In this document: positions 1-64,000 of the stretch, piece by piece | Layout: every line of letters begins with the position of its first letter | Position numbering within the stretch: the stretch's first letter is position 1 | Source of the DNA: an uncultured Gemmatimonadales bacterium | GTDB taxonomy: Bacteria > Gemmatimonadota > Gemmatimonadetes > Gemmatimonadales > GWC2-71-9 | DNA length: 64,000 bases | Direction: 5' to 3' | NCBI GenBank assembly: GCA_963695555.1 | Contig: CAVOGR010000001.1 | Location: forward strand, 32,001-96,000 | The notes under the pieces: model-generated | The model's database searches: none | What the model saw: only the letters and a program-made list of their open reading frames with translations | Told to the model about the DNA's origin: nothing | Translations under genes and position numbers: made by a program

Positions 1-2
1 AT

Positions 3-788
3 GATGTCGGCATTACCGAGACGAAGGGTGGGGAGCGGGCTGCCACGCGCACCCTCCGCCGGTTTCTCGAGCTCAGGCTGTCGCGCTACGCCGAGGAGCG
101 GAATCAGCCCGAGGTTGACGCCACCAGCGGCTTATCGCCCTATCTCCACTTCGGCCACATCTCGCCGCATCAGGTGTTCCGGGAGCTCATGGACTGGGAC
201 GGCTGGACCCCCGACAAGCTCGCGGCCAAGGCCACCGGCAGCCGGAGCGGCTGGTGGGGCGCAAGCGAAGCGACCGAGGCCTTTCTCGACGAGTTCATCA
301 CCTGGCGCGAAGTGGGCTACAACATGTCGTGGCAGCGTGACGACAACGAGCGCTACGAATCGCTGCCCGACTGGGCCAGGATCACACTGGGGGAGCACGA
401 CCAGGACCGCCGTGAGCATGTCTATTCATTAGAGCAGTTCGCGGCGGCGGAGACCCACGACGACCTCTGGAACGCGGCCCAGCGAGAGCTCACCCGGGAG
501 GGCCGGATCCACAACTACCTGCGCATGCTCTGGGGCAAGAAGATTCTCGAGTGGACCCGGAGCCCGCGCGCGGCGCTCGACATCATGATCGAACTCAACA
601 ACCGCTATGCGCTGGATGGGAGGAACCCCAACAGCACGAGCGGCATCTGCTGGGTGCTGGGCCGCTACGACCGGGCCTGGGGCCCCGAGCGCCCGATCTT
701 CGGCAAGATCCGATACATGTCGAGCGCCAACACCGCGCGGAAGGTGAGGGTGGGGGGATACATTGAAAAGTATGGAGCTGTGGACTGA
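3..788 (+). CDS. phr: Class II CPD photolyase, C-terminal part (5' truncated by window edge)
   Basis: Frame open from nt 3: GGERAA..., TSGLSPYLHFGHIS, FLDEFITWRE, THDDLWNAAQ, IHNYLRMLWGKKILEW, LNNRYALDGRNPN, PIFGKIRYMS are class II photolyase FAD-domain motifs. Confidence 0.93.
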   Translation, partial: DVGITETKGGERAATRTLRRFLELRLSRYAEERNQPEVDATSGLSPYLHFGHISPHQVFRELMDWDGWTPDKLAAKATGSRSGWWGASEATEAFLDEFITWREVGYNMSWQRDDNERYESLPDWARITLGEHDQDRREHVYSLEQFAAAETHDDLWNAAQRELTREGRIHNYLRMLWGKKILEWTRSPRAALDIMIELNNRYALDGRNPNSTSGICWVLGRYDRAWGPERPIFGKIRYMSSANTARKVRVGGYIEKYGAVD

Positions 789-789
789 G

Positions 790-866
790 AGCTATTAGCT
801 ATTAGCTATTAGCTATTGGTCAAAGCATTGCCTTCTCGGCGAGCCAATAGCCAATAGCCAATAGCC
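790..866. repeat. Mirror pair of heptamer arrays: (AGCTATT)x4 at 790-817 and (AGCCAAT)x3 at 842-862
   Basis: Read directly; the two arrays are approximate reverse complements. Confidence 0.9.
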
Positions 867-928
867 CTCCGCCTACCCCCGCTCTTTCTCCCTGCTACCT
901 TTCTCCAACTGTCACTCCGGAGCCCCCT

Positions 929-1849
929 GTGCCCACCATCGCCTGCATTGGCGGCACCACGCTCGACCGGCGGGCCCGCGCCCACAGCCCGCTGATCACG
1001 GGCACGTCCAATCCCGCGACGGTCACTACCAAGCCCGGCGGGGTCGCACGGAACGTGGCCGACTGGCTCAGCCAGCTCGGTGTGGACGTGGCGCTCTACT
1101 CGGCGCTGGGCGATGACCGCGCGGGCTACGACCTCCTGCGGCAGCTCGCGACCAACGGGGTCGATGTGTCCGGCGTGCGACGCTCGGCCGATCTTCCCAC
1201 GGCGACGTACACCGCAGCCCTGGAGCCGGATGGCGAGCTCGCGCTCGGGCTTGCGGACATGGAGATCTTCGAGCGGCTGGACGCGGACTGGTGTGACTCG
1301 ATTGCACCGGCGATCGAGCAATGCCCCCTCTGGTTGGTGGATGCCAACCTGCCTCGGGCCACGCTCGACTACCTGCTCAACACCTACGGCGACAACGCCA
1401 CCATCGTGGCCGATCCGGTGTCGGTGGCCAAGGCCGAACGGTTGCGGCCCTACTTGGATGCGGTGGACGTGGTGTTCCCCGACCGGAAAGAAGCCGCGAT
1501 CCTGAGCGGTCTCCTGACCGAAACGCCCGAACAGGTCGCGGCCGCCGCGGCCCAGATCTGGGACCTCGGCCCCGGCATGGTCATCGTATCGCTCGGCGCC
1601 GACGGCATCTATCTGGAGGACGGCACCCGACACGAGGCGATCCCCTCGATTCCGGCCAACCAGGTGAGCGATGTAACCGGTGCGGGCGACGCCCTCGTCG
1701 CCGGATATCTCTACGGCCTCGCGACCGACCACGGCGACCCCGTCCGGTGCGGCCTGGCCGCGGCCAGCCTGGCGCTCGAGGTGAATGCCGGACAGGCCGA
1801 CGGGATGACGGTGGATGCGCTGATGGAAAGAGTGAGGAGTGAGGAGTGA
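929..1849 (+). CDS. psuK: PfkB-family kinase, probable pseudouridine kinase
   Basis: PGGVARNVA and DVTGAGDA PfkB signatures; directly upstream of psuG. Confidence 0.85.
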   Translation: MPTIACIGGTTLDRRARAHSPLITGTSNPATVTTKPGGVARNVADWLSQLGVDVALYSALGDDRAGYDLLRQLATNGVDVSGVRRSADLPTATYTAALEPDGELALGLADMEIFERLDADWCDSIAPAIEQCPLWLVDANLPRATLDYLLNTYGDNATIVADPVSVAKAERLRPYLDAVDVVFPDRKEAAILSGLLTETPEQVAAAAAQIWDLGPGMVIVSLGADGIYLEDGTRHEAIPSIPANQVSDVTGAGDALVAGYLYGLATDHGDPVRCGLAAASLALEVNAGQADGMTVDALMERVRSEE

Positions 1850-1851
1850 GG
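1831..1851 (+). repeat. (AGTGAGG)x3 heptamer array containing the psuK stop codon
   Basis: Read directly; TGA 1847-1849 lies in unit 3. Confidence 0.85.
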
Positions 1852-1986
1852 CGGCTGCTAGGAAGTGGGGACGTAGGGGTGTAGGAGGAAGGAAGTCGGG
1901 GACTTAGCAGGTTCGGTGGATTGCCTCCTACGATCCTACATCCTACCCACCTACAAGCCTAGCGCTACCGGCTAGCCGAGCAACAT

Positions 1987-2904
1987 ATGCACCTCTTACA
2001 CATCCGCCCCGAAGTTCGTGACGCGCTGGCCGAGCGTCGCCCGGTCGTGGCGCTCGAATCGACGGTCATCGCGCATGGGTTGCCGAGGCCGCGGAACCTC
2101 GAGACCGCGAGGGCGCTCGAGGCCCAGGTGCGGGAGGAGGGGGCGGTGCCCGCCACCATCGGTATCGTCGACGGGCGGGCGGTGATCGGCTTGTCCGATC
2201 GGGAGCTCGAGACGCTGGCCACGACGGATCATGTGCTCAAGACGAGCACGGCCGACATTGCCGCCGTGGTCGCGTCGAAGGGACTCGGAGCCACCACCGT
2301 GGCGGGCACGGCATATCTCGCCGCCAGAGCCGGGATCAGGGTCATGGCCACGGGCGGCATCGGTGGGGTCCACCGTGGCGGCGACGAGACCTTTGACATT
2401 TCGGCCGATCTGACCGAGCTCGCCCGGAGCCGGATTGCGGTGGTATCGGCCGGAGCCAAATCGGTACTCGACCTGGCCAGGACCCTCGAGGTGCTGGAGA
2501 CCATAGGCGTGCCGGTCGTGGGATACGGCACCACCGAATTTCCGGCCTTCTATTCGCGGGACAGCGGCCTCACCCTGGTGCACCGGGTGAACACGCCGGC
2601 GGAAGCGGCGCGGCTGGTCGAGGCTCAGTGGGAGCTGGGTCTTTCGTCGGCCATCGTGTTCGCCAACCCGCCGCCGCGCGACGTTGCGATCGATCGCTGG
2701 GAGGTGGAGACCTGGATCGGGCAGGCGCTCGAGGCCGCGGAGACCCACAGCATCACCGGCAAGGCGGTCACCCCGTATTTGTTGGCGGAACTGGTGCTCC
2801 TGAGCCATAGCCGCACACTCGAGACCAACGTGGCGGTGCTCCTTAACAACGCACGTCTCGCCGGTCGGATAGCAAAGGAGTGGGGAGTAGGGAGTAGGGA
2901 GTAG
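1987..2904 (+). CDS. psuG: Pseudouridine-5'-phosphate glycosidase (IndA/PsuG family)
   Basis: VVALESTVIAHG, ATTVAGT, ATGGIGGVHRG, DISADLTEL, GAKSVLD, GKAVTPYLL. Confidence 0.96.
   Translation: MHLLHIRPEVRDALAERRPVVALESTVIAHGLPRPRNLETARALEAQVREEGAVPATIGIVDGRAVIGLSDRELETLATTDHVLKTSTADIAAVVASKGLGATTVAGTAYLAARAGIRVMATGGIGGVHRGGDETFDISADLTELARSRIAVVSAGAKSVLDLARTLEVLETIGVPVVGYGTTEFPAFYSRDSGLTLVHRVNTPAEAARLVEAQWELGLSSAIVFANPPPRDVAIDRWEVETWIGQALEAAETHSITGKAVTPYLLAELVLLSHSRTLETNVAVLLNNARLAGRIAKEWGVGSRE
2883..2904 (+). repeat. (GGGAGTA)x3 array providing the psuG stop
   Basis: Read directly. Confidence 0.9.
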
Positions 2905-2934
2905 GGGGTGAGGAGGACCGGAAAACCACGGAAC

Positions 2935-3053
2935 TGTCATCCCGAGGGAGCGGAGCGCCCGAGGGATCTCATGAACGCGTGCCCCGAGCCTTGTGTGAGT
3001 GAACGAAATTCGGGAAAGCGTTGAGGAGATCCCTCGCTGCGCTCGGGATGACA
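2935..3053. repeat. REP/MITE-like nested inverted repeat element
   Basis: TGTCATCCCGAG (2935-2946) pairs with CTCGGGATGACA (3042-3053); inner CGAGGGATCTC pairs with GAGATCCCTCG. Confidence 0.8.
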
Positions 3054-3069
3054 CCGAGCACAACGTCCG

Positions 3070-3090
3070 ACTCCCTACTCCCTACTCCCT
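3070..3090 (-). repeat. (ACTCCCT)x3 array (GGGAGTA family, minus strand) providing the SRPBCC gene stop
   Basis: Read directly. Confidence 0.9.
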
Positions 3091-3521
3091 GCACTCACGT
3101 ACTCCGCTAGCTCCCGCAGCTCTCGTTTCCACCCGGCCACATTCGCCTCGTAGTGCTTGGTGGTAGTGAAGCCGGTTTCTTCGAGCCGGAGCGTGGTGCC
3201 GCCGTCGTGACGTGGCGCAAGGGTCCACTCGACGCGCGTCGTGATGCCCACGTCGACCGGAATGCCGGGCTCGAGCGACCAGCGCCACGCAAGTCTCCGA
3301 TGTGGCTGGATGATCTCGAACTTGGCTGCGTGGCGGCCGTGTGTGCGCCAGGTCCAGGCGCCGTTGCCCCCGGGCCGGAGGTCGACTTCCGCCTGGTCGG
3401 AAAACCAGTGGCTGAGTTCGATCGGGTCGGTCAGCGCTCGCCATAGGCGCTCGGGTGGGGCCGCGAGGTCCAGCGTTCGCTCGATGGCGGGGATGTGCCG
3501 GGTCTGTGAGCCGCTGATCAT
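3075..3521 (-). CDS. SRPBCC/AHSA1-like domain protein
   Basis: IERTLDLAAPPERLWRALTDP..LSHWF, DLRPGG, GGTTLRLEETGF, GW; GGAGGAG RBS before ATG 3521. Confidence 0.88.
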   Translation of the reverse strand: MISGSQTRHIPAIERTLDLAAPPERLWRALTDPIELSHWFSDQAEVDLRPGGNGAWTWRTHGRHAAKFEIIQPHRRLAWRWSLEPGIPVDVGITTRVEWTLAPRHDGGTTLRLEETGFTTTKHYEANVAGWKRELRELAEYVSAGSRE

Positions 3522-3787
3522 GCTGCTCCTCCGTCCAGCCTTCACTTACCAATATACCGAAAAAGCAGCCGGTCGAGCAGTTCCTGGCCTGCCTCCGGCG
3601 TTGTGGCCTCGTGGGCGCACTCTTGTGGCTGGTCCTGCCGCGACGCTTGTCGCTGACCGGCCTTCCGGCCATGTTTCCTCAGCTCATTCCTCGCCAGAAT
3701 ATGCTCCAGGCGTCACCAAACGCGCCCGGATTCGTATGTGATGCTACCCCCTACGTCGAGGCATCACCCAACATTTGGAGGCTTTAC

Positions 3788-5296
3788 ATGAAGACGGTAC
3801 CAGCAGTTGCACTATTTTCGGCTCTTTTGGTCGCGGCAGGTTGCGCGCCTAAGGAGGCAGGGATCGAGGCCGCGTCCTCGGAGGTCATGATGAAGTTGCC
3901 GGTGACCACGGCATCCGACGCGGCACGCCAAGAGTTCTTCGAAGGCACCTTCGCGGCCGATATGGGCCGGGCCAACGACGCCAACACCCACTTCGAAAAG
4001 GCTGTGGCGGCGGATCCAGTCTTTGCCGCGGGCTATCTCCAGGTTGCCGCCACCGCGGCATCGACCGAGAAATTCTCGGCCAACCTGGCCAAAGCGGTTG
4101 AGAACGCGGCCAATGCGTCGCGGGCCGAGCAGTTGATGATCGACGTGATGCAGAAGGGATTCGAGAACAACACCGAGAGCCAGCTGGCCGCGGCGCGGCA
4201 GTTGGTGGAGGTGCAAGGCGACAGTCCCCGGGCCTGGCTCACGCTGGCCGGCGTTCAATCCGGCCTGAACCAGATGGCCGATGCCCGCCAGTCGCTGGCC
4301 AAGGCTATCGAACTGGCCCCGAATTTCGCGGCCGCGCACATGCAGGCCGGCAACAACTACATGTTCCTCGAGCCCAAGGACTTTGCGAAGGCGGAGGAGC
4401 ACTTCCGGAAGGCCATCGAGTTGGCGCCGAACGAGGCCACGCCGTACGACTTGATGGGCGACGTGCATCGGGCGCAGGGTAAGCTCGAGGCCGCGGCTGA
4501 GGATTACACCATGGCTGCCGCGCGGGCGCCGGAGGATGGCTCGCCGCTGCAGCAGCGTGGGCACGTGCATTCCTTCCTCGGGAACTACGACGCGGCTCGC
4601 GCCGATTACACTAGGGCCATGGAGCTCGAGACGGCCAAGGGCAACAACAACGCGCCGTTCTACGCTGTGTTCCGGTCCTATGTGAACATCTATGAGGGTA
4701 AGCCCGAGGCCGCTATCGCCGAGTTGCGCGAGCAGGTCGCGGCGGCGGATGCGATGACCGTCGAGGGCAAGACCGACATCAAGATCAACGCCCTGACCAA
4801 CATCGTGCAGATCTCGCTCCACTCCGGTGACTTCGCGACCGCGCGGCAGGCCATCGACGACTTGGCAGTGCTGCTCCGGCAGCAGGCTGACGTGGTTGGG
4901 AAGGACCAATTCCGTCGGGGCCAGGAAGCCACGATCACCTATTGGGATGGCATGCTGGCGGCACGGCAGGGGAATTTGAAGGGTGCCAAGGCCAAGGCCC
5001 AGGAATTTGCAACCCTGGTGGAGCCGGATCCCAACCCGCGGAAGCTCGAGCCCATGCATCAGATCATGGGCATCGCCGAGTATTTCCAGAACAACTACGC
5101 CGCTGCTGATGAGCACCTGGCGGCAGGAAACCCCAACAACATTTACATGAAATACTATCGGGGCCTGATCCAGGAGAAGATGGGCAACGCCGATGCCGCC
5201 CACGCGATCTTCGACGAGCTCACGACCTACAACTTCAACAACGTCAACTACGCGATGATCCGGAGCGACGTGTTGAAGGCGGCGGGAGAACACTAG
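3788..5296 (+). CDS. TPR-repeat lipoprotein
   Basis: GGAGG RBS, signal peptide with lipobox AAGC, repeated AIELAPN-type TPR motifs. Confidence 0.85.
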   Translation: MKTVPAVALFSALLVAAGCAPKEAGIEAASSEVMMKLPVTTASDAARQEFFEGTFAADMGRANDANTHFEKAVAADPVFAAGYLQVAATAASTEKFSANLAKAVENAANASRAEQLMIDVMQKGFENNTESQLAAARQLVEVQGDSPRAWLTLAGVQSGLNQMADARQSLAKAIELAPNFAAAHMQAGNNYMFLEPKDFAKAEEHFRKAIELAPNEATPYDLMGDVHRAQGKLEAAAEDYTMAAARAPEDGSPLQQRGHVHSFLGNYDAARADYTRAMELETAKGNNNAPFYAVFRSYVNIYEGKPEAAIAELREQVAAADAMTVEGKTDIKINALTNIVQISLHSGDFATARQAIDDLAVLLRQQADVVGKDQFRRGQEATITYWDGMLAARQGNLKGAKAKAQEFATLVEPDPNPRKLEPMHQIMGIAEYFQNNYAAADEHLAAGNPNNIYMKYYRGLIQEKMGNADAAHAIFDELTTYNFNNVNYAMIRSDVLKAAGEH

Positions 5297-5337
5297 GGAA
5301 ACGCAGTACGTAGATAACAGGAATGTTGGAAGTAGTC

Positions 5338-5366
5338 GAACGAGGGCGGAGTCTCCGCCCTCGTTC
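5338..5366. terminator. Perfect hairpin between convergent genes, probable bidirectional terminator
   Basis: GAACGAGGGCGGAG-T-CTCCGCCCTCGTTC. Confidence 0.7.
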
Positions 5367-5398
5367 TTCACATCCTACCTCCCTACCACCTGCTTCTC

Positions 5399-5938
5399 TC
5401 AGCACTCCCCTCGGCGATGCCGCTCGGGCGCGCACTCGAGCCCGCCCGATTCCCAGAGCCCGCGGCGGGCCTCGCGCGCGACCGCCTCGGCGGCGCGGAA
5501 CCGGTCGACGTAGCGCACGTTCGGCGGGACCGTATACAGCACCGCCCAGCCGCGCTCCAGCATGCGCTCGTTCACCAGCACCTGGCCGGCCCAGACGTAG
5601 GCCAGCGTCCGGCCGTAGCGGTCGGTTGGGACAACGTCTTGTTCCAGCCATACCGCGCCCGTGTCCGGCAGCAGCTCGGCCAGGGCGGTCCGCGCCGCGG
5701 TGAAGGTCAGGCCCTGATCCCGCTCCGGTGAGTCGATGCCGATCAGCCGGACCTTGAGGCCGCCGCGGCAGTGGATGGTGTCACCATCGACCACCCGCGC
5801 CACCACGCATTGGCTGCGTGCGACACTTTGCGAGCAGGCCGGGGCCACAATGACGAGAACGAGTGGCACCCAGAAGAGGGAGTAGGGAGTAGGGAGTGGG
5901 GACTGGGTCTTGCTCGAACTCCACCGATGAAATCGCAT
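5399..5938 (-). CDS. Thermonuclease (SNase-like), probably exported; start uncertain
   Basis: VVDGDTI, VRLIGIDSPE, DRYGRTLAYV, VNERMLERGWA, AREARRGLW. Confidence 0.92.
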   Translation of the reverse strand: MRFHRWSSSKTQSPLPTPYSLFWVPLVLVIVAPACSQSVARSQCVVARVVDGDTIHCRGGLKVRLIGIDSPERDQGLTFTAARTALAELLPDTGAVWLEQDVVPTDRYGRTLAYVWAGQVLVNERMLERGWAVLYTVPPNVRYVDRFRAAEAVAREARRGLWESGGLECAPERHRRGEC

Positions 5939-6045
5939 GCGCCCGCGCCTCTCTTTGGTGACCCCTGCGCACCTCACTTCTTATTCCTTACGCTCTTGTT
6001 CTCACTCCCTACTCCCTACTCCCTACTCCCTACTCCCTACTCCCT
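5878..6045. repeat. Mirror pair: GGGAGTA x3 (5878-5898) and ACTCCCT x6 (6004-6045)
   Basis: Read directly; the second array contains the phosphatase stop. Confidence 0.9.
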
Positions 6046-7639
6046 GTAGCACCCTTCCGTCGATCGCTCCGGCCGGCCGCACGCCCAGCAGCGCTGCGAG
6101 AGTCGGTGCGATGTCCACGGTTCGCACCCGCTGCGCGTGCCGGCCCGGCGCGATGCCGGGGCCGGCGAAGAGGAGCGGCACGTGGGTGTCGTGCGGGTGC
6201 GGGCTGCCGTGCGAGGTCCCGTTGGGACTATTGGTAATCAGGATGTCCTCCCGGGGCACGATCATCACGTCTGCGGAGCGGCCGAGGTAGTAGCTACGGC
6301 GATAGGCATCGAAGTACGGGCGGGTGCTATCGGGTCCCGCGACGAGTTCGTCCGACGTGTAGGCCTCGAGCACCGCGGGCGACTGTCGGAGTGCCATGGC
6401 CATCATGCGCCGCGCGTCAACCTGGTTCTGCTCTCCGGTACCGGGTGGAAATTCCATCACCACTCCGCCGGACATGGTGATCGCGGGAGCGGTGGTGTCG
6501 GCCGCGAGGGCCTGCATCACGAGGGTGTCCAGCGCGCGCCGCGAGGCCCGTGCCGCGCGGAAGCCGCGGCGGGCCGATTCTTCCGGCATCGTCATTACCC
6601 CGTGGTCGGCCGTGAGGGTCACGGCGTAGTTGGCCCGGCCGACCGTCTGATCCAGGAAGACGAACAGCGAGTCGAGCTGGAGGTCGAGCCGGAGATAGAA
6701 GTCTTCCACTTCCTGACTGTACGGACCGTAGGCATGGCCGACGTAGTCGGCGGCGGACAGCCCGATGAACAGGATATCGGGCCGCTCGTCGGCCCCCAGT
6801 CGCTCGTTCGTCACGAGCTCCCGCGCGAAGGCCAGGGTGACTTCATCGGCGAAGGGTGAGCGCAAGAAGATCCGGTCGTAGAACCGCTGCCAGCCGCCGT
6901 CTTCTTCGCGGGCTTCGATCAGGTGTGGGAAGGTGGAACTCCCGCTATCGTACTCCGGGGCGAAATCATCCTCCCGTGAGGCGACGTAGGTCGACTCGGC
7001 ATAGAGCCGCTCCCAGTGCCGGCCGTTGTAGGCCGCGGCGGGCTCGGCCGCGTTGAACTGGCTCACCCACTCCGGGTAGTCGGATCGGTAATAGACCGAA
7101 GTGACGAAGTGGCCGGTGGCGGCGTAGTACCAATAGACGCCGTCCGGCCGTTTCCCACCCATCGCGATCGCGGCTCGGTCTTTGATGGCGACGGAAAAGA
7201 CCCGGCTCCGCGGCGAGCGCCGCTTGAGCCAGTCACCCAAGGCGGTGGTCTTCATGTTGGCCGGTGAGCGGCCCGGTGCGTCGGGTATGCCCACGATCGG
7301 CGCCGCAGGATCATCGAACGAGTAGACTGTCCGGTGCGTCGAGCGATCGTACCAGTTGTTCTGCATGATTCCGTTGCGGGAGGGAAAGGCGCCCGTCGAG
7401 ATCGCCGCATGTCCCGGTGCGGTTTCCGTCAACGCGTGGTCCTGGTAGGCGTCGGTGAATACCGCTCCGTCACGAAGGAGCCGTGCCAGTCCGCCAGTGA
7501 AGCGGTCGTCGAAGCGGTCCAGGTAGTCCGGCCGCATCTGGTCGACGGCGATGACCACCACGAGCCGCGGCCCCTCGAGCGGCGGCCGGCAGGCGAGGAA
7601 GGAGACCAGCAGAACGGAGAGACAGCGTGCACGAATCAT
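6023..7639 (-). CDS. Alkaline phosphatase/nucleotide pyrophosphatase superfamily lipoprotein (PafA-like)
   Basis: Lipobox FLAC; VDQMR, TETAPGHAAISTG (Thr nucleophile), KDRAA, DYVGHAYGP, TADHG, HGSP..DTHVPL. Confidence 0.92.
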   Translation of the reverse strand: MIRARCLSVLLVSFLACRPPLEGPRLVVVIAVDQMRPDYLDRFDDRFTGGLARLLRDGAVFTDAYQDHALTETAPGHAAISTGAFPSRNGIMQNNWYDRSTHRTVYSFDDPAAPIVGIPDAPGRSPANMKTTALGDWLKRRSPRSRVFSVAIKDRAAIAMGGKRPDGVYWYYAATGHFVTSVYYRSDYPEWVSQFNAAEPAAAYNGRHWERLYAESTYVASREDDFAPEYDSGSSTFPHLIEAREEDGGWQRFYDRIFLRSPFADEVTLAFARELVTNERLGADERPDILFIGLSAADYVGHAYGPYSQEVEDFYLRLDLQLDSLFVFLDQTVGRANYAVTLTADHGVMTMPEESARRGFRAARASRRALDTLVMQALAADTTAPAITMSGGVVMEFPPGTGEQNQVDARRMMAMALRQSPAVLEAYTSDELVAGPDSTRPYFDAYRRSYYLGRSADVMIVPREDILITNSPNGTSHGSPHPHDTHVPLLFAGPGIAPGRHAQRVRTVDIAPTLAALLGVRPAGAIDGRVLQGVGSRE

Positions 7640-7684
7640 CGATCGTGGCTCAGGGAGTGTGAACAGTGTTAGGAAGTAGCTAAC

Positions 7685-7748
7685 AGTAAGTAGTAAGTAG
7701 TAAGTAGTGAGTAGTAAGTAGTGAGTGGTGACTAGTGAGTAGTGAGTA
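7685..7748 (+). repeat. AGTAAGT/AGTGAGT heptamer array (about 9 units); degenerate C-rich CTACCAC/CTACCTC array follows at about 7776-7820
   Basis: Read directly. Confidence 0.88.
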
Positions 7749-7815
7749 GCTGACCATGGGTAGCTAAACAGTGCCCTACCACCCTACCACCTACCTCCTA
7801 CCTCCTATCTCCAAC

Positions 7816-9153
7816 CTACTCTTGACCCGCCTTTCCCCTCTTCCACACGATCCAAACATAGACCGGTATGCCCGCCAGCAGCAGCAGGAATCCCCAGTAG
7901 ACCGTCTCCTGACCGGAGCCGCCCACGGCCCAGAGGCTGTAGAGGAAGGCCAGCACCGCGACGATCGATGCACCGGTCAGCCGTTGGCCTTCGAAGCGCT
8001 TCTTCTCGCGGATGAAGATGATCAACTGGGCTGCTGCCGCGAACACGAACGGGATCAGGCTGGTGAGCGTCGCGAGCAAAATGATGAAGGTGAAGAGTCC
8101 TACCAGTCCGCGGGTGAAGTTGGTGGCCAGAAGGATGGTGACGAAGATGCTGGAGATGATGAGTGCGGTGTTTGGCGCCCCACTTCGGCCCACCTTGGCA
8201 AACGGCTTGGGAAATAGCCCGTCGCGAGCGGCTGCGAGCGGGATCTGTCCCTGGTTGAGGATCCAGCCATTCAGGGCACCGAAGCAGGACACGGCGGCGC
8301 CGGCAGCCACGAAATAGGCCGCCCAGGGGCCGAGCATGCGCTGGGCCGCGTCGGCGAAGGGGGCGGTGGAGGCGACCAGGTCGGCTGGGGCGATGATGCC
8401 CATGACGGCAGCGGTGGCCAGGATGTAGAGGACCGCCGTGAAGATCGTGCCGAGGATCGTGGCCCTGGGAATGGTGCGCTCCGGATCGATCACGTCGCCG
8501 GCCGGGATGGTGGCCGATTCGAGTCCGAGGAAGGCCCAGAGGGTGAGGGTCGCGGTGGCGGTGATGGCGGCGAAGTTCGACTCGCCGCTCACGTTGAGCG
8601 GCACGAAGTTGCCGGGATGGAAGAACGCGTACCCGACGGTGGCCACGAGAATGAGCGGAATCAGTTTGAGTACGGTCGTTACGACTTGGACCCGGCCCGC
8701 CATCTTGACGCCCATCACGTTGACGATGGTGAGCGTCCAGACCGCGCCACCCGCGACCGCGGCCGCCACACCCGAGCTGTTCGACAGGGCGGGCCAGAAC
8801 ACGCCGGCGTAGCTGACCATGGCCACGGCGATGGCGGCATTGCCGCACATGAGCGAGATCCAATAGCCCCAGGCGATGAGAAAGCCCATGAAGTCGCCGA
8901 AGCCTTGGCGCGAGTAGGTGTATGGGCCACCAGCCCGCGGGATCATGCGCGCCAGCCGCGCAAACACCAGGGCTACCAGAATGGCGCCGGCCGAGGTAAA
9001 CAGCCAGCCGAACATGCTGATGGAGCCGTAAGTGGCGAGCGAGGCCGGCAAGAGGAAGATGCCCGAGCCGATCATGTTGCCGATGACCAGGGCCGTGCAG
9101 GTCCAAATGCCCAGGCTCTTGGTGGTTGGATGGGGTGTCGCTGGGGTGGTCAT
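7816..9153 (-). CDS. APC-family amino acid permease (AdiC/PotE/CadB-like)
   Basis: GNMIGSGIFLLP, GGPYTY, LWAFLGLESA, about 12 hydrophobic segments. Confidence 0.92.
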   Translation of the reverse strand: MTTPATPHPTTKSLGIWTCTALVIGNMIGSGIFLLPASLATYGSISMFGWLFTSAGAILVALVFARLARMIPRAGGPYTYSRQGFGDFMGFLIAWGYWISLMCGNAAIAVAMVSYAGVFWPALSNSSGVAAAVAGGAVWTLTIVNVMGVKMAGRVQVVTTVLKLIPLILVATVGYAFFHPGNFVPLNVSGESNFAAITATATLTLWAFLGLESATIPAGDVIDPERTIPRATILGTIFTAVLYILATAAVMGIIAPADLVASTAPFADAAQRMLGPWAAYFVAAGAAVSCFGALNGWILNQGQIPLAAARDGLFPKPFAKVGRSGAPNTALIISSIFVTILLATNFTRGLVGLFTFIILLATLTSLIPFVFAAAAQLIIFIREKKRFEGQRLTGASIVAVLAFLYSLWAVGGSGQETVYWGFLLLLAGIPVYVWIVWKRGKAGQE

Positions 9154-9321
9154 GCGGCCTCGGCGGTGTGGCTGGGATGGGGGGCGATGCCATGGAAACG
9201 CACGCATCACAATACCCTGGCCGGGCAGTTGGGGCGAGGCCTGGCCTCCCGCACAATCCCGCCTCACGCCGATCGGCTTTCCTTCTAATCTCACGACCTC
9301 TTCACCTTCCTGAGGCCAACG

Positions 9322-9367
9322 TAGCAGACTAGCAGACTAGCAGACTAGCAGACTAGCGGACTAGCGG
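9322..9367 (+). repeat. (TAGCAGAC)x4 plus two degenerate units
   Basis: Read directly. Confidence 0.9.
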
Positions 9368-9420
9368 GCGGCGGTGAGCACGCCGGCCGCCAGTTGGCGT
9401 ATCTCCAAGAGGGAGGGCGT

Positions 9421-9684
9421 ATGAAACTCAACGTAAAGGCCTTGGCGCTGACCTGCGGGCTCTTCACGGGCGGGACATTGTTTTTCGTGGGCCTGGCCAA
9501 CGTGATGTGGCCGAGCTACGGCGGAGCAGTCCTCAACATGTTCGATTCGATCTACCCGGGCTATAAGGCGGCTCAGGGGTTCGGGTCGGTGATCATGGGG
9601 ACGCTCTACGGATTGGTGGACGGCGCCATCGGCGGGGCGATTTTCGGCCTGCTGTACAATGCCTTCCGTGGATCGGAGGCGTAA
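9421..9684 (+). CDS. Small two-TM membrane protein, paralog of 38441-38713
   Basis: GGAGGG RBS; hydrophobic; SIYPGY...DGAIGGAIF..LYN shared with the paralog. Confidence 0.8.
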   Translation: MKLNVKALALTCGLFTGGTLFFVGLANVMWPSYGGAVLNMFDSIYPGYKAAQGFGSVIMGTLYGLVDGAIGGAIFGLLYNAFRGSEA

Positions 9685-9699
9685 CGGGGAGTTGGTGCG

Positions 9700-10491
9700 A
9701 TGTTACGGCAGACAGTGGTCCTCGTACTGATGGGTGCCGGTGGAGTCGCCTGTGGCGACTCCACCGGCACCGACGACCAGGTGCAGAATCAAAACTTCGT
9801 GGCAGAGGAAGCGCTCCAGCTCGATCTCGATGCAACCGGGCGCACCACGTTCAGAGTGGAAGGGATCAACGGCAACATCGACGTAGTCGGCGCGGCCGGC
9901 ACCGAGACCTTCACCGTGCGCGGGGAGCGGCAGGTCTGGTCGGAGAGTGTCGCGGACGCCCAGGATTATCTGGACCGGCTCGAGGTGGTGATCACCGAGA
10001 CCGTCGATGAAATTCTCATCCGGACGGTGCAGCCGCAGAACACCGGCGGGCGGAGCCTGGTGGTAAACTACGTGCTCACCGTGCCGGAGCGCCTGGCCGC
10101 GCGGTTGGTGAACGTGAACGGCAACGTGACCGTCCGCCAAGTGCTCGGCTCGGTCACCATCGACGACGTGAACGGCAACATCACGCTGGATGATCTGTCC
10201 GGTCCGGTCGACGTGGTGCTGGTGAACGGTAATATTACCTGCCAGGCCGTGATCGTGGCCACCGGGACGATCGATCTCGAAACGGTAAACGGCAACGTGA
10301 CCCTCGACATTCCCCAGAACACGTCCGCCGAGTTCGCGGCACACCTGGTGAACGGGACGATCACGACGAGCAACCTGGTCTTCCAGAACGTGACGGGCGG
10401 GCCGACCTCTTTGATCGGAACGCTCGGCAACGGCCAGGGCATGATCGATCTCCGGACGGTCAACGGCAATATCCTGGCACGAGGGTTCTGA
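9700..10491 (+). CDS. DUF4097-like beta-strand repeat lipoprotein
   Basis: Lipobox GVAC; repeated (V/I)NGN(I/V)T motifs. Confidence 0.85.
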   Translation: MLRQTVVLVLMGAGGVACGDSTGTDDQVQNQNFVAEEALQLDLDATGRTTFRVEGINGNIDVVGAAGTETFTVRGERQVWSESVADAQDYLDRLEVVITETVDEILIRTVQPQNTGGRSLVVNYVLTVPERLAARLVNVNGNVTVRQVLGSVTIDDVNGNITLDDLSGPVDVVLVNGNITCQAVIVATGTIDLETVNGNVTLDIPQNTSAEFAAHLVNGTITTSNLVFQNVTGGPTSLIGTLGNGQGMIDLRTVNGNILARGF

Positions 10492-10610
10492 CGCGCCCCG
10501 TGACTCTGGAGAGGGACTGAAGGAACGGGGCCGTTATACCACGCACTGCGAGCTTCTGCTCATCAACTTCCGCCGGCAGTAGCCAGACGCACCCCGAGAC
10601 CGCATCTTCC

Positions 10611-10640
10611 ACCCACTACCCACTACCCACTACCCACTAC
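10611..10640 (+). repeat. (ACCCACT)x4 array just upstream of leuB
   Basis: Read directly. Confidence 0.88.
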
Positions 10641-10652
10641 TGACTGCTCATC

Positions 10653-11738
10653 ATGTCCTACAACATCGGCGTTCTCCCAGGCGACGGCATCGGCCCCGAA
10701 GTCACCCGCGAAGCCCTGAAGGTGCTCGAGGCCGTGGCGGCCATCGAGGGGTTTGCCTATCAACTGGTCGACTATCCCTACAGCGGCACCCATTACCTCA
10801 AGACCAAAGAGCTGGTGCCCGACCATGTGATCGACGAGTGGCGCACCCTCGATGCGGTGCTGCTCGGCGCCATCGGCCATCCGGACGTCGAGACCGGATT
10901 GGTGGAGCGTTCGGTGATCCTGGGCCTCCGCTTCGGCCTGGATCTCTACATCAACCTCCGCCCCATCAAGCTCTACTCGGCGCATCTCTGCCCGCTCAAG
11001 GACAAGGGTCCCGAACACATCGATTTCGTGGTGGTCCGGGAGAACACCGAAGGGGTGTACTCCCAGATCGGCGGGCATCTGAAGAAGGGCACGCCCGATG
11101 AGGTGGCCATCGTGAACGGGGTCTACACCTGGAAAGGGTGTGAGCGGGCCGTGCGCTACGCCTTCGGGTTGGCGGAGAGGCGGGGCGAGGAGCACGGACG
11201 GACCCACCAGCCCAAGGTGACCCTGGTCGACAAGGCCAACGCCATCCGGCCGCAGGACATCTGGACCCGGGCCTTTGCCGACGTGGCCACGGAATATCCC
11301 AAGATCCAGACCGATCACGCCTACGTGGATGCCTGCTGCATGTGGATGGTCAAGAACCCGGAATGGTTCGACGTGATCGTCACCACCAATTTGTTCGGCG
11401 ACATCATCACCGACCTGGGCGCGATGCTCCAGGGCGGCATGGGGATCGCCGCGTCGGGCAACATCCACCCCGGGCAGACCTCGATGTTCGAGCCGATCCA
11501 CGGTTCCGCGCCGAAGTACGCCGGCAAGAACGTCGCCTGCCCGCTGGGCGCCATCTCGGCCGTGGCCATGATGCTCGACTTCCTCGGCGAGCACACCGCG
11601 GCAGGCCGGATCGAAAGCGCGATAGCCGGACTGCTTCAGAGCGGTACCGTGCCTTCGGCCGATGCCAGGAGCGGTATCGCAACCGATGCCATGGGCGACA
11701 TGGTGGTGAAGAGGCTGGGGGGAGCGGCCGCTAGTTGA
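10653..11738 (+). CDS. leuB: 3-isopropylmalate dehydrogenase (isocitrate/isopropylmalate dehydrogenase family)
   Basis: PGDGIGPEV, NLRP, VRENTEG.Y, NLFGDIITD, FEPIHGSAP; leuCD not adjacent, so substrate is uncertain. Confidence 0.78.
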   Translation: MSYNIGVLPGDGIGPEVTREALKVLEAVAAIEGFAYQLVDYPYSGTHYLKTKELVPDHVIDEWRTLDAVLLGAIGHPDVETGLVERSVILGLRFGLDLYINLRPIKLYSAHLCPLKDKGPEHIDFVVVRENTEGVYSQIGGHLKKGTPDEVAIVNGVYTWKGCERAVRYAFGLAERRGEEHGRTHQPKVTLVDKANAIRPQDIWTRAFADVATEYPKIQTDHAYVDACCMWMVKNPEWFDVIVTTNLFGDIITDLGAMLQGGMGIAASGNIHPGQTSMFEPIHGSAPKYAGKNVACPLGAISAVAMMLDFLGEHTAAGRIESAIAGLLQSGTVPSADARSGIATDAMGDMVVKRLGGAAAS

Positions 11739-11951
11739 TAGCCATTGGCGAACGGCTATTGGCTACTGGTCCTTCCAGACTAGGTTCCTTGATAGCGGCT
11801 GCGAGGACTAATTGCCAATAGCTGGAGGCCTTACAGCGATCCTACCCTGCACCTAGCCACTAGCTGCCGGTCTCGTGGTGATCTCGCCCTGACAGCCGAT
11901 AACCCCTTCCCGACCCGCCACATCCCGTTCTTAGCCCCCTCCGAATCCCCG

Positions 11952-11980
11952 GGCAACGTTTTGCCGTAGGAAGGCGTCTA
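11952..11980 (+). promoter_or_regulatory. Candidate ECF-sigma promoter
   Basis: GGCAAC-N17-CGTCTA about 40 nt upstream of the 12018 ATG. Confidence 0.45.
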
Positions 11981-12017
11981 AGGAGGAGAACTCCGAACTT
12001 TCTCTGACGGAGCCTTC

Positions 12018-14672
12018 ATGCACAGCCTGATTCCCGGACTCCTGTTGAGCCTAGCGGCTCAGGGATCTGCGCCAGACGCCAGGCCGCCCGACCCGGACAC
12101 GCCCCAGCGGGTCCAGGCCGTTCGGTTGAGTGAGCCCATAACCATGGACGGCGCCCTCGACGAGGCCGGGTGGCAGCGGGCCACCCCGTTCAGTGCCTTT
12201 ACCCAGCGGGATCCCAACGAGGGCGAGCAGCCCAGCCAGCGCACCGAAGTCTATGTGCTCTATGACGATGAGGGCCTCCTGATCGGTGCCCGGCTCCATG
12301 ATACCGCCGTCGACTCGATCGTAGCCCGGCTGGGACGGCGCGACGATTGGACCAACTCGGACTGGTTCGGCGTATTTCTCGACCCATATCGGGACGGGCG
12401 GACCGGGTTCTACTTCGGCCTGAACGCGGCGGGCACCCAATATGACGGGGTGCTGTTCAACGACGATTGGGACGATGACAGCTGGGACGGGGTGTGGGAG
12501 GGCAAGGTTCAACGGACCTCCGACGGGTGGACCGCAGAAATGCGGATTCCCTATTCGCAACTCCGGTTCAAGAACGGGACGGAACAGGTCTGGGGCATCA
12601 ATTTCAAACGCGAGATCGCCCGAAGCAACGAAACCGACTACCTGGTCTTCACGCCCAAGAACGGCAGCGGGTTCGTTTCACGCTTCCCCGAATTGCGCGG
12701 CCTCCAAGGAGTGAACCCGCCGCGGCGGCTCGAGATCCTGCCCTATGTGACCAGCCGCGCAGCTTTGCTCGATCACGAGCCCGGCGATCCGTTCAACGAC
12801 GGCTCGCGAATTACCAGTAATGTCGGCGCGGACGTGAAGTTCGGGCTGGGCAGTAATCTTACTGTCGACGCGACCATCAATCCCGACTTCGGCCAAGTCG
12901 AGGTCGATCCGGCGGTCGTGAACCTGAGCGATTTTGAGACCTTCTTTCCCGAAAAGCGGCCATTCTTCATCGAGGGCCGGACCATCTTCGACTTCGGCTT
13001 CGGCGGCGCCAACAACAACTGGGGCTTTAATTTCGGCACGCCGGACTTCTTCTATAGCCGACGGCTCGGCCGGTCGCCGCAGGGTAGCCTGCCGGACGTC
13101 GATTACTCGCACTCGCCCGACGGCACCACCATCCTGGGCGCAGCGAAGATCTCCGGCAAGATCGGCAACACCAACATCGGCATGTTGCACGCGTTGACTG
13201 GACGCGAGATGGCGGATATCGACCTGGGCGGAGTGCGGCAAGCTGTCGAAGTCGAGCCACGGACCTACTACGGGGTGGCCCGGGCCCAGCGGGAGATGAA
13301 CGACGGGCGGCACGCCGTGGGGTTCATCGCCACCTACGCCAAGCGCGACTTCGGCGATCCACGCCTCGAAAACGAGATCAACGGCTCGTCGGTCGCGCTG
13401 GGGCTCGATGGCTGGACCTTCCTCGATCAGGATAAGGAGTGGGTGATCACGGGGTGGGCCGGCGCGAGTCGGGTGGCGGGAACGCGCGCGCGTCTGCTCG
13501 ACCTCCAGCAGAGCTCGCTCCACTACTACCAGCGCCCCGATGCGGACTACATCACGCTCGATTCGAGCCGAACCTCGCTCGCGGGGTACGGCAGCCGAGT
13601 CTCGCTCAACAAGCAAAAGGGCGACTGGCGGATCAACACGGCCTTTGGCCTCATCAGCCCGGGCTTCGACGTCAACGACGTCGGCTTCCAGTGGAACTCC
13701 GACGTGGTGAACGGGCATTTCGTGGTGTCTCGCCTCTGGTCCCAACCGAGCCGACTGTTCCGGTCGGTGAGCACCAATCTCGCGGTGTTCCGGAGCTGGA
13801 ACTTCGGGGGCGACGTGACCTGGACCGGCCTGTTCCAGAACGGCCAGGTTCAATTCCTGAATTACTACCGGCTGAATTACTTCGTGGCCTACAACCCGGA
13901 GACCGTGAGCTTCCGTCGCACCCGCGGCGGTCCGCTTACGGTGAATCCGCCCGGCTGGGAAGGCAGCATGTTCCTCCGGTCCGACGATCGGAAGTCGCTG
14001 GTGTTTGGCGTGGGATTCGAACGGTCGGATTACCAAAAGGATGCCGATCGGAGTTGGGAGATCGAGACTGAGATCGAGTGGAAACCATCGAGTTCACTTT
14101 CACTGGCCTTCACACCGGCGTTCAGACGCAGCTTCACGTCGGCGCAGTATGTGGACACGTTCGAAGATTCCAACGCGATCCCCACGTTCGGCAATCGCTA
14201 TGTCTTTGCCGATCTCCAACAGACCACCCTGTCCGGTGGGCTCCGGCTCAACTGGGTGTTCACCCCGAAGTTGAGCCTTCAGCTCTACGCCCAGCCGCTC
14301 ATCGCGTCGGGTGACTACACCGATTACAAGGAGCTGGCCCGCCCACGGAGCTATGACTTCAACGTCTACGGCCAGAGCGGCAATTCCACCTTCGACCCCA
14401 CCACCTTCACCGCGGATCCCGACGGGCCGGGTGGGCCGGCCCAGCCGCTCGAGATCGGCAACCAGAACTTCAACTTCCGCTCACTGCGCGGGAACGCGGT
14501 GCTGCGGTGGGAGTACATGCCCGGCTCGACCCTGTACCTGGTCTGGACCCAGAGTCGGAGCGATGACGAGGCCATCGGCGACTTCCGCTTTGGCCGCTCG
14601 CTCAACCGGCTGTTCAGCGCCAAGGCCGACAACATCTTCGCCATCAAGATGACGTATTGGTGGAATCCGTGA
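12018..14672 (+). CDS. DUF5916 / CBM9-like domain exported protein, probable outer-membrane beta-barrel
   Basis: Signal peptide; DGALDEAGW, GWTAEMRIPYSQLRF, ATINPDFGQVEVD, FETFFPEKRPFF; ends KMTYWWNP. Confidence 0.85.
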   Translation: MHSLIPGLLLSLAAQGSAPDARPPDPDTPQRVQAVRLSEPITMDGALDEAGWQRATPFSAFTQRDPNEGEQPSQRTEVYVLYDDEGLLIGARLHDTAVDSIVARLGRRDDWTNSDWFGVFLDPYRDGRTGFYFGLNAAGTQYDGVLFNDDWDDDSWDGVWEGKVQRTSDGWTAEMRIPYSQLRFKNGTEQVWGINFKREIARSNETDYLVFTPKNGSGFVSRFPELRGLQGVNPPRRLEILPYVTSRAALLDHEPGDPFNDGSRITSNVGADVKFGLGSNLTVDATINPDFGQVEVDPAVVNLSDFETFFPEKRPFFIEGRTIFDFGFGGANNNWGFNFGTPDFFYSRRLGRSPQGSLPDVDYSHSPDGTTILGAAKISGKIGNTNIGMLHALTGREMADIDLGGVRQAVEVEPRTYYGVARAQREMNDGRHAVGFIATYAKRDFGDPRLENEINGSSVALGLDGWTFLDQDKEWVITGWAGASRVAGTRARLLDLQQSSLHYYQRPDADYITLDSSRTSLAGYGSRVSLNKQKGDWRINTAFGLISPGFDVNDVGFQWNSDVVNGHFVVSRLWSQPSRLFRSVSTNLAVFRSWNFGGDVTWTGLFQNGQVQFLNYYRLNYFVAYNPETVSFRRTRGGPLTVNPPGWEGSMFLRSDDRKSLVFGVGFERSDYQKDADRSWEIETEIEWKPSSSLSLAFTPAFRRSFTSAQYVDTFEDSNAIPTFGNRYVFADLQQTTLSGGLRLNWVFTPKLSLQLYAQPLIASGDYTDYKELARPRSYDFNVYGQSGNSTFDPTTFTADPDGPGGPAQPLEIGNQNFNFRSLRGNAVLRWEYMPGSTLYLVWTQSRSDDEAIGDFRFGRSLNRLFSAKADNIFAIKMTYWWNP

Positions 14673-14673
14673 T

Positions 14674-14816
14674 GGGAGGGAGTAGGGAGTGGGATGGTAG
14701 GGAGTAGGACCTGGAAAGGGGGGCCGACGACAGATTGCCGGCCTCTTCTCTTTTTCGTCGCTTCTGTCCTCGGACGACTCCCTTACCATCCTACTCCCTA
14801 CTCCCTACTCCCTACT
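14674..14816. repeat. Mirror pair of GGGAGTA-family arrays (14674-14708, 14791-14816) around a terminator-like hairpin
   Basis: Read directly; AAAGGGGGCCG...CGGCCTCTTCTCTTTTT at about 14716-14755. Confidence 0.8.
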
Positions 14817-15019
14817 GCCAATCACCGCATCTCACCAGCCCTTCTGTCACGATTCGTTACAACAGCGCCTCCTGAACCATCAAATAGCCCCTCTACGCTG
14901 GTCTCCATCTTGCTCATCATCACCCCAGGAGGGGCGGATCCCCCGAGAGTCAGTATTCCGACTGGCCCATTCGCCCTTCTCCTTGACTCATTTCAGGCGA
15001 GAGCCGGTGGGAGACGGAC

Positions 15020-15430
15020 ATGAGGATCACGCTGAAGAACACTCGCAGCACGGTCATAATGGTGGGGATACTACTCGCCGGGGCGGTATCGGCCTGCGGT
15101 GACGACCCGCTGGCACCGTTCGAGCCCCAGGTGGCCAATCTCACGGACTCGTTTCAACTGCAGGCGACCGACGTCACCGGCGTCACCGCCACGGTCACCT
15201 ACACTTGGCAGAACACCGGCACCACGGCCAACGTGAACCAGGCGTCCGTCAAGAATGCGGGGACGGCCGTGCTCACGATCAGTGATGCCGGTGGGACCCA
15301 GGTGTATTCGCAGGACCTGGCCGCCAACGGCACGTTCCAGACGACTGCTGGGACAACCGGCGGCTGGACTGTCCGAGTCGTCCTCAGCGACTTCAGCGGC
15401 ACGCTCAATTTCCGGGCGGAGAAGCCGTAA
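15020..15430 (+). CDS. Hypothetical Thr-rich beta-sandwich lipoprotein
   Basis: Lipobox VSAC; coding-like codon use; GGAGA upstream. Confidence 0.75.
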   Translation: MRITLKNTRSTVIMVGILLAGAVSACGDDPLAPFEPQVANLTDSFQLQATDVTGVTATVTYTWQNTGTTANVNQASVKNAGTAVLTISDAGGTQVYSQDLAANGTFQTTAGTTGGWTVRVVLSDFSGTLNFRAEKP

Positions 15431-15447
15431 GGAGAAGAAGCGGATAG

Positions 15448-15507
15448 GCGGAAGTCAGAAAGGCGGGAAGTGATCTCCACTCACCTTCCCGCCTTTCTGA
15501 CTTCCGC
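15448..15507. terminator. 23-bp perfect inverted repeat between convergent genes
   Basis: GCGGAAGTCAGAAAGGCGGGAAG (15448-15470) pairs with CTTCCCGCCTTTCTGACTTCCGC (15485-15507). Confidence 0.75.
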
Positions 15508-15514
15508 TTCCCGC

Positions 15515-17788
15515 CTACGGCGTGGCTGCCGCCTTCCCGCCCGGCTCCAGGTTCTCCATGAGGTAGCTGGTTAGCAGGTTGTACAGGTGCAGGGTGGTGC
15601 CGCGGCCCTCGAAGATGCCGTGGGAGCGGTTGGGATAGGCCATCATGGTAAAGGGCTTGTTGTGCTCGATCAGCGTGTTGATCAGTCGCTCAGTGCCCTG
15701 GTAGTGCACGTTGTCGTCGCCGGTGCCGTGCACGACCAAGCAGGTTCCCCTTCGAGATGCTCTGCGAAGGTGATGGGTGAGCCCTTCCGGTAGCCCTCGG
15801 CGTTCTCGTCCGGCATACCCATGTAGCGTTCCTGGTAGATGGTGTCGTACAGGGTCTGATCGGGCACCGGGGCCACCGCCATGCCGGTGTGATAGAGGTC
15901 GGGGTAGCGGAACAGCGAGGTTCAGCGTCATCGACCCGCCGCCGCTCCAGCCCCAGACGCCGATCCGTTCGGCGTCGATGTACGGACCGTTCGCTGATCA
16001 GCGCCTGAACACCCGCCGCCTGATCCGCCGAGGCGATGATGCCGATCTCGCGATAGACCATCTTCCGCCAGTCGCGGCCGCGCGGCGCCGGGGTGCCCCG
16101 GTTGTCCAAGCTGACCACGAGATAGCCCTGCTCGGTCAGGTATTGGTGCCACAGCATCGAGCGGCCCGCCCCAGCGATCCAGCACCGTCTGGCCTGCCGG
16201 CTCGCCGTACACGTAGAAGAGCACCGGGTACTTCTTGGATGGATCGAAATCGTTGGGCACCATCAGCCATCCGTCGAGCTTCACGCCGTTGCCGATGTCG
16301 ACTTGGAAGAATTCGGTGGGGCGAGCCTTGATCGCCTGAATCGTGGCCTTGAGCGAGTCGTTGGTCACCAGTGTGCGCGCCACGCGATGCTTCGGCAGCG
16401 TGATCAGGGAAGTCACCGTTGGCGTCTCGACATTCGAGTATCGGTGAAACGCCCACGTGGCGTCGGGCGACAGCTGGTAGCTGTGCGTTCCCGGCAGATC
16501 CATCGGCGAGAGTCGCTCGGCCTTGCCGCTTCCGGTCGAGCCGTGCACGGAAGAGGTAGCGCTGCGTCGCGTTGGTCGGCGAGGCCATGTAGTAGAGCCA
16601 ACCGCCCTCGTCGTCCACCTGCACGACGCTCACGATGTCGACGTTGGCCGGGGTGATCGGCATGATCGAGCGCCCATCCCGGGATACGCGGTACACCCGG
16701 CGCCATCCGTCGCGCTCGCTGACCCAGGTAAACGCCTTGCCACCGTCGAGCCAGTAGAGATCGTCGACCACGTCCACCCAGGCCGAGTCGGCGTCGGTCA
16801 TGATGGTCCGGACCGCCCCGGTGCGCGCGTCACCCAACATCACGCGGTTCGTGTTCTGGAGCCGGTTCAGCTGCTGGATGATGACCTCGTTGGGGCTCTC
16901 GGCCCACTCCATCCGGGCCAGGTAGTTGTTGCGCGGGTCGCCCTCGGTGGCGAACCAGGTGGTTGCGCCCCCGCTTGCCGGGACGACGCCGATCCGCGCC
17001 GCCGAGTTGGTGGTGCCCGCCTTGGGGTACTGGATGGGGATGACGTAGGAATAGAGCGAGTCGGTGTTGTTGATCAGGAGAAAGTCGCGCACGCCCTCCG
17101 CGTCGAGCTGCCAGTAGGCGATCCGGGCCCCGTCCGGGCTCCAGCGGAAGCCGTCCTGGAGGGACAACTCTTCCTCGTAGACCCAGTCGAAGGTGCCGTT
17201 GATGATGGTCGTCGAGCCGTCGTGGGTGAGCTGGGTGATCGCACCCGTCGTGAGGTCCTCGACGTAGATGTTGTTCTCCCGGACGTAACCGACCCGGGTG
17301 CCGTCGGGGGAGAACTTGGCGAACATGAGCGACGCTTCGGGCGCGCCGCCGCCCAATTGCCGGAGCTCCCCGCTCGCCACGTCGAGCACCCAGTAGTCGC
17401 CGCGGGTGTTGGTGCGCCAGACGCGGCGGGTGTTGGTGAAGACGAGGAGGCGTCCGTGATCTTCGGACCAGATGTAGTTGCTGATGCCGAGCGGCCGGGC
17501 TTGCCCGGCTGGGATGAGGGCCGACGCCGGGACCAGGACTTTGCGGTCACCGGTTCGCGCGTCGTATTCGACGATGTCACGCCCGCCGGGCGTTGTGTCC
17601 GAGCCCTCGAGTGTCGTGTACACACTGCCATTCAGCCATCGGGCCGGTCCGAAGTTGTCCCCAAAAAAATCACGCGACGCGAAGATGCGGTCGAGGGTGA
17701 GCCGCTCCACCGCGACATCCTGGGCCGCAATCGGAGCGGGAAGGCTGATGAGAACCACAAGGAAAGGTGCCAAACGAGAGAGACGCAT
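15515..17788 (-). pseudogene. Dipeptidyl peptidase IV (S9B), frameshifted as given by six 1-nt insertions; pseudogene or sequencing error
   Basis: NGTFDWVYEEE, YPKAG, then across frames YGEPA, DNRGT, GWSGGG, YDTIYQERYMG, HGTGDDNVH, NRSHG. Confidence 0.88.
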
Positions 17789-17859
17789 AGTGACGATCCG
17801 TGGTGGAAGGAACGCCCTAAATGGAACGTGGGATGGGGCGCAGGGGAAGGGGTGAGCAA

Positions 17860-17995
17860 GGGAGTAGGGAGTAGGGAGTGGGGGAATGAGGCGGAAGGTG
17901 GTTGGTCGGTCGGACGGAACGTGAGTGGAATGTTGTTTTCTGGCTCGCCTTTCGCCTTTCGCCTTTTTGCTTCTTCGCCTCTTCGGCTTCCCGCC
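17860..17995. repeat. GGGAGTA x3 (17860-17880) and degenerate TTCGCCT array (about 17945-17995)
   Basis: Read directly. Confidence 0.75.
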
Positions 17996-18070
17996 TTCCC
18001 GTCTCCCGCCCTAGTCCTGGCACGCCCTTTGCCTTTTGGACTAACGACGAAACGGACCTCGATGTGACGG

Positions 18071-18724
18071 ATGACCACGCGGGATGCGCGCATGAGCCGT
18101 TCGACGCCAACCCAACCTGCCCGGGCTCTCCGGGCGCCGCGCCAGTCGGCGATTGGCTTGCCGATGGGCCTGGGGCTCTGCGTCGTGGGGTGGATCATGC
18201 CGCTCCCGATCGAGTCAGCTGCGCGGGCGCCGGAGCCGCCGGCGCGATTGACCATCGAGCGCTCGCTGCTCGGTAAGTTGCAGACCCTCGCGGCCGGACT
18301 CCGCTTGGAAATCGTCCTGTGTCTCGAGGGTACGCATACCGGCGATGGCGTGCACCTCACCGACTTCTTCATGCCCGATCCCGAAATGGCGGCCGGCGCA
18401 CGTGTGCTGGCTGCCCCCTGCCAAAGCACCACCGCCGCCGTGTGGCACAATCATCCGTTCGTGGACGCATTCCATGGGCCGGACGGAGTTCGCCCGCGTG
18501 GCGAACCCATTCGCGAGCCGCGACAACTCTGCGCGCTGTCTCGGAGCGACATCCGGACGACGATCGAGCGCGGCTATCCGTTCGTCGTGGTATCGGTCGA
18601 CGCCGAGACCTGGTGCTGGTGGACCCTCGACCAGGTCAAGCGGTTCGGGAGTGAACGGCTGCCGCTCGGACCAGCGATCGATGGACAAGGCTCCTGGCGC
18701 GGCCCCATCGCGTCGCTGCCCTAG
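18071..18724 (+). CDS. Hypothetical exported or membrane-anchored protein with JAMM/MPN+-like motif; start uncertain
   Basis: Hydrophobic N-region; EIVLCLEG...VWHNHP...LSRSD...FVVVSV. Confidence 0.65.
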   Translation: MTTRDARMSRSTPTQPARALRAPRQSAIGLPMGLGLCVVGWIMPLPIESAARAPEPPARLTIERSLLGKLQTLAAGLRLEIVLCLEGTHTGDGVHLTDFFMPDPEMAAGARVLAAPCQSTTAAVWHNHPFVDAFHGPDGVRPRGEPIREPRQLCALSRSDIRTTIERGYPFVVVSVDAETWCWWTLDQVKRFGSERLPLGPAIDGQGSWRGPIASLP

Positions 18725-18969
18725 GCCGCCCATTCACGGCACCGCAACACCACAACCAGTTGTAGAACGTCTTCCGCTGGTAAAGAATCCCGTAGTGGAG
18801 AATTCCGCTCGGGACCTTTCCTGTCTCTGCTGCGCCTGGAAGCTCGGCTGCCTCGGTCCAGCCGGCTCCATCGAATCAAGTGCCGTACCTGCAATGTTTT
18901 ACCCGTGAACCACCCGTCCGTGCTCGACGGCGCGGCGCTTGACGGGCCCGTCTGGACTGACCGCCTTCC

Positions 18970-18998
18970 TTACCGACCGGGGAATTGGGACCTATATT
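18970..18998 (+). promoter_or_regulatory. Candidate sigma70 promoter for the 19187 gene
   Basis: TTACCG-N17-TATATT. Confidence 0.35.
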
Positions 18999-19186
18999 GT
19001 CCTATCTGCCGGTGCCCCGTCCGTTGGACATCAGGCGTCCATCTCGTTTGACCGTTCCGGGGAGAGCACCTGCGAATTAGCACCCTTACCTCTGTGTTTC
19101 CCAGTGGACCCGCCCCCACGGGTCCGTGTGTTCGTCCCGGGCCGGCACCCGCTCGCCCGGGATTCGTTTATCACCAAGGAGGAGTA

Positions 19187-20638
19187 ATGTCAGGAATCAG
19201 GAACTCGATGCGATTCTTGGGCCTCGCGCTGGCCGCGTGGGCCCTGGCCCCCGGAATCGCAGCGCAACAGGCCTACGAATCGCCGGCCGCGGCGAAGCTC
19301 GAGGTCACGTCCGCGTCGGCCGAAGCGAACAAGCACTTCTGGGCCGGTGTGAGCGACGCGGAGAACGTCTTCTTCACCAGTGCCACAGCGCATTTCGATA
19401 AGGCGCTCGAGGCCGATCCGGCATTCGGTATGGCACGGGTATTCCGTGCCCGGAGTGCCGCGGGCATGAACCAAGCCGCCCGCCTGGCCGAGATCAACAA
19501 GGGTATCTCGGAGTTGAGCGGGGCCAGGACCGGTGAGTTGCTGACCGCGCTGGGAATGCGCGAGTGGACCGCCGGCAACCTAAAGGAAGCCATGGCCATC
19601 TTCGGGACCGCATCCAAGATGATGCCAGGAGATCCGCACCTGGCCTTGTACCGGGCCAACGTGACCGGTGGCGCGACCAACCCCGAGCGGGGCATCGCGG
19701 CCACCCGGTCGGTCACCGAGGACTTTCCCGAGTTCGCACCCGCGTGGAACACTTTGGGCTATCAGCTCTGGCAGGCTGGTGACCGGGCCGGCGGGCTCGA
19801 GGCCATCAAGAAGTACGCGGAACTCGCACCCGACCATCCCAACGCGCACGACTCCTATGCCGAGCTGCTGCAATGGAGTGGGCGCTACAATGACGCGATG
19901 ACCCACTATCGCCGGGCGGCGGAACTCGATCCGACCTACGGCGCGGCCTACACCGGCATGGCCGAAGTCTCGCAGATGATGGGCGCCGGCGATCACGCCC
20001 GGCGGCACTTGAATGAGGCCATCGAGCATGCTGCGGGGCCCAATGCCAAGGTCAACCTGATGCGGGGCATCGGCACCAGCTACGTGATCGACGGCAATAT
20101 GAAGGCAGCGGTTCAGCAGTTCACCGCCGCCGCCACGGAGGCCGAGAAGGCTGGCAACAAGAACCTGGCGGGGCTCGCGCTCCAGCAGGCGGCGATGGTC
20201 GAAGCCGTAGCGGGCAAGAAGGGCGATGCCGCAACCCATCTGACCAAGGCCGGCGAGATGATGGGTGCGGACAACCCACAGCAGCTGGGAACCGCGGCGA
20301 TGGTCAATGCCAGAATCGGGAACAGTGCGGTGGCGATGGAGTCGGCCAAGAAGCTTGGGGAGGCCGCCAGCAAAGGCCCCGCCGGCATGAAGAATTTTTC
20401 CCACCTGGTGAACGGTGCGGTCTACCTGCATGCCAACCAGGTCGACAAGGCCGTGGCGGAGCTGGCCCAGGCCGACCCGGACGATTACGTGGCCAAGGCA
20501 TTGCTCGCCTCATGCTATGACAAGATGGGTCAGAAGGCCAATGCCGCAGCCCTACGCGAGGAAGTCGTCTCGGATCGTCGGTACGGTCTCGGCGACGTGG
20601 GCTACATGATCGCACGACTGGAAGTGATGAAGAAGTAA
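19187..20638 (+). CDS. Secreted TPR-repeat protein, distant paralog of 3788-5296
   Basis: AAGGAGGAG RBS; signal peptide; TPR motifs (ELAPDHPNAHDSYAE, AELDPTYGAAY). Confidence 0.85.
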   Translation: MSGIRNSMRFLGLALAAWALAPGIAAQQAYESPAAAKLEVTSASAEANKHFWAGVSDAENVFFTSATAHFDKALEADPAFGMARVFRARSAAGMNQAARLAEINKGISELSGARTGELLTALGMREWTAGNLKEAMAIFGTASKMMPGDPHLALYRANVTGGATNPERGIAATRSVTEDFPEFAPAWNTLGYQLWQAGDRAGGLEAIKKYAELAPDHPNAHDSYAELLQWSGRYNDAMTHYRRAAELDPTYGAAYTGMAEVSQMMGAGDHARRHLNEAIEHAAGPNAKVNLMRGIGTSYVIDGNMKAAVQQFTAAATEAEKAGNKNLAGLALQQAAMVEAVAGKKGDAATHLTKAGEMMGADNPQQLGTAAMVNARIGNSAVAMESAKKLGEAASKGPAGMKNFSHLVNGAVYLHANQVDKAVAELAQADPDDYVAKALLASCYDKMGQKANAAALREEVVSDRRYGLGDVGYMIARLEVMKK

Positions 20639-20756
20639 GTGCAGGGAGTAGGATTATAGGTTTGTAGGTTGTAGGAGTCGGGAAGGTGGGAAGTGCTGAT
20701 CAGCTAATTTCTGGTCCGCCTTTCCGCCTTTCCGCCTTTCCCTCATCTTCAACTAC

Positions 20757-21194
20757 ATGCCTACACCCCTACTTCCAACCAACCGGTCCTGGTCTTTCTC
20801 GCTCCCGGCCGAGTTCGGCCATCGGGATGTGACGCCCGACGTGGAAGCCTTGGTTCGAGACTCGGGTATCCGGACCGGGGTATTGGTGGTGCAGTTGGTG
20901 GGTTCCACCGGCGCCATCACCACCATCGAATACGAGCCGGGTGCGCTCGAGGACCTGCGCCGTGCACTCGACCTCATCGCACCGGCCAACGAGGACTACG
21001 CCCACAACGCCCGATGGGGCGACGGAAACGGATTCTCCCATGTCCGTTCCGCACTCCTCAAAACTAGCCTGGCCATTCCGATTATCGCCGGCCGACTAGC
21101 CCTCGGCGCCTGGCAGCAAGTGGTGGTGATCAACCTGGACAATCGAGATCGCCGGCGGGAGATTGTGGGTGTGGTGGTAGGGAGTAGAGAGTAG
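20757..21194 (+). CDS. yjbQ: YjbQ/UPF0047 family protein
   Basis: GSTGAITTIEYEPG, YAHNARWGDGNGFSHVRSAL, LGAWQQVV. Confidence 0.88.
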   Translation: MPTPLLPTNRSWSFSLPAEFGHRDVTPDVEALVRDSGIRTGVLVVQLVGSTGAITTIEYEPGALEDLRRALDLIAPANEDYAHNARWGDGNGFSHVRSALLKTSLAIPIIAGRLALGAWQQVVVINLDNRDRRREIVGVVVGSRE

Positions 21195-21208
21195 AGAGTA
21201 GGGGATAG
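21176..21208 (+). repeat. Degenerate GGGAGTA/GAGAGTA array providing the yjbQ stop
   Basis: Read directly. Confidence 0.8.
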
Positions 21209-21251
21209 GAAGGCGGAGCAATGCCGAATCACCTATGTCTACCAATTGCCC

Positions 21252-22679
21252 ATGGCGACTGACCTCCCGGTGATCATTCAAGGTGGCATGGGCATAGCCG
21301 TGTCCGGCTGGCGGCTGGCCCGGGCCGTCTCCTCGGAAGGCCAGCTGGGCGTGGTCTCCGGGACCGCCCTCGACGCGGTCTTCGCCCGACGGCTCCAACT
21401 CGGCGACCCTGACGGCGACGCGCGGCGCGCCCTGGCCGCCTTCCCGGTGGCCGGCGTGGCCGATCGAGTGCTGGATCGCTATTTCGTTCCCGGCGGCAAG
21501 CCCGACGGGATCCGATTCAAGACCAAGCCAGTGCCCAATCTGCGACTCTCCCGCCGCCTCCAGGAGTTGCTCGTAGCCGCCAACTTCGTTGAGGTGTACC
21601 TGGCCAAGGAAGGCCATGAGAATCCCGTCGGCATCAACTACCTCGAGAAGGTCCAGATCCCGACCCTGCCCTCGCTCTACGGAGCGATGCTGGCAGGAGT
21701 CGATTACGTCCTCATGGGTGCGGGAATACCGCGCGCGATTCCCGGCATCCTCGACCAGCTGGCCGAGGGCCGTGCAGTCGAGCTGAAAATCGATGTGAAA
21801 GGAGCCACCGACGAGGATGATCAGTACAACCGCTTCGACCCGGCCGAGTTCAGCGGTGGAGTGCTGCCGCCGGTCACGCGCCCGGCCTTCCTGGCAATCG
21901 TGTCATCCCACGTCCTTGCCACGATGCTTGCCAAGAAAGTTGAAGCCCGGGTAGACGGGTTCGTGGTGGAAGCTCCGACGGCAGGCGGGCACAATGCCCC
22001 GCCGCGGGGTCGCACCCAGCTCACCGAGGATGGCGAGCCCCGCTATGGCGAGCGGGATGTGCCAGATCTGGAGGCGATGCGCAATCTCGGTCTCCCGTTC
22101 TGGCTGGCGGGGTCCTATGCCGAACCTGATCGGGTGGTGGCGGCCCTCGAGCTGGGAGCGGCCGGGGTCCAGGTCGGAACCGCCTTTGCCTTCTGTGAGG
22201 AATCCGGCTTCTCAGAGGACATCAAACGTCGCGTCCTCGAGTTGAGCAAGCACGGACAAGCCCTGGTGTTCACCGACCCGGTCGCGTCACCGACCGGCTT
22301 CCCCTTCAAGGTCGTGCAGCTGGACGACACCGTCTCGACCGACCAGGTGTATGCGACGCGACCGCGCACCTGCGACCTCGGTTACCTCCGCACTGCCTTC
22401 CGTCGCGAGGACGGATCGGTGGGGTGGCGCTGCGCGTCCGAGCCGGTGGCTGACTTCGTCGCAAAAGGTGGAGCGGAGGACGAGACGGTGGGGCGCAAGT
22501 GCCTGTGCAATGCGCTCCTGGCAAACATCGGGCTCGGCCAGACGCAACAGAACGGCTACGTCGAGCCCGCCCTCATCACGTCGGGCGACGATGTCGCCGG
22601 AGTCGCCCGTTTTCTCCGTCCTGGCGCCGAGACATACCGGGCGGTCGACGTCCTCGATTACCTGCTCCCGAACCGCTAG
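21252..22679 (+). CDS. Nitronate monooxygenase-family flavoprotein
   Basis: IIQGGMG, MGAGIP, AGGHN, GAAGVQVGTAF, SPTGFPF; Cys-rich C-terminus (CDLG, CLCN). Confidence 0.85.
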   Translation: MATDLPVIIQGGMGIAVSGWRLARAVSSEGQLGVVSGTALDAVFARRLQLGDPDGDARRALAAFPVAGVADRVLDRYFVPGGKPDGIRFKTKPVPNLRLSRRLQELLVAANFVEVYLAKEGHENPVGINYLEKVQIPTLPSLYGAMLAGVDYVLMGAGIPRAIPGILDQLAEGRAVELKIDVKGATDEDDQYNRFDPAEFSGGVLPPVTRPAFLAIVSSHVLATMLAKKVEARVDGFVVEAPTAGGHNAPPRGRTQLTEDGEPRYGERDVPDLEAMRNLGLPFWLAGSYAEPDRVVAALELGAAGVQVGTAFAFCEESGFSEDIKRRVLELSKHGQALVFTDPVASPTGFPFKVVQLDDTVSTDQVYATRPRTCDLGYLRTAFRREDGSVGWRCASEPVADFVAKGGAEDETVGRKCLCNALLANIGLGQTQQNGYVEPALITSGDDVAGVARFLRPGAETYRAVDVLDYLLPNR

Positions 22680-22699
22680 CCTCTGGTCCGCCTTGCCGC

Positions 22700-23473
22700 C
22701 TATTTCGAGTGCAGCGCGAACACGGCCCCCTGCTCGTCCATGCACTGGACGATTCGGTCGCCGCCTGGGACCTCCATGGGGCCCATCAGCACCTGGCCGC
22801 CCATCTGCTTCACCTGGTCCGCGCGCGTGTCGACGTTGTCCACCATGGTGTAGAGCAACCAGTGGGGCGGGGCCGGAATTTCCTTGGGCTTGGTGAACAT
22901 CCCGCCCAGCGGAATGCCGGTACCGGGTAGGCCATACATCTGGTACATGCCCGCCTCACCCATGTCCATGGTCTCGGTCTTCTCCCAGCCGAACAGCTTG
23001 CTGTAGAAGTTGAACGCGGCTTCATGGTCGTGGGCCAGGAGCTCGTGCCACGAGAACTGCCCCTGCTCGGGCGGTCCCTCACCGCCAGGCGTCTCACCCG
23101 CGGGTGTATAGGCCGCGAAGATGGCGCCTCCGGGATCGGCCAGGATGGCAATCTTGCCGACCGTCGGGATCTCCATCACGTGGTGCACCACACCGCCGAG
23201 GCTGGAAACCTGGTTGGTGGTGTGGTCGATGTCGGGAGTGGAGACGTAGGCCAGCCAGTGTGGCGGGGCGCCTGCCTTGACGGCGTCGGCTGGCAGCTGC
23301 ATCAGGCCGCCGACTGGCGTTTCACCGTTCATCCACATGGTATACGGCTGGTCCATCCCCTCCCATGTTGAGGTGCTCCAGCCGATGAGCTTGGTGTAGA
23401 ACGGGATCGCGGCGTCGGGGTCGGAGGTGAGGAGTTCGTACCAGACGAAGCGTCCCAACGGAATTCCTGCCAT
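22700..23473 (-). CDS. VOC/glyoxalase family protein with two domains (Cfp30B-like)
   Basis: GRFVWYEL..FY.KL.GW twice, PPHWL.Y, DPGGAIF / DEQGAVF; GGAGG RBS. Confidence 0.9.
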   Translation of the reverse strand: MAGIPLGRFVWYELLTSDPDAAIPFYTKLIGWSTSTWEGMDQPYTMWMNGETPVGGLMQLPADAVKAGAPPHWLAYVSTPDIDHTTNQVSSLGGVVHHVMEIPTVGKIAILADPGGAIFAAYTPAGETPGGEGPPEQGQFSWHELLAHDHEAAFNFYSKLFGWEKTETMDMGEAGMYQMYGLPGTGIPLGGMFTKPKEIPAPPHWLLYTMVDNVDTRADQVKQMGGQVLMGPMEVPGGDRIVQCMDEQGAVFALHSK

Positions 23474-23682
23474 GGCTGCCTCCAAGGGTCAGGGGGTGAG
23501 CGAGGCCCGAGGACGATCAGCATAGCCAAAGATGATGCTGCCGTCCAGAAACATGAACATTTCTTCCTAAGACGATCATTTCATACCAGATGTTTCTGCA
23601 CCGACCGGCCCTTGTGAACCGGGTCTTTTCCTGCGATGGTATCGGGGTATTCACGACACCTCCAGCGCTTTGGAGACCAGCC

Positions 23683-24870
23683 ATGCTCAAGGTCACCCCG
23701 TTCCATCCGCGGACAGCGGCCCTGTCGCAGGGCATGGCCTGGCGCCGGTGGGCGGGGCACACGGTCTTGAGTTCGTACGAGCTCTACCACGATCGGGAGT
23801 ACTCCGCGATCCGGAACACCGCGGCCCTGATCGACGTCTCCCCGCTCTACAAGTACGCCATCACCGGGCCGGACGCGGCGCGCTTGCTCGATCGCGTGTT
23901 GCCCCGGGACATGACCAAGGCCCAACTCTACCAGGTGTTGTACACTCCGTGGTGTGACACCGCCGGCAAGGTGATCGACGACGGCACGGTGTCGCGTCTT
24001 GCCGACCAGGAGTTCCGCCTCACCGCGGCCGATCCCAACCTCCGGTGGCTCTACCAGAATGCGGTGGGCATGGATGTCACCATCGACGACGTGTCCGATA
24101 CGATCGGCGCAGTCTCGCTCCAAGGTCCGACCTCGCGCGACATCTTGAAGACCCTCACCGACGCCGATCTGGACGGCCTGCGGTTCTTCCGCCTGACCCA
24201 CGCATCCATCAGGGGAATTCCCGTCACCATCTCCCGGACCGGGTACACCGGCGACCTCGGTTACGAAATCTGGGTCGACGCAGGCCGCGCCCTCGAGTTA
24301 TGGGACGCGCTGATCCACGGTGGGGAGGACTACGGGATCACCCCGGCTGGCATCCTGGCGTTGGATGTCGCACGCATCGAGGCCGGCCTGTTGATGATCG
24401 AGGTCGACTACGTGTCGGCGCACCGCGCGCTGATCGAAGCCCAGAAGTCCTCGCCGTACGAACTCGGCCTGGGTTGGACGGTGAGCGTGGAGAAGGGCCC
24501 GTTCATAGGGCAATCGGCGCTGGCCGACGAACTCCGGCGGGGTCCTGCCTGGCAGTTTCGCGGAATCGAAGTTGCTTGGGAATCGCTCGAGCAACTCTAC
24601 GCCGAGGTAGGCCTGCCTCCGAAAATCCCGACCGTGGCATGGCGGACCAGCGCACCGATCTACGTCCAGGGTGTTCAAGTTGGGTACGCGACCAGTGGGT
24701 GCTGGTCGCCGCTCCTCAAGAAGTACATCGCGATGGCGCATCTCGAAGCCGGCTATGCGCAGGCGGGCACACCGGTGCACATGGAAGTGACGGTCGAGCA
24801 CCGGCGGAAAGAGGCCAAGGCAAGCGTGGCGAAGCTGCCCTTTCTGGACCTCGACAGGAAGCGAGCCTGA
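23683..24870 (+). CDS. GcvT-family (folate-binding) aminomethyltransferase-like protein
   Basis: EYSAIRN..ALIDVSPL, GKVIDDGT, LQGP, ISRTGYTGDLGYEIW, ARIEAG. Confidence 0.92.
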   Translation: MLKVTPFHPRTAALSQGMAWRRWAGHTVLSSYELYHDREYSAIRNTAALIDVSPLYKYAITGPDAARLLDRVLPRDMTKAQLYQVLYTPWCDTAGKVIDDGTVSRLADQEFRLTAADPNLRWLYQNAVGMDVTIDDVSDTIGAVSLQGPTSRDILKTLTDADLDGLRFFRLTHASIRGIPVTISRTGYTGDLGYEIWVDAGRALELWDALIHGGEDYGITPAGILALDVARIEAGLLMIEVDYVSAHRALIEAQKSSPYELGLGWTVSVEKGPFIGQSALADELRRGPAWQFRGIEVAWESLEQLYAEVGLPPKIPTVAWRTSAPIYVQGVQVGYATSGCWSPLLKKYIAMAHLEAGYAQAGTPVHMEVTVEHRRKEAKASVAKLPFLDLDRKRA

Positions 24871-24871
24871 C

Positions 24872-26461
24872 ATGGCCACGCGCTCGGTGAGCTCGTACGA
24901 CGCGATCGTCATCGGCGGCGGCCACAACGGCCTAATCACGGCCGCATATCTCGCGAGGGCAGGCAAGCGCGTCGTGGTGCTCGAACGAAGGCATGTGGTG
25001 GGTGGCGCCGCGGTGAGCGAGGAAGTGTTCCCCGGCTTCACGTTTTCCGTCCTTTCCTACGTCGTGAGCCTGCTCCGGCCGGAGATTATCCGCGACCTCG
25101 AGTTACCGCGTCACGGCCTGCAGATCCTTCCGCTCGAAAGCACGCTGACCCCGCTTCCCAATGGAGACTACTTCGCCGCCTGGGCCGACCACGATCAGGC
25201 GCGCCAGGAACTCTACCGACACTCGCCGAAGGACGCTGAGGCGTACGACGAGTTCGGCCGGCTGATGCATCATATGGCCATGGCCGTCAAGCCGATCTTG
25301 GGCATGATCCCGCCCGATCCTACTTCGCTCAGTCCGAAGGACCTGCTCGGCTTGGTGCGGCTAGGGCGGCACTTCCACGGCTTGGGTGACGAGAAGTTCT
25401 ATGCCTTGTTCAAACTGATGACCATGAGTGCGGCCGATTTCCTGGAGGAGTGGTTCGAATGCGAGCCGCTCAAGGCCACGAAGTCGGCCAGCGGAATCAT
25501 CGGGACCTTCCTTGGGCCGCGATCGCCGGGGACGGCCTACGTCCTGCTCCACCACTACATGGGGGAGATCGACGGCGCCTTTCGGGCCTGGGGGTTTGCG
25601 AAGGGTGGAACGGGCGGCATCAGCGAAGCCATTGCCAGCGCGGCCCGAGCCTTTGGAGCGGAGGTACGCACCGAGGCCGACGTGGCTCAGGTCATCGTCA
25701 CGCATGGGCGCGCGACCGGAGTAGCCCTGGCCGACGGCACCGAGCTCACGGCGAAGGTCGTCGTCTCGTCGCTCGACCCGAATCTCACGTTTCTCAAGTT
25801 GCTCGATCCCCGCGAGCTTCCCGACGACCTCGTCCAGGGCGTCCGACAATTCCGGTTCCGGGGATCGTCCGGCAAGGTGAACCTCGCCTTGAGCGAGTTG
25901 CCGAACTTCACCTGCATGCCCGGCCGCGGCCCCCACTTACGGGGTGCCATCTCGATCAGCCCGAGTATCGATTACCTCGAACGCGCGTATGACGACGCCA
26001 AGTACGGCGAGTTTTCGCGACGCCCGTACATGGATGTCATCATCCCGTCGATGATCGATCCGAACATGGCGCCTCCAGGGCGCCACGTCATGTCGTGCTT
26101 CGTGCAGTACGCGCCCTATCAGCTGAATGGCGGGTGGAACGACGCCAAACGAGAGGCCTTCGGCGATGCCGTGGTCGACACGCTGGCGGAATACGCGCCC
26201 AATCTGAAGTCGGCGATCCTGCACCGCCAAGTGGTCACCCCGAAAGACATCGAGGACATGGTGGGGCTCACCGAGGGGAACATCTTCCAGGGTGAGCTTG
26301 CACTCCAGCAGCTGTTCTTTCTCCGTCCCGTGCCGCAGTGGGCCAAGTACCGCACCCCGGTCAAGCAGTTCTACCAATGTGGGTCGGGTACCCATCCGGG
26401 CGGCGGCATCATGGGCGCCTCGGGGCGCCTGGCCGCAGTCGAGATCCTGCGGGATTGGTAG
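24872..26461 (+). CDS. Phytoene dehydrogenase-like FAD oxidoreductase (PYROXD2-like), subunit 1
   Basis: VIGGGHNG, LERR..VGG, GSGTHPGGG; starts 1 nt after the gcvT-like stop. Confidence 0.92.
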   Translation: MATRSVSSYDAIVIGGGHNGLITAAYLARAGKRVVVLERRHVVGGAAVSEEVFPGFTFSVLSYVVSLLRPEIIRDLELPRHGLQILPLESTLTPLPNGDYFAAWADHDQARQELYRHSPKDAEAYDEFGRLMHHMAMAVKPILGMIPPDPTSLSPKDLLGLVRLGRHFHGLGDEKFYALFKLMTMSAADFLEEWFECEPLKATKSASGIIGTFLGPRSPGTAYVLLHHYMGEIDGAFRAWGFAKGGTGGISEAIASAARAFGAEVRTEADVAQVIVTHGRATGVALADGTELTAKVVVSSLDPNLTFLKLLDPRELPDDLVQGVRQFRFRGSSGKVNLALSELPNFTCMPGRGPHLRGAISISPSIDYLERAYDDAKYGEFSRRPYMDVIIPSMIDPNMAPPGRHVMSCFVQYAPYQLNGGWNDAKREAFGDAVVDTLAEYAPNLKSAILHRQVVTPKDIEDMVGLTEGNIFQGELALQQLFFLRPVPQWAKYRTPVKQFYQCGSGTHPGGGIMGASGRLAAVEILRDW

Positions 26462-26468
26462 CCGAGCC

Positions 26469-28064
26469 ATGAGCCAACCGTTCGATACGATCGTCATCGG
26501 CGCCGGGGTCAGCGAGCTGGTTGCCGCTAATTATTTGGCGAAGGCCGGACAACGGGTGCTGGTGCTCGAAGAACACGACGAGTTGGGTGGGGTACACGTG
26601 ACCGAGGAAACCATCTCCGGTTTCCGGTTCGATACCGGTGCCAGCGACATCGGATACTGCAATCCGCAGATCATTCAGGACCTCGAGCTCGTGAGACACG
26701 GGCTCGACATTCTCTCGGTCGAACCCACTGTCTTCTCGCCGGTAGAGAACGGAGACGGGCTCCTGCTCGGCAAGGGTGCCGACACGGTGGCCGCCATCGC
26801 GCGCCTGTCGACGGTGGATGCCAGCAAGTGGCTGACATTCAGCGAACGCATGGCTCGGCTGGCGCAGTTCCTCTGGTTGCTCTATAGCGAGGCGCCCCCG
26901 TTGCCGACCAGCAAGGATCGGAACGACCTGCTGGCGCTTCTCGGTATCGGTCGCCGGCTCCGTGGGCTCGGCAAGGTCGGCATGCTCGAGTTCCTGCGAA
27001 CCGTCCCGATGCCGGTGGCGGACCTCCTGGACGACTGGTTCGAGAACGATGCCCTGAAGGGAACCCTCGGCGCTGCCGGCGTGTCGCACATCTTCCAGGG
27101 CCCCAAGTCGGCGGGCACGGCCTTCGTGATGCTCCATCACCTGGTGGGACAGGGTGCCGGCGCGGTCCGTTCGAGAACCGTCCTCCGGGGTGGGGTCGGC
27201 ATGCTGGCGGCCGCACTCGCCCGTGCGCTAACGGAAAGGGGCGGCGAGCTCCGCACCGGCTGCGGCGTTGAGCGGATTCAGGTTCACACAGGCCAGGTGC
27301 GCGGCGTCGTGACACGGGGCGGTGAGGAGATACCCGGCACGAGGGTCGTGTGTGGCGCCGATCCGAAGCGGACGTTTCTGGAGTTGGTCGATCCGGTGCA
27401 TTCAGACCCGGAGTTTCTCCGGCAGATCCAGCACATCAAATTGCATGGCAGTGCCGCCAAGGTGAACCTGGCGCTGGGAGAATTGCCTGATTTCGGCTGC
27501 CCCGAAACGCATCTCCGGGGGACAATCTCGATCGCCCCGAGCCTCGAGCACCTGGAGCGCGCGTACGACGATGCGAAGCACGGTCGTATTGCTCGGAATC
27601 CCTACCTCGACGTATCGATCCCGTCGTTGACCGACCCGAGCTTGGCCCCGCCAGGCAAGCACGTCATGTCGGTGTGGATGCAGTACGCTCCCTATCGGCT
27701 TCGCGACGGCTCGGCATGGGACTCGCACACCCGTGAAGCACTGGGCAAGCAGGTGATCGAGACGCTCGCGCGTTATGCACCCAATCTTCCCGGCGCGATC
27801 ATCGACCGGCAGGTGCTCACCCCTGCGGACCTGGAGGCGCGGTTCGGCCTCACCGAGGGTCACCTGTACCAGGGCGATTTGACGCTGGATCAGATCTTGT
27901 TCATGCGGCCGGTGCCCGGCTGGTCGCGCTATGCGACCCCGATCGATGGTTTGTTGCTCTGTGGTGCCGCGACCCACCCCGGAGGCGGAATCACGGGCAT
28001 GTCCGGGTATCTGGCAGCCCGTCAGGTGTCGAGGCCGTCCAAAAAACGCCCGGTCCCGTCCTAG
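26469..28064 (+). CDS. Phytoene dehydrogenase-like FAD oxidoreductase, subunit 2
   Basis: Paralog of the upstream gene (LERAYDDAK, GLTEG, THPGGG); ATG 26469; Rossmann motif GAGVSE. Confidence 0.9.
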   Translation: MSQPFDTIVIGAGVSELVAANYLAKAGQRVLVLEEHDELGGVHVTEETISGFRFDTGASDIGYCNPQIIQDLELVRHGLDILSVEPTVFSPVENGDGLLLGKGADTVAAIARLSTVDASKWLTFSERMARLAQFLWLLYSEAPPLPTSKDRNDLLALLGIGRRLRGLGKVGMLEFLRTVPMPVADLLDDWFENDALKGTLGAAGVSHIFQGPKSAGTAFVMLHHLVGQGAGAVRSRTVLRGGVGMLAAALARALTERGGELRTGCGVERIQVHTGQVRGVVTRGGEEIPGTRVVCGADPKRTFLELVDPVHSDPEFLRQIQHIKLHGSAAKVNLALGELPDFGCPETHLRGTISIAPSLEHLERAYDDAKHGRIARNPYLDVSIPSLTDPSLAPPGKHVMSVWMQYAPYRLRDGSAWDSHTREALGKQVIETLARYAPNLPGAIIDRQVLTPADLEARFGLTEGHLYQGDLTLDQILFMRPVPGWSRYATPIDGLLLCGAATHPGGGITGMSGYLAARQVSRPSKKRPVPS

Positions 28065-28103
28065 CGCTTCGGTCCACGCACAACTCCAAGATCCAACATA
28101 CGG

Positions 28104-28709
28104 TCAACCGCCCTGGGCTCTGGATTCGTCGCCCCAGGGCGGAATGAAGTCCTCGGACTCGACGCCGAGCGCGTCAGCGATCCGGGTGATGTAGTTGAAG
28201 TAGGCGATGACCTGGGTCGCGTCGTGGATGGCGGTGTCATCGAAACCATGGCTCCGCAGGCCGTCGACGTCCGCGGGCGTCATATGGTGCTGGTCGCGCG
28301 TCAGCTTGGCGGCGAATTCGCACAGGGCCCGGTCGGCGACCGCAAGCGGCGCCGTGCGCCAGTTTCTGACAACGGCATGGACGAAGGCGTCGGCCTCGGC
28401 GGCCTTCTCGTACTCCTCGGCGACCTCGGCACGGAGGTCGTGCGCGTGCGCCTGAATTCAGTAATGGCAGCCCAGCTCGGCGGAGACGGCCACAGCCAGG
28501 AGTTCGCGCTGGGCCCGGGTGAGTGGGGAGCGACCGAACATGATCGCCGCATAGACATCCATGCTGGCTTTCATGATTCGCGGGTTGAGGCTCATGATTT
28601 GGACGATGTGCCACACGCGTCCAGCCCGCTTGATGGCCGCGTCGAACTGTCGTTTGAGCGGGCCCTCCGCGTCCCCAACGTCGATCTGGGAAATCCAGGG
28701 CATTGGCAT
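28104..28709 (-). CDS. AhpD/carboxymuconolactone-decarboxylase-family peroxidase-like selenoprotein (Sec at in-frame TGA 28458-28460)
   Basis: Read-through gives RELLAVAVSAELGCHY-U-IQAH (AhpD E-x11-CxxC-x3-H) and continues in frame through ALCEFAAKLT and QVIAYFNYITRIADALGV to TGA at 28104; SECIS-like hairpin follows the UGA. Confidence 0.85.
28421..28440 (-). promoter_or_regulatory. Putative bacterial SECIS element
   Basis: mRNA CGACCUC-CGUGCC-GAGGUCG; stem starts 17 nt after UGA, loop 24 nt after, with G-U in the loop. Confidence 0.7.
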
Positions 28710-28842
28710 ACGTCCAGGCTGGTGTGCGGTGCTTGTGGCCGGGGCTCACGGTCTTCAGATTCAATTCACCCGGTTTTCACCCGCTCCTGTGCTTATTAGT
28801 CTTGGGAGTGTGTGTAGTCTAACCATGTGGCAATGAGCTGAC

Positions 28843-29079
28843 ATGTCAACTCACGACACGCCCGCGACTTACACGAGAGAAGAGGCGGCGGTCATTCGGG
28901 CCGAGGCGCTGGACGGCGGTAGTCCAATCTGTCCCCGCTGCAACACGGCGCTGATCCTCCGTACTCCCGTAGCCTTGGACGAGATAACCGTCCAGGAAAT
29001 CTCCTGCCCGATGTGCCACCGCTGCGTGATCCTTCGGGAGGGAGAATTCGGGATCCGGAAACGGGGGGTCAAGGGGTAG
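28843..29079 (+). CDS. Small zinc-ribbon protein
   Basis: CPRC...CPMC pairs; 78 aa; upstream of the kinase cluster. Confidence 0.65.
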   Translation: MSTHDTPATYTREEAAVIRAEALDGGSPICPRCNTALILRTPVALDEITVQEISCPMCHRCVILREGEFGIRKRGVKG

Positions 29080-29134
29080 GAGGGAGGCCAGGCGTCGTCA
29101 CCGGTCCCCTCGCTCCTACCCGGCTTCCATCGCC

Positions 29135-31330
29135 GTGACCCAGACGACCTCCTCTGAGTTCTCAGGCCTCGAGCGCGCGCTGGCCGGCCGGTACGCGATC
29201 GAGCGTGAGCTGGGCCGCGGCGGCATGGCCGTGGTCTACTTGGCCCGCGACCTCAAGCATGGCCGCCAGGTGGCCATCAAGGTGCTGCGGCCCGAGGTTG
29301 CGGCCGCCGTCGGTCCGGAACGCTTCCTCCGCGAAATCGAGATCGCGGCCAAGCTCACCCATCCCCATATCCTGCCGCTGTACGACTCTGGTGAGGTGGA
29401 GGGCTTTCTTCACTACGTCATGCCGTTTGTCGAGGGTCAATCCCTGCGCCAGAGGCTCGAACAGGACACCCAGCTTCCAGTTGCCGAGGCACTTCGGCTT
29501 GCATGCGAGGTGGCCGAGGCATTGGACTACGCGCATAGTCAGGGAGTGGTACACCGGGACATCAAACCCGAGAACATTTTGCTGGAACGCAGCCATGCGA
29601 TCGTGGCCGACTTTGGGGTGGCGCGGGCCGTCACCGAATCGGTCGGCCATCGCCTGACGGAAACCGGCCGAACCGTGGGCACACCGGCCTACATGAGCCC
29701 CGAGCAGGCGAGTGCAGAGGAGGTCATCGACGGGCGCAGCGATCAGTATGCCCTGGGGTGTGTGCTCTACGAAATGCTCGGCGGGCAGCCCCCCTTCGTG
29801 GCACCCTCGGCACGAGCCGTTCTCGCCCGGCACATGATTGATGTGGTGCCCTCGCTCACCGCCTTGCGCCCGGACTTGCCGCGACACGTGAGCCGGGCCG
29901 TCACCCGCGCGCTCGCGAAGGAGAAGGCGGATCGCTTTCCTACCCTTGGCGATTTTGCCGCCGCACTGCGCGACGAGCAGGCGTCGGCCGCGGGACCTCG
30001 GACGATATCCATTGCGGTGCTCCCGCTCACCAATCTGAGCAGCGATTCAGAAAAGGAGTACCTGAGCGACGGCCTCAGCGAGGAGATCATCAACGCGCTC
30101 ACCAAGATCAAGGGTCTCCAGGTGGCCGCCCGGACCTCCTCATTCGCGTTCAAGGGCACCCGCGAGGACATTCGCACCGTGGGACGGAAGCTGAACGTGC
30201 AGAGTGTGCTCGAGGGGAGCGTCCGGATGGTGGGTAACCGGCTCCGGGTCTCGGCACAACTGATCAACGTGGCCGATGGGTACCATCTCTGGTCGGAGCG
30301 ATACGATCGTGAAATGGAAGACGTCTTCGTGATCCAGGACGAGATTGCGGAGAACATCGTCCGTGCCTTGCGTGGGGTGCTGACCAAGGATGAAGAGCGT
30401 GCGATTGCCGCCGCGCGCACCGCGAACGTCGAGGCCTACGTGCATTATTTGCGCGGACGGCAGCACTTCCGCCGATTTCAGCACAAAGCGCTGGAGTATG
30501 CCCGAGATATGTTTGTCCAGGCGATCGCGATCGATCCCGAGTACGCGCGCGCCTTTGCCGGCATGGCCGACTGCTATTCATTTTTGTACATGTACTTCGA
30601 TGCCAGTGCCTCCAACTTAGAGCAGGCCTTCACGGCCAGCCGGCGGGCGCTCGAGCTCGATCCGGAGCTAGCCGAGGCGCATGCGGCGCGCGGCCTTGCG
30701 GTGAGCCTGAGCAAACGGTACGACGAGGCGGAGCACGAATTCGAGACCGCGATTCGGCTCGATCCCCAGTTGTTCGAGGCCAAGTATTTCTTCGCGCGCA
30801 CGCGGTTTCACGAAGGAAAGTTTGCGGAGTCCGCTCATCTCTTCGAGCAAGCCTGCGACATCCGCGACGACTATCAAGCGCGGCTCCTAGCGGCGCAATC
30901 GTATGCTGCGATGGGGAACGATGCCAAGGCGCGCGCCGCCTATGAACGAGCGCTGGGTGTCATCGAGCAGCACCTGGAGCTCAATCCGGGTGACGCCCGG
31001 GCGGTGACCCTGGGTGCCGGGGTCCTCATGCGGCTCGATCGGGGGGAAGAAGGCGTGAAGTGGGCCGACCGCGCTCTGACGATCGACCCGAACGATGCGG
31101 TGGTGCTCTATGCGATTGCGTGCGCGTACAGCGTGCACGGGCTCACGGACCAGGCGTTGGATCTGCTGGAGCGAGCGCTCACGAGCGGGTTCGGCGACCT
31201 CGAATGGATTGGCAACGATCCCGACCTCAACGCCATTCGTGCTGACCCGCGCTACGAGGCATTGATGCGGAAGGCGGCCGGTGGTTTCGAATCGACCAGG
31301 GCCCATGCCGAGGACGATGGGAACCACTGA
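29135..31330 (+). CDS. Hanks-type Ser/Thr kinase with TolB-like and TPR domains
   Basis: GRGGMA, VAIK, HRDIKPEN, DFG, GTPAYMSPE; SIAVLP, ARTSSFAFK, LEGSVR, WSERYDR; TPRs. Confidence 0.95.
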   Translation: MTQTTSSEFSGLERALAGRYAIERELGRGGMAVVYLARDLKHGRQVAIKVLRPEVAAAVGPERFLREIEIAAKLTHPHILPLYDSGEVEGFLHYVMPFVEGQSLRQRLEQDTQLPVAEALRLACEVAEALDYAHSQGVVHRDIKPENILLERSHAIVADFGVARAVTESVGHRLTETGRTVGTPAYMSPEQASAEEVIDGRSDQYALGCVLYEMLGGQPPFVAPSARAVLARHMIDVVPSLTALRPDLPRHVSRAVTRALAKEKADRFPTLGDFAAALRDEQASAAGPRTISIAVLPLTNLSSDSEKEYLSDGLSEEIINALTKIKGLQVAARTSSFAFKGTREDIRTVGRKLNVQSVLEGSVRMVGNRLRVSAQLINVADGYHLWSERYDREMEDVFVIQDEIAENIVRALRGVLTKDEERAIAAARTANVEAYVHYLRGRQHFRRFQHKALEYARDMFVQAIAIDPEYARAFAGMADCYSFLYMYFDASASNLEQAFTASRRALELDPELAEAHAARGLAVSLSKRYDEAEHEFETAIRLDPQLFEAKYFFARTRFHEGKFAESAHLFEQACDIRDDYQARLLAAQSYAAMGNDAKARAAYERALGVIEQHLELNPGDARAVTLGAGVLMRLDRGEEGVKWADRALTIDPNDAVVLYAIACAYSVHGLTDQALDLLERALTSGFGDLEWIGNDPDLNAIRADPRYEALMRKAAGGFESTRAHAEDDGNH

Positions 31331-33458
31331 GACGCCGGAGTTCCCGGCCTTCCAGGCGGCGATGGCCAGCCGCTACGCGTTCGAGCGCGAGCTGGGCCGC
31401 GGCGGCATGGCCGTGGTGTACCTGGCGCGTGATCTCAAGCATGGCCGCCAGGTCGCCATCAAGGTGCTCCGGCCCGAAGTTGCGGCCGCCGTCGGTCCGG
31501 ACCGCTTCCTCCGCGAGATCGAGATCGCAGCCAAACTGACCCATCCCCACATCCTGCCGCTTCACGACTCCGGTGAGGCCAATGGATTCCTCTACTATGT
31601 AATGCCGTTCGTCGCGGGCGAATCCTTGAGAACCAAGCTGAAGCGGGAGCGAAGACTCTCGCTCGACGAGGCCCTGGACATCGCCTGCGATGTGGCCGGC
31701 GCGCTCGACTATGCTCATGGCCGCGGTGTGGTGCATCGGGACATCAAGCCCGAGAACATCCTGCTCGAGGAAGGACACGCGGTCGTGGCCGACTTCGGTG
31801 TGGCGCTCGCGGTGACTGAGTCCGTCGGACCGGCACTCACGGAAACCGGCCGGACCGTGGGCACACCCGAGTACATGAGCCCCGAGCAGGCCTGTGCCGA
31901 GGAGGTCATCGACGGACGCAGCGACCTCTACGCCCTCGGTTGCGTCATGTATGAAATGCTGGGAGGGCAGCCGCCATTCGTCGCGCCCACGGCCCGGGCG
32001 GTCCTGGCGCGCCACGTAATGGATTCCGTGCCGTCGCTCCTGGCCTTGCGGCCGGATATTCCCGCTCCGGTGAGACGGGCGGTCGTCAAGGCGCTGGCCA
32101 AGGAGCGAGAAGACCGTTTTGCGCGGCTTCGCGATTTCGCCACCGCCCTCCGGGCCGAGGCGGAGCCGGATGAGGACGCCGCGATCCAGTCCATTGCCGT
32201 CCTCCCGTTCGTGAACGTGAGCGCGGACCCCGAGTTGGAATACCTGAGCGACGGGATCAGCGAGGAGATCATCAATGCGCTCACCAAGATCCAGCGGCTT
32301 CGGGTTGCGGCCCGGACGTCGTCATTCGCGTTCAAGAACACCAAAGAGGACATCCGTTCCGTCGGCGTGCACTTGAACGTGCAGCACGTGCTCGAGGGCA
32401 GCGTACGCACCTCGGGCAGTCGCCTCCGTGTCACGGCCCAGTTGATCAACGTGGCCGATGGATACCACCTCTGGTCCGAGCGGTATGACCGGGACATGCA
32501 GGACGTCTTCACCATTCAGGACGAGATCGCGGAGAACATCGTCCGAGCGCTTCGCGTGCTCCTCAGCGAAGATGAGCGACAGGCCCTCCGACGTGCCCCA
32601 ACCCGGGATGTGAAGGCGTACGAGTATTACCTGCGAGGGCGCCAGTTCTTCCACCAGGCCCGGAAGAAGAGCCTCCAGTATGCCCTCGAGATGTTCAATC
32701 GAGCCATCGAGATCGATCCCGAGTTTGCCCTCGCCTACGCCGGGGTGGCGGACTGCTATACCACGCTCAACATGTTCTACCCAAGTGAGGGGGACGTTGA
32801 GCGGGCGGACACGGCGAGCCTGCGCGCGCTCGAGCTCGATCCGGATCTGCCAGAGGCCCGGTCGGCTCGGGCATGGGCGTTGAGCCTGGCCAAGCGGTAT
32901 GACGAGGCGGGACGGGAATTCCAGGCCGCTATTGCGCTCGACCCCATGCTCTTCGAAGCACGATATTTCTATGCGCGGACCTGTTTTCAGCATGGGAAAC
33001 TGGAGGATGCTGCGCGGCTGTTCGAGGAGGCCTGCAAGGTTCGGGAGGATTACCAGGCCAGGTTCTTCGCGGCACAGTCGCATGCAGCCCTGGGGCATGC
33101 GGCGGAGGCTGAGGGCGGGTACCGGCGCGCGCTCGAGGTGGTCCAGGAACACCTGGCGCTCAATCCCGACGATCCGCGCGCCGCGACCATGTGCGCCGTC
33201 GCACTGTGCCGCCTGGGCCAGCCGGAGGAGGGCCTCCGGTGGGCACGGCGTGCGGTCGAGATCGATCCCGAAGACGCCGGCGTGTGCTATAATGTCGCGT
33301 GCCTCTATGCCCTGGAGGGCCAGACCGATAAGGCCCTTTCCTGCCTGGAAGAGGCCATTGAGCGTGGATTCGGGCGTAAGGACTGGATCGAGCACGACCC
33401 CGACCTCGACTCGCTCCGCGGCGAGCCTCGCTTCCAAGCCCTGCTGTGGCAGGAGTGA
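31317..33458 (+). CDS. Hanks-type Ser/Thr kinase with TolB-like and TPR domains (tandem paralog)
   Basis: Same architecture and motifs; overlaps the previous gene by 14 nt if ATG 31317 is the start. Confidence 0.95.
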   Translation: MGTTETPEFPAFQAAMASRYAFERELGRGGMAVVYLARDLKHGRQVAIKVLRPEVAAAVGPDRFLREIEIAAKLTHPHILPLHDSGEANGFLYYVMPFVAGESLRTKLKRERRLSLDEALDIACDVAGALDYAHGRGVVHRDIKPENILLEEGHAVVADFGVALAVTESVGPALTETGRTVGTPEYMSPEQACAEEVIDGRSDLYALGCVMYEMLGGQPPFVAPTARAVLARHVMDSVPSLLALRPDIPAPVRRAVVKALAKEREDRFARLRDFATALRAEAEPDEDAAIQSIAVLPFVNVSADPELEYLSDGISEEIINALTKIQRLRVAARTSSFAFKNTKEDIRSVGVHLNVQHVLEGSVRTSGSRLRVTAQLINVADGYHLWSERYDRDMQDVFTIQDEIAENIVRALRVLLSEDERQALRRAPTRDVKAYEYYLRGRQFFHQARKKSLQYALEMFNRAIEIDPEFALAYAGVADCYTTLNMFYPSEGDVERADTASLRALELDPDLPEARSARAWALSLAKRYDEAGREFQAAIALDPMLFEARYFYARTCFQHGKLEDAARLFEEACKVREDYQARFFAAQSHAALGHAAEAEGGYRRALEVVQEHLALNPDDPRAATMCAVALCRLGQPEEGLRWARRAVEIDPEDAGVCYNVACLYALEGQTDKALSCLEEAIERGFGRKDWIEHDPDLDSLRGEPRFQALLWQE

Positions 33459-35050
33459 GGGGCAGATCCGTCGTCGTGCCAACGCCCATTCCAGTGCGCC
33501 AACCGGTCAGCCCTGAATTCCTGCGACTCCAAGCCGAGGTCGCGGGACGCTACTCGCTGGAGCGGGAATTGGGACGCGGCGGCATGGGCATCGTGCTCCT
33601 CGCGCGCGATGTTGCGCTCGACCGGCTGGTGGCCATCAAGTTGCTGCCGCCCGGACTCGCGGCCGAGTCGGAGCTCAGGGAGCGGTTCCTCCGCGAGGCA
33701 CGCACCGCCGCCGGGCTGTCCCACCCGCACATCGTGCCGATTCACGCCGTGGAAGAGCTCGACGACTTGGTCTTCTTCGTCATGGGCTTCGTCGACGGCC
33801 AGACCCTGCGTGAGCGGGTGGAGCAGCATGGCCCGCTCTCGCCCCGGGCTACTATGCAGCTGGTGCAGGAAGTCGCCTGGGCCCTAGGCTACGCCCACTC
33901 GCGCGGCATCGTGCATCGGGACGTCAAACCGGAAAACATCATGCTCGAGCGTGCCACCGGCCGGTCGATGGTCACCGACTTCGGCATTGCCAGTGTGGCC
34001 GCGCTCGATGAACCGGGCCCGTCGTCGACGATCAGCGGGACCGCCCGCTACATGAGCCCGGAACAGGCCATGGGCGAAGCGGTCGACGCCCGAAGCGATC
34101 TCTATTCCCTGGGGGTGACGGCCTTTTTCGCGCTCACCGGCCGGACCCCATTCGAGGCGTCGACCAGCCAGGCGCTCGTGGCCCAACACCTCACGGCGCC
34201 GCCGCCATCCGTCCTTGCGCTGAGGCCCGAAGTCTCCGCCAAACTGGCGGCGGTGATCGATCGCTGTCTCGCGAAGGCCCCCGACGCACGCTTTGCCTCG
34301 GCCGATGAACTGGCCCAGGCAGTGGGCGCTGTGCGAGGCCGACAGTTCCGGGCCCCCCCCTTGGTCCGGAACTTCATTCGAAATGCCGAAGTGAGCACGG
34401 CGGTGGTCCTCACCGCCGCGGTGGTGGGAAGCGGAGCAAATGTTGATGCCGGTGGTATGACTGTCGTCATCGCCCTCGTGTTGGCCCAGCTGGTGATCGC
34501 CGCGCGAAAGCTCCTGCTCGAGGGCTACTGCTTCGACGACATCCACATGGCCTTGCTCGCCGAGGCGCAGGTACAGGAAGAGGAGGCAGAGGCGGTTGGA
34601 CAACGACGCTTCATCCGCAAAGTGTACGGAGCATGGCACCGCATCTGGGCGGGCAGGTTGGGACGACGATTCTTCAAGATTGCCGGGTATCGTCTCGCGA
34701 CCCCGGGGCACCCTGCGCTCCCCTCGGCGGATCCGACCGAAGTGGTCCTCGGCCGGTCAATTGCCGAGCTCTACAAGTCACTGCCCTCCGAGGAACGCAA
34801 GCAATTTACTGAGGTGCCGCAGGTGATCCGCCGGCTCGAACGCGACGCGGAGTCGCTGCGCCGACGCGGTGATCAAGGGGAACGGCTGGCCAGTGCCGTG
34901 GCCGCGCTCGAGAACCTCCGACTCGGCATGCTGCGGCTCCGCGCCGGCACGGGTACCGTCAGCGATCTCACGGCCGACCTGTCACGCGCTCGCGAAATCG
35001 GCGATCGAATCGATGCGGAGCTGGAGGTGAAGGAGATGATTAGGGAATAG
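33455..35050 (+). CDS. Hanks-type Ser/Thr kinase with hydrophobic segments and helical C-terminal tail
   Basis: [30 protein letters not shown] overlap with the previous stop, start uncertain. Confidence 0.92.
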
Positions 35051-35113
35051 GGAGTGGGAGGGTAGGGAGTAGGCCAGGAACGTCCCACTCCCTACTCCCT
35101 GCTCCCTCCTCCC
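35041..35113. repeat. Mirror pair of GGGAGTA-family arrays between convergent genes, containing both stops
   Basis: G-rich 35041-35072, C-rich 35085-35113. Confidence 0.8.
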
Positions 35114-37116
35114 TTTAAATACCTCGTGATCTTCAATGTGAAAGTCGAGCCCGTGCCCAGCGCGCTCTCCACCTGGATATCGCCGCCCAGGAGCCGCGCG
35201 AGTCGCCGGGAGAGGGTGAGGCCCAAACCAGTCCCGCCGCCCTTGGCCGAATCGGCGCGTTCGTAGGCGTCGAACAGCACAGCCTGCTGGGCCGGGTCGA
35301 TGCCCTTACCCTGGTCCACCACGGCGATTCGCAATTGGGTGTCATCGGCCTCGAGCCGAATGACCACTTCCGTGCCGCCGCTGTGCCTGATCGCATTGCG
35401 CAGCAGGTTGATCAAGATCTGCTGCACGCGGATCGCGTCGGTGCGGCAGGGTAGCGAGTGATCGCCGCCCTCGACAGCGATGCCGACGCCCTCACGGTGG
35501 GCTTCCGGCTGGACCATTGTGAGCGAGTGGGCAATGATATCCATCGCGTCCACATCTGACACGCTGGGTTTCAGCTTCGCCACATCCAGGCGGCTCAGGT
35601 CGAGCATGTCATTGACGATTTCCATGGCATACTCGGCGCAGTCCACCGTTTCGTACACTTCCCGCGGCGGCTGAGGCCCGGTCTTCCGCAGTAACAGCTC
35701 GGCCCAGCCGTACACCCCGGTGAGCGCATTGCGGAGCTCGTGGTTGACCATGGCGTAGAATCGGTCTCGCGAGATGTGCATGGCCTGCAACTCGGTAATG
35801 AGGCGTGAGTTCTCGACGGCGACCGCGGCCTGAGCCGCGAGCATCTGCGCGATGGCCTCATCTTCTGCGGAAAAGTCTACTGCGCCGGTCTTCTCCGTGA
35901 AGTAGAGATTGCCGATCGGACCATAGCGGCCGATGACCGGCACGCCGAGGAACGAGCGCATGGGCGGATGGCCGGGTGGGAAGCCGTGGGCATCGGGATC
36001 TGTGGTCAAATCCTTGAGGCGGATAGGCCGTTGAGCGGCAATGACCTGCCCAAGCACGCCACGTCCCGTCGGTGGGGCCCCGATGGTGTGTCGTTGTTCG
36101 GGCGTCAGCCCGCTGGTAATGAAAGTCTCGAGCGCGGCGCGGTCCGGGCTCAGGATGCCGATCGCCGCGTAACGGCACCCGATAACACTCCTGGCGGAGT
36201 CCGCCACTTCCTGGAGCACCGTCTCGACGGAGAGCTGGCTGTTCAACCGGATGGCGGCGGCGAGCAGGAACCCCAATCGTTCGTCACGGCGCTGGAGCGT
36301 GTCGAGCGCACGCCGGTTCTCGGTGATGTCCCGCACGATCACGAGGGCCTCGTCGGGGCCGCTCACCGCGATCCGCGCCTCGAAGAAGCGGGGCGCGCTG
36401 TCGAGTACGAGCGGGTATTCGAAGGTCTGCACCTCGCCTGTTCCGAACGCCTGCTCCAGCGCGGCCATCGCCGGGTCCGAAATGGCTGGGGGCAAGATGT
36501 CGCTGATCTTCCGACCAAGAAACTCTTCGGGGGGCATCGCAGGCTCGATGTCCTGGCCCGGGACGTACTCGAGGAAGGTGCCGTCCCGTTTGACCCGGAA
36601 GATCATATCGGGCAGGGCCCACAACAGCGCCCTGAGGCGCTCCTGTCCTTCCCTGACTGCCGTTTCAAAGTGCTTGCGCTCGGTGATGTCCACCGAGATG
36701 CCCATGACCCCCAAAATTTCGCCCGGGCCCTCCCGCATCGGTTCGATGTGGAGATCGTAGCAGATGCTCTGCCCGTCGACGGTTCCCATCACTTCGATGG
36801 TGTCTCCCGTCCCGGTCTCGAGCACCCGGCGTTTGGCCGCGGTTACTTTGGCCGCCACGGGCGGGGGCAATAGGTCCTCATCGGTCTTGCCCAGCGCATC
36901 GGCCGAGAAGAGGCCCGGGCGAGCGTTGTAGACCCAGGTGTAGCGGAGATCGCGGTCTTGATTGAACATGCCGACCCGCGACCCGCGCAGGGCCGAGCGG
37001 AATCGCGCGACCTGCTCGGCCTCGTCCCGTCGCTCCTGGCGGAGTTCGGTAACGCGGCGATCGAGCGCGGTGAGCTCCTCGGAGCGGGAGCGTCGGCTGG
37101 ACTTCGATCCGGACAT
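35092..37116 (-). CDS. PAS-PAS-GAF sensor histidine kinase (no cognate regulator in window)
   Basis: H-box VNHELRNAL, N-box QILINLLRNA, DQGKGI, GGTGLGL; GAF GFPPGHPPMRSFLGVP; PAS/PAC DITERK. Confidence 0.93.
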   Translation of the reverse strand: MSGSKSSRRSRSEELTALDRRVTELRQERRDEAEQVARFRSALRGSRVGMFNQDRDLRYTWVYNARPGLFSADALGKTDEDLLPPPVAAKVTAAKRRVLETGTGDTIEVMGTVDGQSICYDLHIEPMREGPGEILGVMGISVDITERKHFETAVREGQERLRALLWALPDMIFRVKRDGTFLEYVPGQDIEPAMPPEEFLGRKISDILPPAISDPAMAALEQAFGTGEVQTFEYPLVLDSAPRFFEARIAVSGPDEALVIVRDITENRRALDTLQRRDERLGFLLAAAIRLNSQLSVETVLQEVADSARSVIGCRYAAIGILSPDRAALETFITSGLTPEQRHTIGAPPTGRGVLGQVIAAQRPIRLKDLTTDPDAHGFPPGHPPMRSFLGVPVIGRYGPIGNLYFTEKTGAVDFSAEDEAIAQMLAAQAAVAVENSRLITELQAMHISRDRFYAMVNHELRNALTGVYGWAELLLRKTGPQPPREVYETVDCAEYAMEIVNDMLDLSRLDVAKLKPSVSDVDAMDIIAHSLTMVQPEAHREGVGIAVEGGDHSLPCRTDAIRVQQILINLLRNAIRHSGGTEVVIRLEADDTQLRIAVVDQGKGIDPAQQAVLFDAYERADSAKGGGTGLGLTLSRRLARLLGGDIQVESALGTGSTFTLKITRYLKGGGSRE

Positions 37117-37229
37117 TAGACCATGAAAAGTAGTCGGCGCCACCCCGGCCGGAAGGCATAGCGGCGGGCCGTTCAAAGTCTCATCCCCTGGGATGCCTAT
37201 GTTTTCGGGCAAATTCCCTGATCGATGCC

Positions 37230-37258
37230 TTGCGCGGGCTGGAATAATGCCCCATTAT
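37230..37258 (+). promoter_or_regulatory. Candidate sigma70 promoter for HU
   Basis: TTGCGC-N17-CATTAT. Confidence 0.35.
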
Positions 37259-37318
37259 GCGGTCGGCGTTTTGTTCGTTCCTCGATCTCAGACCCAACCC
37301 CATTCCAGGAGCCGGAGC

Positions 37319-37612
37319 GTGAACAAGGAAGATTTTGCCGACAAGCTGGCCAAGAAGGTCGACATCTCGAAGACCAAGGCGATGGACGTCATTGATTGCG
37401 TCTTTTCCACCAAGCCGCGTCAGGGCATCATCGCGACCGAGCTGGATGCCGGCCGGGATGTCACGATCACCGGGTTTGGCACTTTCCGCACCAGGAAGAT
37501 GAAGGCGCGCAAGGGCCGGAATCCGCAGACCGGCAAGGAAATCATGATCAAGGCTCGGAAGACGGTGTCCTTCCGCGCTGGGAAAGGCCTGAAGGACCGC
37601 GTCAAGGAATAG
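37319..37612 (+). CDS. hup: HU family DNA-binding protein
   Basis: GTG start, MNKEDF..., GFGTF, ARKGRNPQTG, FRAGKGLKD. Confidence 0.95.
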   Translation: MNKEDFADKLAKKVDISKTKAMDVIDCVFSTKPRQGIIATELDAGRDVTITGFGTFRTRKMKARKGRNPQTGKEIMIKARKTVSFRAGKGLKDRVKE

Positions 37613-37826
37613 ACACCCGGCTCACAGCCCTGGCCTGCCGCCGCTCGTCGCAGGCCGGGGCCCCGGGCCCGGGCTCCCCGCCCGTGCCTATGGCCTCATC
37701 GCCCAGGTCCCGGGGGTGGCCGACTCTCATGGTTGCCTCATCGATCCTTCACTCCTCCGTCTCAACTTTATAGCATTGCCACCCACTCTGAGGGCGTTAC
37801 CGTCGTATCGGTGACAGGAGGCGTGT

Positions 37827-38282
37827 ATGTCCGAATCCGTCTCGACCCTTCCTGTCAGGGAGGTCATGACCAAAGAGCCGATGGCGGTGCATCGGGACAT
37901 GACAATCGGCGAACTGGTCATCCTCTTCGATCATCACGATTACAACGGCTTTCCCGTCGTTGATGAGGAGGGAGTCCTGGCCGGCATCGTGACCAAGCTC
38001 GACCTCCTCAACTTGCTGCGCCCGGACGCCACGTTCGAGGTTCCCGAGCTGGCCTCCATCTCGGACCTACCGGTCAACCGCATCATGCGCCACGGGATCA
38101 TCACGGTCGAACCGGACGACGTGATCGCCGTCGTGGCCGACCTCATGGTGGAAACCCGCCTGCGGAGCATTCCCGTGGTCCAGCGACACAGCGGGAAGCC
38201 GGTGCTGGTAGGCATCGTCAGCCGTAATGATCTGCTCCGGCGCTTCTTGACCGAGGCCAGGGCGGAACCTCACCAGCGTTAA
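37827..38282 (+). CDS. CBS domain pair protein
   Basis: VREVMT, GFPVVD..GIVT..DLL, IPVV..LVGIVSRNDLL; AGGAGG RBS. Confidence 0.92.
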   Translation: MSESVSTLPVREVMTKEPMAVHRDMTIGELVILFDHHDYNGFPVVDEEGVLAGIVTKLDLLNLLRPDATFEVPELASISDLPVNRIMRHGIITVEPDDVIAVVADLMVETRLRSIPVVQRHSGKPVLVGIVSRNDLLRRFLTEARAEPHQR

Positions 38283-38384
38283 GCCGGACGAGCTCCCGCT
38301 GCCCTCGACGGACACCCGAGTTCGCTCGCCCCGGAGCACTCGAGTCCACTCTCGCGACGCTTCCCGGGGCCGGTACGGCGACAA

Positions 38385-38413
38385 TTGCCACGGTCGCTTC
38401 GCGATTCTACCTT
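38385..38413 (+). promoter_or_regulatory. Candidate sigma70 promoter for the 38441 gene
   Basis: TTGCCA-N17-TACCTT. Confidence 0.4.
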
Positions 38414-38440
38414 GCCTCAACCCTCGCTAGGAGTGAGGTC

Positions 38441-38713
38441 ATGAAACTCGATATCCGCGCACTCTCCATCGCCGGCGCCATCTTCTGGGGTGCCATGTTC
38501 TTCCTCCTCGGCCTGGCGAACCTCCTCTGGCCGCCCTACGCAGGCGCCTGGCTCGACCTGTTTGCCTCCGTCTACCCGGGCTATGAGGTAACCGCCACCT
38601 TCGGTGCTGTGATCGTGCTCACCCTGTATGCCGCACTCGACGGAGCGATTGCGGGGGCCGTGCTCGCATGGCTGTACAACCGGTTCGTCCGGACCGGAGG
38701 GGCTTCGGCGTAA
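38441..38713 (+). CDS. Small two-TM membrane protein, paralog of 9421-9684
   Basis: MKLDIRAL..GLAN..WP.Y...SVYPGY...DGAIAG..WLYN. Confidence 0.82.
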   Translation: MKLDIRALSIAGAIFWGAMFFLLGLANLLWPPYAGAWLDLFASVYPGYEVTATFGAVIVLTLYAALDGAIAGAVLAWLYNRFVRTGGASA

Positions 38714-38735
38714 ACTCGGCTGGGGTCTCTGGGTG

Positions 38736-39905
<1,170 letters not shown>

Positions 39906-40007
39906 TTGTCCGTGCGAGCGCTCACGGGCGGCACCGCGCATATTGTTAAAATATCCGGGTGCAGGTACGAGCCCTCGACCTTTGGAAGTTCATGAGCGGA
40001 GGGAGTA

Positions 40008-40262
40008 ATGGCGGAAGAACCTGTTGGTATCGTGACGCATTTCTTCAAGGGACCGAGCGTGGCCATCATTCGCCTGGCCGAGGGGCCGTTGGCCGTGGGA
40101 GACAAGATCCACATCGTCGGCCATACCAGTGACTTCACCGAGACGATCACCTCGATGGAAGTCGACCATGCCAAAGTCGAGCGTGCGGCAAAGGGAGACG
40201 AGGTGGCAATCAAGGTGGTCGAGCGGGCCCGTGAGCACGACCGGGTCTTGAAGATCACCTAG
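40008..40262 (+). CDS. Small stand-alone beta-barrel protein (EF-Tu domain II / U32 peptidase C-terminal-like)
   Basis: VGIVTHFF...VGDKIHI.G...SME......A.KGDEVAIK; GGAGGGAG RBS. Confidence 0.75.
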   Translation: MAEEPVGIVTHFFKGPSVAIIRLAEGPLAVGDKIHIVGHTSDFTETITSMEVDHAKVERAAKGDEVAIKVVERAREHDRVLKIT

Positions 40263-40282
40263 CAAGCTGCCTCTCGCGGGGC

Positions 40283-41995
40283 TCACGCGCCCGGCTCCTC
40301 GCCTCCCCTTCGAAGAGTCTGGCCCAGCGCGCGAAACCCGAATGCCGGCGGCGTATACGACGCCGGCAGGTGCTCGTCGGGGATGGCCATCCGGTTGCCG
40401 TCGCGCACCGCCGCAAAGCTGGGCGACATGATCTCGACCCCTGCCGCATTGAAGGAATCCTGAATGCGCTGATGGAGCTCGGAGTAGATCACAGCCATCT
40501 GGTTCGGGGCGTCGGTGTAGGCGTTGATCTCGTACGTCACGTTGAAGTCGTTGAGGCTGGTCTGCAGTACGAACGGTGTTGGGTCATCCAGAATCTTCTC
40601 CGTGTCTTTGGCCGCCGCGAGCAAGAGCTCGTGGACCTTCTTCCACGGGGCATCGTATCCGATAGTCACCGCCGTGTGGAGAATCACACCCCGCCGCTTA
40701 GCTGACGAGCTGAAATTGATGATGTGGCTCGAGAGCACCATTGCATTGGGCACTGTGATGTCGACGTTCTTGATAGTGCGCACCCGGGTAACAAGCAGCG
40801 TCTTGGCGACGACATCACCTATCGTGTCGGCAATCTTGACCCGGTCGCCGATTTGGAAGGGCCGCATATAGGTCATGACGACGCCTGCCACCACGTTCGC
40901 GATGGCCGACGACGACCCGAACGAGATGAGCACGCCGAGGAATACCGAGATTCCCTTGAAGGCCGCCGTGTCGGACCCGGGCATGTACGGGTAGATCATG
41001 ATGGCCGCGAACACGATCACAAAGAACCGGACGATCGTGTAGGTGGGGTCGGCCCATTCGCGGTAAAACGAGCGAAACCGGATGTGGCCACGCTCGATGC
41101 CATTGAAGAACAGGCGAATGAACTTGAGCGCGTAAATGGTGACCACCACGATCACCGCGACCGTAATCAGATCCGGAATGTACGAGACGAAGGCCTGCCA
41201 CCCCTGCTGCAAGGGATCGAGGACGGAATTGATGAGAGCCGCCGACCACCGGCGGGTCCAGGGGAAGAACCCCAAAACCAGCGGCAGGAAGAAGTAGAGT
41301 AGCAGGATGACCGTCACCACCCGCAAGACCTTGGCGATCGCAATGATCGTATCGGTCAGGCGGGTCGAGGAAATCAACTCCAGCCGCTGAATCTTGATCG
41401 AGGGGATCCTGGTCTCACGCCACGACTCGAGCTTGGCGTAGACCGCCGGGAAGAAGCGGTTGAGGCCCTTGAATAGGGCGACCAAGGCCCCGGTCGCGAG
41501 CAGGGTCCACAACGCGCCGAGCAACAGGCTCCGGATCGTCACGCTGCGGCCGCGTCCTTGAATGGCCTCTTGCACGCGCTGGGCATAGACCTGGGCCACT
41601 TCGAGGCGGGGCCGGGCGGGGCCCACCGTGTCCTCCGGGAGGATTCGGAGCAGCGCCACGCTGCCGACTCGGAGTTCGAAGGTGCTGTCGACTACCTCGA
41701 CGGCGGTCGAGCGCGCAGCTGTCGTCTTGGCCAGGCTATCGATGCGGCCGACGAGGGCGCTGGCGCGCGCGGCCGGCGTGAATGGGCCAAGAGTCCCGTA
41801 GAGGGTAAAGAGCGTGTCGCCCCGGATCACCACGGGCGCGCCCCCGGCCTGGGTCGTGTCGACAGCGGGAGACGCAATGGTGTCGGCCTGCCCGAGCGCT
41901 GGGCCAGCCGTACTGAGAGTCAGGGCGAGCGCCAGGCCGGCCCACCGAGCCTGCCGGACCGTTTGCTGCCATCCAAGAACCGAACGCGTGATCAT
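40283..41995 (-). CDS. MscS-family mechanosensitive channel with periplasmic N-domain
   Basis: ANVVAG..MRPFQIGDRVKI, ITVPN, INFS, VTIGYD, FNAAGVEIMSP. Confidence 0.93.
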   Translation of the reverse strand: MITRSVLGWQQTVRQARWAGLALALTLSTAGPALGQADTIASPAVDTTQAGGAPVVIRGDTLFTLYGTLGPFTPAARASALVGRIDSLAKTTAARSTAVEVVDSTFELRVGSVALLRILPEDTVGPARPRLEVAQVYAQRVQEAIQGRGRSVTIRSLLLGALWTLLATGALVALFKGLNRFFPAVYAKLESWRETRIPSIKIQRLELISSTRLTDTIIAIAKVLRVVTVILLLYFFLPLVLGFFPWTRRWSAALINSVLDPLQQGWQAFVSYIPDLITVAVIVVVTIYALKFIRLFFNGIERGHIRFRSFYREWADPTYTIVRFFVIVFAAIMIYPYMPGSDTAAFKGISVFLGVLISFGSSSAIANVVAGVVMTYMRPFQIGDRVKIADTIGDVVAKTLLVTRVRTIKNVDITVPNAMVLSSHIINFSSSAKRRGVILHTAVTIGYDAPWKKVHELLLAAAKDTEKILDDPTPFVLQTSLNDFNVTYEINAYTDAPNQMAVIYSELHQRIQDSFNAAGVEIMSPSFAAVRDGNRMAIPDEHLPASYTPPAFGFRALGQTLRRGGEEPGA

Positions 41996-42098
41996 CGTAG
42001 ATCCTGAGAAGTGGAGCCCCAACGGGCCCCAGAGAATGGGAAATATATCAGGCAGCAAGCCGGTCTGTTGGCCGGAAGGCGGGGTCGCGCTGCCCGGC

Positions 42099-43013
42099 CT
42101 AGGCGGTGCCTGGGCCGTTGGTGACGCGGACCTGGAGCGGGGGCATGCCCACCAGTTCGAGACTCGATGACGCGAGCCCCACCTGTCCGCCGGCGGCCGC
42201 CAGCTCATCGAGCAGCCGAGTGGAGATCTTGTCTTTGGTTATGCGCCGGCGGCGGTAATTGACCACATAGCGGGCGGTAAATTCGAGCCAGTTTTCCGAT
42301 GCCACCATCGTGATCATCGGCTCCACCTGCGCCTCCTCGATCCGGTACTTCCGGACCATTTGCTCCCACGACTCCTTGGCGAACGCGGTATACTCGCCGA
42401 CCTCGGCCTGGAGGACTCGGGTCAAGATCTCCCGCGCCAGGTGATGATCGCTGCCATGTCGGATGGCGATGGTGAACTCATCCCAGAGGAACGGGAAGTC
42501 CGCCGAGTAATTGAACACCGGTTCCTTGAAGACGAAGCTATTGGCGATGCGAACGATGCGACCATTGTATAGATCGCCCTTCACCCAGTCTCCGGTCTCC
42601 ATGAGCGTAGTGCGGAACACACCGATGTCGATCACGTCGCCGCGGATGCCGCCGAGCAGAATGCGATCGCCAACGCGGAAGAACTGTCCGAGTGAAATGG
42701 CGACCCAGCCCGCGATGCTGGCGATGACTTCCTGCAGCGCGAAGGCGATCCCGGCTCCGGCCACACCGAACGCCACCGTGAGGGTGCCGAGTTGTTGGCT
42801 GAAGATCGCCGCGATCATCAACAACGCCATAAAATAGCCGGCGAAGGTCACGACCTTCCGGCTGCGGTAGCGCATGTCGGTGTCGGGTATCAGGCGCCGC
42901 AGCCAGCGATTGATGAGGCGCACGAAGATGCCCACGATCAGCACCGCGATCAGCGAGGTCGCGGCTTTCCGGATCATCGGATTGGCGAGCCAGAGTGCCT
43001 GGAGTTCCTGCAT
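42099..43013 (-). CDS. MscS-family mechanosensitive channel
   Basis: AGIAFALQE, FRVGDRI, GDVIDIG, IANSFVFKEPVFNYS. Confidence 0.92.
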   Translation of the reverse strand: MQELQALWLANPMIRKAATSLIAVLIVGIFVRLINRWLRRLIPDTDMRYRSRKVVTFAGYFMALLMIAAIFSQQLGTLTVAFGVAGAGIAFALQEVIASIAGWVAISLGQFFRVGDRILLGGIRGDVIDIGVFRTTLMETGDWVKGDLYNGRIVRIANSFVFKEPVFNYSADFPFLWDEFTIAIRHGSDHHLAREILTRVLQAEVGEYTAFAKESWEQMVRKYRIEEAQVEPMITMVASENWLEFTARYVVNYRRRRITKDKISTRLLDELAAAGGQVGLASSSLELVGMPPLQVRVTNGPGTA

Positions 43014-43025
43014 GGTGGCGGCGCT

Positions 43026-43979
43026 TTAGCCTTTCCGTTGCAGAGGCGTGGTTACCTGCGCGGCTTGGAAGTTCTCCACTGCCTCCCGAGTCGGCAAGGA
43101 GGGCTGGGCGCCGAGCCGGGTGGTCGCGAGCGCGCCGGCCAGGGCTGCGAAACGCACGGCATCGGGAATGGCCTGGCCCGTCGCGAGCGCCACGGCCAAC
43201 GCTCCGTTGAACGCGTCCCCTGCTGCCGTTGTGTCGACCGCATCGACTGCCGGTCCCTCGACGAGTCCTGCCCCTGCTCGACTGGCCCAGAACGCACCAT
43301 CGGCGCCGAGGGTGATGACGACAGTGGCGGCGCCCGTGCCGAGCAGGGCAGTTGCCACTGCTTCGGCGGCACGGGCATCGCGCAGGGCGACACCCGAGAG
43401 CACGGTCGCTTCACCCCGGTTCGGCGTGAGCACGGTGACCTGTTCCAGGAGCTCGCGGTCGAGCGGCTGGGCGGGCGCCGGGTTCAGCACCACCGGGACC
43501 CTCGCCGCCTGGGCTAGCCGGGCTGCGTGGCGTACCGTTTCCAGCGGAGTCTCGAGCTGGAGCAGCAGGACATCCGCATCGGTGATGGCGTCTCGGGCAC
43601 GCTCGACGTCGTCGGGGTTCAAGAGGCTGTTGCTGCCTGGCGCCACCGCGATGGCGTTTTCCCCGCGCTCGTCGACGATAATGAGTGCCACCCCCGACGC
43701 GGCATGCGCGTCGCGCACGACGAACTCGGTCTGGATTCCTTCTCTGGTCAGCCCTGCCACGGCGGCGTCGCCGAACCCGTCCATGCCGATTCGCGCGACG
43801 AAGCTCACGTCGGCCCCGAGGCGGGCAGCGGCGACCGCTTGATTGGCGCCCTTACCGCCCGGCGCCGAAATAAATGTGCCGCCCAACACGGTCTCGCCGG
43901 GACGCGGAATGGTCCGGGCCTTGATCACCAAATCGGTGTTGGAGCTTCCGACAACCACCACGCGCGGGCCCCGGCTCAT
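43026..43979 (-). CDS. rbsK: Ribokinase
   Basis: VGSSNTD, PGGKGANQAVAAARLG, LQLE, DTTAAGDAFNG, GAQPSLP; ATGA overlap with the upstream gene. Confidence 0.94.
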   Translation of the reverse strand: MSRGPRVVVVGSSNTDLVIKARTIPRPGETVLGGTFISAPGGKGANQAVAAARLGADVSFVARIGMDGFGDAAVAGLTREGIQTEFVVRDAHAASGVALIIVDERGENAIAVAPGSNSLLNPDDVERARDAITDADVLLLQLETPLETVRHAARLAQAARVPVVLNPAPAQPLDRELLEQVTVLTPNRGEATVLSGVALRDARAAEAVATALLGTGAATVVITLGADGAFWASRAGAGLVEGPAVDAVDTTAAGDAFNGALAVALATGQAIPDAVRFAALAGALATTRLGAQPSLPTREAVENFQAAQVTTPLQRKG

Positions 43980-44944
43980 GGCCGGAGCACCGAATAGAGC
44001 AGCGCTTTCCATGCGGGGATGTCGATCTCCCAGCAGACCGTGGCATTGGGCTCGCGGGACGTAATCGCGTTCCACACCGCGAAGTTGCGTTCGTCATCCG
44101 CGATGCCCAGCGCGTCTACCACCGTCATACCTCGGGTCAGTTCGCTCTGCGTCTCGATGTCGACCCAGTGGCGGCTCCGCCGGGTGCAGATGCCCGGGTC
44201 GATGGTGATGGCCATGGCGACCGGATCGGGGAGCGCAAGTCCCGGATCGCCCGATTGGCGGCGGTTGGCCTCGAGGGCCACGCGGTTCGAGTCGAGCGTG
44301 AAATGGGCGAGCGGCGTGTCGTAGGCTCGGACGGCTTCCATTTCGGGCACGGTGAGATTGGCCTCCTGCCGGCACAATTCCCAGCCTACCATCTCGAGCG
44401 GCAACCCGGCGTGGAACACGATCCGGGCAGCCTCGGGATCGACCCAGATGTTGTACTCCGCGGCGGGGGTGACGTTGCCAACGGTGCAGGCGGCGCCACC
44501 CATGACCACGCAGCGGCCGATCTGCGGGACGATGTCGGGAGCGCGCTGGACGGCGAGGGCCACGTTGGTCAGGGGGCCCAGGGTTACCAGCTCGATGCCG
44601 GGATTGGCGCGCACCCGATCGATCAAGACATCGACTGCGTCGTCTGTGCCGGGGGCCCGAGCCGGTGCGGGGTAGTGCTGATTGCCGAGGCCGTCGCTGC
44701 CGTGGAAGAAGTGAGCGAACGCCGCCTCTCGGGTGAGCGGCTTTGCGGCCCCACGATACACGGGGACGTCGCTGCCGCAGAGTTCGGCGGTGTAGAGCGC
44801 GTTCCGGACCCCTTGGTCCACGTTCACGTTGCCGGACACGACGGTGATCGCGACGACCTCAACTTCGGGGTGTCGGAGCGCCATGATGAGGGCCACCGCG
44901 TCATCGGACGCGGTATCGGTGTCGATCAGGAGCCGGCGAGTCAT
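43976..44944 (-). CDS. Inosine/uridine-preferring nucleoside hydrolase
   Basis: IDTDTASDD, HGSDGLG, LGPLTN, GNVTPAAEYNIWVDPEAA. Confidence 0.94.
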   Translation of the reverse strand: MTRRLLIDTDTASDDAVALIMALRHPEVEVVAITVVSGNVNVDQGVRNALYTAELCGSDVPVYRGAAKPLTREAAFAHFFHGSDGLGNQHYPAPARAPGTDDAVDVLIDRVRANPGIELVTLGPLTNVALAVQRAPDIVPQIGRCVVMGGAACTVGNVTPAAEYNIWVDPEAARIVFHAGLPLEMVGWELCRQEANLTVPEMEAVRAYDTPLAHFTLDSNRVALEANRRQSGDPGLALPDPVAMAITIDPGICTRRSRHWVDIETQSELTRGMTVVDALGIADDERNFAVWNAITSREPNATVCWEIDIPAWKALLYSVLRP

Positions 44945-45007
44945 GGGTAGACGGCCGGGCCGGAAAGGGAGGGGGAGTGGGAGGAGGAGGAAATACCCTG
45001 CCTCTGC

Positions 45008-45370
45008 CTATCCGCTCATGTTAAAGAAGAGTTGCGGCGACGCCTGATGCCGCTGGTCGACTTTTGCCTCGCCCATCGCCACCAGGATGTACAGGATGTT
45101 GAGCGCCTCGAGGGCCGTCCGGAATTGCCGGGGACGCTTGTTGCGCTTCGCGACTTCTTGGGACGTCAATCCCTTGGCACCGGCAAAACGCTTGCGGACG
45201 TAGTCGACCGCTTCAATGTTCACGATATTGAAGTTCCCGGCGTTGCGTTTGGCCCGGGAGAAGGACATGACGAAAAAGTGCTTGCGGCCCTCGAAGATGT
45301 AATAGGTTTGCCGCTTGCCTTGCGCTTCGCCCACGTAGGCCAACCCCTTGGCCAGGCTCTTGATGTCCAT
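45008..45370 (-). CDS. Hypothetical basic protein
   Basis: GGAGG RBS, coding-like codon use, Lys/Arg-rich. Confidence 0.7.
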   Translation of the reverse strand: MDIKSLAKGLAYVGEAQGKRQTYYIFEGRKHFFVMSFSRAKRNAGNFNIVNIEAVDYVRKRFAGAKGLTSQEVAKRNKRPRQFRTALEALNILYILVAMGEAKVDQRHQASPQLFFNMSG

Positions 45371-45483
45371 GCTGCCTCCGCTCGAAGCCAGAGGAATCCG
45401 ACCTACTGGAACGCCGCTCCCCTATCATTATCGGCGCCGGACGCCTGTGAGACAAGGTGCCGGTGGTCGCGAGGGGAGTTGTC

Positions 45484-46494
45484 ATGGGTGACGATCGCAC
45501 GCTCACGATTCTCTGTGGCGGCGACGTCATGCTGGGGCGGGGGGTCAACGCGATCGTTCGGCAAGAGGGGGCGGCGCACCCTTTCGCCTCGCTCACGCAC
45601 GTCACCCGGCACGCCGACCTGTTTATGACCAACCTGGAGTGCGCGCTCTCGACCGTCCCACGCCGCTATGCCGGCCCGCCCAAAGCCTTCTACTTCATCG
45701 CCGATCCCACTGGTGCGGACGTCCTGACCTACGCCGGCATCGGGCTGGTGAGTCTCGCGAACAATCACGCCCTGGATGCTGACGCGTCGGGCCTCGGCGA
45801 CACGCTCCGGCTGTTGGAGGGCGCGAACATCGCCCACGCTGGTGCGGGGATGAACCAGGAGGAGGCGGAACGACCGGCAATCGTGGACCGCTCGGGGGTC
45901 CGGCTCGGACTCCTCTCGTGCTGCGATCACCAAGCAGATTTCTCGGCGGGGGTCGACCGGCCGGGGATCTGGTATCTGAACCTCGAGGAGCCATACGGTC
46001 AGGTATCCTTGCTCGATCATGTCGAGGCACTGGCGAACCGGGTGGATCACCTCGTCGTGGCGCTCCATTGGCAGCCGAACTGGGCGCCGGTGGTGCCGCC
46101 GAGCTACCGCCGCCTGGCCCGCTCGCTGGCCGATGCGGGGGCGCGGATGGTGTGGGGCCACAGCCCGCATCATTTCCAGGGCGTCGAATGGATGGGGAGC
46201 GAGGCGGTGACGCTCTACTCGGTGGGAGATCTCGTGACCGATTACGCGGTCGATCGGGGATACCGGAACGATCGGCAATTGCTGTTCGAGGTGACCATGG
46301 CGCCGGGCAGGGTCTCGCGGATCCGGGCACTGCCCGTAGAACTCGGATATGCCGAGACCCGCCCAGCCTTGGGCGCCGCGCGGAAGTGGATCGCCCGGCG
46401 CTTTGGAACCGCGTGCAGGCAGGTTGGGAGCCGGGTACACGACGCCGGCGAGTGGCTCGATGTGCAGCCTTCGAGCGAGAGCTACGTTCGCTGA
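45484..46494 (+). CDS. CapA-family metallophosphoesterase-like protein
   Basis: GDVMLGR, NLE, SLANNHALD, LHW, GHSPH, YSVGD. Confidence 0.92.
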   Translation: MGDDRTLTILCGGDVMLGRGVNAIVRQEGAAHPFASLTHVTRHADLFMTNLECALSTVPRRYAGPPKAFYFIADPTGADVLTYAGIGLVSLANNHALDADASGLGDTLRLLEGANIAHAGAGMNQEEAERPAIVDRSGVRLGLLSCCDHQADFSAGVDRPGIWYLNLEEPYGQVSLLDHVEALANRVDHLVVALHWQPNWAPVVPPSYRRLARSLADAGARMVWGHSPHHFQGVEWMGSEAVTLYSVGDLVTDYAVDRGYRNDRQLLFEVTMAPGRVSRIRALPVELGYAETRPALGAARKWIARRFGTACRQVGSRVHDAGEWLDVQPSSESYVR

Positions 46495-47954
46495 GGTTCC
46501 GTCATCTCACGCACCGAGCGGCGGATGTCCTCCATACAGACTTCCATGCGATCCTTGTGGGTGCGGAAGCTCAACACGCAAATGCGGATCACGAACCGGC
46601 CGTCGAGCAGCGTCCCCGTGAGGTGGACGCGCCCCTTGGCGTTGATCCGATCCAGCAGCTCCCGATTCCGGCGGTTGGCTTCGTCCGGGGCGTGGCCGGC
46701 CGAGCGCAGCGCGAAGGCCACGATCGAGAGTTGGGGCTCGGCCACGATTTCGAGCGCCTCGATGAGGCGGAGTTGTCCGGCGGCCCACTCGGTCAGGTCG
46801 AGCTTTTCGTCCAGCGCCGCCCGGAACACCGCGGCGCCATGCATCTTGAGGGGCAGCCACACGCGCAACCCGCGAAAGTCCCGAGACAACTCGGGCGAGA
46901 TGGTGCAGTAGTCGATGAATTCGTCGGAGTGCTGGAGGCCCGGCATGTAATCCGCGGTTGCACTGTGCGCCTGCCTGAGCGTATCGAGTGTGCGCACCAA
47001 GAGGCATCCCGTGCCGTAAGGTAAGAACAGCCCTTTGTGAGGGTCGAGCGTGATGGAATCGGCCCGCTCGATGCCGGCAAGGCGGAGTTGGCCGCGCTCG
47101 GTCAGGATGAAGAACCCGCCGTACGCCGCGTCCACATGAAACCAGAGGCCCTCTCGTTCGGCGAGTGTCGCCAGGGCGGAGAGGTCGTCGACCGCGCCGG
47201 TATTGGTGGTGCCCGCGCTCCCAACCAGAAAGAAAGGCCGGGCCCCGCTGCGTCGGTCCGCTGCGATCTGGCGCTCCAGGGCGTCGAGGCGGATCGCGCG
47301 CCGCTGGTCAGTCGGAATCTGACGCACGTTGGCGGCAGGAAACCCGGCCAGCATTGCCGCCTTCAGCACCGAGTGATGTACCTGGTCGGAGGCGTACAGG
47401 GTGCCGGTCAGGAAATGTTCCGGCAGCCGTTGACGCCGCGCCGCGACCAGGGCAGTGAGATTGGCCAGCGAGCCGCCGGAGGTGAGCGTGCCGCCCGCGG
47501 TCCGCGGATAGCCAACCATCTCGTTGAACCACCGAATGACGTTGGTCTCGAGCTGAACCAAACCCGGCGCGGCGATCCACACCCCGACGTAGCGATTCAA
47601 CGCATTTGCCACGAGGTCGGCCACGGCTGCGTGGAACAGACCGCCGCCCGGGATGTAGGCGAGGTAGCCGGGTCCCGCGGTGTTGAGGCCCTTCGGAGCC
47701 GCCCGGTCGAAGATGAGGTCGATGAGGTCCCGGGCGGCGGTGCCCGTTTCGGGCAAATCTTCCACCAGTGACCGTGCGAGTTCGGCGCCGCCCGTCAGGT
47801 CCGCCGCGGGCTGGTCCGGCAGGGACTGGATGAATGCGATGATGCGCTCGGTTACGGCCTCCGTCAGCTCCCGCATGGCGTCCGGGGGCAGCTCCAGGGG
47901 GTGGACCGCGGCGGGGGCCGTCGTCGAACCAGGTGAAAAGGGAGCGGTAGACAT
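46482..47954 (-). CDS. Group II PLP-dependent decarboxylase (aromatic amino acid decarboxylase-like)
   Basis: SGGSLAN, HHSV.KAA, AGTTNTGAVD, HVDAAYGG, DPHKGLF (PLP lysine). Confidence 0.93.
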   Translation of the reverse strand: MSTAPFSPGSTTAPAAVHPLELPPDAMRELTEAVTERIIAFIQSLPDQPAADLTGGAELARSLVEDLPETGTAARDLIDLIFDRAAPKGLNTAGPGYLAYIPGGGLFHAAVADLVANALNRYVGVWIAAPGLVQLETNVIRWFNEMVGYPRTAGGTLTSGGSLANLTALVAARRQRLPEHFLTGTLYASDQVHHSVLKAAMLAGFPAANVRQIPTDQRRAIRLDALERQIAADRRSGARPFFLVGSAGTTNTGAVDDLSALATLAEREGLWFHVDAAYGGFFILTERGQLRLAGIERADSITLDPHKGLFLPYGTGCLLVRTLDTLRQAHSATADYMPGLQHSDEFIDYCTISPELSRDFRGLRVWLPLKMHGAAVFRAALDEKLDLTEWAAGQLRLIEALEIVAEPQLSIVAFALRSAGHAPDEANRRNRELLDRINAKGRVHLTGTLLDGRFVIRICVLSFRTHKDRMEVCMEDIRRSVREMTEPQRT

Positions 47955-48049
47955 AGAAGCAAAGGTAGCGCAACGCTTTGGGGCGATCAAAGCGCGGGTT
48001 GGGTGACGCGGATCACCGACCGAGGGCGCGCTCCAGCCACCTTGTATGG

Positions 48050-48077
48050 TTGCACCCGGAGGTGTTTCCGGTACTAT
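48050..48077 (+). promoter_or_regulatory. Candidate sigma70 promoter for the 48109 gene
   Basis: TTGCAC-N16-TACTAT. Confidence 0.4.
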
Positions 48078-48108
48078 TCGAGCAATTCCCATCTCAAGGA
48101 AAGCACCT

Positions 48109-49053
48109 ATGCGATCGCATCCTGTGAGTACCTCGCTCGTGGCCGCTCTTGCGATTATGGTCGGCGTGACGGCCTGCAGTGACTCGGCCGGAGTCGATCC
48201 CGGCGATCCGGCCGTGTTGAGCGCTGCCGAAGTCGCGGACATAGGGGATACGTTCGAGGAGGAGGCGGACCTGTCGTTTGGGGCCCTCTTTCATCGCGGG
48301 ACCCTGGGATGGTTCGATCTCTCCATGCCCAGTCTCAAGGCACTCTTCCCACCGGGCACCAGAGCCCATCTCCCGTCCCCGCTCATTGCCTGTCTCAGTG
48401 CAAGCCCGCTGCCGATCGACGACCCCGACGGCGACGGCGTTCCCACTGACCTGACGATTTCGTTCGACCCGGCCGGATGCGAATTCACCAACCCGAAGCG
48501 AGGGGCGCGCTTTGCCCTGACCGGGTCCGTGAACGTGAGCGATCCGCTGCCCAATAGCCCGGGTTACGATCTCATGGAGGTTCTGACCGACTTCGGCCAC
48601 ACCTTCACGAGTGGAAACGGAGCACACACGGCCCAGATGACCCGGAATGGGACCCGCAGCGTGAGCCAGGGCACCAACATGTTAACGGCGGTCGAGCAAC
48701 TCGTCAGCGCGCGAAGCGGAACGCTCGGACCCGAAAAGGCCGTGACATCCGATTGGGTGGTGGAATTCACCGGTGATGCCGACATCATGCACGGTGACCC
48801 GTTGCCGAGCGGTTCGATCACCATCGAGGGGGCCTGGACGTTCACCCGTGGCCCCCAGGTCCGGGAGTTTGGTATGACAACCGTCACCCCGCTGGTCTAC
48901 GATGCCAGCTGTACGAGCGACCGGCCCAGCCGCCGGATCGCCGCCGGCGAGCTGCATGCGGAGCTCGTAGTCGACGGGGTCCTTCGGGGGACGCTCTCGG
49001 TGGTGTGGGCCGGGTGCGGTACTGCGCCCACCAGGCTATTCACGCCTGCCTGA
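48109..49053 (+). CDS. Hypothetical beta-rich lipoprotein
   Basis: AAGGA RBS; lipobox VTAC; DPDGDG Ca-binding-like loop; four further Cys. Confidence 0.75.
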   Translation: MRSHPVSTSLVAALAIMVGVTACSDSAGVDPGDPAVLSAAEVADIGDTFEEEADLSFGALFHRGTLGWFDLSMPSLKALFPPGTRAHLPSPLIACLSASPLPIDDPDGDGVPTDLTISFDPAGCEFTNPKRGARFALTGSVNVSDPLPNSPGYDLMEVLTDFGHTFTSGNGAHTAQMTRNGTRSVSQGTNMLTAVEQLVSARSGTLGPEKAVTSDWVVEFTGDADIMHGDPLPSGSITIEGAWTFTRGPQVREFGMTTVTPLVYDASCTSDRPSRRIAAGELHAELVVDGVLRGTLSVVWAGCGTAPTRLFTPA

Positions 49054-49078
49054 TCGCGGGCCCACAGCTGAGCGCAAT

Positions 49079-49108
49079 AGAGGCGCGGCTCGCATGAGCC
49101 GCGCCTCT
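49079..49108. terminator. Hairpin between convergent genes
   Basis: AGAGGCGCGGCTC-GCAT-GAGCCGCGCCTCT. Confidence 0.7.
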
Positions 49109-49132
49109 TCGCGTTCCGGGGGACTTGGATCG

Positions 49133-49957
49133 TCAGGAAAACCACTCGGTGTAGAGATCTGGCCTCCGATCCTTCCAAAAGAGTCGGCGGGCGTGCGAGG
49201 TACTGCAAAGCGAGAGGTCCACATCTACCATGAGGAGATCCTCCTCGAGCCGCCTGCCGCGGGCGATGATTCGGCCCGACGGATCCACGGCGAACGACTC
49301 GCCCGCGAAGGACAGGTGCTCCTCTTTGCCGACACGGTTGCACAGGGCCGCGAAGTACCCGTTCTGGAACGCGGCGGTGCGCACCTCCGCTTCATACAGA
49401 CCCTCCGGCCATTCATCGACCGCGCCTGCCTGCGGAATGACGACTAACTCGGCGCCCGCGAGGCCCAAGGCGCGCATGTACTCCGGGAAGTGGCGATCGT
49501 AGCAGATCGCCACGCCGACCGCGCCGATGCGCGTGTGATACACCGGTGCCCCGTGGTCTCCAGGGCTGTAGTACGCCTGTTCGTGAAACCCGGGATAGTC
49601 GGTGATGTGGATCATGCGGGTTACGCCAAGGAGGGAACCGTCGGCGTCGATCACGGGCGACGAGTCGAAACAGCGATCCGACTCGGGATCGCGCTCGTAG
49701 AGGTTGAAGACGGTCACCAGCTCCAGCTCGGCCGCGCGGCGGGCGATGGCATCGGTCGTTGGCCCAGGCACCGGTTCGGCGAGGCGTCGTGCCTCCGCTG
49801 CGTCGGGCTGCTGGGGGAAGAAACGGTCGACGGCGAGCTCCGGGAACGCCACCAGGTCCGCGCCATGGGCCTTGGCGTCGGTCATGGCCGAGAGACCCCG
49901 CGCGAGATTGGCGGCGCGGTCCGGCCCGCACGCGTACTGTATCAAACCGATCTTCAT
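49133..49957 (-). CDS. Carbon-nitrogen hydrolase (beta-ureidopropionase / N-carbamoylputrescine amidase-like)
   Basis: FPEL, GFHEQAYY.PGD, ICYDRHFPE, NRVG.E, FAGESF, DRRPDLY. Confidence 0.92.
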   Translation of the reverse strand: MKIGLIQYACGPDRAANLARGLSAMTDAKAHGADLVAFPELAVDRFFPQQPDAAEARRLAEPVPGPTTDAIARRAAELELVTVFNLYERDPESDRCFDSSPVIDADGSLLGVTRMIHITDYPGFHEQAYYSPGDHGAPVYHTRIGAVGVAICYDRHFPEYMRALGLAGAELVVIPQAGAVDEWPEGLYEAEVRTAAFQNGYFAALCNRVGKEEHLSFAGESFAVDPSGRIIARGRRLEEDLLMVDVDLSLCSTSHARRLFWKDRRPDLYTEWFS

Positions 49958-50141
49958 GCACAAAACTCCTCGGGTTTATTCGAGCTACCGAATCGGGGTG
50001 ACGACCGTCGAAGCACAAGGAGAAATGTATTTTGCCACAATATTTCTTCATATGGGCTTCACCGCCACAAGCGGGACCGCTGGTTAGGTTGCCATGGCTC
50101 CATTAGCTGGAATTCAAGTGCAGAGGGGTCAGGAGGTGCCC

Positions 50142-50423
50142 ATGGTTATGAAGGAGATTGATCTCGACTCGGCGCGGAACATCGGGAACCAGATCGGAGT
50201 CGAGTGGCGGGTGGTGGATGTCCGGGAATTTCGCAAGGGACTCGAGGTGGAGCTCGAGCACGGCTCGCGTGATCCGCAAACCAATGTCACGAATGACGAC
50301 ATGGTACTGACGGGCAAGATCGCCTTGGCGCATCTGAAGGAAGTCCCGGATTACTACAGTCGGCTGGAGAAGATGGAAGCCGCGGCATACGCATACTGGG
50401 AGGCCAAGGGGGTCGGCGTCTAG
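50142..50423 (+). CDS. DUF5661-like small protein
   Basis: GLEVELEH...TNDD...KIALAHLKE.PDYYSRL..ME; AGGAGG RBS. Confidence 0.8.
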   Translation: MVMKEIDLDSARNIGNQIGVEWRVVDVREFRKGLEVELEHGSRDPQTNVTNDDMVLTGKIALAHLKEVPDYYSRLEKMEAAAYAYWEAKGVGV

Positions 50424-50458
50424 TCGCGTCGAGGACTCGGTCCCACGCACTGCCCATC

Positions 50459-50499
50459 AGTCCGGCCGCTCGAGGAGAGGGCGGCCGGACTCTTGTTTT
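50459..50499 (+). terminator. Rho-independent terminator-like hairpin
   Basis: AGTCCGGCCGC...GCGGCCGGACT followed by CTTGTTTT. Confidence 0.6.
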
Positions 50500-50573
50500 G
50501 GGGACGCGATGGTCCCGGGCGGCCTCCCGCCCCATATTTGCTATTGGTTCGTGCCCTATCTGCGGAGAACACC

Positions 50574-50960
50574 ATGCGTACACCAGCTGTGGCGGCCTTG
50601 CTCGCCGTGCCGACCGTTCTCGTCGGGTGTTTCGTCGCTGCGGCCGGGGCGGGGGCAGGGGCGGGAATCTACTTCACGTCACGCGGTGCCGAGTCGCTGG
50701 TCGAAGCGACGGTGGATGGGTTGGCGACTCGCACCCAGGCGACCTTCGCGGAGTTTGGCATCCGTCCCGTCAGCGAGAAGATCGATCACGAGGGCGACAC
50801 GCGTGAGTTCAAGGGGACGAAGGATGATCTCGACGTGACGGTCAAGCTCGAGCGTCGGAGCCCGACGACCACGAAGGTCGAGGTGACCGCCCGCCGCAAC
50901 ATGGCCGAGTGGGACAAGGGATATGCCCAGCAGCTCTTGGCTCGGATTGGTGCGCCCTGA
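50574..50960 (+). CDS. DUF3568-like lipoprotein
   Basis: Lipobox LVGC followed by AAAGAGAGAG..Y; GGAGA RBS. Confidence 0.75.
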   Translation: MRTPAVAALLAVPTVLVGCFVAAAGAGAGAGIYFTSRGAESLVEATVDGLATRTQATFAEFGIRPVSEKIDHEGDTREFKGTKDDLDVTVKLERRSPTTTKVEVTARRNMAEWDKGYAQQLLARIGAP

Positions 50961-50995
50961 GGCGGCGGCCCCGATCCGGCCGTGAGTGAGCATCT

Positions 50996-51157
50996 ATGGT
51001 TGAATACGCAATCCTGAATGCTGCGGTGGGTCTCAAGATCCTGGCAGCTCGCGTCACGACCTTCGTGGTGGGAATCGACTGGATGGTCGTTGCCGCGGTG
51101 GCGGGCGGTCTCATCCTACTCCGCCTGGTCATCGGAACCCGAAGGCACCGGGGCTAA
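50996..51157 (+). CDS. Putative 53-aa membrane microprotein (not in ORF track)
   Basis: MVEYAILNAAVGLKILAARVTTFVVGIDWMVVAAVAGGLILLRLVIGTRRHRG; TM segment plus basic tail; weak RBS. Confidence 0.5.
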   Translation: MVEYAILNAAVGLKILAARVTTFVVGIDWMVVAAVAGGLILLRLVIGTRRHRG

Positions 51158-51173
51158 CCGAAAACGGGTTCTC

Positions 51174-51722
51174 CTACCGACCTGTGCAGGCTGCGTATTT
51201 GGCTGGCGTGTAGCTGATCAGATTCCGCTCGGGTGACGTCTGTGAAACGCGGGTCAGATACTCACCCGGCTGATTGAGCACATCGAAGACCTTGTGCTGC
51301 CGCGCCACCTCGAGCGTGCTCTTCTCGGGAATCTTCCACGCAATATCGAGTCCGATACTGAAACGTTCGCAGGCACGTTCGGCGAGCGTGTAGAGCTTGA
51401 AGTTTCCCATGAACACCCACAACAGGCCCGTGGCTTCGTCCCGCCACACGAGGTGCTTGCTCACGGTGCGCGTCACCAGGCTCCATTGGAGCACGGTAGG
51501 TTGATCGAGGCGACTGAAGTCGCCGGTGGGGGGCAACGGCTCCATCTTACGCGTGGTCAACTGTGAACCGAACACCGCGGCACATTCGTTGATGCGGACG
51601 GCTAAGGCCCCACTGAGGCCGCACGTCTGGACCTGCTGCGCGGTTACGATCCGAGGCTGGGCAACGGCTGCCAACCCTGCGACGACCACCCACCCGAGCG
51701 TCGTTGTCCCCTTCATTGCCAT
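51174..51722 (-). CDS. Secreted protein with Lcl/DUF1566-like motif
   Basis: GAGGGAG RBS; signal peptide; VWRDEATGLLW...AERAC...WKIP. Confidence 0.6.
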   Translation of the reverse strand: MAMKGTTTLGWVVVAGLAAVAQPRIVTAQQVQTCGLSGALAVRINECAAVFGSQLTTRKMEPLPPTGDFSRLDQPTVLQWSLVTRTVSKHLVWRDEATGLLWVFMGNFKLYTLAERACERFSIGLDIAWKIPEKSTLEVARQHKVFDVLNQPGEYLTRVSQTSPERNLISYTPAKYAACTGR

Positions 51723-51958
51723 CTCTCCCTCGTGTGGGACGAATGCGGACCAAGGCCGCAAGAATGCACCGGTCAAGTTTCCGGGTGCAAGAGGTGCGCC
51801 GCCGCCACCTTCCCACTCGAAAAGGGCACGCTTGACGGTTCCCCGTCTGAGCCCTAGGCTTTCCGTGCCGCTCGGGCACGCCGAGCGGCCGGGCCAGAAT
51901 AGGCCGCGTGGCAGGGGTCTTGCCCCGGCCATGACCGGGAAGGAGGAAAGGTCACCGA

Positions 51959-52501
51959 ATGGTACGCAAACTGAGGCTCAACCTGCCGGCCGGCGCCGGT
52001 CTGGCTGCCGTCCTGCTGGTTCTGATGATAGCCCCCGCCACAGCCATGTCGCAGGAGCGCGACACCGTTGAGCGGTCTTTGGAGCAGGATATTCGGGAGC
52101 GGGTGGACTACGTCAACCGCCAGCTCTTGGTGTATCCGGCGCCGCCCAGCCTCGGTCGCTACCAGATCGACCTCCTGCCCGGCGGCAAGCTCACCATCGA
52201 CAGCTGGCTGAGCGATTCGACGACTCGGCATTACGAGGCGTACATCGAGGACATCGGCAGCGTCAATATCAACATCGAGAGCCGTGACCCGCCGTACACC
52301 ACCACGTTGTTTGTTTGCAAGACCGGTGATTGCTTCGTCGTGCGGGACAACCGGGGCATTCTCAGTGCGAAGGACCGCGGTGGATTCGATTTTGCCTTCG
52401 ACCGGCGGCTGGCTCGACAGATCGAGAAGGCCACCCAGGAATTGCTGGGCTTGGCGATGCGGGATTCGACCTACGGCCCGCCCCATAGTCGAGACAACTA
52501 G
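51959..52501 (+). CDS. Hypothetical secreted protein
   Basis: Signal peptide (ATA-MS); coding-like; CKTGDC. Confidence 0.7.
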   Translation: MVRKLRLNLPAGAGLAAVLLVLMIAPATAMSQERDTVERSLEQDIRERVDYVNRQLLVYPAPPSLGRYQIDLLPGGKLTIDSWLSDSTTRHYEAYIEDIGSVNINIESRDPPYTTTLFVCKTGDCFVVRDNRGILSAKDRGGFDFAFDRRLARQIEKATQELLGLAMRDSTYGPPHSRDN

Positions 52502-52564
52502 CCCCGATCGACCAATCCCGGGATCGCCCTAGCCGAGTTGCGATCCAGGCGTACATTCTCCTTC

Positions 52565-52858
52565 ATGACGGATCAATACCCCGTTCGAGAGGCGCGTTTG
52601 CGTCCGGAGTATTCCGATCTGTACCCTGCGCTCGCGCCGGGTAAGTGGGAACCGGCTACCACCATCGGTGCGCGCATTCTAATGTGGCAGCTCCGACAGC
52701 CTGGGCCAGTCGACCTCGGCGACCGTCTATTGAACAGCCTGCATTTCGAGTTCCGCGGTGGAGTCCCCGCGGGGCACCCGCGGTATGGCGTGCGAACGCG
52801 CCGAGAAGACCAGCCGGCGCGGAGTGCACGTGAAGGGCGCGGGCCGAAGGAGCAGTAA
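52565..52858 (+). CDS. Hypothetical protein
   Basis: REARLRPEY..LYP.L.PG.W...L...HFEFRGG; coding-like. Confidence 0.65.
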   Translation: MTDQYPVREARLRPEYSDLYPALAPGKWEPATTIGARILMWQLRQPGPVDLGDRLLNSLHFEFRGGVPAGHPRYGVRTRREDQPARSAREGRGPKEQ

Positions 52859-53420
52859 CACGCGGTATCCGCACGTCCTCGGCATCGACGACGCCCCGTT
52901 CGACAAGCGCCAATCTGGGCCGGTTCCCATTGTCGGCGTGATGATGGAAGGCGCGACTGTGGTGGAAAGCGTCGTTATCGGGGCATTCCCGGTAGATGGG
53001 AGTGATGCGACCGCTTACCTTTCTCGATGGATCGTGGGGTTGAGGTTCTTCCGGGCGGTGCAGGCGGTCATTCTGGGCGGGGTTACCATCGCAGGGCTCG
53101 GGGTCGTTGATGTGGACCTGCTGTCCCGCGAACTCGAGCGCCCGGTACTCGTGGTGACGCGCCGCAATCCCTCCGGTTCCGACCTCGAGCGTGCCCTGCG
53201 GGCCGCCGGCTTGACCGACCGAGTCCCGATTCTCCTTCGCTGCCCGGCTGCGGCGCCCGTGTCCGAGGGCCTCTTCTTGGCGCATGCCGGGGTTACGCCT
53301 GAGGAGGCCAGACACCTCGTCGCGGCGACCGTGGGGAAGGCCCACGTTCCCGAGCCGCTCCGGGTCGCACATCTCATTGCCCGCGCCCTGGTCCTGGGCG
53401 AATCGCGCGGCCGGGTCTAG
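52830..53420 (+). CDS. DUF99/UPF0215 family (endonuclease V-like, endonuclease dU); start uncertain
   Basis: VLGIDDAPF, VDGSDAT, GVTIAGLGVVD, PEPLRVAHLIA. Confidence 0.85.
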   Translation: MKGAGRRSSNTRYPHVLGIDDAPFDKRQSGPVPIVGVMMEGATVVESVVIGAFPVDGSDATAYLSRWIVGLRFFRAVQAVILGGVTIAGLGVVDVDLLSRELERPVLVVTRRNPSGSDLERALRAAGLTDRVPILLRCPAAAPVSEGLFLAHAGVTPEEARHLVAATVGKAHVPEPLRVAHLIARALVLGESRGRV

Positions 53421-53450
53421 GCGCGCTCGACATTCTCAAAGGGCCGACCT

Positions 53451-54845
53451 ATGGCACTGCTCATTCAACACGGCGACATCATCACGGCCTCGGACCGCTA
53501 CCGGGCGGATATCTATTGCGAGGGCGATGTCATCAGTCGGATCGCGCCGGAGATTCCGCGCGCGAGCGTGTCCGGCGAGGTGGAGGTCATCGACGCGACA
53601 GGGCAGTATGTCTTGCCCGGCTTCATCGATCCGCATGTCCACATCCATCTTCCCTTCATGGGAACGCTTGCCAAGGACGATTACGAATCGGCGAGCAAAG
53701 CGGCGCTGGTGGGCGGAACCACGACGCTCATCGAAATGATCTGCCCAGGCCCGACGGACGAGCCCCTCGCCGCTTTCGAAACGTGGAACGCCAAGGCCGC
53801 ACCGCTCGCGGCCGTCGACTACACCTTCCACATGTCAGTCGTCCGGTTCGACAAGGCGGCGCAGGCCCAGTTCCGTGAACTCGTGACCCGGCACGGCATG
53901 CCGTCCTTCAAGGTGTTCTTGGCGTACAAAGGAGCGCTGAATCTGTCCGACGAGGACCTGTTCGGCACCCTGCGGCTTGCGAAAGAACTTGGCGTCATCG
54001 TGACCGCGCACTGCGAAAACGCCGAGGTCATCGATGCCATGCAGCGTGCGCTGGAAGGCGATGGCAAGACCGGTCCTGAGTGGCACTACCAGTCGCGGCC
54101 ACCGATCGTGGAGGCCGAAGGTGTTCATCACTTAGCGACATTCGCCGAGCTCACCGGGGCGCACATCTATACCGTGCATACCTCTTGTGAGGCCGCGGTG
54201 CGATCCGCACTCGACGCGCGCTATCGTGGTGTCAACATATGGATCGAAGCCGTAGTCCCGCATCTCATGCTGGACAAGACCTATGCCGAACGGCCCAACT
54301 TCGAGGGAGCCAAGTACGTGATGTCGCCGCCGCTGCGCGAGCGGCATAATCAAGCTGTGCTCTGGAACGGCCTCCGACAGCGGTTGATCAGCACGGTTGG
54401 GACCGACCACGCCCCATTCGATTTCGTTGGGCAAAAGGACATGGGACGTGAGGCCTTTACCAAGATCCCGAACGGGGTTCCGTCCATCCAAGAGCGGGTC
54501 AATCTGGTTCACACCTATGGCGTCGAAGCAGGTCGCATCGATCTCCCGACCATGGTCGACGCCCTCAGCACGCAGGCGGCGAGGCTATTCGGGATGTATC
54601 CGAAGAAGGGCACCATCGCTGTGGGAAGCGATGCCGACCTCGTGGTGTACGACCCGTCATATCGAGGAGTGTTCTCGCTCGCGTCGAGCCATTCCAAGGT
54701 CGACTATTGCGCTTACGACGGATGGGAGCAGAAAGGGCGCCCCACCATCGTAACCGTCCGAGGCGAAGTGCAGGTGCGGGACGGAGAGTTCGTCGGGCGC
54801 CTTGGCAGGGGCCGGCTCGTTCGCCGGGAGCCAACCCACTTCTAG
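53451..54845 (+). CDS. hydA: Dihydropyrimidinase (hydantoinase)
   Basis: PGFIDPHVH, GGTTT, SFKVFLAY (carboxylated Lys), HCEN, YVMSPPLR, GTDHAPF, KKGTIAVGSDAD. Confidence 0.94.
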   Translation: MALLIQHGDIITASDRYRADIYCEGDVISRIAPEIPRASVSGEVEVIDATGQYVLPGFIDPHVHIHLPFMGTLAKDDYESASKAALVGGTTTLIEMICPGPTDEPLAAFETWNAKAAPLAAVDYTFHMSVVRFDKAAQAQFRELVTRHGMPSFKVFLAYKGALNLSDEDLFGTLRLAKELGVIVTAHCENAEVIDAMQRALEGDGKTGPEWHYQSRPPIVEAEGVHHLATFAELTGAHIYTVHTSCEAAVRSALDARYRGVNIWIEAVVPHLMLDKTYAERPNFEGAKYVMSPPLRERHNQAVLWNGLRQRLISTVGTDHAPFDFVGQKDMGREAFTKIPNGVPSIQERVNLVHTYGVEAGRIDLPTMVDALSTQAARLFGMYPKKGTIAVGSDADLVVYDPSYRGVFSLASSHSKVDYCAYDGWEQKGRPTIVTVRGEVQVRDGEFVGRLGRGRLVRREPTHF

Positions 54846-54858
54846 CGCCGCACGGCGG

Positions 54859-55050
54859 CTAGCAATGGTGGCAGCGGATCTCATCGAAGATGAGATCCGG
54901 ATCGCCGTCGCTCCTGGCATGATCCAATACGATGCGGAGTGCTTTGGCCACATCGGGAAGACCGTATGTCTCCACCATGTCCTCGAGCCATGCCAGCTGA
55001 TCCGGGTTGAGCTCGAAGGCGTGCTCGACCTTGGTACCCCCCATGGTCAT
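54859..55050 (-). CDS. Small acidic protein ending in RCHHC
   Basis: 63 aa, coding-like, GGAG upstream; WLEDM..YGLPD..KALR.VLD..D.IF..IRC..C. Confidence 0.65.
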   Translation of the reverse strand: MTMGGTKVEHAFELNPDQLAWLEDMVETYGLPDVAKALRIVLDHARSDGDPDLIFDEIRCHHC

Positions 55051-55252
55051 CTCCCGCGTTGTGAGGTCATCGCACCATCGCGTTGAGCCATCTTAGGGTT
55101 GGGCGGGGTCGGGGGCAATAGCCAACGTGGCCGCGCCGGTCTGAAATTTGCCTCCCGTTGCCAGTTCGCCCAATCGTGTCTCCCCGAGGGTTTTTCGTCT
55201 TGCAGTTCGCCGCAATGCCGGAATCCCGCAGGGACCTGAGTGGAGGAGCACC

Positions 55253-56569
55253 ATGTACCGAACGGCCATGCGACAGATTCTCGTGCTCGCCATCGCGGGA
55301 TTCTTTACTGCCTGCGCGAGTGCCGGAAAACGCTTCGAGCAGGGCGCCGAACTCGAGGCCAAGGGGCAATACACCGAAGCAGCGGAGCGCTACATCCAAG
55401 CCCTCCGGAAAGACCGCACCCACTCGGAATCCGCCGACCGCCTGGCGGAGGTAGGCCCCAAGGCGATTGACGAGTACCTGGCGCTGGCCCAGGCCGGGCA
55501 GGCCGCGGGAAGCCAGGTTCGGATGGCCGACCACTATCATGCCATCGATCGGTTGGTGTCCGACGCGGCGGCGGTGGGCGTTCCGCTCACGCTTGCTGAC
55601 GAATACGGGGCCGAACGTCGAGCGGTGATGCGGGCGGCGGTTGACCAACTGGTGAGTGAAGGTCTGGCCGCGGAGGAGCGGCGCCGTTTCTCGGAGGCCA
55701 TCCAGAGCTACGATCGCGCCGATCGGTATGAGCCCAATGGCGAGCAGCGCTCACGGTTGTACGAGGCTCAGGTGCGGGCGACCGTGGATTGGGCGGAGGC
55801 CGATCTTGCGGCCCGTCGCTACCGCTCCGCGCTGGCTCATGCCGACCAAGCGGTGGCCTTATTGGGCGGCCCAGACCGGCCGGAGGCCCGGCGCGCCGTG
55901 AGTCTCCGGGCCGCGGCGTTGGAGCGAGGCACCATCTTCGTCGCCATGGCGCCGCTGTGGCGCTCGGACGGGGCGGCGCAGCTCATGACCGAAGAATTCC
56001 TCGATGCCCTGAACGACGAACTCGAGCTCCGCTACTGGACCGAGCCGCCGCTGTTTGTCGTGTCGGTCGATCCGGTGGAAGTGCGCCGTGAGCTCCGCCG
56101 TCAGCGGTACACCCGGACCGTGCTCACCCCGCGTGAGGCGGCTCGGGTGGGACGCGACCTCGAGGCCAGCTTCTTCGTTACCGGCGAGATCGACATCTTC
56201 ACCCTGACCGAGCGGGACGTCCGCCGCGAAACCCGGAAAGCCCGGACCCGGGCCGGGCGCGACGTTACCTACACCCTCGAGTCCGGCACCATGACCTACC
56301 GGGTGCGGGTTACCTACTTGGTGATGGATGTGCGACGGGGACGGGAAGTGCGGCGAGCGAGTGTCGATGTCTCAGAGTCTGGAGACTTCGAACGCGGAAC
56401 GTACGAGGGGAACGCCGCCGAGCTGGAACTGACCCGGAACGAGAGCCGGTACTTCGATCCCGGCCGCCGGCGCGACGCGGAGCAAGACCTCGAGGAGCGG
56501 GTGGTCCGGAAGCTCTCCGCCCAGCTTGCCGAACAGGTATATCGCGACGTGCTCCGCTTCGTTCCCTAG
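55253..56569 (+). CDS. TPR-like lipoprotein
   Basis: GGAGGAG RBS; lipobox FTAC; helical repeats then an alpha/beta C-domain. Confidence 0.78.
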   Translation: MYRTAMRQILVLAIAGFFTACASAGKRFEQGAELEAKGQYTEAAERYIQALRKDRTHSESADRLAEVGPKAIDEYLALAQAGQAAGSQVRMADHYHAIDRLVSDAAAVGVPLTLADEYGAERRAVMRAAVDQLVSEGLAAEERRRFSEAIQSYDRADRYEPNGEQRSRLYEAQVRATVDWAEADLAARRYRSALAHADQAVALLGGPDRPEARRAVSLRAAALERGTIFVAMAPLWRSDGAAQLMTEEFLDALNDELELRYWTEPPLFVVSVDPVEVRRELRRQRYTRTVLTPREAARVGRDLEASFFVTGEIDIFTLTERDVRRETRKARTRAGRDVTYTLESGTMTYRVRVTYLVMDVRRGREVRRASVDVSESGDFERGTYEGNAAELELTRNESRYFDPGRRRDAEQDLEERVVRKLSAQLAEQVYRDVLRFVP

Positions 56570-56659
56570 CCGCCCGCGGGCAGCACGTCAGCCGTTTCCC
56601 GCTGGCGCGTCGCGGGATGGCGACCTAGATTGAGCGCCTCCTCTTCCTAGCGAGCCGCA

Positions 56660-57091
56660 ATGCGACGCGTGTTCTTCCTGGCCCTTCTGGCAATTGTGGC
56701 CGGCATGCTCTCGACGCCGCTCCACGCCCAGACCCTCGAGGCCGGTACTTGGTTCGGCTCCATGCAGCCGCCGGAAACCCCAGAGCCTTTCAGAATAGGC
56801 TACGAAGTCTCCTACGACGGCGATGTCATGCGTATCGTCGCGCTGGGCGGCGACAACTCCCTCGTCCTCAATGAGGCCCGTTTCGAAAACGGCAATCTCG
56901 TCTACTGGTTTCAACCGGGTCCCCGTGTGGATTGCGTCCTCGAGCCGGATGGGAAGGACACCTATGCCGGCGACTGCTCCGACACGGACGGCGCCACCGG
57001 CCAAATGATGATCACGCGCGAGGAAAGCAGAGTTGCCGGCCTGAAGTCGGTCGAGGAGATGGAGGGTGGGGGCGGCGGTGCGAACCACTAA
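56660..57091 (+). CDS. Hypothetical secreted protein
   Basis: Signal peptide (LHA-Q); GTWFG; one Cys pair. Confidence 0.72.
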   Translation: MRRVFFLALLAIVAGMLSTPLHAQTLEAGTWFGSMQPPETPEPFRIGYEVSYDGDVMRIVALGGDNSLVLNEARFENGNLVYWFQPGPRVDCVLEPDGKDTYAGDCSDTDGATGQMMITREESRVAGLKSVEEMEGGGGGANH

Positions 57092-57120
57092 TCGCGAGAC
57101 CTCCGACTGATGTGCGCCAC

Positions 57121-57150
57121 GGCGGCGGGAGAGCGGTCCCCGCCGCCTTT
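57121..57150 (+). terminator. Terminator-like hairpin
   Basis: GGCGGCGGG...CCCGCCGCC followed by TTT. Confidence 0.5.
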
Positions 57151-57238
57151 GCCTTCCGCTCGAGCGGTGCGCGAGCGGAAGGCGCGCTCTCGGCTCGTCA
57201 CCCCTTGGTGCTGAAGACCACGTGATACCAAATGACCC

Positions 57239-58783
57239 GTGACCACTGACACGACCCCTCTCTCTACTCCCCCGCATATTCAGTTTGTGAGCGGCGGGCC
57301 CAGCTCCTACGGAATCCCACAGGATCTGATCGCACGCGCATCATATCGGTTGGGAGTGGCGGCGCTCATTTACTCGCTGGTCTATTTCTTGGCCTACGGC
57401 TTGGCCCGGATGACCCAGAACATGCCCGGCATGGGCATGCCCAATGACCTCCTCGCCGGCACGTTCATTGTGCTTGGGCTCCTCATGTTTCTGGTCGTGC
57501 GGAGCGGGCGGATCGACAATCGTATCCTGCTCGACCTCGGCCTGATCTTCCAGGTCCTGGGGGCGGCGGGCATCGAAGTCAGCGTGCTGTTCGTGCCGGA
57601 CATGGACTTCAGCTACGTTGGCCTCTCGTGGACCTGCGTCTGGATTGTGGTCTTCCCGCTGCTGGTGCCCGCCACCATGGGGAAGGCGTTTCTCGCCGCG
57701 GTTGCGTCGGCCTCCATGCTGCCGCTTGCACTCCTGCTCCGGTCGGCCCGTGGGCTCACGTTCCCGGGCGCCGAGCACCTGGTGCAGATGGTGGCGCCGG
57801 GATTCATCTGTGTCGGGATCGCGATGGTGGGACTCCGCGTCATCACCAATCTCGGCAAGGACGTGAGCAAGGCGCGCAGTCTGGGGAGTTATCACCTGGT
57901 GGAGCGGCTGGGACAGGGCGGGATGGGTGAGGTGTGGCGCGCGGACCACCGGCTCCTGGCGCGGACGGCGGCGGTCAAGTTCATCAGACCCGAAGCGTTC
58001 GGCGCGCTGGACGCGGCCGGCAAGGAACAGCTGCTCCGTCGCTTCGAGCGCGAGGCCCGGGCGACTGCCCAGCTGACCTCTCCCAGCACAATCGCCCTCC
58101 ATGACTTCGGCGTGAGTGACGAGGGCGTGTTCTACTATGTGATGGAGCTCCTTCGGGGCCTCGACCTGCAAACGCTGGTCCACCGGTTTGGCCCGGTCCC
58201 GGCGGCCCGCGCCGTCCACTTCCTCGTTCAGATTTGCGATTCCCTGGCGGAGGCCCACGCGACCGGGCTGGTGCACCGTGATATCAAGCCGGCCAACATC
58301 TTTGCCTGCCGCCTCGGCGTGGAGTACGACCGGATCAAGGTGCTGGACTTCGGCCTCGTCAAATCGCGCGAATCATCGGGCCTCACCACCCAGGCCTCGC
58401 CCGCCGGCACACCGGCCTTCATGGCGCCGGAAATGGTAATGGGCGAGCCAAGCATCGACGGCCGGGCCGATCTCTACGCGGTCGGGTGTTTGGCATATTG
58501 GCTGTTGAGCGGAGAGCTGGTGTTCTCGCGCTCGAATGTGGTGCAGCTCGCCTTCGACCACGTGCATGCCGCCCCGCGGCCGCTCTCGGAGCGCACCGAA
58601 CTTACGGTACCCGAGGGGCTGGAAGCCGCCATCATGGCCTGCCTGGAAAAAGACCCCGCGAACCGGCCCCAGACCGCGGGTCAGCTGCGGGATCTCCTCG
58701 AACGCGGGGCTGGTGAGTTGCCTTGGAGCCGTGCCGATGCGCGGCAATGGTGGACCACGCATCTGCCGGAATTGGCCCAGTAA
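57239..58783 (+). CDS. Ser/Thr kinase with N-terminal multi-pass membrane domain
   Basis: About 6 hydrophobic segments, then GQGGMGEVW, HRDIKPAN, DFG, GTPAFMAPE. Confidence 0.94.
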   Translation: MTTDTTPLSTPPHIQFVSGGPSSYGIPQDLIARASYRLGVAALIYSLVYFLAYGLARMTQNMPGMGMPNDLLAGTFIVLGLLMFLVVRSGRIDNRILLDLGLIFQVLGAAGIEVSVLFVPDMDFSYVGLSWTCVWIVVFPLLVPATMGKAFLAAVASASMLPLALLLRSARGLTFPGAEHLVQMVAPGFICVGIAMVGLRVITNLGKDVSKARSLGSYHLVERLGQGGMGEVWRADHRLLARTAAVKFIRPEAFGALDAAGKEQLLRRFEREARATAQLTSPSTIALHDFGVSDEGVFYYVMELLRGLDLQTLVHRFGPVPAARAVHFLVQICDSLAEAHATGLVHRDIKPANIFACRLGVEYDRIKVLDFGLVKSRESSGLTTQASPAGTPAFMAPEMVMGEPSIDGRADLYAVGCLAYWLLSGELVFSRSNVVQLAFDHVHAAPRPLSERTELTVPEGLEAAIMACLEKDPANRPQTAGQLRDLLERGAGELPWSRADARQWWTTHLPELAQ

Positions 58784-58792
58784 GACCCTAGC

Positions 58793-59362
58793 CTATGAGG
58801 CGAGGGTCTCTTCCATCTCCTTCAGGGCACGCCGTAGGATCTCGACGACTTTTTGGGTCCGCTCATCGTCCGACCCCGTCTTCCAGGCCTGCTTGTAGGC
58901 CATGCCGGCCATTCGGGCAAACGCCTCGTTCAAGTCGGCCATGGAACCGCCGGCCAGGTCGCGCACCACGTCGCGCACCCGGTCGATGATGTCGTCGAGC
59001 ACATCGCGATGCTCCTCGAGGAATGCCTCACCCTCGGGGGTGATGTGATACACCTTCTTGCCCTCTTCTTCGACGATGCGCACGTAGCCCTGATCTTCGA
59101 GTAGTTGGAGGGTTGGGTAGACCGTTCCGGCGGAGGGACTGTACCAGCCGCCAAATTTTTCCTCCAACGCCTTGATGACTTCGTAGCCGTGGCGCGGCTT
59201 CTCCTTCACCAGGCGCAGGATCACGTACTTCATTTCGCCCGATTCGAACATCTGCTGGCGGCGCCGGCTCCGCCCGCGGGGGGCGCTACCGCAAAAGGCC
59301 CAGGCCCGGGGGCCGAACCCGGCGGTGAAGAATTCACCGCAATCCCAGCTATCGCGTGACAT
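58793..59362 (-). CDS. PadR-family transcriptional regulator (YqjI-like)
   Basis: KPRHGYEVIK, YSPSAGTVYPTLQLLED.G, KKVYHITPEG; GGAGG RBS before ATG 59362. Confidence 0.93.
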   Translation of the reverse strand: MSRDSWDCGEFFTAGFGPRAWAFCGSAPRGRSRRRQQMFESGEMKYVILRLVKEKPRHGYEVIKALEEKFGGWYSPSAGTVYPTLQLLEDQGYVRIVEEEGKKVYHITPEGEAFLEEHRDVLDDIIDRVRDVVRDLAGGSMADLNEAFARMAGMAYKQAWKTGSDDERTQKVVEILRRALKEMEETLAS

Positions 59363-59376
59363 AGGCCCTCCAAAAT

Positions 59377-59435
59377 GCGACATATCGTACATTATATCGT
59401 ACGATATATCTTATACTGTTCGGGGCAGGAGTCAA
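59377..59435 (-). promoter_or_regulatory. padR promoter overlapped by three tandem 12-bp operator-like palindromes
   Basis: Minus-strand TTGACT-N16-TAAGAT; GCGACATATCGT, ACATTATATCGT, ACGATATATCTT at 59377-59412. Confidence 0.7.
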
Positions 59436-59478
59436 GCGCTGTCTCGCATCCTCCCGGTGCCCGGGCTACCATCCAACC

Positions 59479-62391
59479 ATGACCCCGGATACACCCTCCG
59501 ACGCACAGCGACGGGCCATCGAGGCCGGCCTGGGGCCGGTCCTCGTCGTGGCCGGCCCCGGCGCGGGCAAGACCTATTGCCTGATCGGACGGGTCCAGCA
59601 CCTCATCAGCGAGCTGGGCTTCCTCCCCGAGCGAATCTGTGCCGTCACCTTCACCAATAAGGCCGCCGAAGAGATCACGGCCCGGCTCCACCGAACCTTG
59701 GGCGATGCCGGCAACGATCTGACCCGAGGGACGTTGCACGCCCTCTGCCTCGGCATCCTGCGCGAACACGGCGAGCGTATCGGCATCCGGCCCGGCTTCG
59801 GCATTGCGGATGAATCGTACCAGCACTTGGTGCTGCGCCGCCTAGGTGTCAACCGGCGCCGGTTGAGCCAGCTCATCACGCTGTTCGGGCGCCGGCGGCT
59901 GCAACACTACACGCTGAGCGATGGAGACCAGGCCCTGCTGGACCGGTACCTCGCCGAGCTGCGCCGGAAGAACATGGTCGACTTCGACGACCTGATCGCG
60001 CTCACCTATAATCTGTTCGAGCAGGAACCTCGAGTGGCCGATCTGGTGAGCCACCGCTGGGATTATCTGCTGGTGGATGAGTTCCAGGATCTCAATATCA
60101 CCCAGTACGCCATTTTGAAGCGCCTGGCGGCCCGCCATGGCAACTTCTTCGCCGTCGGCGACGAAGAGCAGTCGATCTTTTCCTGGACCGGAGCCGACCC
60201 GGAGGTCTTGGTCACGTTCCGGACGGAACTCGGCGTCGATCCCATCATCCTGAACGAGAACCGCCGATGCTCCCGACAAATTCTCGATGCGGCCCGGCGA
60301 TTGCTCGCGAGCAATCCGGTCCTGTTCGAGAAGCAGATCACCGCGAAGCGAGAGTCGGAGTTTCCCGTCTCCTGTTTCTCATTTGCGGAGGAAGATGCCG
60401 AATCGGCCTGGGTGCTGCACGACCTCGTTGCCGACCACACCGTGAGCGGCAAGCCGTGGGGTGAATACGCCATTCTGTATCGCCAGCATCGCGTCGGGGA
60501 GTTCCTCGAACGGCAGCTGATCGGCAACAACATCCCTTGCCGCCTTCCCAAAGGCCGGGCCCTGATGGACGACCCGGTCATCAAGTACGTCATTGCGTCC
60601 GCGCGACTCATGAGCCTGCCGGACGACGATCCGATCGCGCTCGAAGCCTTTGCCGAGTTGGTACTCCCGCGGCACCAGCTCGAGCAAGTGCGCGCGCTCC
60701 CCGCACCCGAGCCCGATACGCTGCTCGCACGCCTGCGCCAGTTCGCGACGCAGCAACCCAAGAGCCACCCCGACACCAAAAAGGCCTGGCGCTTCATCTT
60801 CCACGTCGAGAACCTGAAGGCCCTGTTCCACTCACAGGACTCGCTGGGCGGCTTGGTCGAGGAGCTCCTGTCGCAGCGGGTGGGCGGCTACCGCAATCCG
60901 CTCGAGGAGCGCGCCGAGGAGCTGACCGATCCCGCCGAGTATCCGGGAGCGGTCGAGTTGGGGCAGCGCCTGCGGCAGACGATGGCGCGAAACGCCCGGG
61001 TGTGGCTCGAACCGGCCGGCGGGCTCGAGGTGGCGCTCCGCGGCATGCTACTCGGCGCGGGTGGCATGCGGTCCGTGGCCTATCTGGAGCCGGGCGATAA
61101 GCCGAGGGACGAGGATCTGGTCGTTCGGCTGTCCGAGGGCGCCGGTGCGGACGTGGCGGTCAGGCTGTTCAAGGCGCTCCAGTGGAATCATGCCGCCGAT
61201 TTCGGGGACATGTTCGAAGACTTCGTGACCTTCGACCTCGAAACGACCGACCGCGATCCTGACGTGTGTGACGTGGTTGAGCTGGGGGCGGTCAAGGTCG
61301 TTGGCGGGCGCATCGTCGATCGATTCCACTCCCTCGTACACCCCAGTCGCCCGATCTCGACCGGTGCTCGGCAGGTACACGGGTACAGCGATGCCGATCT
61401 GGCCGGGCAGCCATCGTTCGCGGAACTCTGGCCTCGCTTCCGGGCCTTCGTGGGCAACCACGTCCTGGTGGCGCACAACGCGCAAGGGTTCGACGTGCCG
61501 GTGCTCCGTCGCGAAGCAGAGCGGCTCCCGGGGCTCGAGACATTGGTGTTCTTCGACACCCTGCCCCTGGCGCGTTCGCTCTACCGGGAGAGCGCAAGGC
61601 TCGCAGACCTGGCAACCCGATTCGGGATCACGACCGGCCGGAGCCATCACGCGTTGGATGACGCGGAAACGCTGGTACGGGTGTTTCAGTCGTTGAGTGC
61701 CGCCCGCGTGGGCCGGGCGCGGAAGTCCGCGCTGGTCAACGTGCTCGACTTCCTGGGCTTGGCGCTGGCCGTCTCCGGCCCAGGTGAGCAGTCCGAAGAG
61801 GCTCGGCTCCTGCTCGAGGTCGCTCGCCCGTACACGCTGGGCCGGTTCAGCGATTGCCTCGATTTCTACCAGACCGAGTCGCTGGTGTCGGGTCGAAGTG
61901 GGCCGGACTTGACGGAGGTCATTCGGCGGCTGGGCGGCCAGGAGCTGATGGAACGCATCCGGGCCCAGCGGGCGGCCGCCGAGCGGTATCCTGCCGCAGT
62001 CGCCCGGCTCCAATCACTGGTGGAGTCGAGCCAGGCGCCCACCCTGGCGGAGAGTATTCAACTCTTGCTCGAACGCGTCGCCCTCTCGTCGTCCGAAGGC
62101 ATCGAGGCCGACCCCAACCGGGTAAACCTCCTGACCCTCCATTCGACCAAGGGTCTCGAGTTCTCTCGGGTGTACATCGTAGGGGTGGAGGACTATCAGA
62201 TTCCCGGGTACTACGCCACCGTAGACCACCGAGAGGACGAGATCCAGGAAGCCAGGCGGCTGCTCTACGTCGGCATGACCCGGGCCCGCGACCGGCTAGT
62301 GCTGAGCCACGCAGCCAGCCGCTTCGGAAAGCCGTCGGGCGGCACACAGCTGCTCGACGAAATCGGGCTCGGCACCCCCACCCCCGCCTAA
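59479..62391 (+). CDS. UvrD/PcrA-like SF1 helicase with inserted DEDDh 3'-5' exonuclease domain
   Basis: AGPGAGKT, TFTNKAA, VDEFQD, TLHSTKGLEF, RRLLYVGMTRA; FDLETT, AHNAQGFD, HHALDDA. Confidence 0.93.
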   Translation: MTPDTPSDAQRRAIEAGLGPVLVVAGPGAGKTYCLIGRVQHLISELGFLPERICAVTFTNKAAEEITARLHRTLGDAGNDLTRGTLHALCLGILREHGERIGIRPGFGIADESYQHLVLRRLGVNRRRLSQLITLFGRRRLQHYTLSDGDQALLDRYLAELRRKNMVDFDDLIALTYNLFEQEPRVADLVSHRWDYLLVDEFQDLNITQYAILKRLAARHGNFFAVGDEEQSIFSWTGADPEVLVTFRTELGVDPIILNENRRCSRQILDAARRLLASNPVLFEKQITAKRESEFPVSCFSFAEEDAESAWVLHDLVADHTVSGKPWGEYAILYRQHRVGEFLERQLIGNNIPCRLPKGRALMDDPVIKYVIASARLMSLPDDDPIALEAFAELVLPRHQLEQVRALPAPEPDTLLARLRQFATQQPKSHPDTKKAWRFIFHVENLKALFHSQDSLGGLVEELLSQRVGGYRNPLEERAEELTDPAEYPGAVELGQRLRQTMARNARVWLEPAGGLEVALRGMLLGAGGMRSVAYLEPGDKPRDEDLVVRLSEGAGADVAVRLFKALQWNHAADFGDMFEDFVTFDLETTDRDPDVCDVVELGAVKVVGGRIVDRFHSLVHPSRPISTGARQVHGYSDADLAGQPSFAELWPRFRAFVGNHVLVAHNAQGFDVPVLRREAERLPGLETLVFFDTLPLARSLYRESARLADLATRFGITTGRSHHALDDAETLVRVFQSLSAARVGRARKSALVNVLDFLGLALAVSGPGEQSEEARLLLEVARPYTLGRFSDCLDFYQTESLVSGRSGPDLTEVIRRLGGQELMERIRAQRAAAERYPAAVARLQSLVESSQAPTLAESIQLLLERVALSSSEGIEADPNRVNLLTLHSTKGLEFSRVYIVGVEDYQIPGYYATVDHREDEIQEARRLLYVGMTRARDRLVLSHAASRFGKPSGGTQLLDEIGLGTPTPA

Positions 62392-62404
62392 CACCGCCCA
62401 CTCC

Positions 62405-63697
62405 CTACTCCCTGAATTCGTACACCACGTCACTCTCCGGTGACGTACCGCGCCGGACGGTGAATGCCGCGCGGTGCCCCAACCGAATGCCCGGCACGCC
62501 TTGGCTGGTCGCGGTCGATCCAGGTTCCGGGTGCACATAAAGTCCCGTGATGTCGAGCGTGTCCATGGCTTCGGCCCGGTTCAGGTCGCCGACGGCCTCC
62601 AGCCGGATTTCGCGGCCGGCAACCGGATCATCGTATACCAGCGCGATGTCGGCGGTCATCGGGTCGCCCGTACCGGTCACAATCCGGCCGCCGGCGAGCA
62701 GTAGGTCGTACTCGACGCCGAGGTTGAACGGGAGTTGCTCGTACACCTCGGGATCGGCCGTCTCATAGCGCCCGCTCGCGATCGCGTCGAATGCGGTGAG
62801 CAAGGCTACCACGTTGAGGGTGCGGACAGCCTGTTTTTCCGGATCGTCCGGGAGCCCGCCGCTTTCGATCAGCACCGTCGACGTTCCCCACTGTTGCATC
62901 AGGTCGCCGAACGCCCGCGGCTCGAAGCTGTCGTCCCACTTTGCCAGCCGGCCTGGCACCTGTTGGTTCAACACCTCCGCAATGGTGGCGGCGACGAGTC
63001 GGGCACGCGTTCGGGTCGGTCCGTAGGACTTCTCCTCATCGGCGGCCGGGGCGAGCAGGGCGATCGCCACCTGGAGTCCGGTTGGTCCGGCCGTCCGGCG
63101 CACGCCTTGGTCGTGGAGGTTGAAGCCGAAGTCGGCCTCGAGCCTGTCCCGCAGGCCCTTGAGGGCTCGGGCCTCGGGCGTGACCAGCCGCCGCGCGTCG
63201 CGGTTGACGTCGATGCCGAGGGCGTTCTCGCGGGCGAAGCGCTGGGCGCCATCCGGATTGAGCATCGGGACCATCGTAATGGTGAGGTGCTCGGCGAGCC
63301 GATGTTGCAGGGGATCCTGGCTCCCCTCGGCGAAGAAGCGTATGAGATCCGCGAGGGCCATGGTGGCGGTAGACTCGTCGCCGTGCATCTGAGACCAGAG
63401 CAGCACGCTGGTGGGGCCGGCGCCAAACGTGACCGCCCGAATGGGCCAGCCGCCGACCGAGCGGGCCAGGTCCTCCGTGTGGATACCGGGGGCCGCGAGG
63501 TATGGCTCGACGGCGCTCCAGAGGTCGGTGGCGGTGAACCGACGGTGGTCGATGGATTCCACTCGGTATTGCGCCGCGATGCGCAGCCCGTCACGCAAGC
63601 AACAAGGTTGGTCCTGGGCCGCCGACACGTCAGGCAGTCCCGCGATAGTGGCGCACAGGACAGCGGCCTGAATGGTGCTTCGAATGAGGTGGTGCAT
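62405..63697 (-). CDS. M14-family zinc carboxypeptidase, secreted
   Basis: QMHGDE, MLNPDG, DVNRD, FNLHDQ, LIESG; signal peptide. Confidence 0.92.
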   Translation of the reverse strand: MHHLIRSTIQAAVLCATIAGLPDVSAAQDQPCCLRDGLRIAAQYRVESIDHRRFTATDLWSAVEPYLAAPGIHTEDLARSVGGWPIRAVTFGAGPTSVLLWSQMHGDESTATMALADLIRFFAEGSQDPLQHRLAEHLTITMVPMLNPDGAQRFARENALGIDVNRDARRLVTPEARALKGLRDRLEADFGFNLHDQGVRRTAGPTGLQVAIALLAPAADEEKSYGPTRTRARLVAATIAEVLNQQVPGRLAKWDDSFEPRAFGDLMQQWGTSTVLIESGGLPDDPEKQAVRTLNVVALLTAFDAIASGRYETADPEVYEQLPFNLGVEYDLLLAGGRIVTGTGDPMTADIALVYDDPVAGREIRLEAVGDLNRAEAMDTLDITGLYVHPEPGSTATSQGVPGIRLGHRAAFTVRRGTSPESDVVYEFRE

Positions 63698-63748
63698 GCC
63701 GGTGCTCTTTCAAGCCATCGGGAGGTAGTGACTGCGGTAACGTCGACA

Positions 63749-64000
63749 TCATCCGAACAGAAGCCTCACCACGTATACTGCCAGGATCATGGCAAAGATA
63801 TCGGCGATGAGCCCGGCGGGCACGGCGTGCCGCGTCTTCTTGACGTTCACCGCCCCAAAGTAGACAGCGATGACGTAGAACGTGGTTTCGGTCGACCCGA
63901 ACATGGTGGCGGCCATCTTCACCACGAGGCTGTCCTCGCCATAGCGGGCGATCATGTCGACCACGATGGCAGCGGATCCCGAGCCGGTGAGCGGCCGGAC
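63749..64000 (-). CDS. spmB: SpmB / nucleoside-recognition Gate domain membrane protein, C-terminal part (truncated by window edge)
   Basis: RPLTGSG, GSTETTFYVIAVYFGAV..KKTRHA..AGL.AD. Confidence 0.88.
   Translation of the reverse strand, partial: VRPLTGSGSAAIVVDMIARYGEDSLVVKMAATMFGSTETTFYVIAVYFGAVNVKKTRHAVPAGLIADIFAMILAVYVVRLLFG

Follow-up and report, generated by a model that had tools for sequence, protein, structure and literature searches.

The window analysed here is a stretch of 64,000 nucleotides from an uncultured Gemmatimonadales bacterium, in which the minus strand between positions 28107 and 28709 forms one frame of 201 codons, interrupted solely by a TGA at 28458-28460 (residue 84). 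A second, terminal TGA stands at 28104-28106, and the full coding sequence, which we describe below as that of an AhpD-like selenoprotein of the TIGR01926 family, therefore occupies 28104-28709 (minus strand, 201 codons plus the terminal TGA). Under translation table 11 the same DNA yields an ORF of only 83 residues (28458-28709, minus strand), whose C-terminal end, ...SAELGCHY, is followed directly by the internal TGA; past this codon, 117 further codons (residues 85-201) continue in frame, reading IQAHAHDLRAEV...WGDESRAQGG. When the frame is read from the ATG at 28709 with TGA as selenocysteine (U), there is no stop besides residue 84 until the terminal TGA. A sequence-only reading of this DNA had described the short ORF ending in GCHY-TGA and the 117 open codons behind it, and both are confirmed, as is the frame for its expected protein of about 200 residues (201 codons, reduced by table 11 to the 83-residue stub) that standard gene callers would split or miss.

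The same reading held that the downstream half has no start codon near the TGA, and a scan for table-11 starts (ATG, GTG or TTG) in this frame found none there: the nearest one 3' of the internal TGA, an ATG at 28283 (residue 143), comes 59 codons later, which rules out a separate downstream gene beginning near the TGA. At the other end of the gene, translation starts at the ATG at 28709, with the ATG at 28703 as a possible alternative, because most orthologs begin with MPWI or MAWI. A scan of positions 27900-29000 for promoter and terminator consensus sequences found none.

In the read-through protein the motif E69-x11-C81-x2-U84-x3-H88 is present, and the TGA stands, just as had been claimed, exactly at the second cysteine of the AhpD motif E-x11-C-x2-C-x3-H. 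The first redox residue, Cys81, is encoded by a TGC at 28467-28469 (minus strand) in an invariant alignment column, and presumably serves as the resolving cysteine for the second such residue of C81-H-Y-U84, the putative selenocysteine U84 encoded by the conserved TGA at 28458-28460 (minus strand).

The neighbours of the gene are an oxidoreductase of the FAD/amine-oxidase type (convergent), a Ser/Thr kinase containing TPR repeats and an ORF of 78 aa (divergent), and no ahpC or peroxiredoxin gene adjoins it at this locus. The divergent ORF (28843-29079, plus strand) contains two C-x2-C pairs (CPRC...CPMC) and is 57-95% identical in same-genus loci; its sole Pfam match, CoiA_N, lies below the cut-off. 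The neighbourhood as a whole is conserved just within the genus (loci L022/L042, L023/L041, L024 and L026), apart from scattered weak matches, and was rejected as a functional clue because it is shared within same-genus loci only. Given this restriction to the genus, and with no adjacent peroxiredoxin, the genomic context supports no specific partner or substrate.

Family assignment and predicted fold

For the Pfam and NCBIfam searches, cysteine was put in place of selenocysteine. The read-through protein matches the CMD domain (PF02627) with 45.3 bits and the NCBIfam model TIGR01926, "peroxidase-related enzyme", with 129.3 bits against a curated cut-off of 81.8; this last match spans residues 4-186, corresponding to profile positions 1-176 of 178. 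A search of the whole genome with TIGR01926 recovered the same gene (121.4 bits, with one TGA inside the match). Three other models stayed below their cut-offs, namely AhpD proper (TIGR00777, 28.9 bits against 191.95), the AhpD-related CFYUT (seleno)protein (NF041238, 68.8 against 175) and the YciW-related (seleno)protein (NF053654, 23.7 against 310).

Among solved structures, the top sequence matches are 2pfx, 3c1l and 6k40 (E-values from 2e-22 to 4e-21), the first two being uncharacterised peroxidase-related proteins and the third an AhpD-like protein from Deinococcus radiodurans. Their motifs, CFYC, CYYC and CVYC, respectively, align to CHYU of the present protein, with the second cysteine falling in the U84 column. 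An AlphaFold2 model, built with a 32-row alignment of read-through orthologs, is all-helical with nine helices (pLDDT 93, pTM 0.89), and a Foldseek comparison with 2pfx, 3c1l, 6k40, 2prr and 2oyo gave TM-scores of 0.78-0.88. The gene product is an AhpD-like, CMD-fold protein of the TIGR01926 family, and the gene at 28104-28709 shows every testable defining feature of the AhpD-like CxxU selenoprotein family.

It is not AhpD sensu stricto, since its TIGR00777 score falls short of the cut-off, the fold match to AhpD is weak and no ahpC gene is adjacent. The AhpD of Mycobacterium tuberculosis (1gu9/1knc; TIGR00777) has the same E-x11-C-x2-C-x3-H motif and CMD core, with an E-value of 0.0068 over residues 63-114 and TM-scores of just 0.43/0.50 to our model. 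The genome also holds, outside the window (G000:C5:26145-26753), a second CMD gene with two PF02627 matches in a 216-aa frame free of internal stops, which is probably a Cys-type paralog.

Conservation of the in-frame TGA

In a six-frame search of 61 related genomes, matches were found in 31, and nearly all of the strong ones contain exactly one TGA. The translated loci of 20 relatives (one of them, L031, from the unpublished genome G018) have C-x-x-U at the same place in all 20 cases, over a range of protein identity from 95% down to about 31%. Additionally, a scan of one genome per species returned 391 stretches encoding relatives, the best 80 of which were analysed. In these best 80 of 391 loci the TGA occupies the selenocysteine column without exception (80/80), and the records are labelled as Gemmatimonadales or Gemmatimonadota, classes of Chloroflexota, Acidobacteriota and Actinomycetota, that is, at least four phyla. 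The two sets overlap slightly, as L022 and L023 lie on the same contigs as L042 and L041 (two of the 80 are within the 20). The motif E-x11-C-x2-U-x3-H is whole in all of the best 80 of 391 loci and in all 20 loci of the relatives.

Protein identity in the best 80 of 391 loci is 62-95% on either side of the TGA, and the true stops of these frames are TGA in 35, TAG in 34 and TAA in 10; the contig of the remaining one ends before a stop. Six columns of the 32-row alignment, E69, C81, U84, H88, G155 and D158, are invariant, and the near-invariant ones lie mostly downstream of the TGA. Judged from these alignments, the conservation of the TGA is far beyond chance, and a conserved TGA column combined with conserved sequence downstream of it excludes a nonsense mutation, a split gene or a sequencing error as its origin. 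The column proposed for checking thus holds TGA in the orthologs (80/80 of the best of 391, and 20/20) and cysteine in 2pfx, 3c1l and 6k40; a TAA or TAG there, which would have spoken for an ordinary stop, was seen in none of the homologs examined.

Independent sequence for this position is available from public sequencing runs, two of the 21 listed containing half or more of the sampled words. Four runs were compared with the window as contigs. A 687-nt contig from X1, an RNA-library run (whose contigs are no proof of transcription), matches 28168-28800 at every position but 28599, and a 328-nt contig from X2, which may be the source sample, covers 28293-28620 with zero differences. The TGA is unchanged in both, so that the TGC or TGT reads named in advance as counter-evidence did not appear in either contig; runs X3 and X7 cover the stretch incompletely.

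Selenocysteine machinery of the genome

The genome searched comprises 3.57 Mb in 14 contigs and is 87% complete. It contains a tRNA-Sec at C10:18082-18175 (70.7 bits; the gathering score is 47), which ARAGORN also calls as tRNA-SeC with anticodon tca, together with selA (505.1 bits, without an internal stop), selB (286.2 bits, rising to 318 when the C-terminal piece is included, without internal stops) and selD (367.4 bits). The selD gene (G000:C7:793584-794507, locus L018, outside the window) itself has an in-frame TGA in its N-terminal region, ...LSHGAGUACKLG..., from which the SelD of this genome appears to be a selenoprotein too. All four components sought in the genome are therefore present and, with the TGA-bearing selD, they bear out the proposal of selenocysteine use in this organism. 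At G000:C1:634434-634907 (locus L014, also outside the window), just downstream of tRNA-like matches at C1:634011-634180, the selB model also matches a translation-GTPase-like sequence, again with one TGA inside; in this case the alignment may merely start upstream of the true start codon.

Among the 61 related genomes, selA scores above the cut-off in 54, and it is found in 25 of the 27 genomes that have a TGA-bearing match, the exceptions being G033 (an assembly in 550 contigs) and G054 (85% complete). Within the window, 19 of the 49 stop-to-stop frames of at least 300 codons end in TGA, and since the AhpD-like gene itself ends in TGA too, this codon is otherwise an ordinary stop.

A candidate SECIS hairpin

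Downstream of the UGA, and within the coding sequence, a candidate bacterial SECIS hairpin lies at 28421-28440 (minus strand), formed by the arms CGACCUC and GAGGUCG around the loop CGUGCC. Its stem has 7 bp, its apical loop has 6 nt with G at the second position, and the stem begins 17 nt 3' of the UGA, the usual distance from UGA to SECIS in bacteria being about 16-37 nt. A 28-nt piece with the hairpin alone folds with -11.7 kcal/mol, an energy equalled or bettered by 10 of 200 shuffles. In the 71 nt from the UGA, the minimum-energy structure differs from the hairpin (z +0.73, with 153 of 200 shuffles folding as well), and it was comparison of homologs, not the folding of a single sequence, through which the hairpin was detected.

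In this comparison, 97.3% of 553 cells (from 79 distinct sequences) are paired, against 21-45% in controls slid by 1-3 columns. At the third pair (columns 24-37), 66 of the 79 sequences have C-G, 11 have U-A and 2 are unpaired; its 3' change turns Val into Ile, which means that the switch is not silent drift. The alignment thus shows compensatory changes in the putative hairpin. Its arms double as codons (for D-L and E-V/I), so that part of the conservation may be a coding constraint. In TGA-bearing homologs that are more distant (L031-L040), hairpins of quite another sequence occur about as far from the TGA, such as ACGGAG...CUCCGU, ACGCAGA-GUU-UCUGCGU and GCCGCG..CGCGGC. An Rfam scan of 28000-28800 with E-values up to 10 returned three chance-level matches and no SECIS family, which is weak evidence, as Rfam is not known to contain a general SECIS model for bacteria. 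Short pieces of contigs from runs X1 and X3, otherwise unlike the window, match just about 50 nt of it (28417-28470), with both ends loose, as would fit orthologs that are conserved in nucleotide sequence around the active site and the hairpin.

Homologs and their annotation

In a large protein collection the relatives are mostly C-terminal pieces of 110-120 aa (P0016, P0018, P0020-P0026, P0028 and others). Three of them were aligned (P0018, which is on the contig of L060, P0024 and P0028), and each begins at the codon directly after the TGA. From these records, public annotation appears to split this family systematically.

Full-length homologs with W, R or G at this position are rare (P0003-P0015, P0027, P0035 and P0059 are the proteins concerned). 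Of 18 near-full-length database proteins, 11 have W in the selenocysteine column, 2 have R, 1 has G and 2 have C (both of the TxxC form, at 48% identity), and the region is missing from the other 2. Each of W, R and G has a codon that differs from TGA by one base. In P0007, a W form and the one non-Cys homolog covered by a check of the codon in DNA, the codon is genuinely TGG (L121:601-1179, on a 61-kb contig), and the idea that W in the full-length homologs is an artefact of gene calling under code 4 is therefore wrong for this protein.

At the level of the phylum, 121 Gemmatimonadota genomes were sampled. TIGR01926 has 66 single-row matches above its cut-off in them, of which 61 contain one TGA in frame, counted here by presence (the position of the TGA column was verified for the 20 and the 80 loci); one further gene, split over two rows, also bears a TGA. 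On these counts, selenocysteine forms appear to dominate the family in Gemmatimonadota. The sampled genomes often have two or three TGA-bearing TIGR01926 paralogs.

Discussion

Based on the frame, its conservation and the machinery of the genome, the region 28104-28709 (minus strand) is very probably a single gene for an AhpD-like selenoprotein of the TIGR01926 family, about 200 residues long, in which UGA codon 84 specifies selenocysteine. In the mechanism that we propose, this UGA would be recoded during translation, with SelB, loaded with Sec-tRNA(Sec), recruited by the short hairpin inside the coding sequence whose stem starts 17 nt past the UGA. The earlier proposal that UGA is read as selenocysteine is supported by the conserved TGA, the candidate hairpin, the selenocysteine machinery and the CxxC homologs.

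The alternative that survives best is that the UGA is read as one of the standard amino acids (Trp, Cys or Arg, by near-cognate decoding), or mostly terminates translation with rare read-through. The selenocysteine call is drawn from sequence, the column is occupied by W, G or R in some full-length homologs (one of them with a true TGG), and the hairpin is short and departs from the minimum-energy fold in a longer context, all of which leaves room for such a reading. We nevertheless regard it as improbable, given that the position is that of the catalytic cysteine of the CxxC centre in the solved homologs, that tRNA-Sec, selA, selB and selD are all in the genome, that the hairpin shows compensatory changes, and that TIGR01926 with CxxU is a listed selenoprotein family (PMC13188914).

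Still less credence can be given to a pseudogene, in which TGC or TGT of a once Cys-coding AhpD-like gene would have mutated to TGA, leaving an 83-residue fragment or no product at all. The frame is indeed broken under table 11, and public annotation treats the relatives as fragments, many of them as the C-terminal pieces of 110-120 aa described above; however, the TGA keeps to the same column in 80/80 (best of 391) and 20/20 loci at 31-95% identity, most of the invariant and near-invariant columns lie downstream of it, and the genome has the machinery to read it. As for a sequencing or assembly error, or an alternative code in this organism (TGA as Trp or Gly), a bare in-frame TGA is all that speaks for it, and it is next to inconceivable in view of the same TGA in contigs of two public runs and in orthologs from many assemblies, of the 19 in 49 long frames (and the gene itself) that stop at TGA, and of selA and selB genes without internal stops.

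With UGA codon 84 taken as selenocysteine, the predicted redox centre is C81-x-x-U84 with E69 and H88 on either side, which matches the catalytic E/C/C/H set of AhpD in all four positions. In the M. tuberculosis enzyme, the equivalent of U84 is the second cysteine, Cys133, which is the nucleophile and is served by a His-water-Glu relay. By analogy, U84 would be the attacking nucleophile, and the selenenylsulfide that it would form with C81 would be reduced by an external dithiol. The protein may therefore act as a peroxide- or disulfide-reducing oxidoreductase, a role to which we give about an even chance; its substrate and reductant are likewise suggested by analogy. The closest characterised comparison is DR1765 of D. 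radiodurans (6k40), homologous over residues 16-183 (E-value 4e-21) and superimposable on our model with TM-scores of 0.82/0.88, an rmsd of 2.1 Å and 33% identity; its redox motif is in the same place, with a cysteine (CVYC) where the present protein would have selenocysteine. A DR1765 mutant is reported to be sensitive to H2O2, with complementation depending on the CxxC cysteines (PMC8945050). Other thiol or selenol chemistry on the CMD fold, such as dehalogenation of the Bmp8 type, may apply instead: the debrominase Bmp8 (6ohi/6ohj) and other CMD-fold enzymes share the fold class (TM-scores of 0.70-0.75, 18-19% identity), and Bmp8 is a reminder that this fold extends beyond peroxide chemistry.

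AhpD-like CxxU selenoproteins had been mentioned as already reported, and this is borne out by the literature, as far as the entries cited here go. The Sargasso Sea metagenome yielded 27 such sequences, in COG2128 (PMC1088965), the GOS metagenome has 299 selenoproteins against 902 Cys homologs for AhpD-like 1 (PMC2398784), a table in a 2026 review has the entry "AhpD-like protein, TIGR01926, CxxU" (PMC13188914), and BSepDB has a family page for AhpD-like selenoproteins (PMC13326102). From what these sources give of the family, the present gene shares with it the TIGR01926 model, the CxxU motif and an in-frame UGA followed by a small hairpin. There is no difference in kind, and the closest named relatives of the present genome are labelled Gemmatimonadales. 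The family being on record since 2005, as these entries indicate, the gene adds a member to it and little that is new. Judged by titles and abstract openings, a literature search returned no dedicated paper on the selenoproteome of Gemmatimonadota.

A stronger claim is that the ortholog group with the signature C-x-Y-U-x-Q-A-H-A-H-D-L-R is an obligately selenocysteine-dependent AhpD-like lineage, for which cysteine is no substitute. It is suggested by the TGA in 80/80 of the best loci of 391 across at least four phyla, by the lack of a Cys form among the close full-length homologs aligned, and by the TGA in 61 of 66 single-row TIGR01926 matches in the 121 genomes of the phylum; even so, we consider it rather doubtful. 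Should this hold, the clade would offer a natural setting for asking which chemistry needs selenium over sulfur, and Gemmatimonadota would be unusually selenocysteine-dependent for this family.

For the annotation of these genomes, the finding amounts to a correction, as a conserved redox enzyme would be hidden behind an 83-aa stub or behind split C-terminal proteins. For the organism, it establishes, at the level of its genes, the use of selenocysteine, with a SelD that is itself TGA-bearing. The wider point is how strongly the TIGR01926 family appears to be encoded with selenocysteine in Gemmatimonadota.
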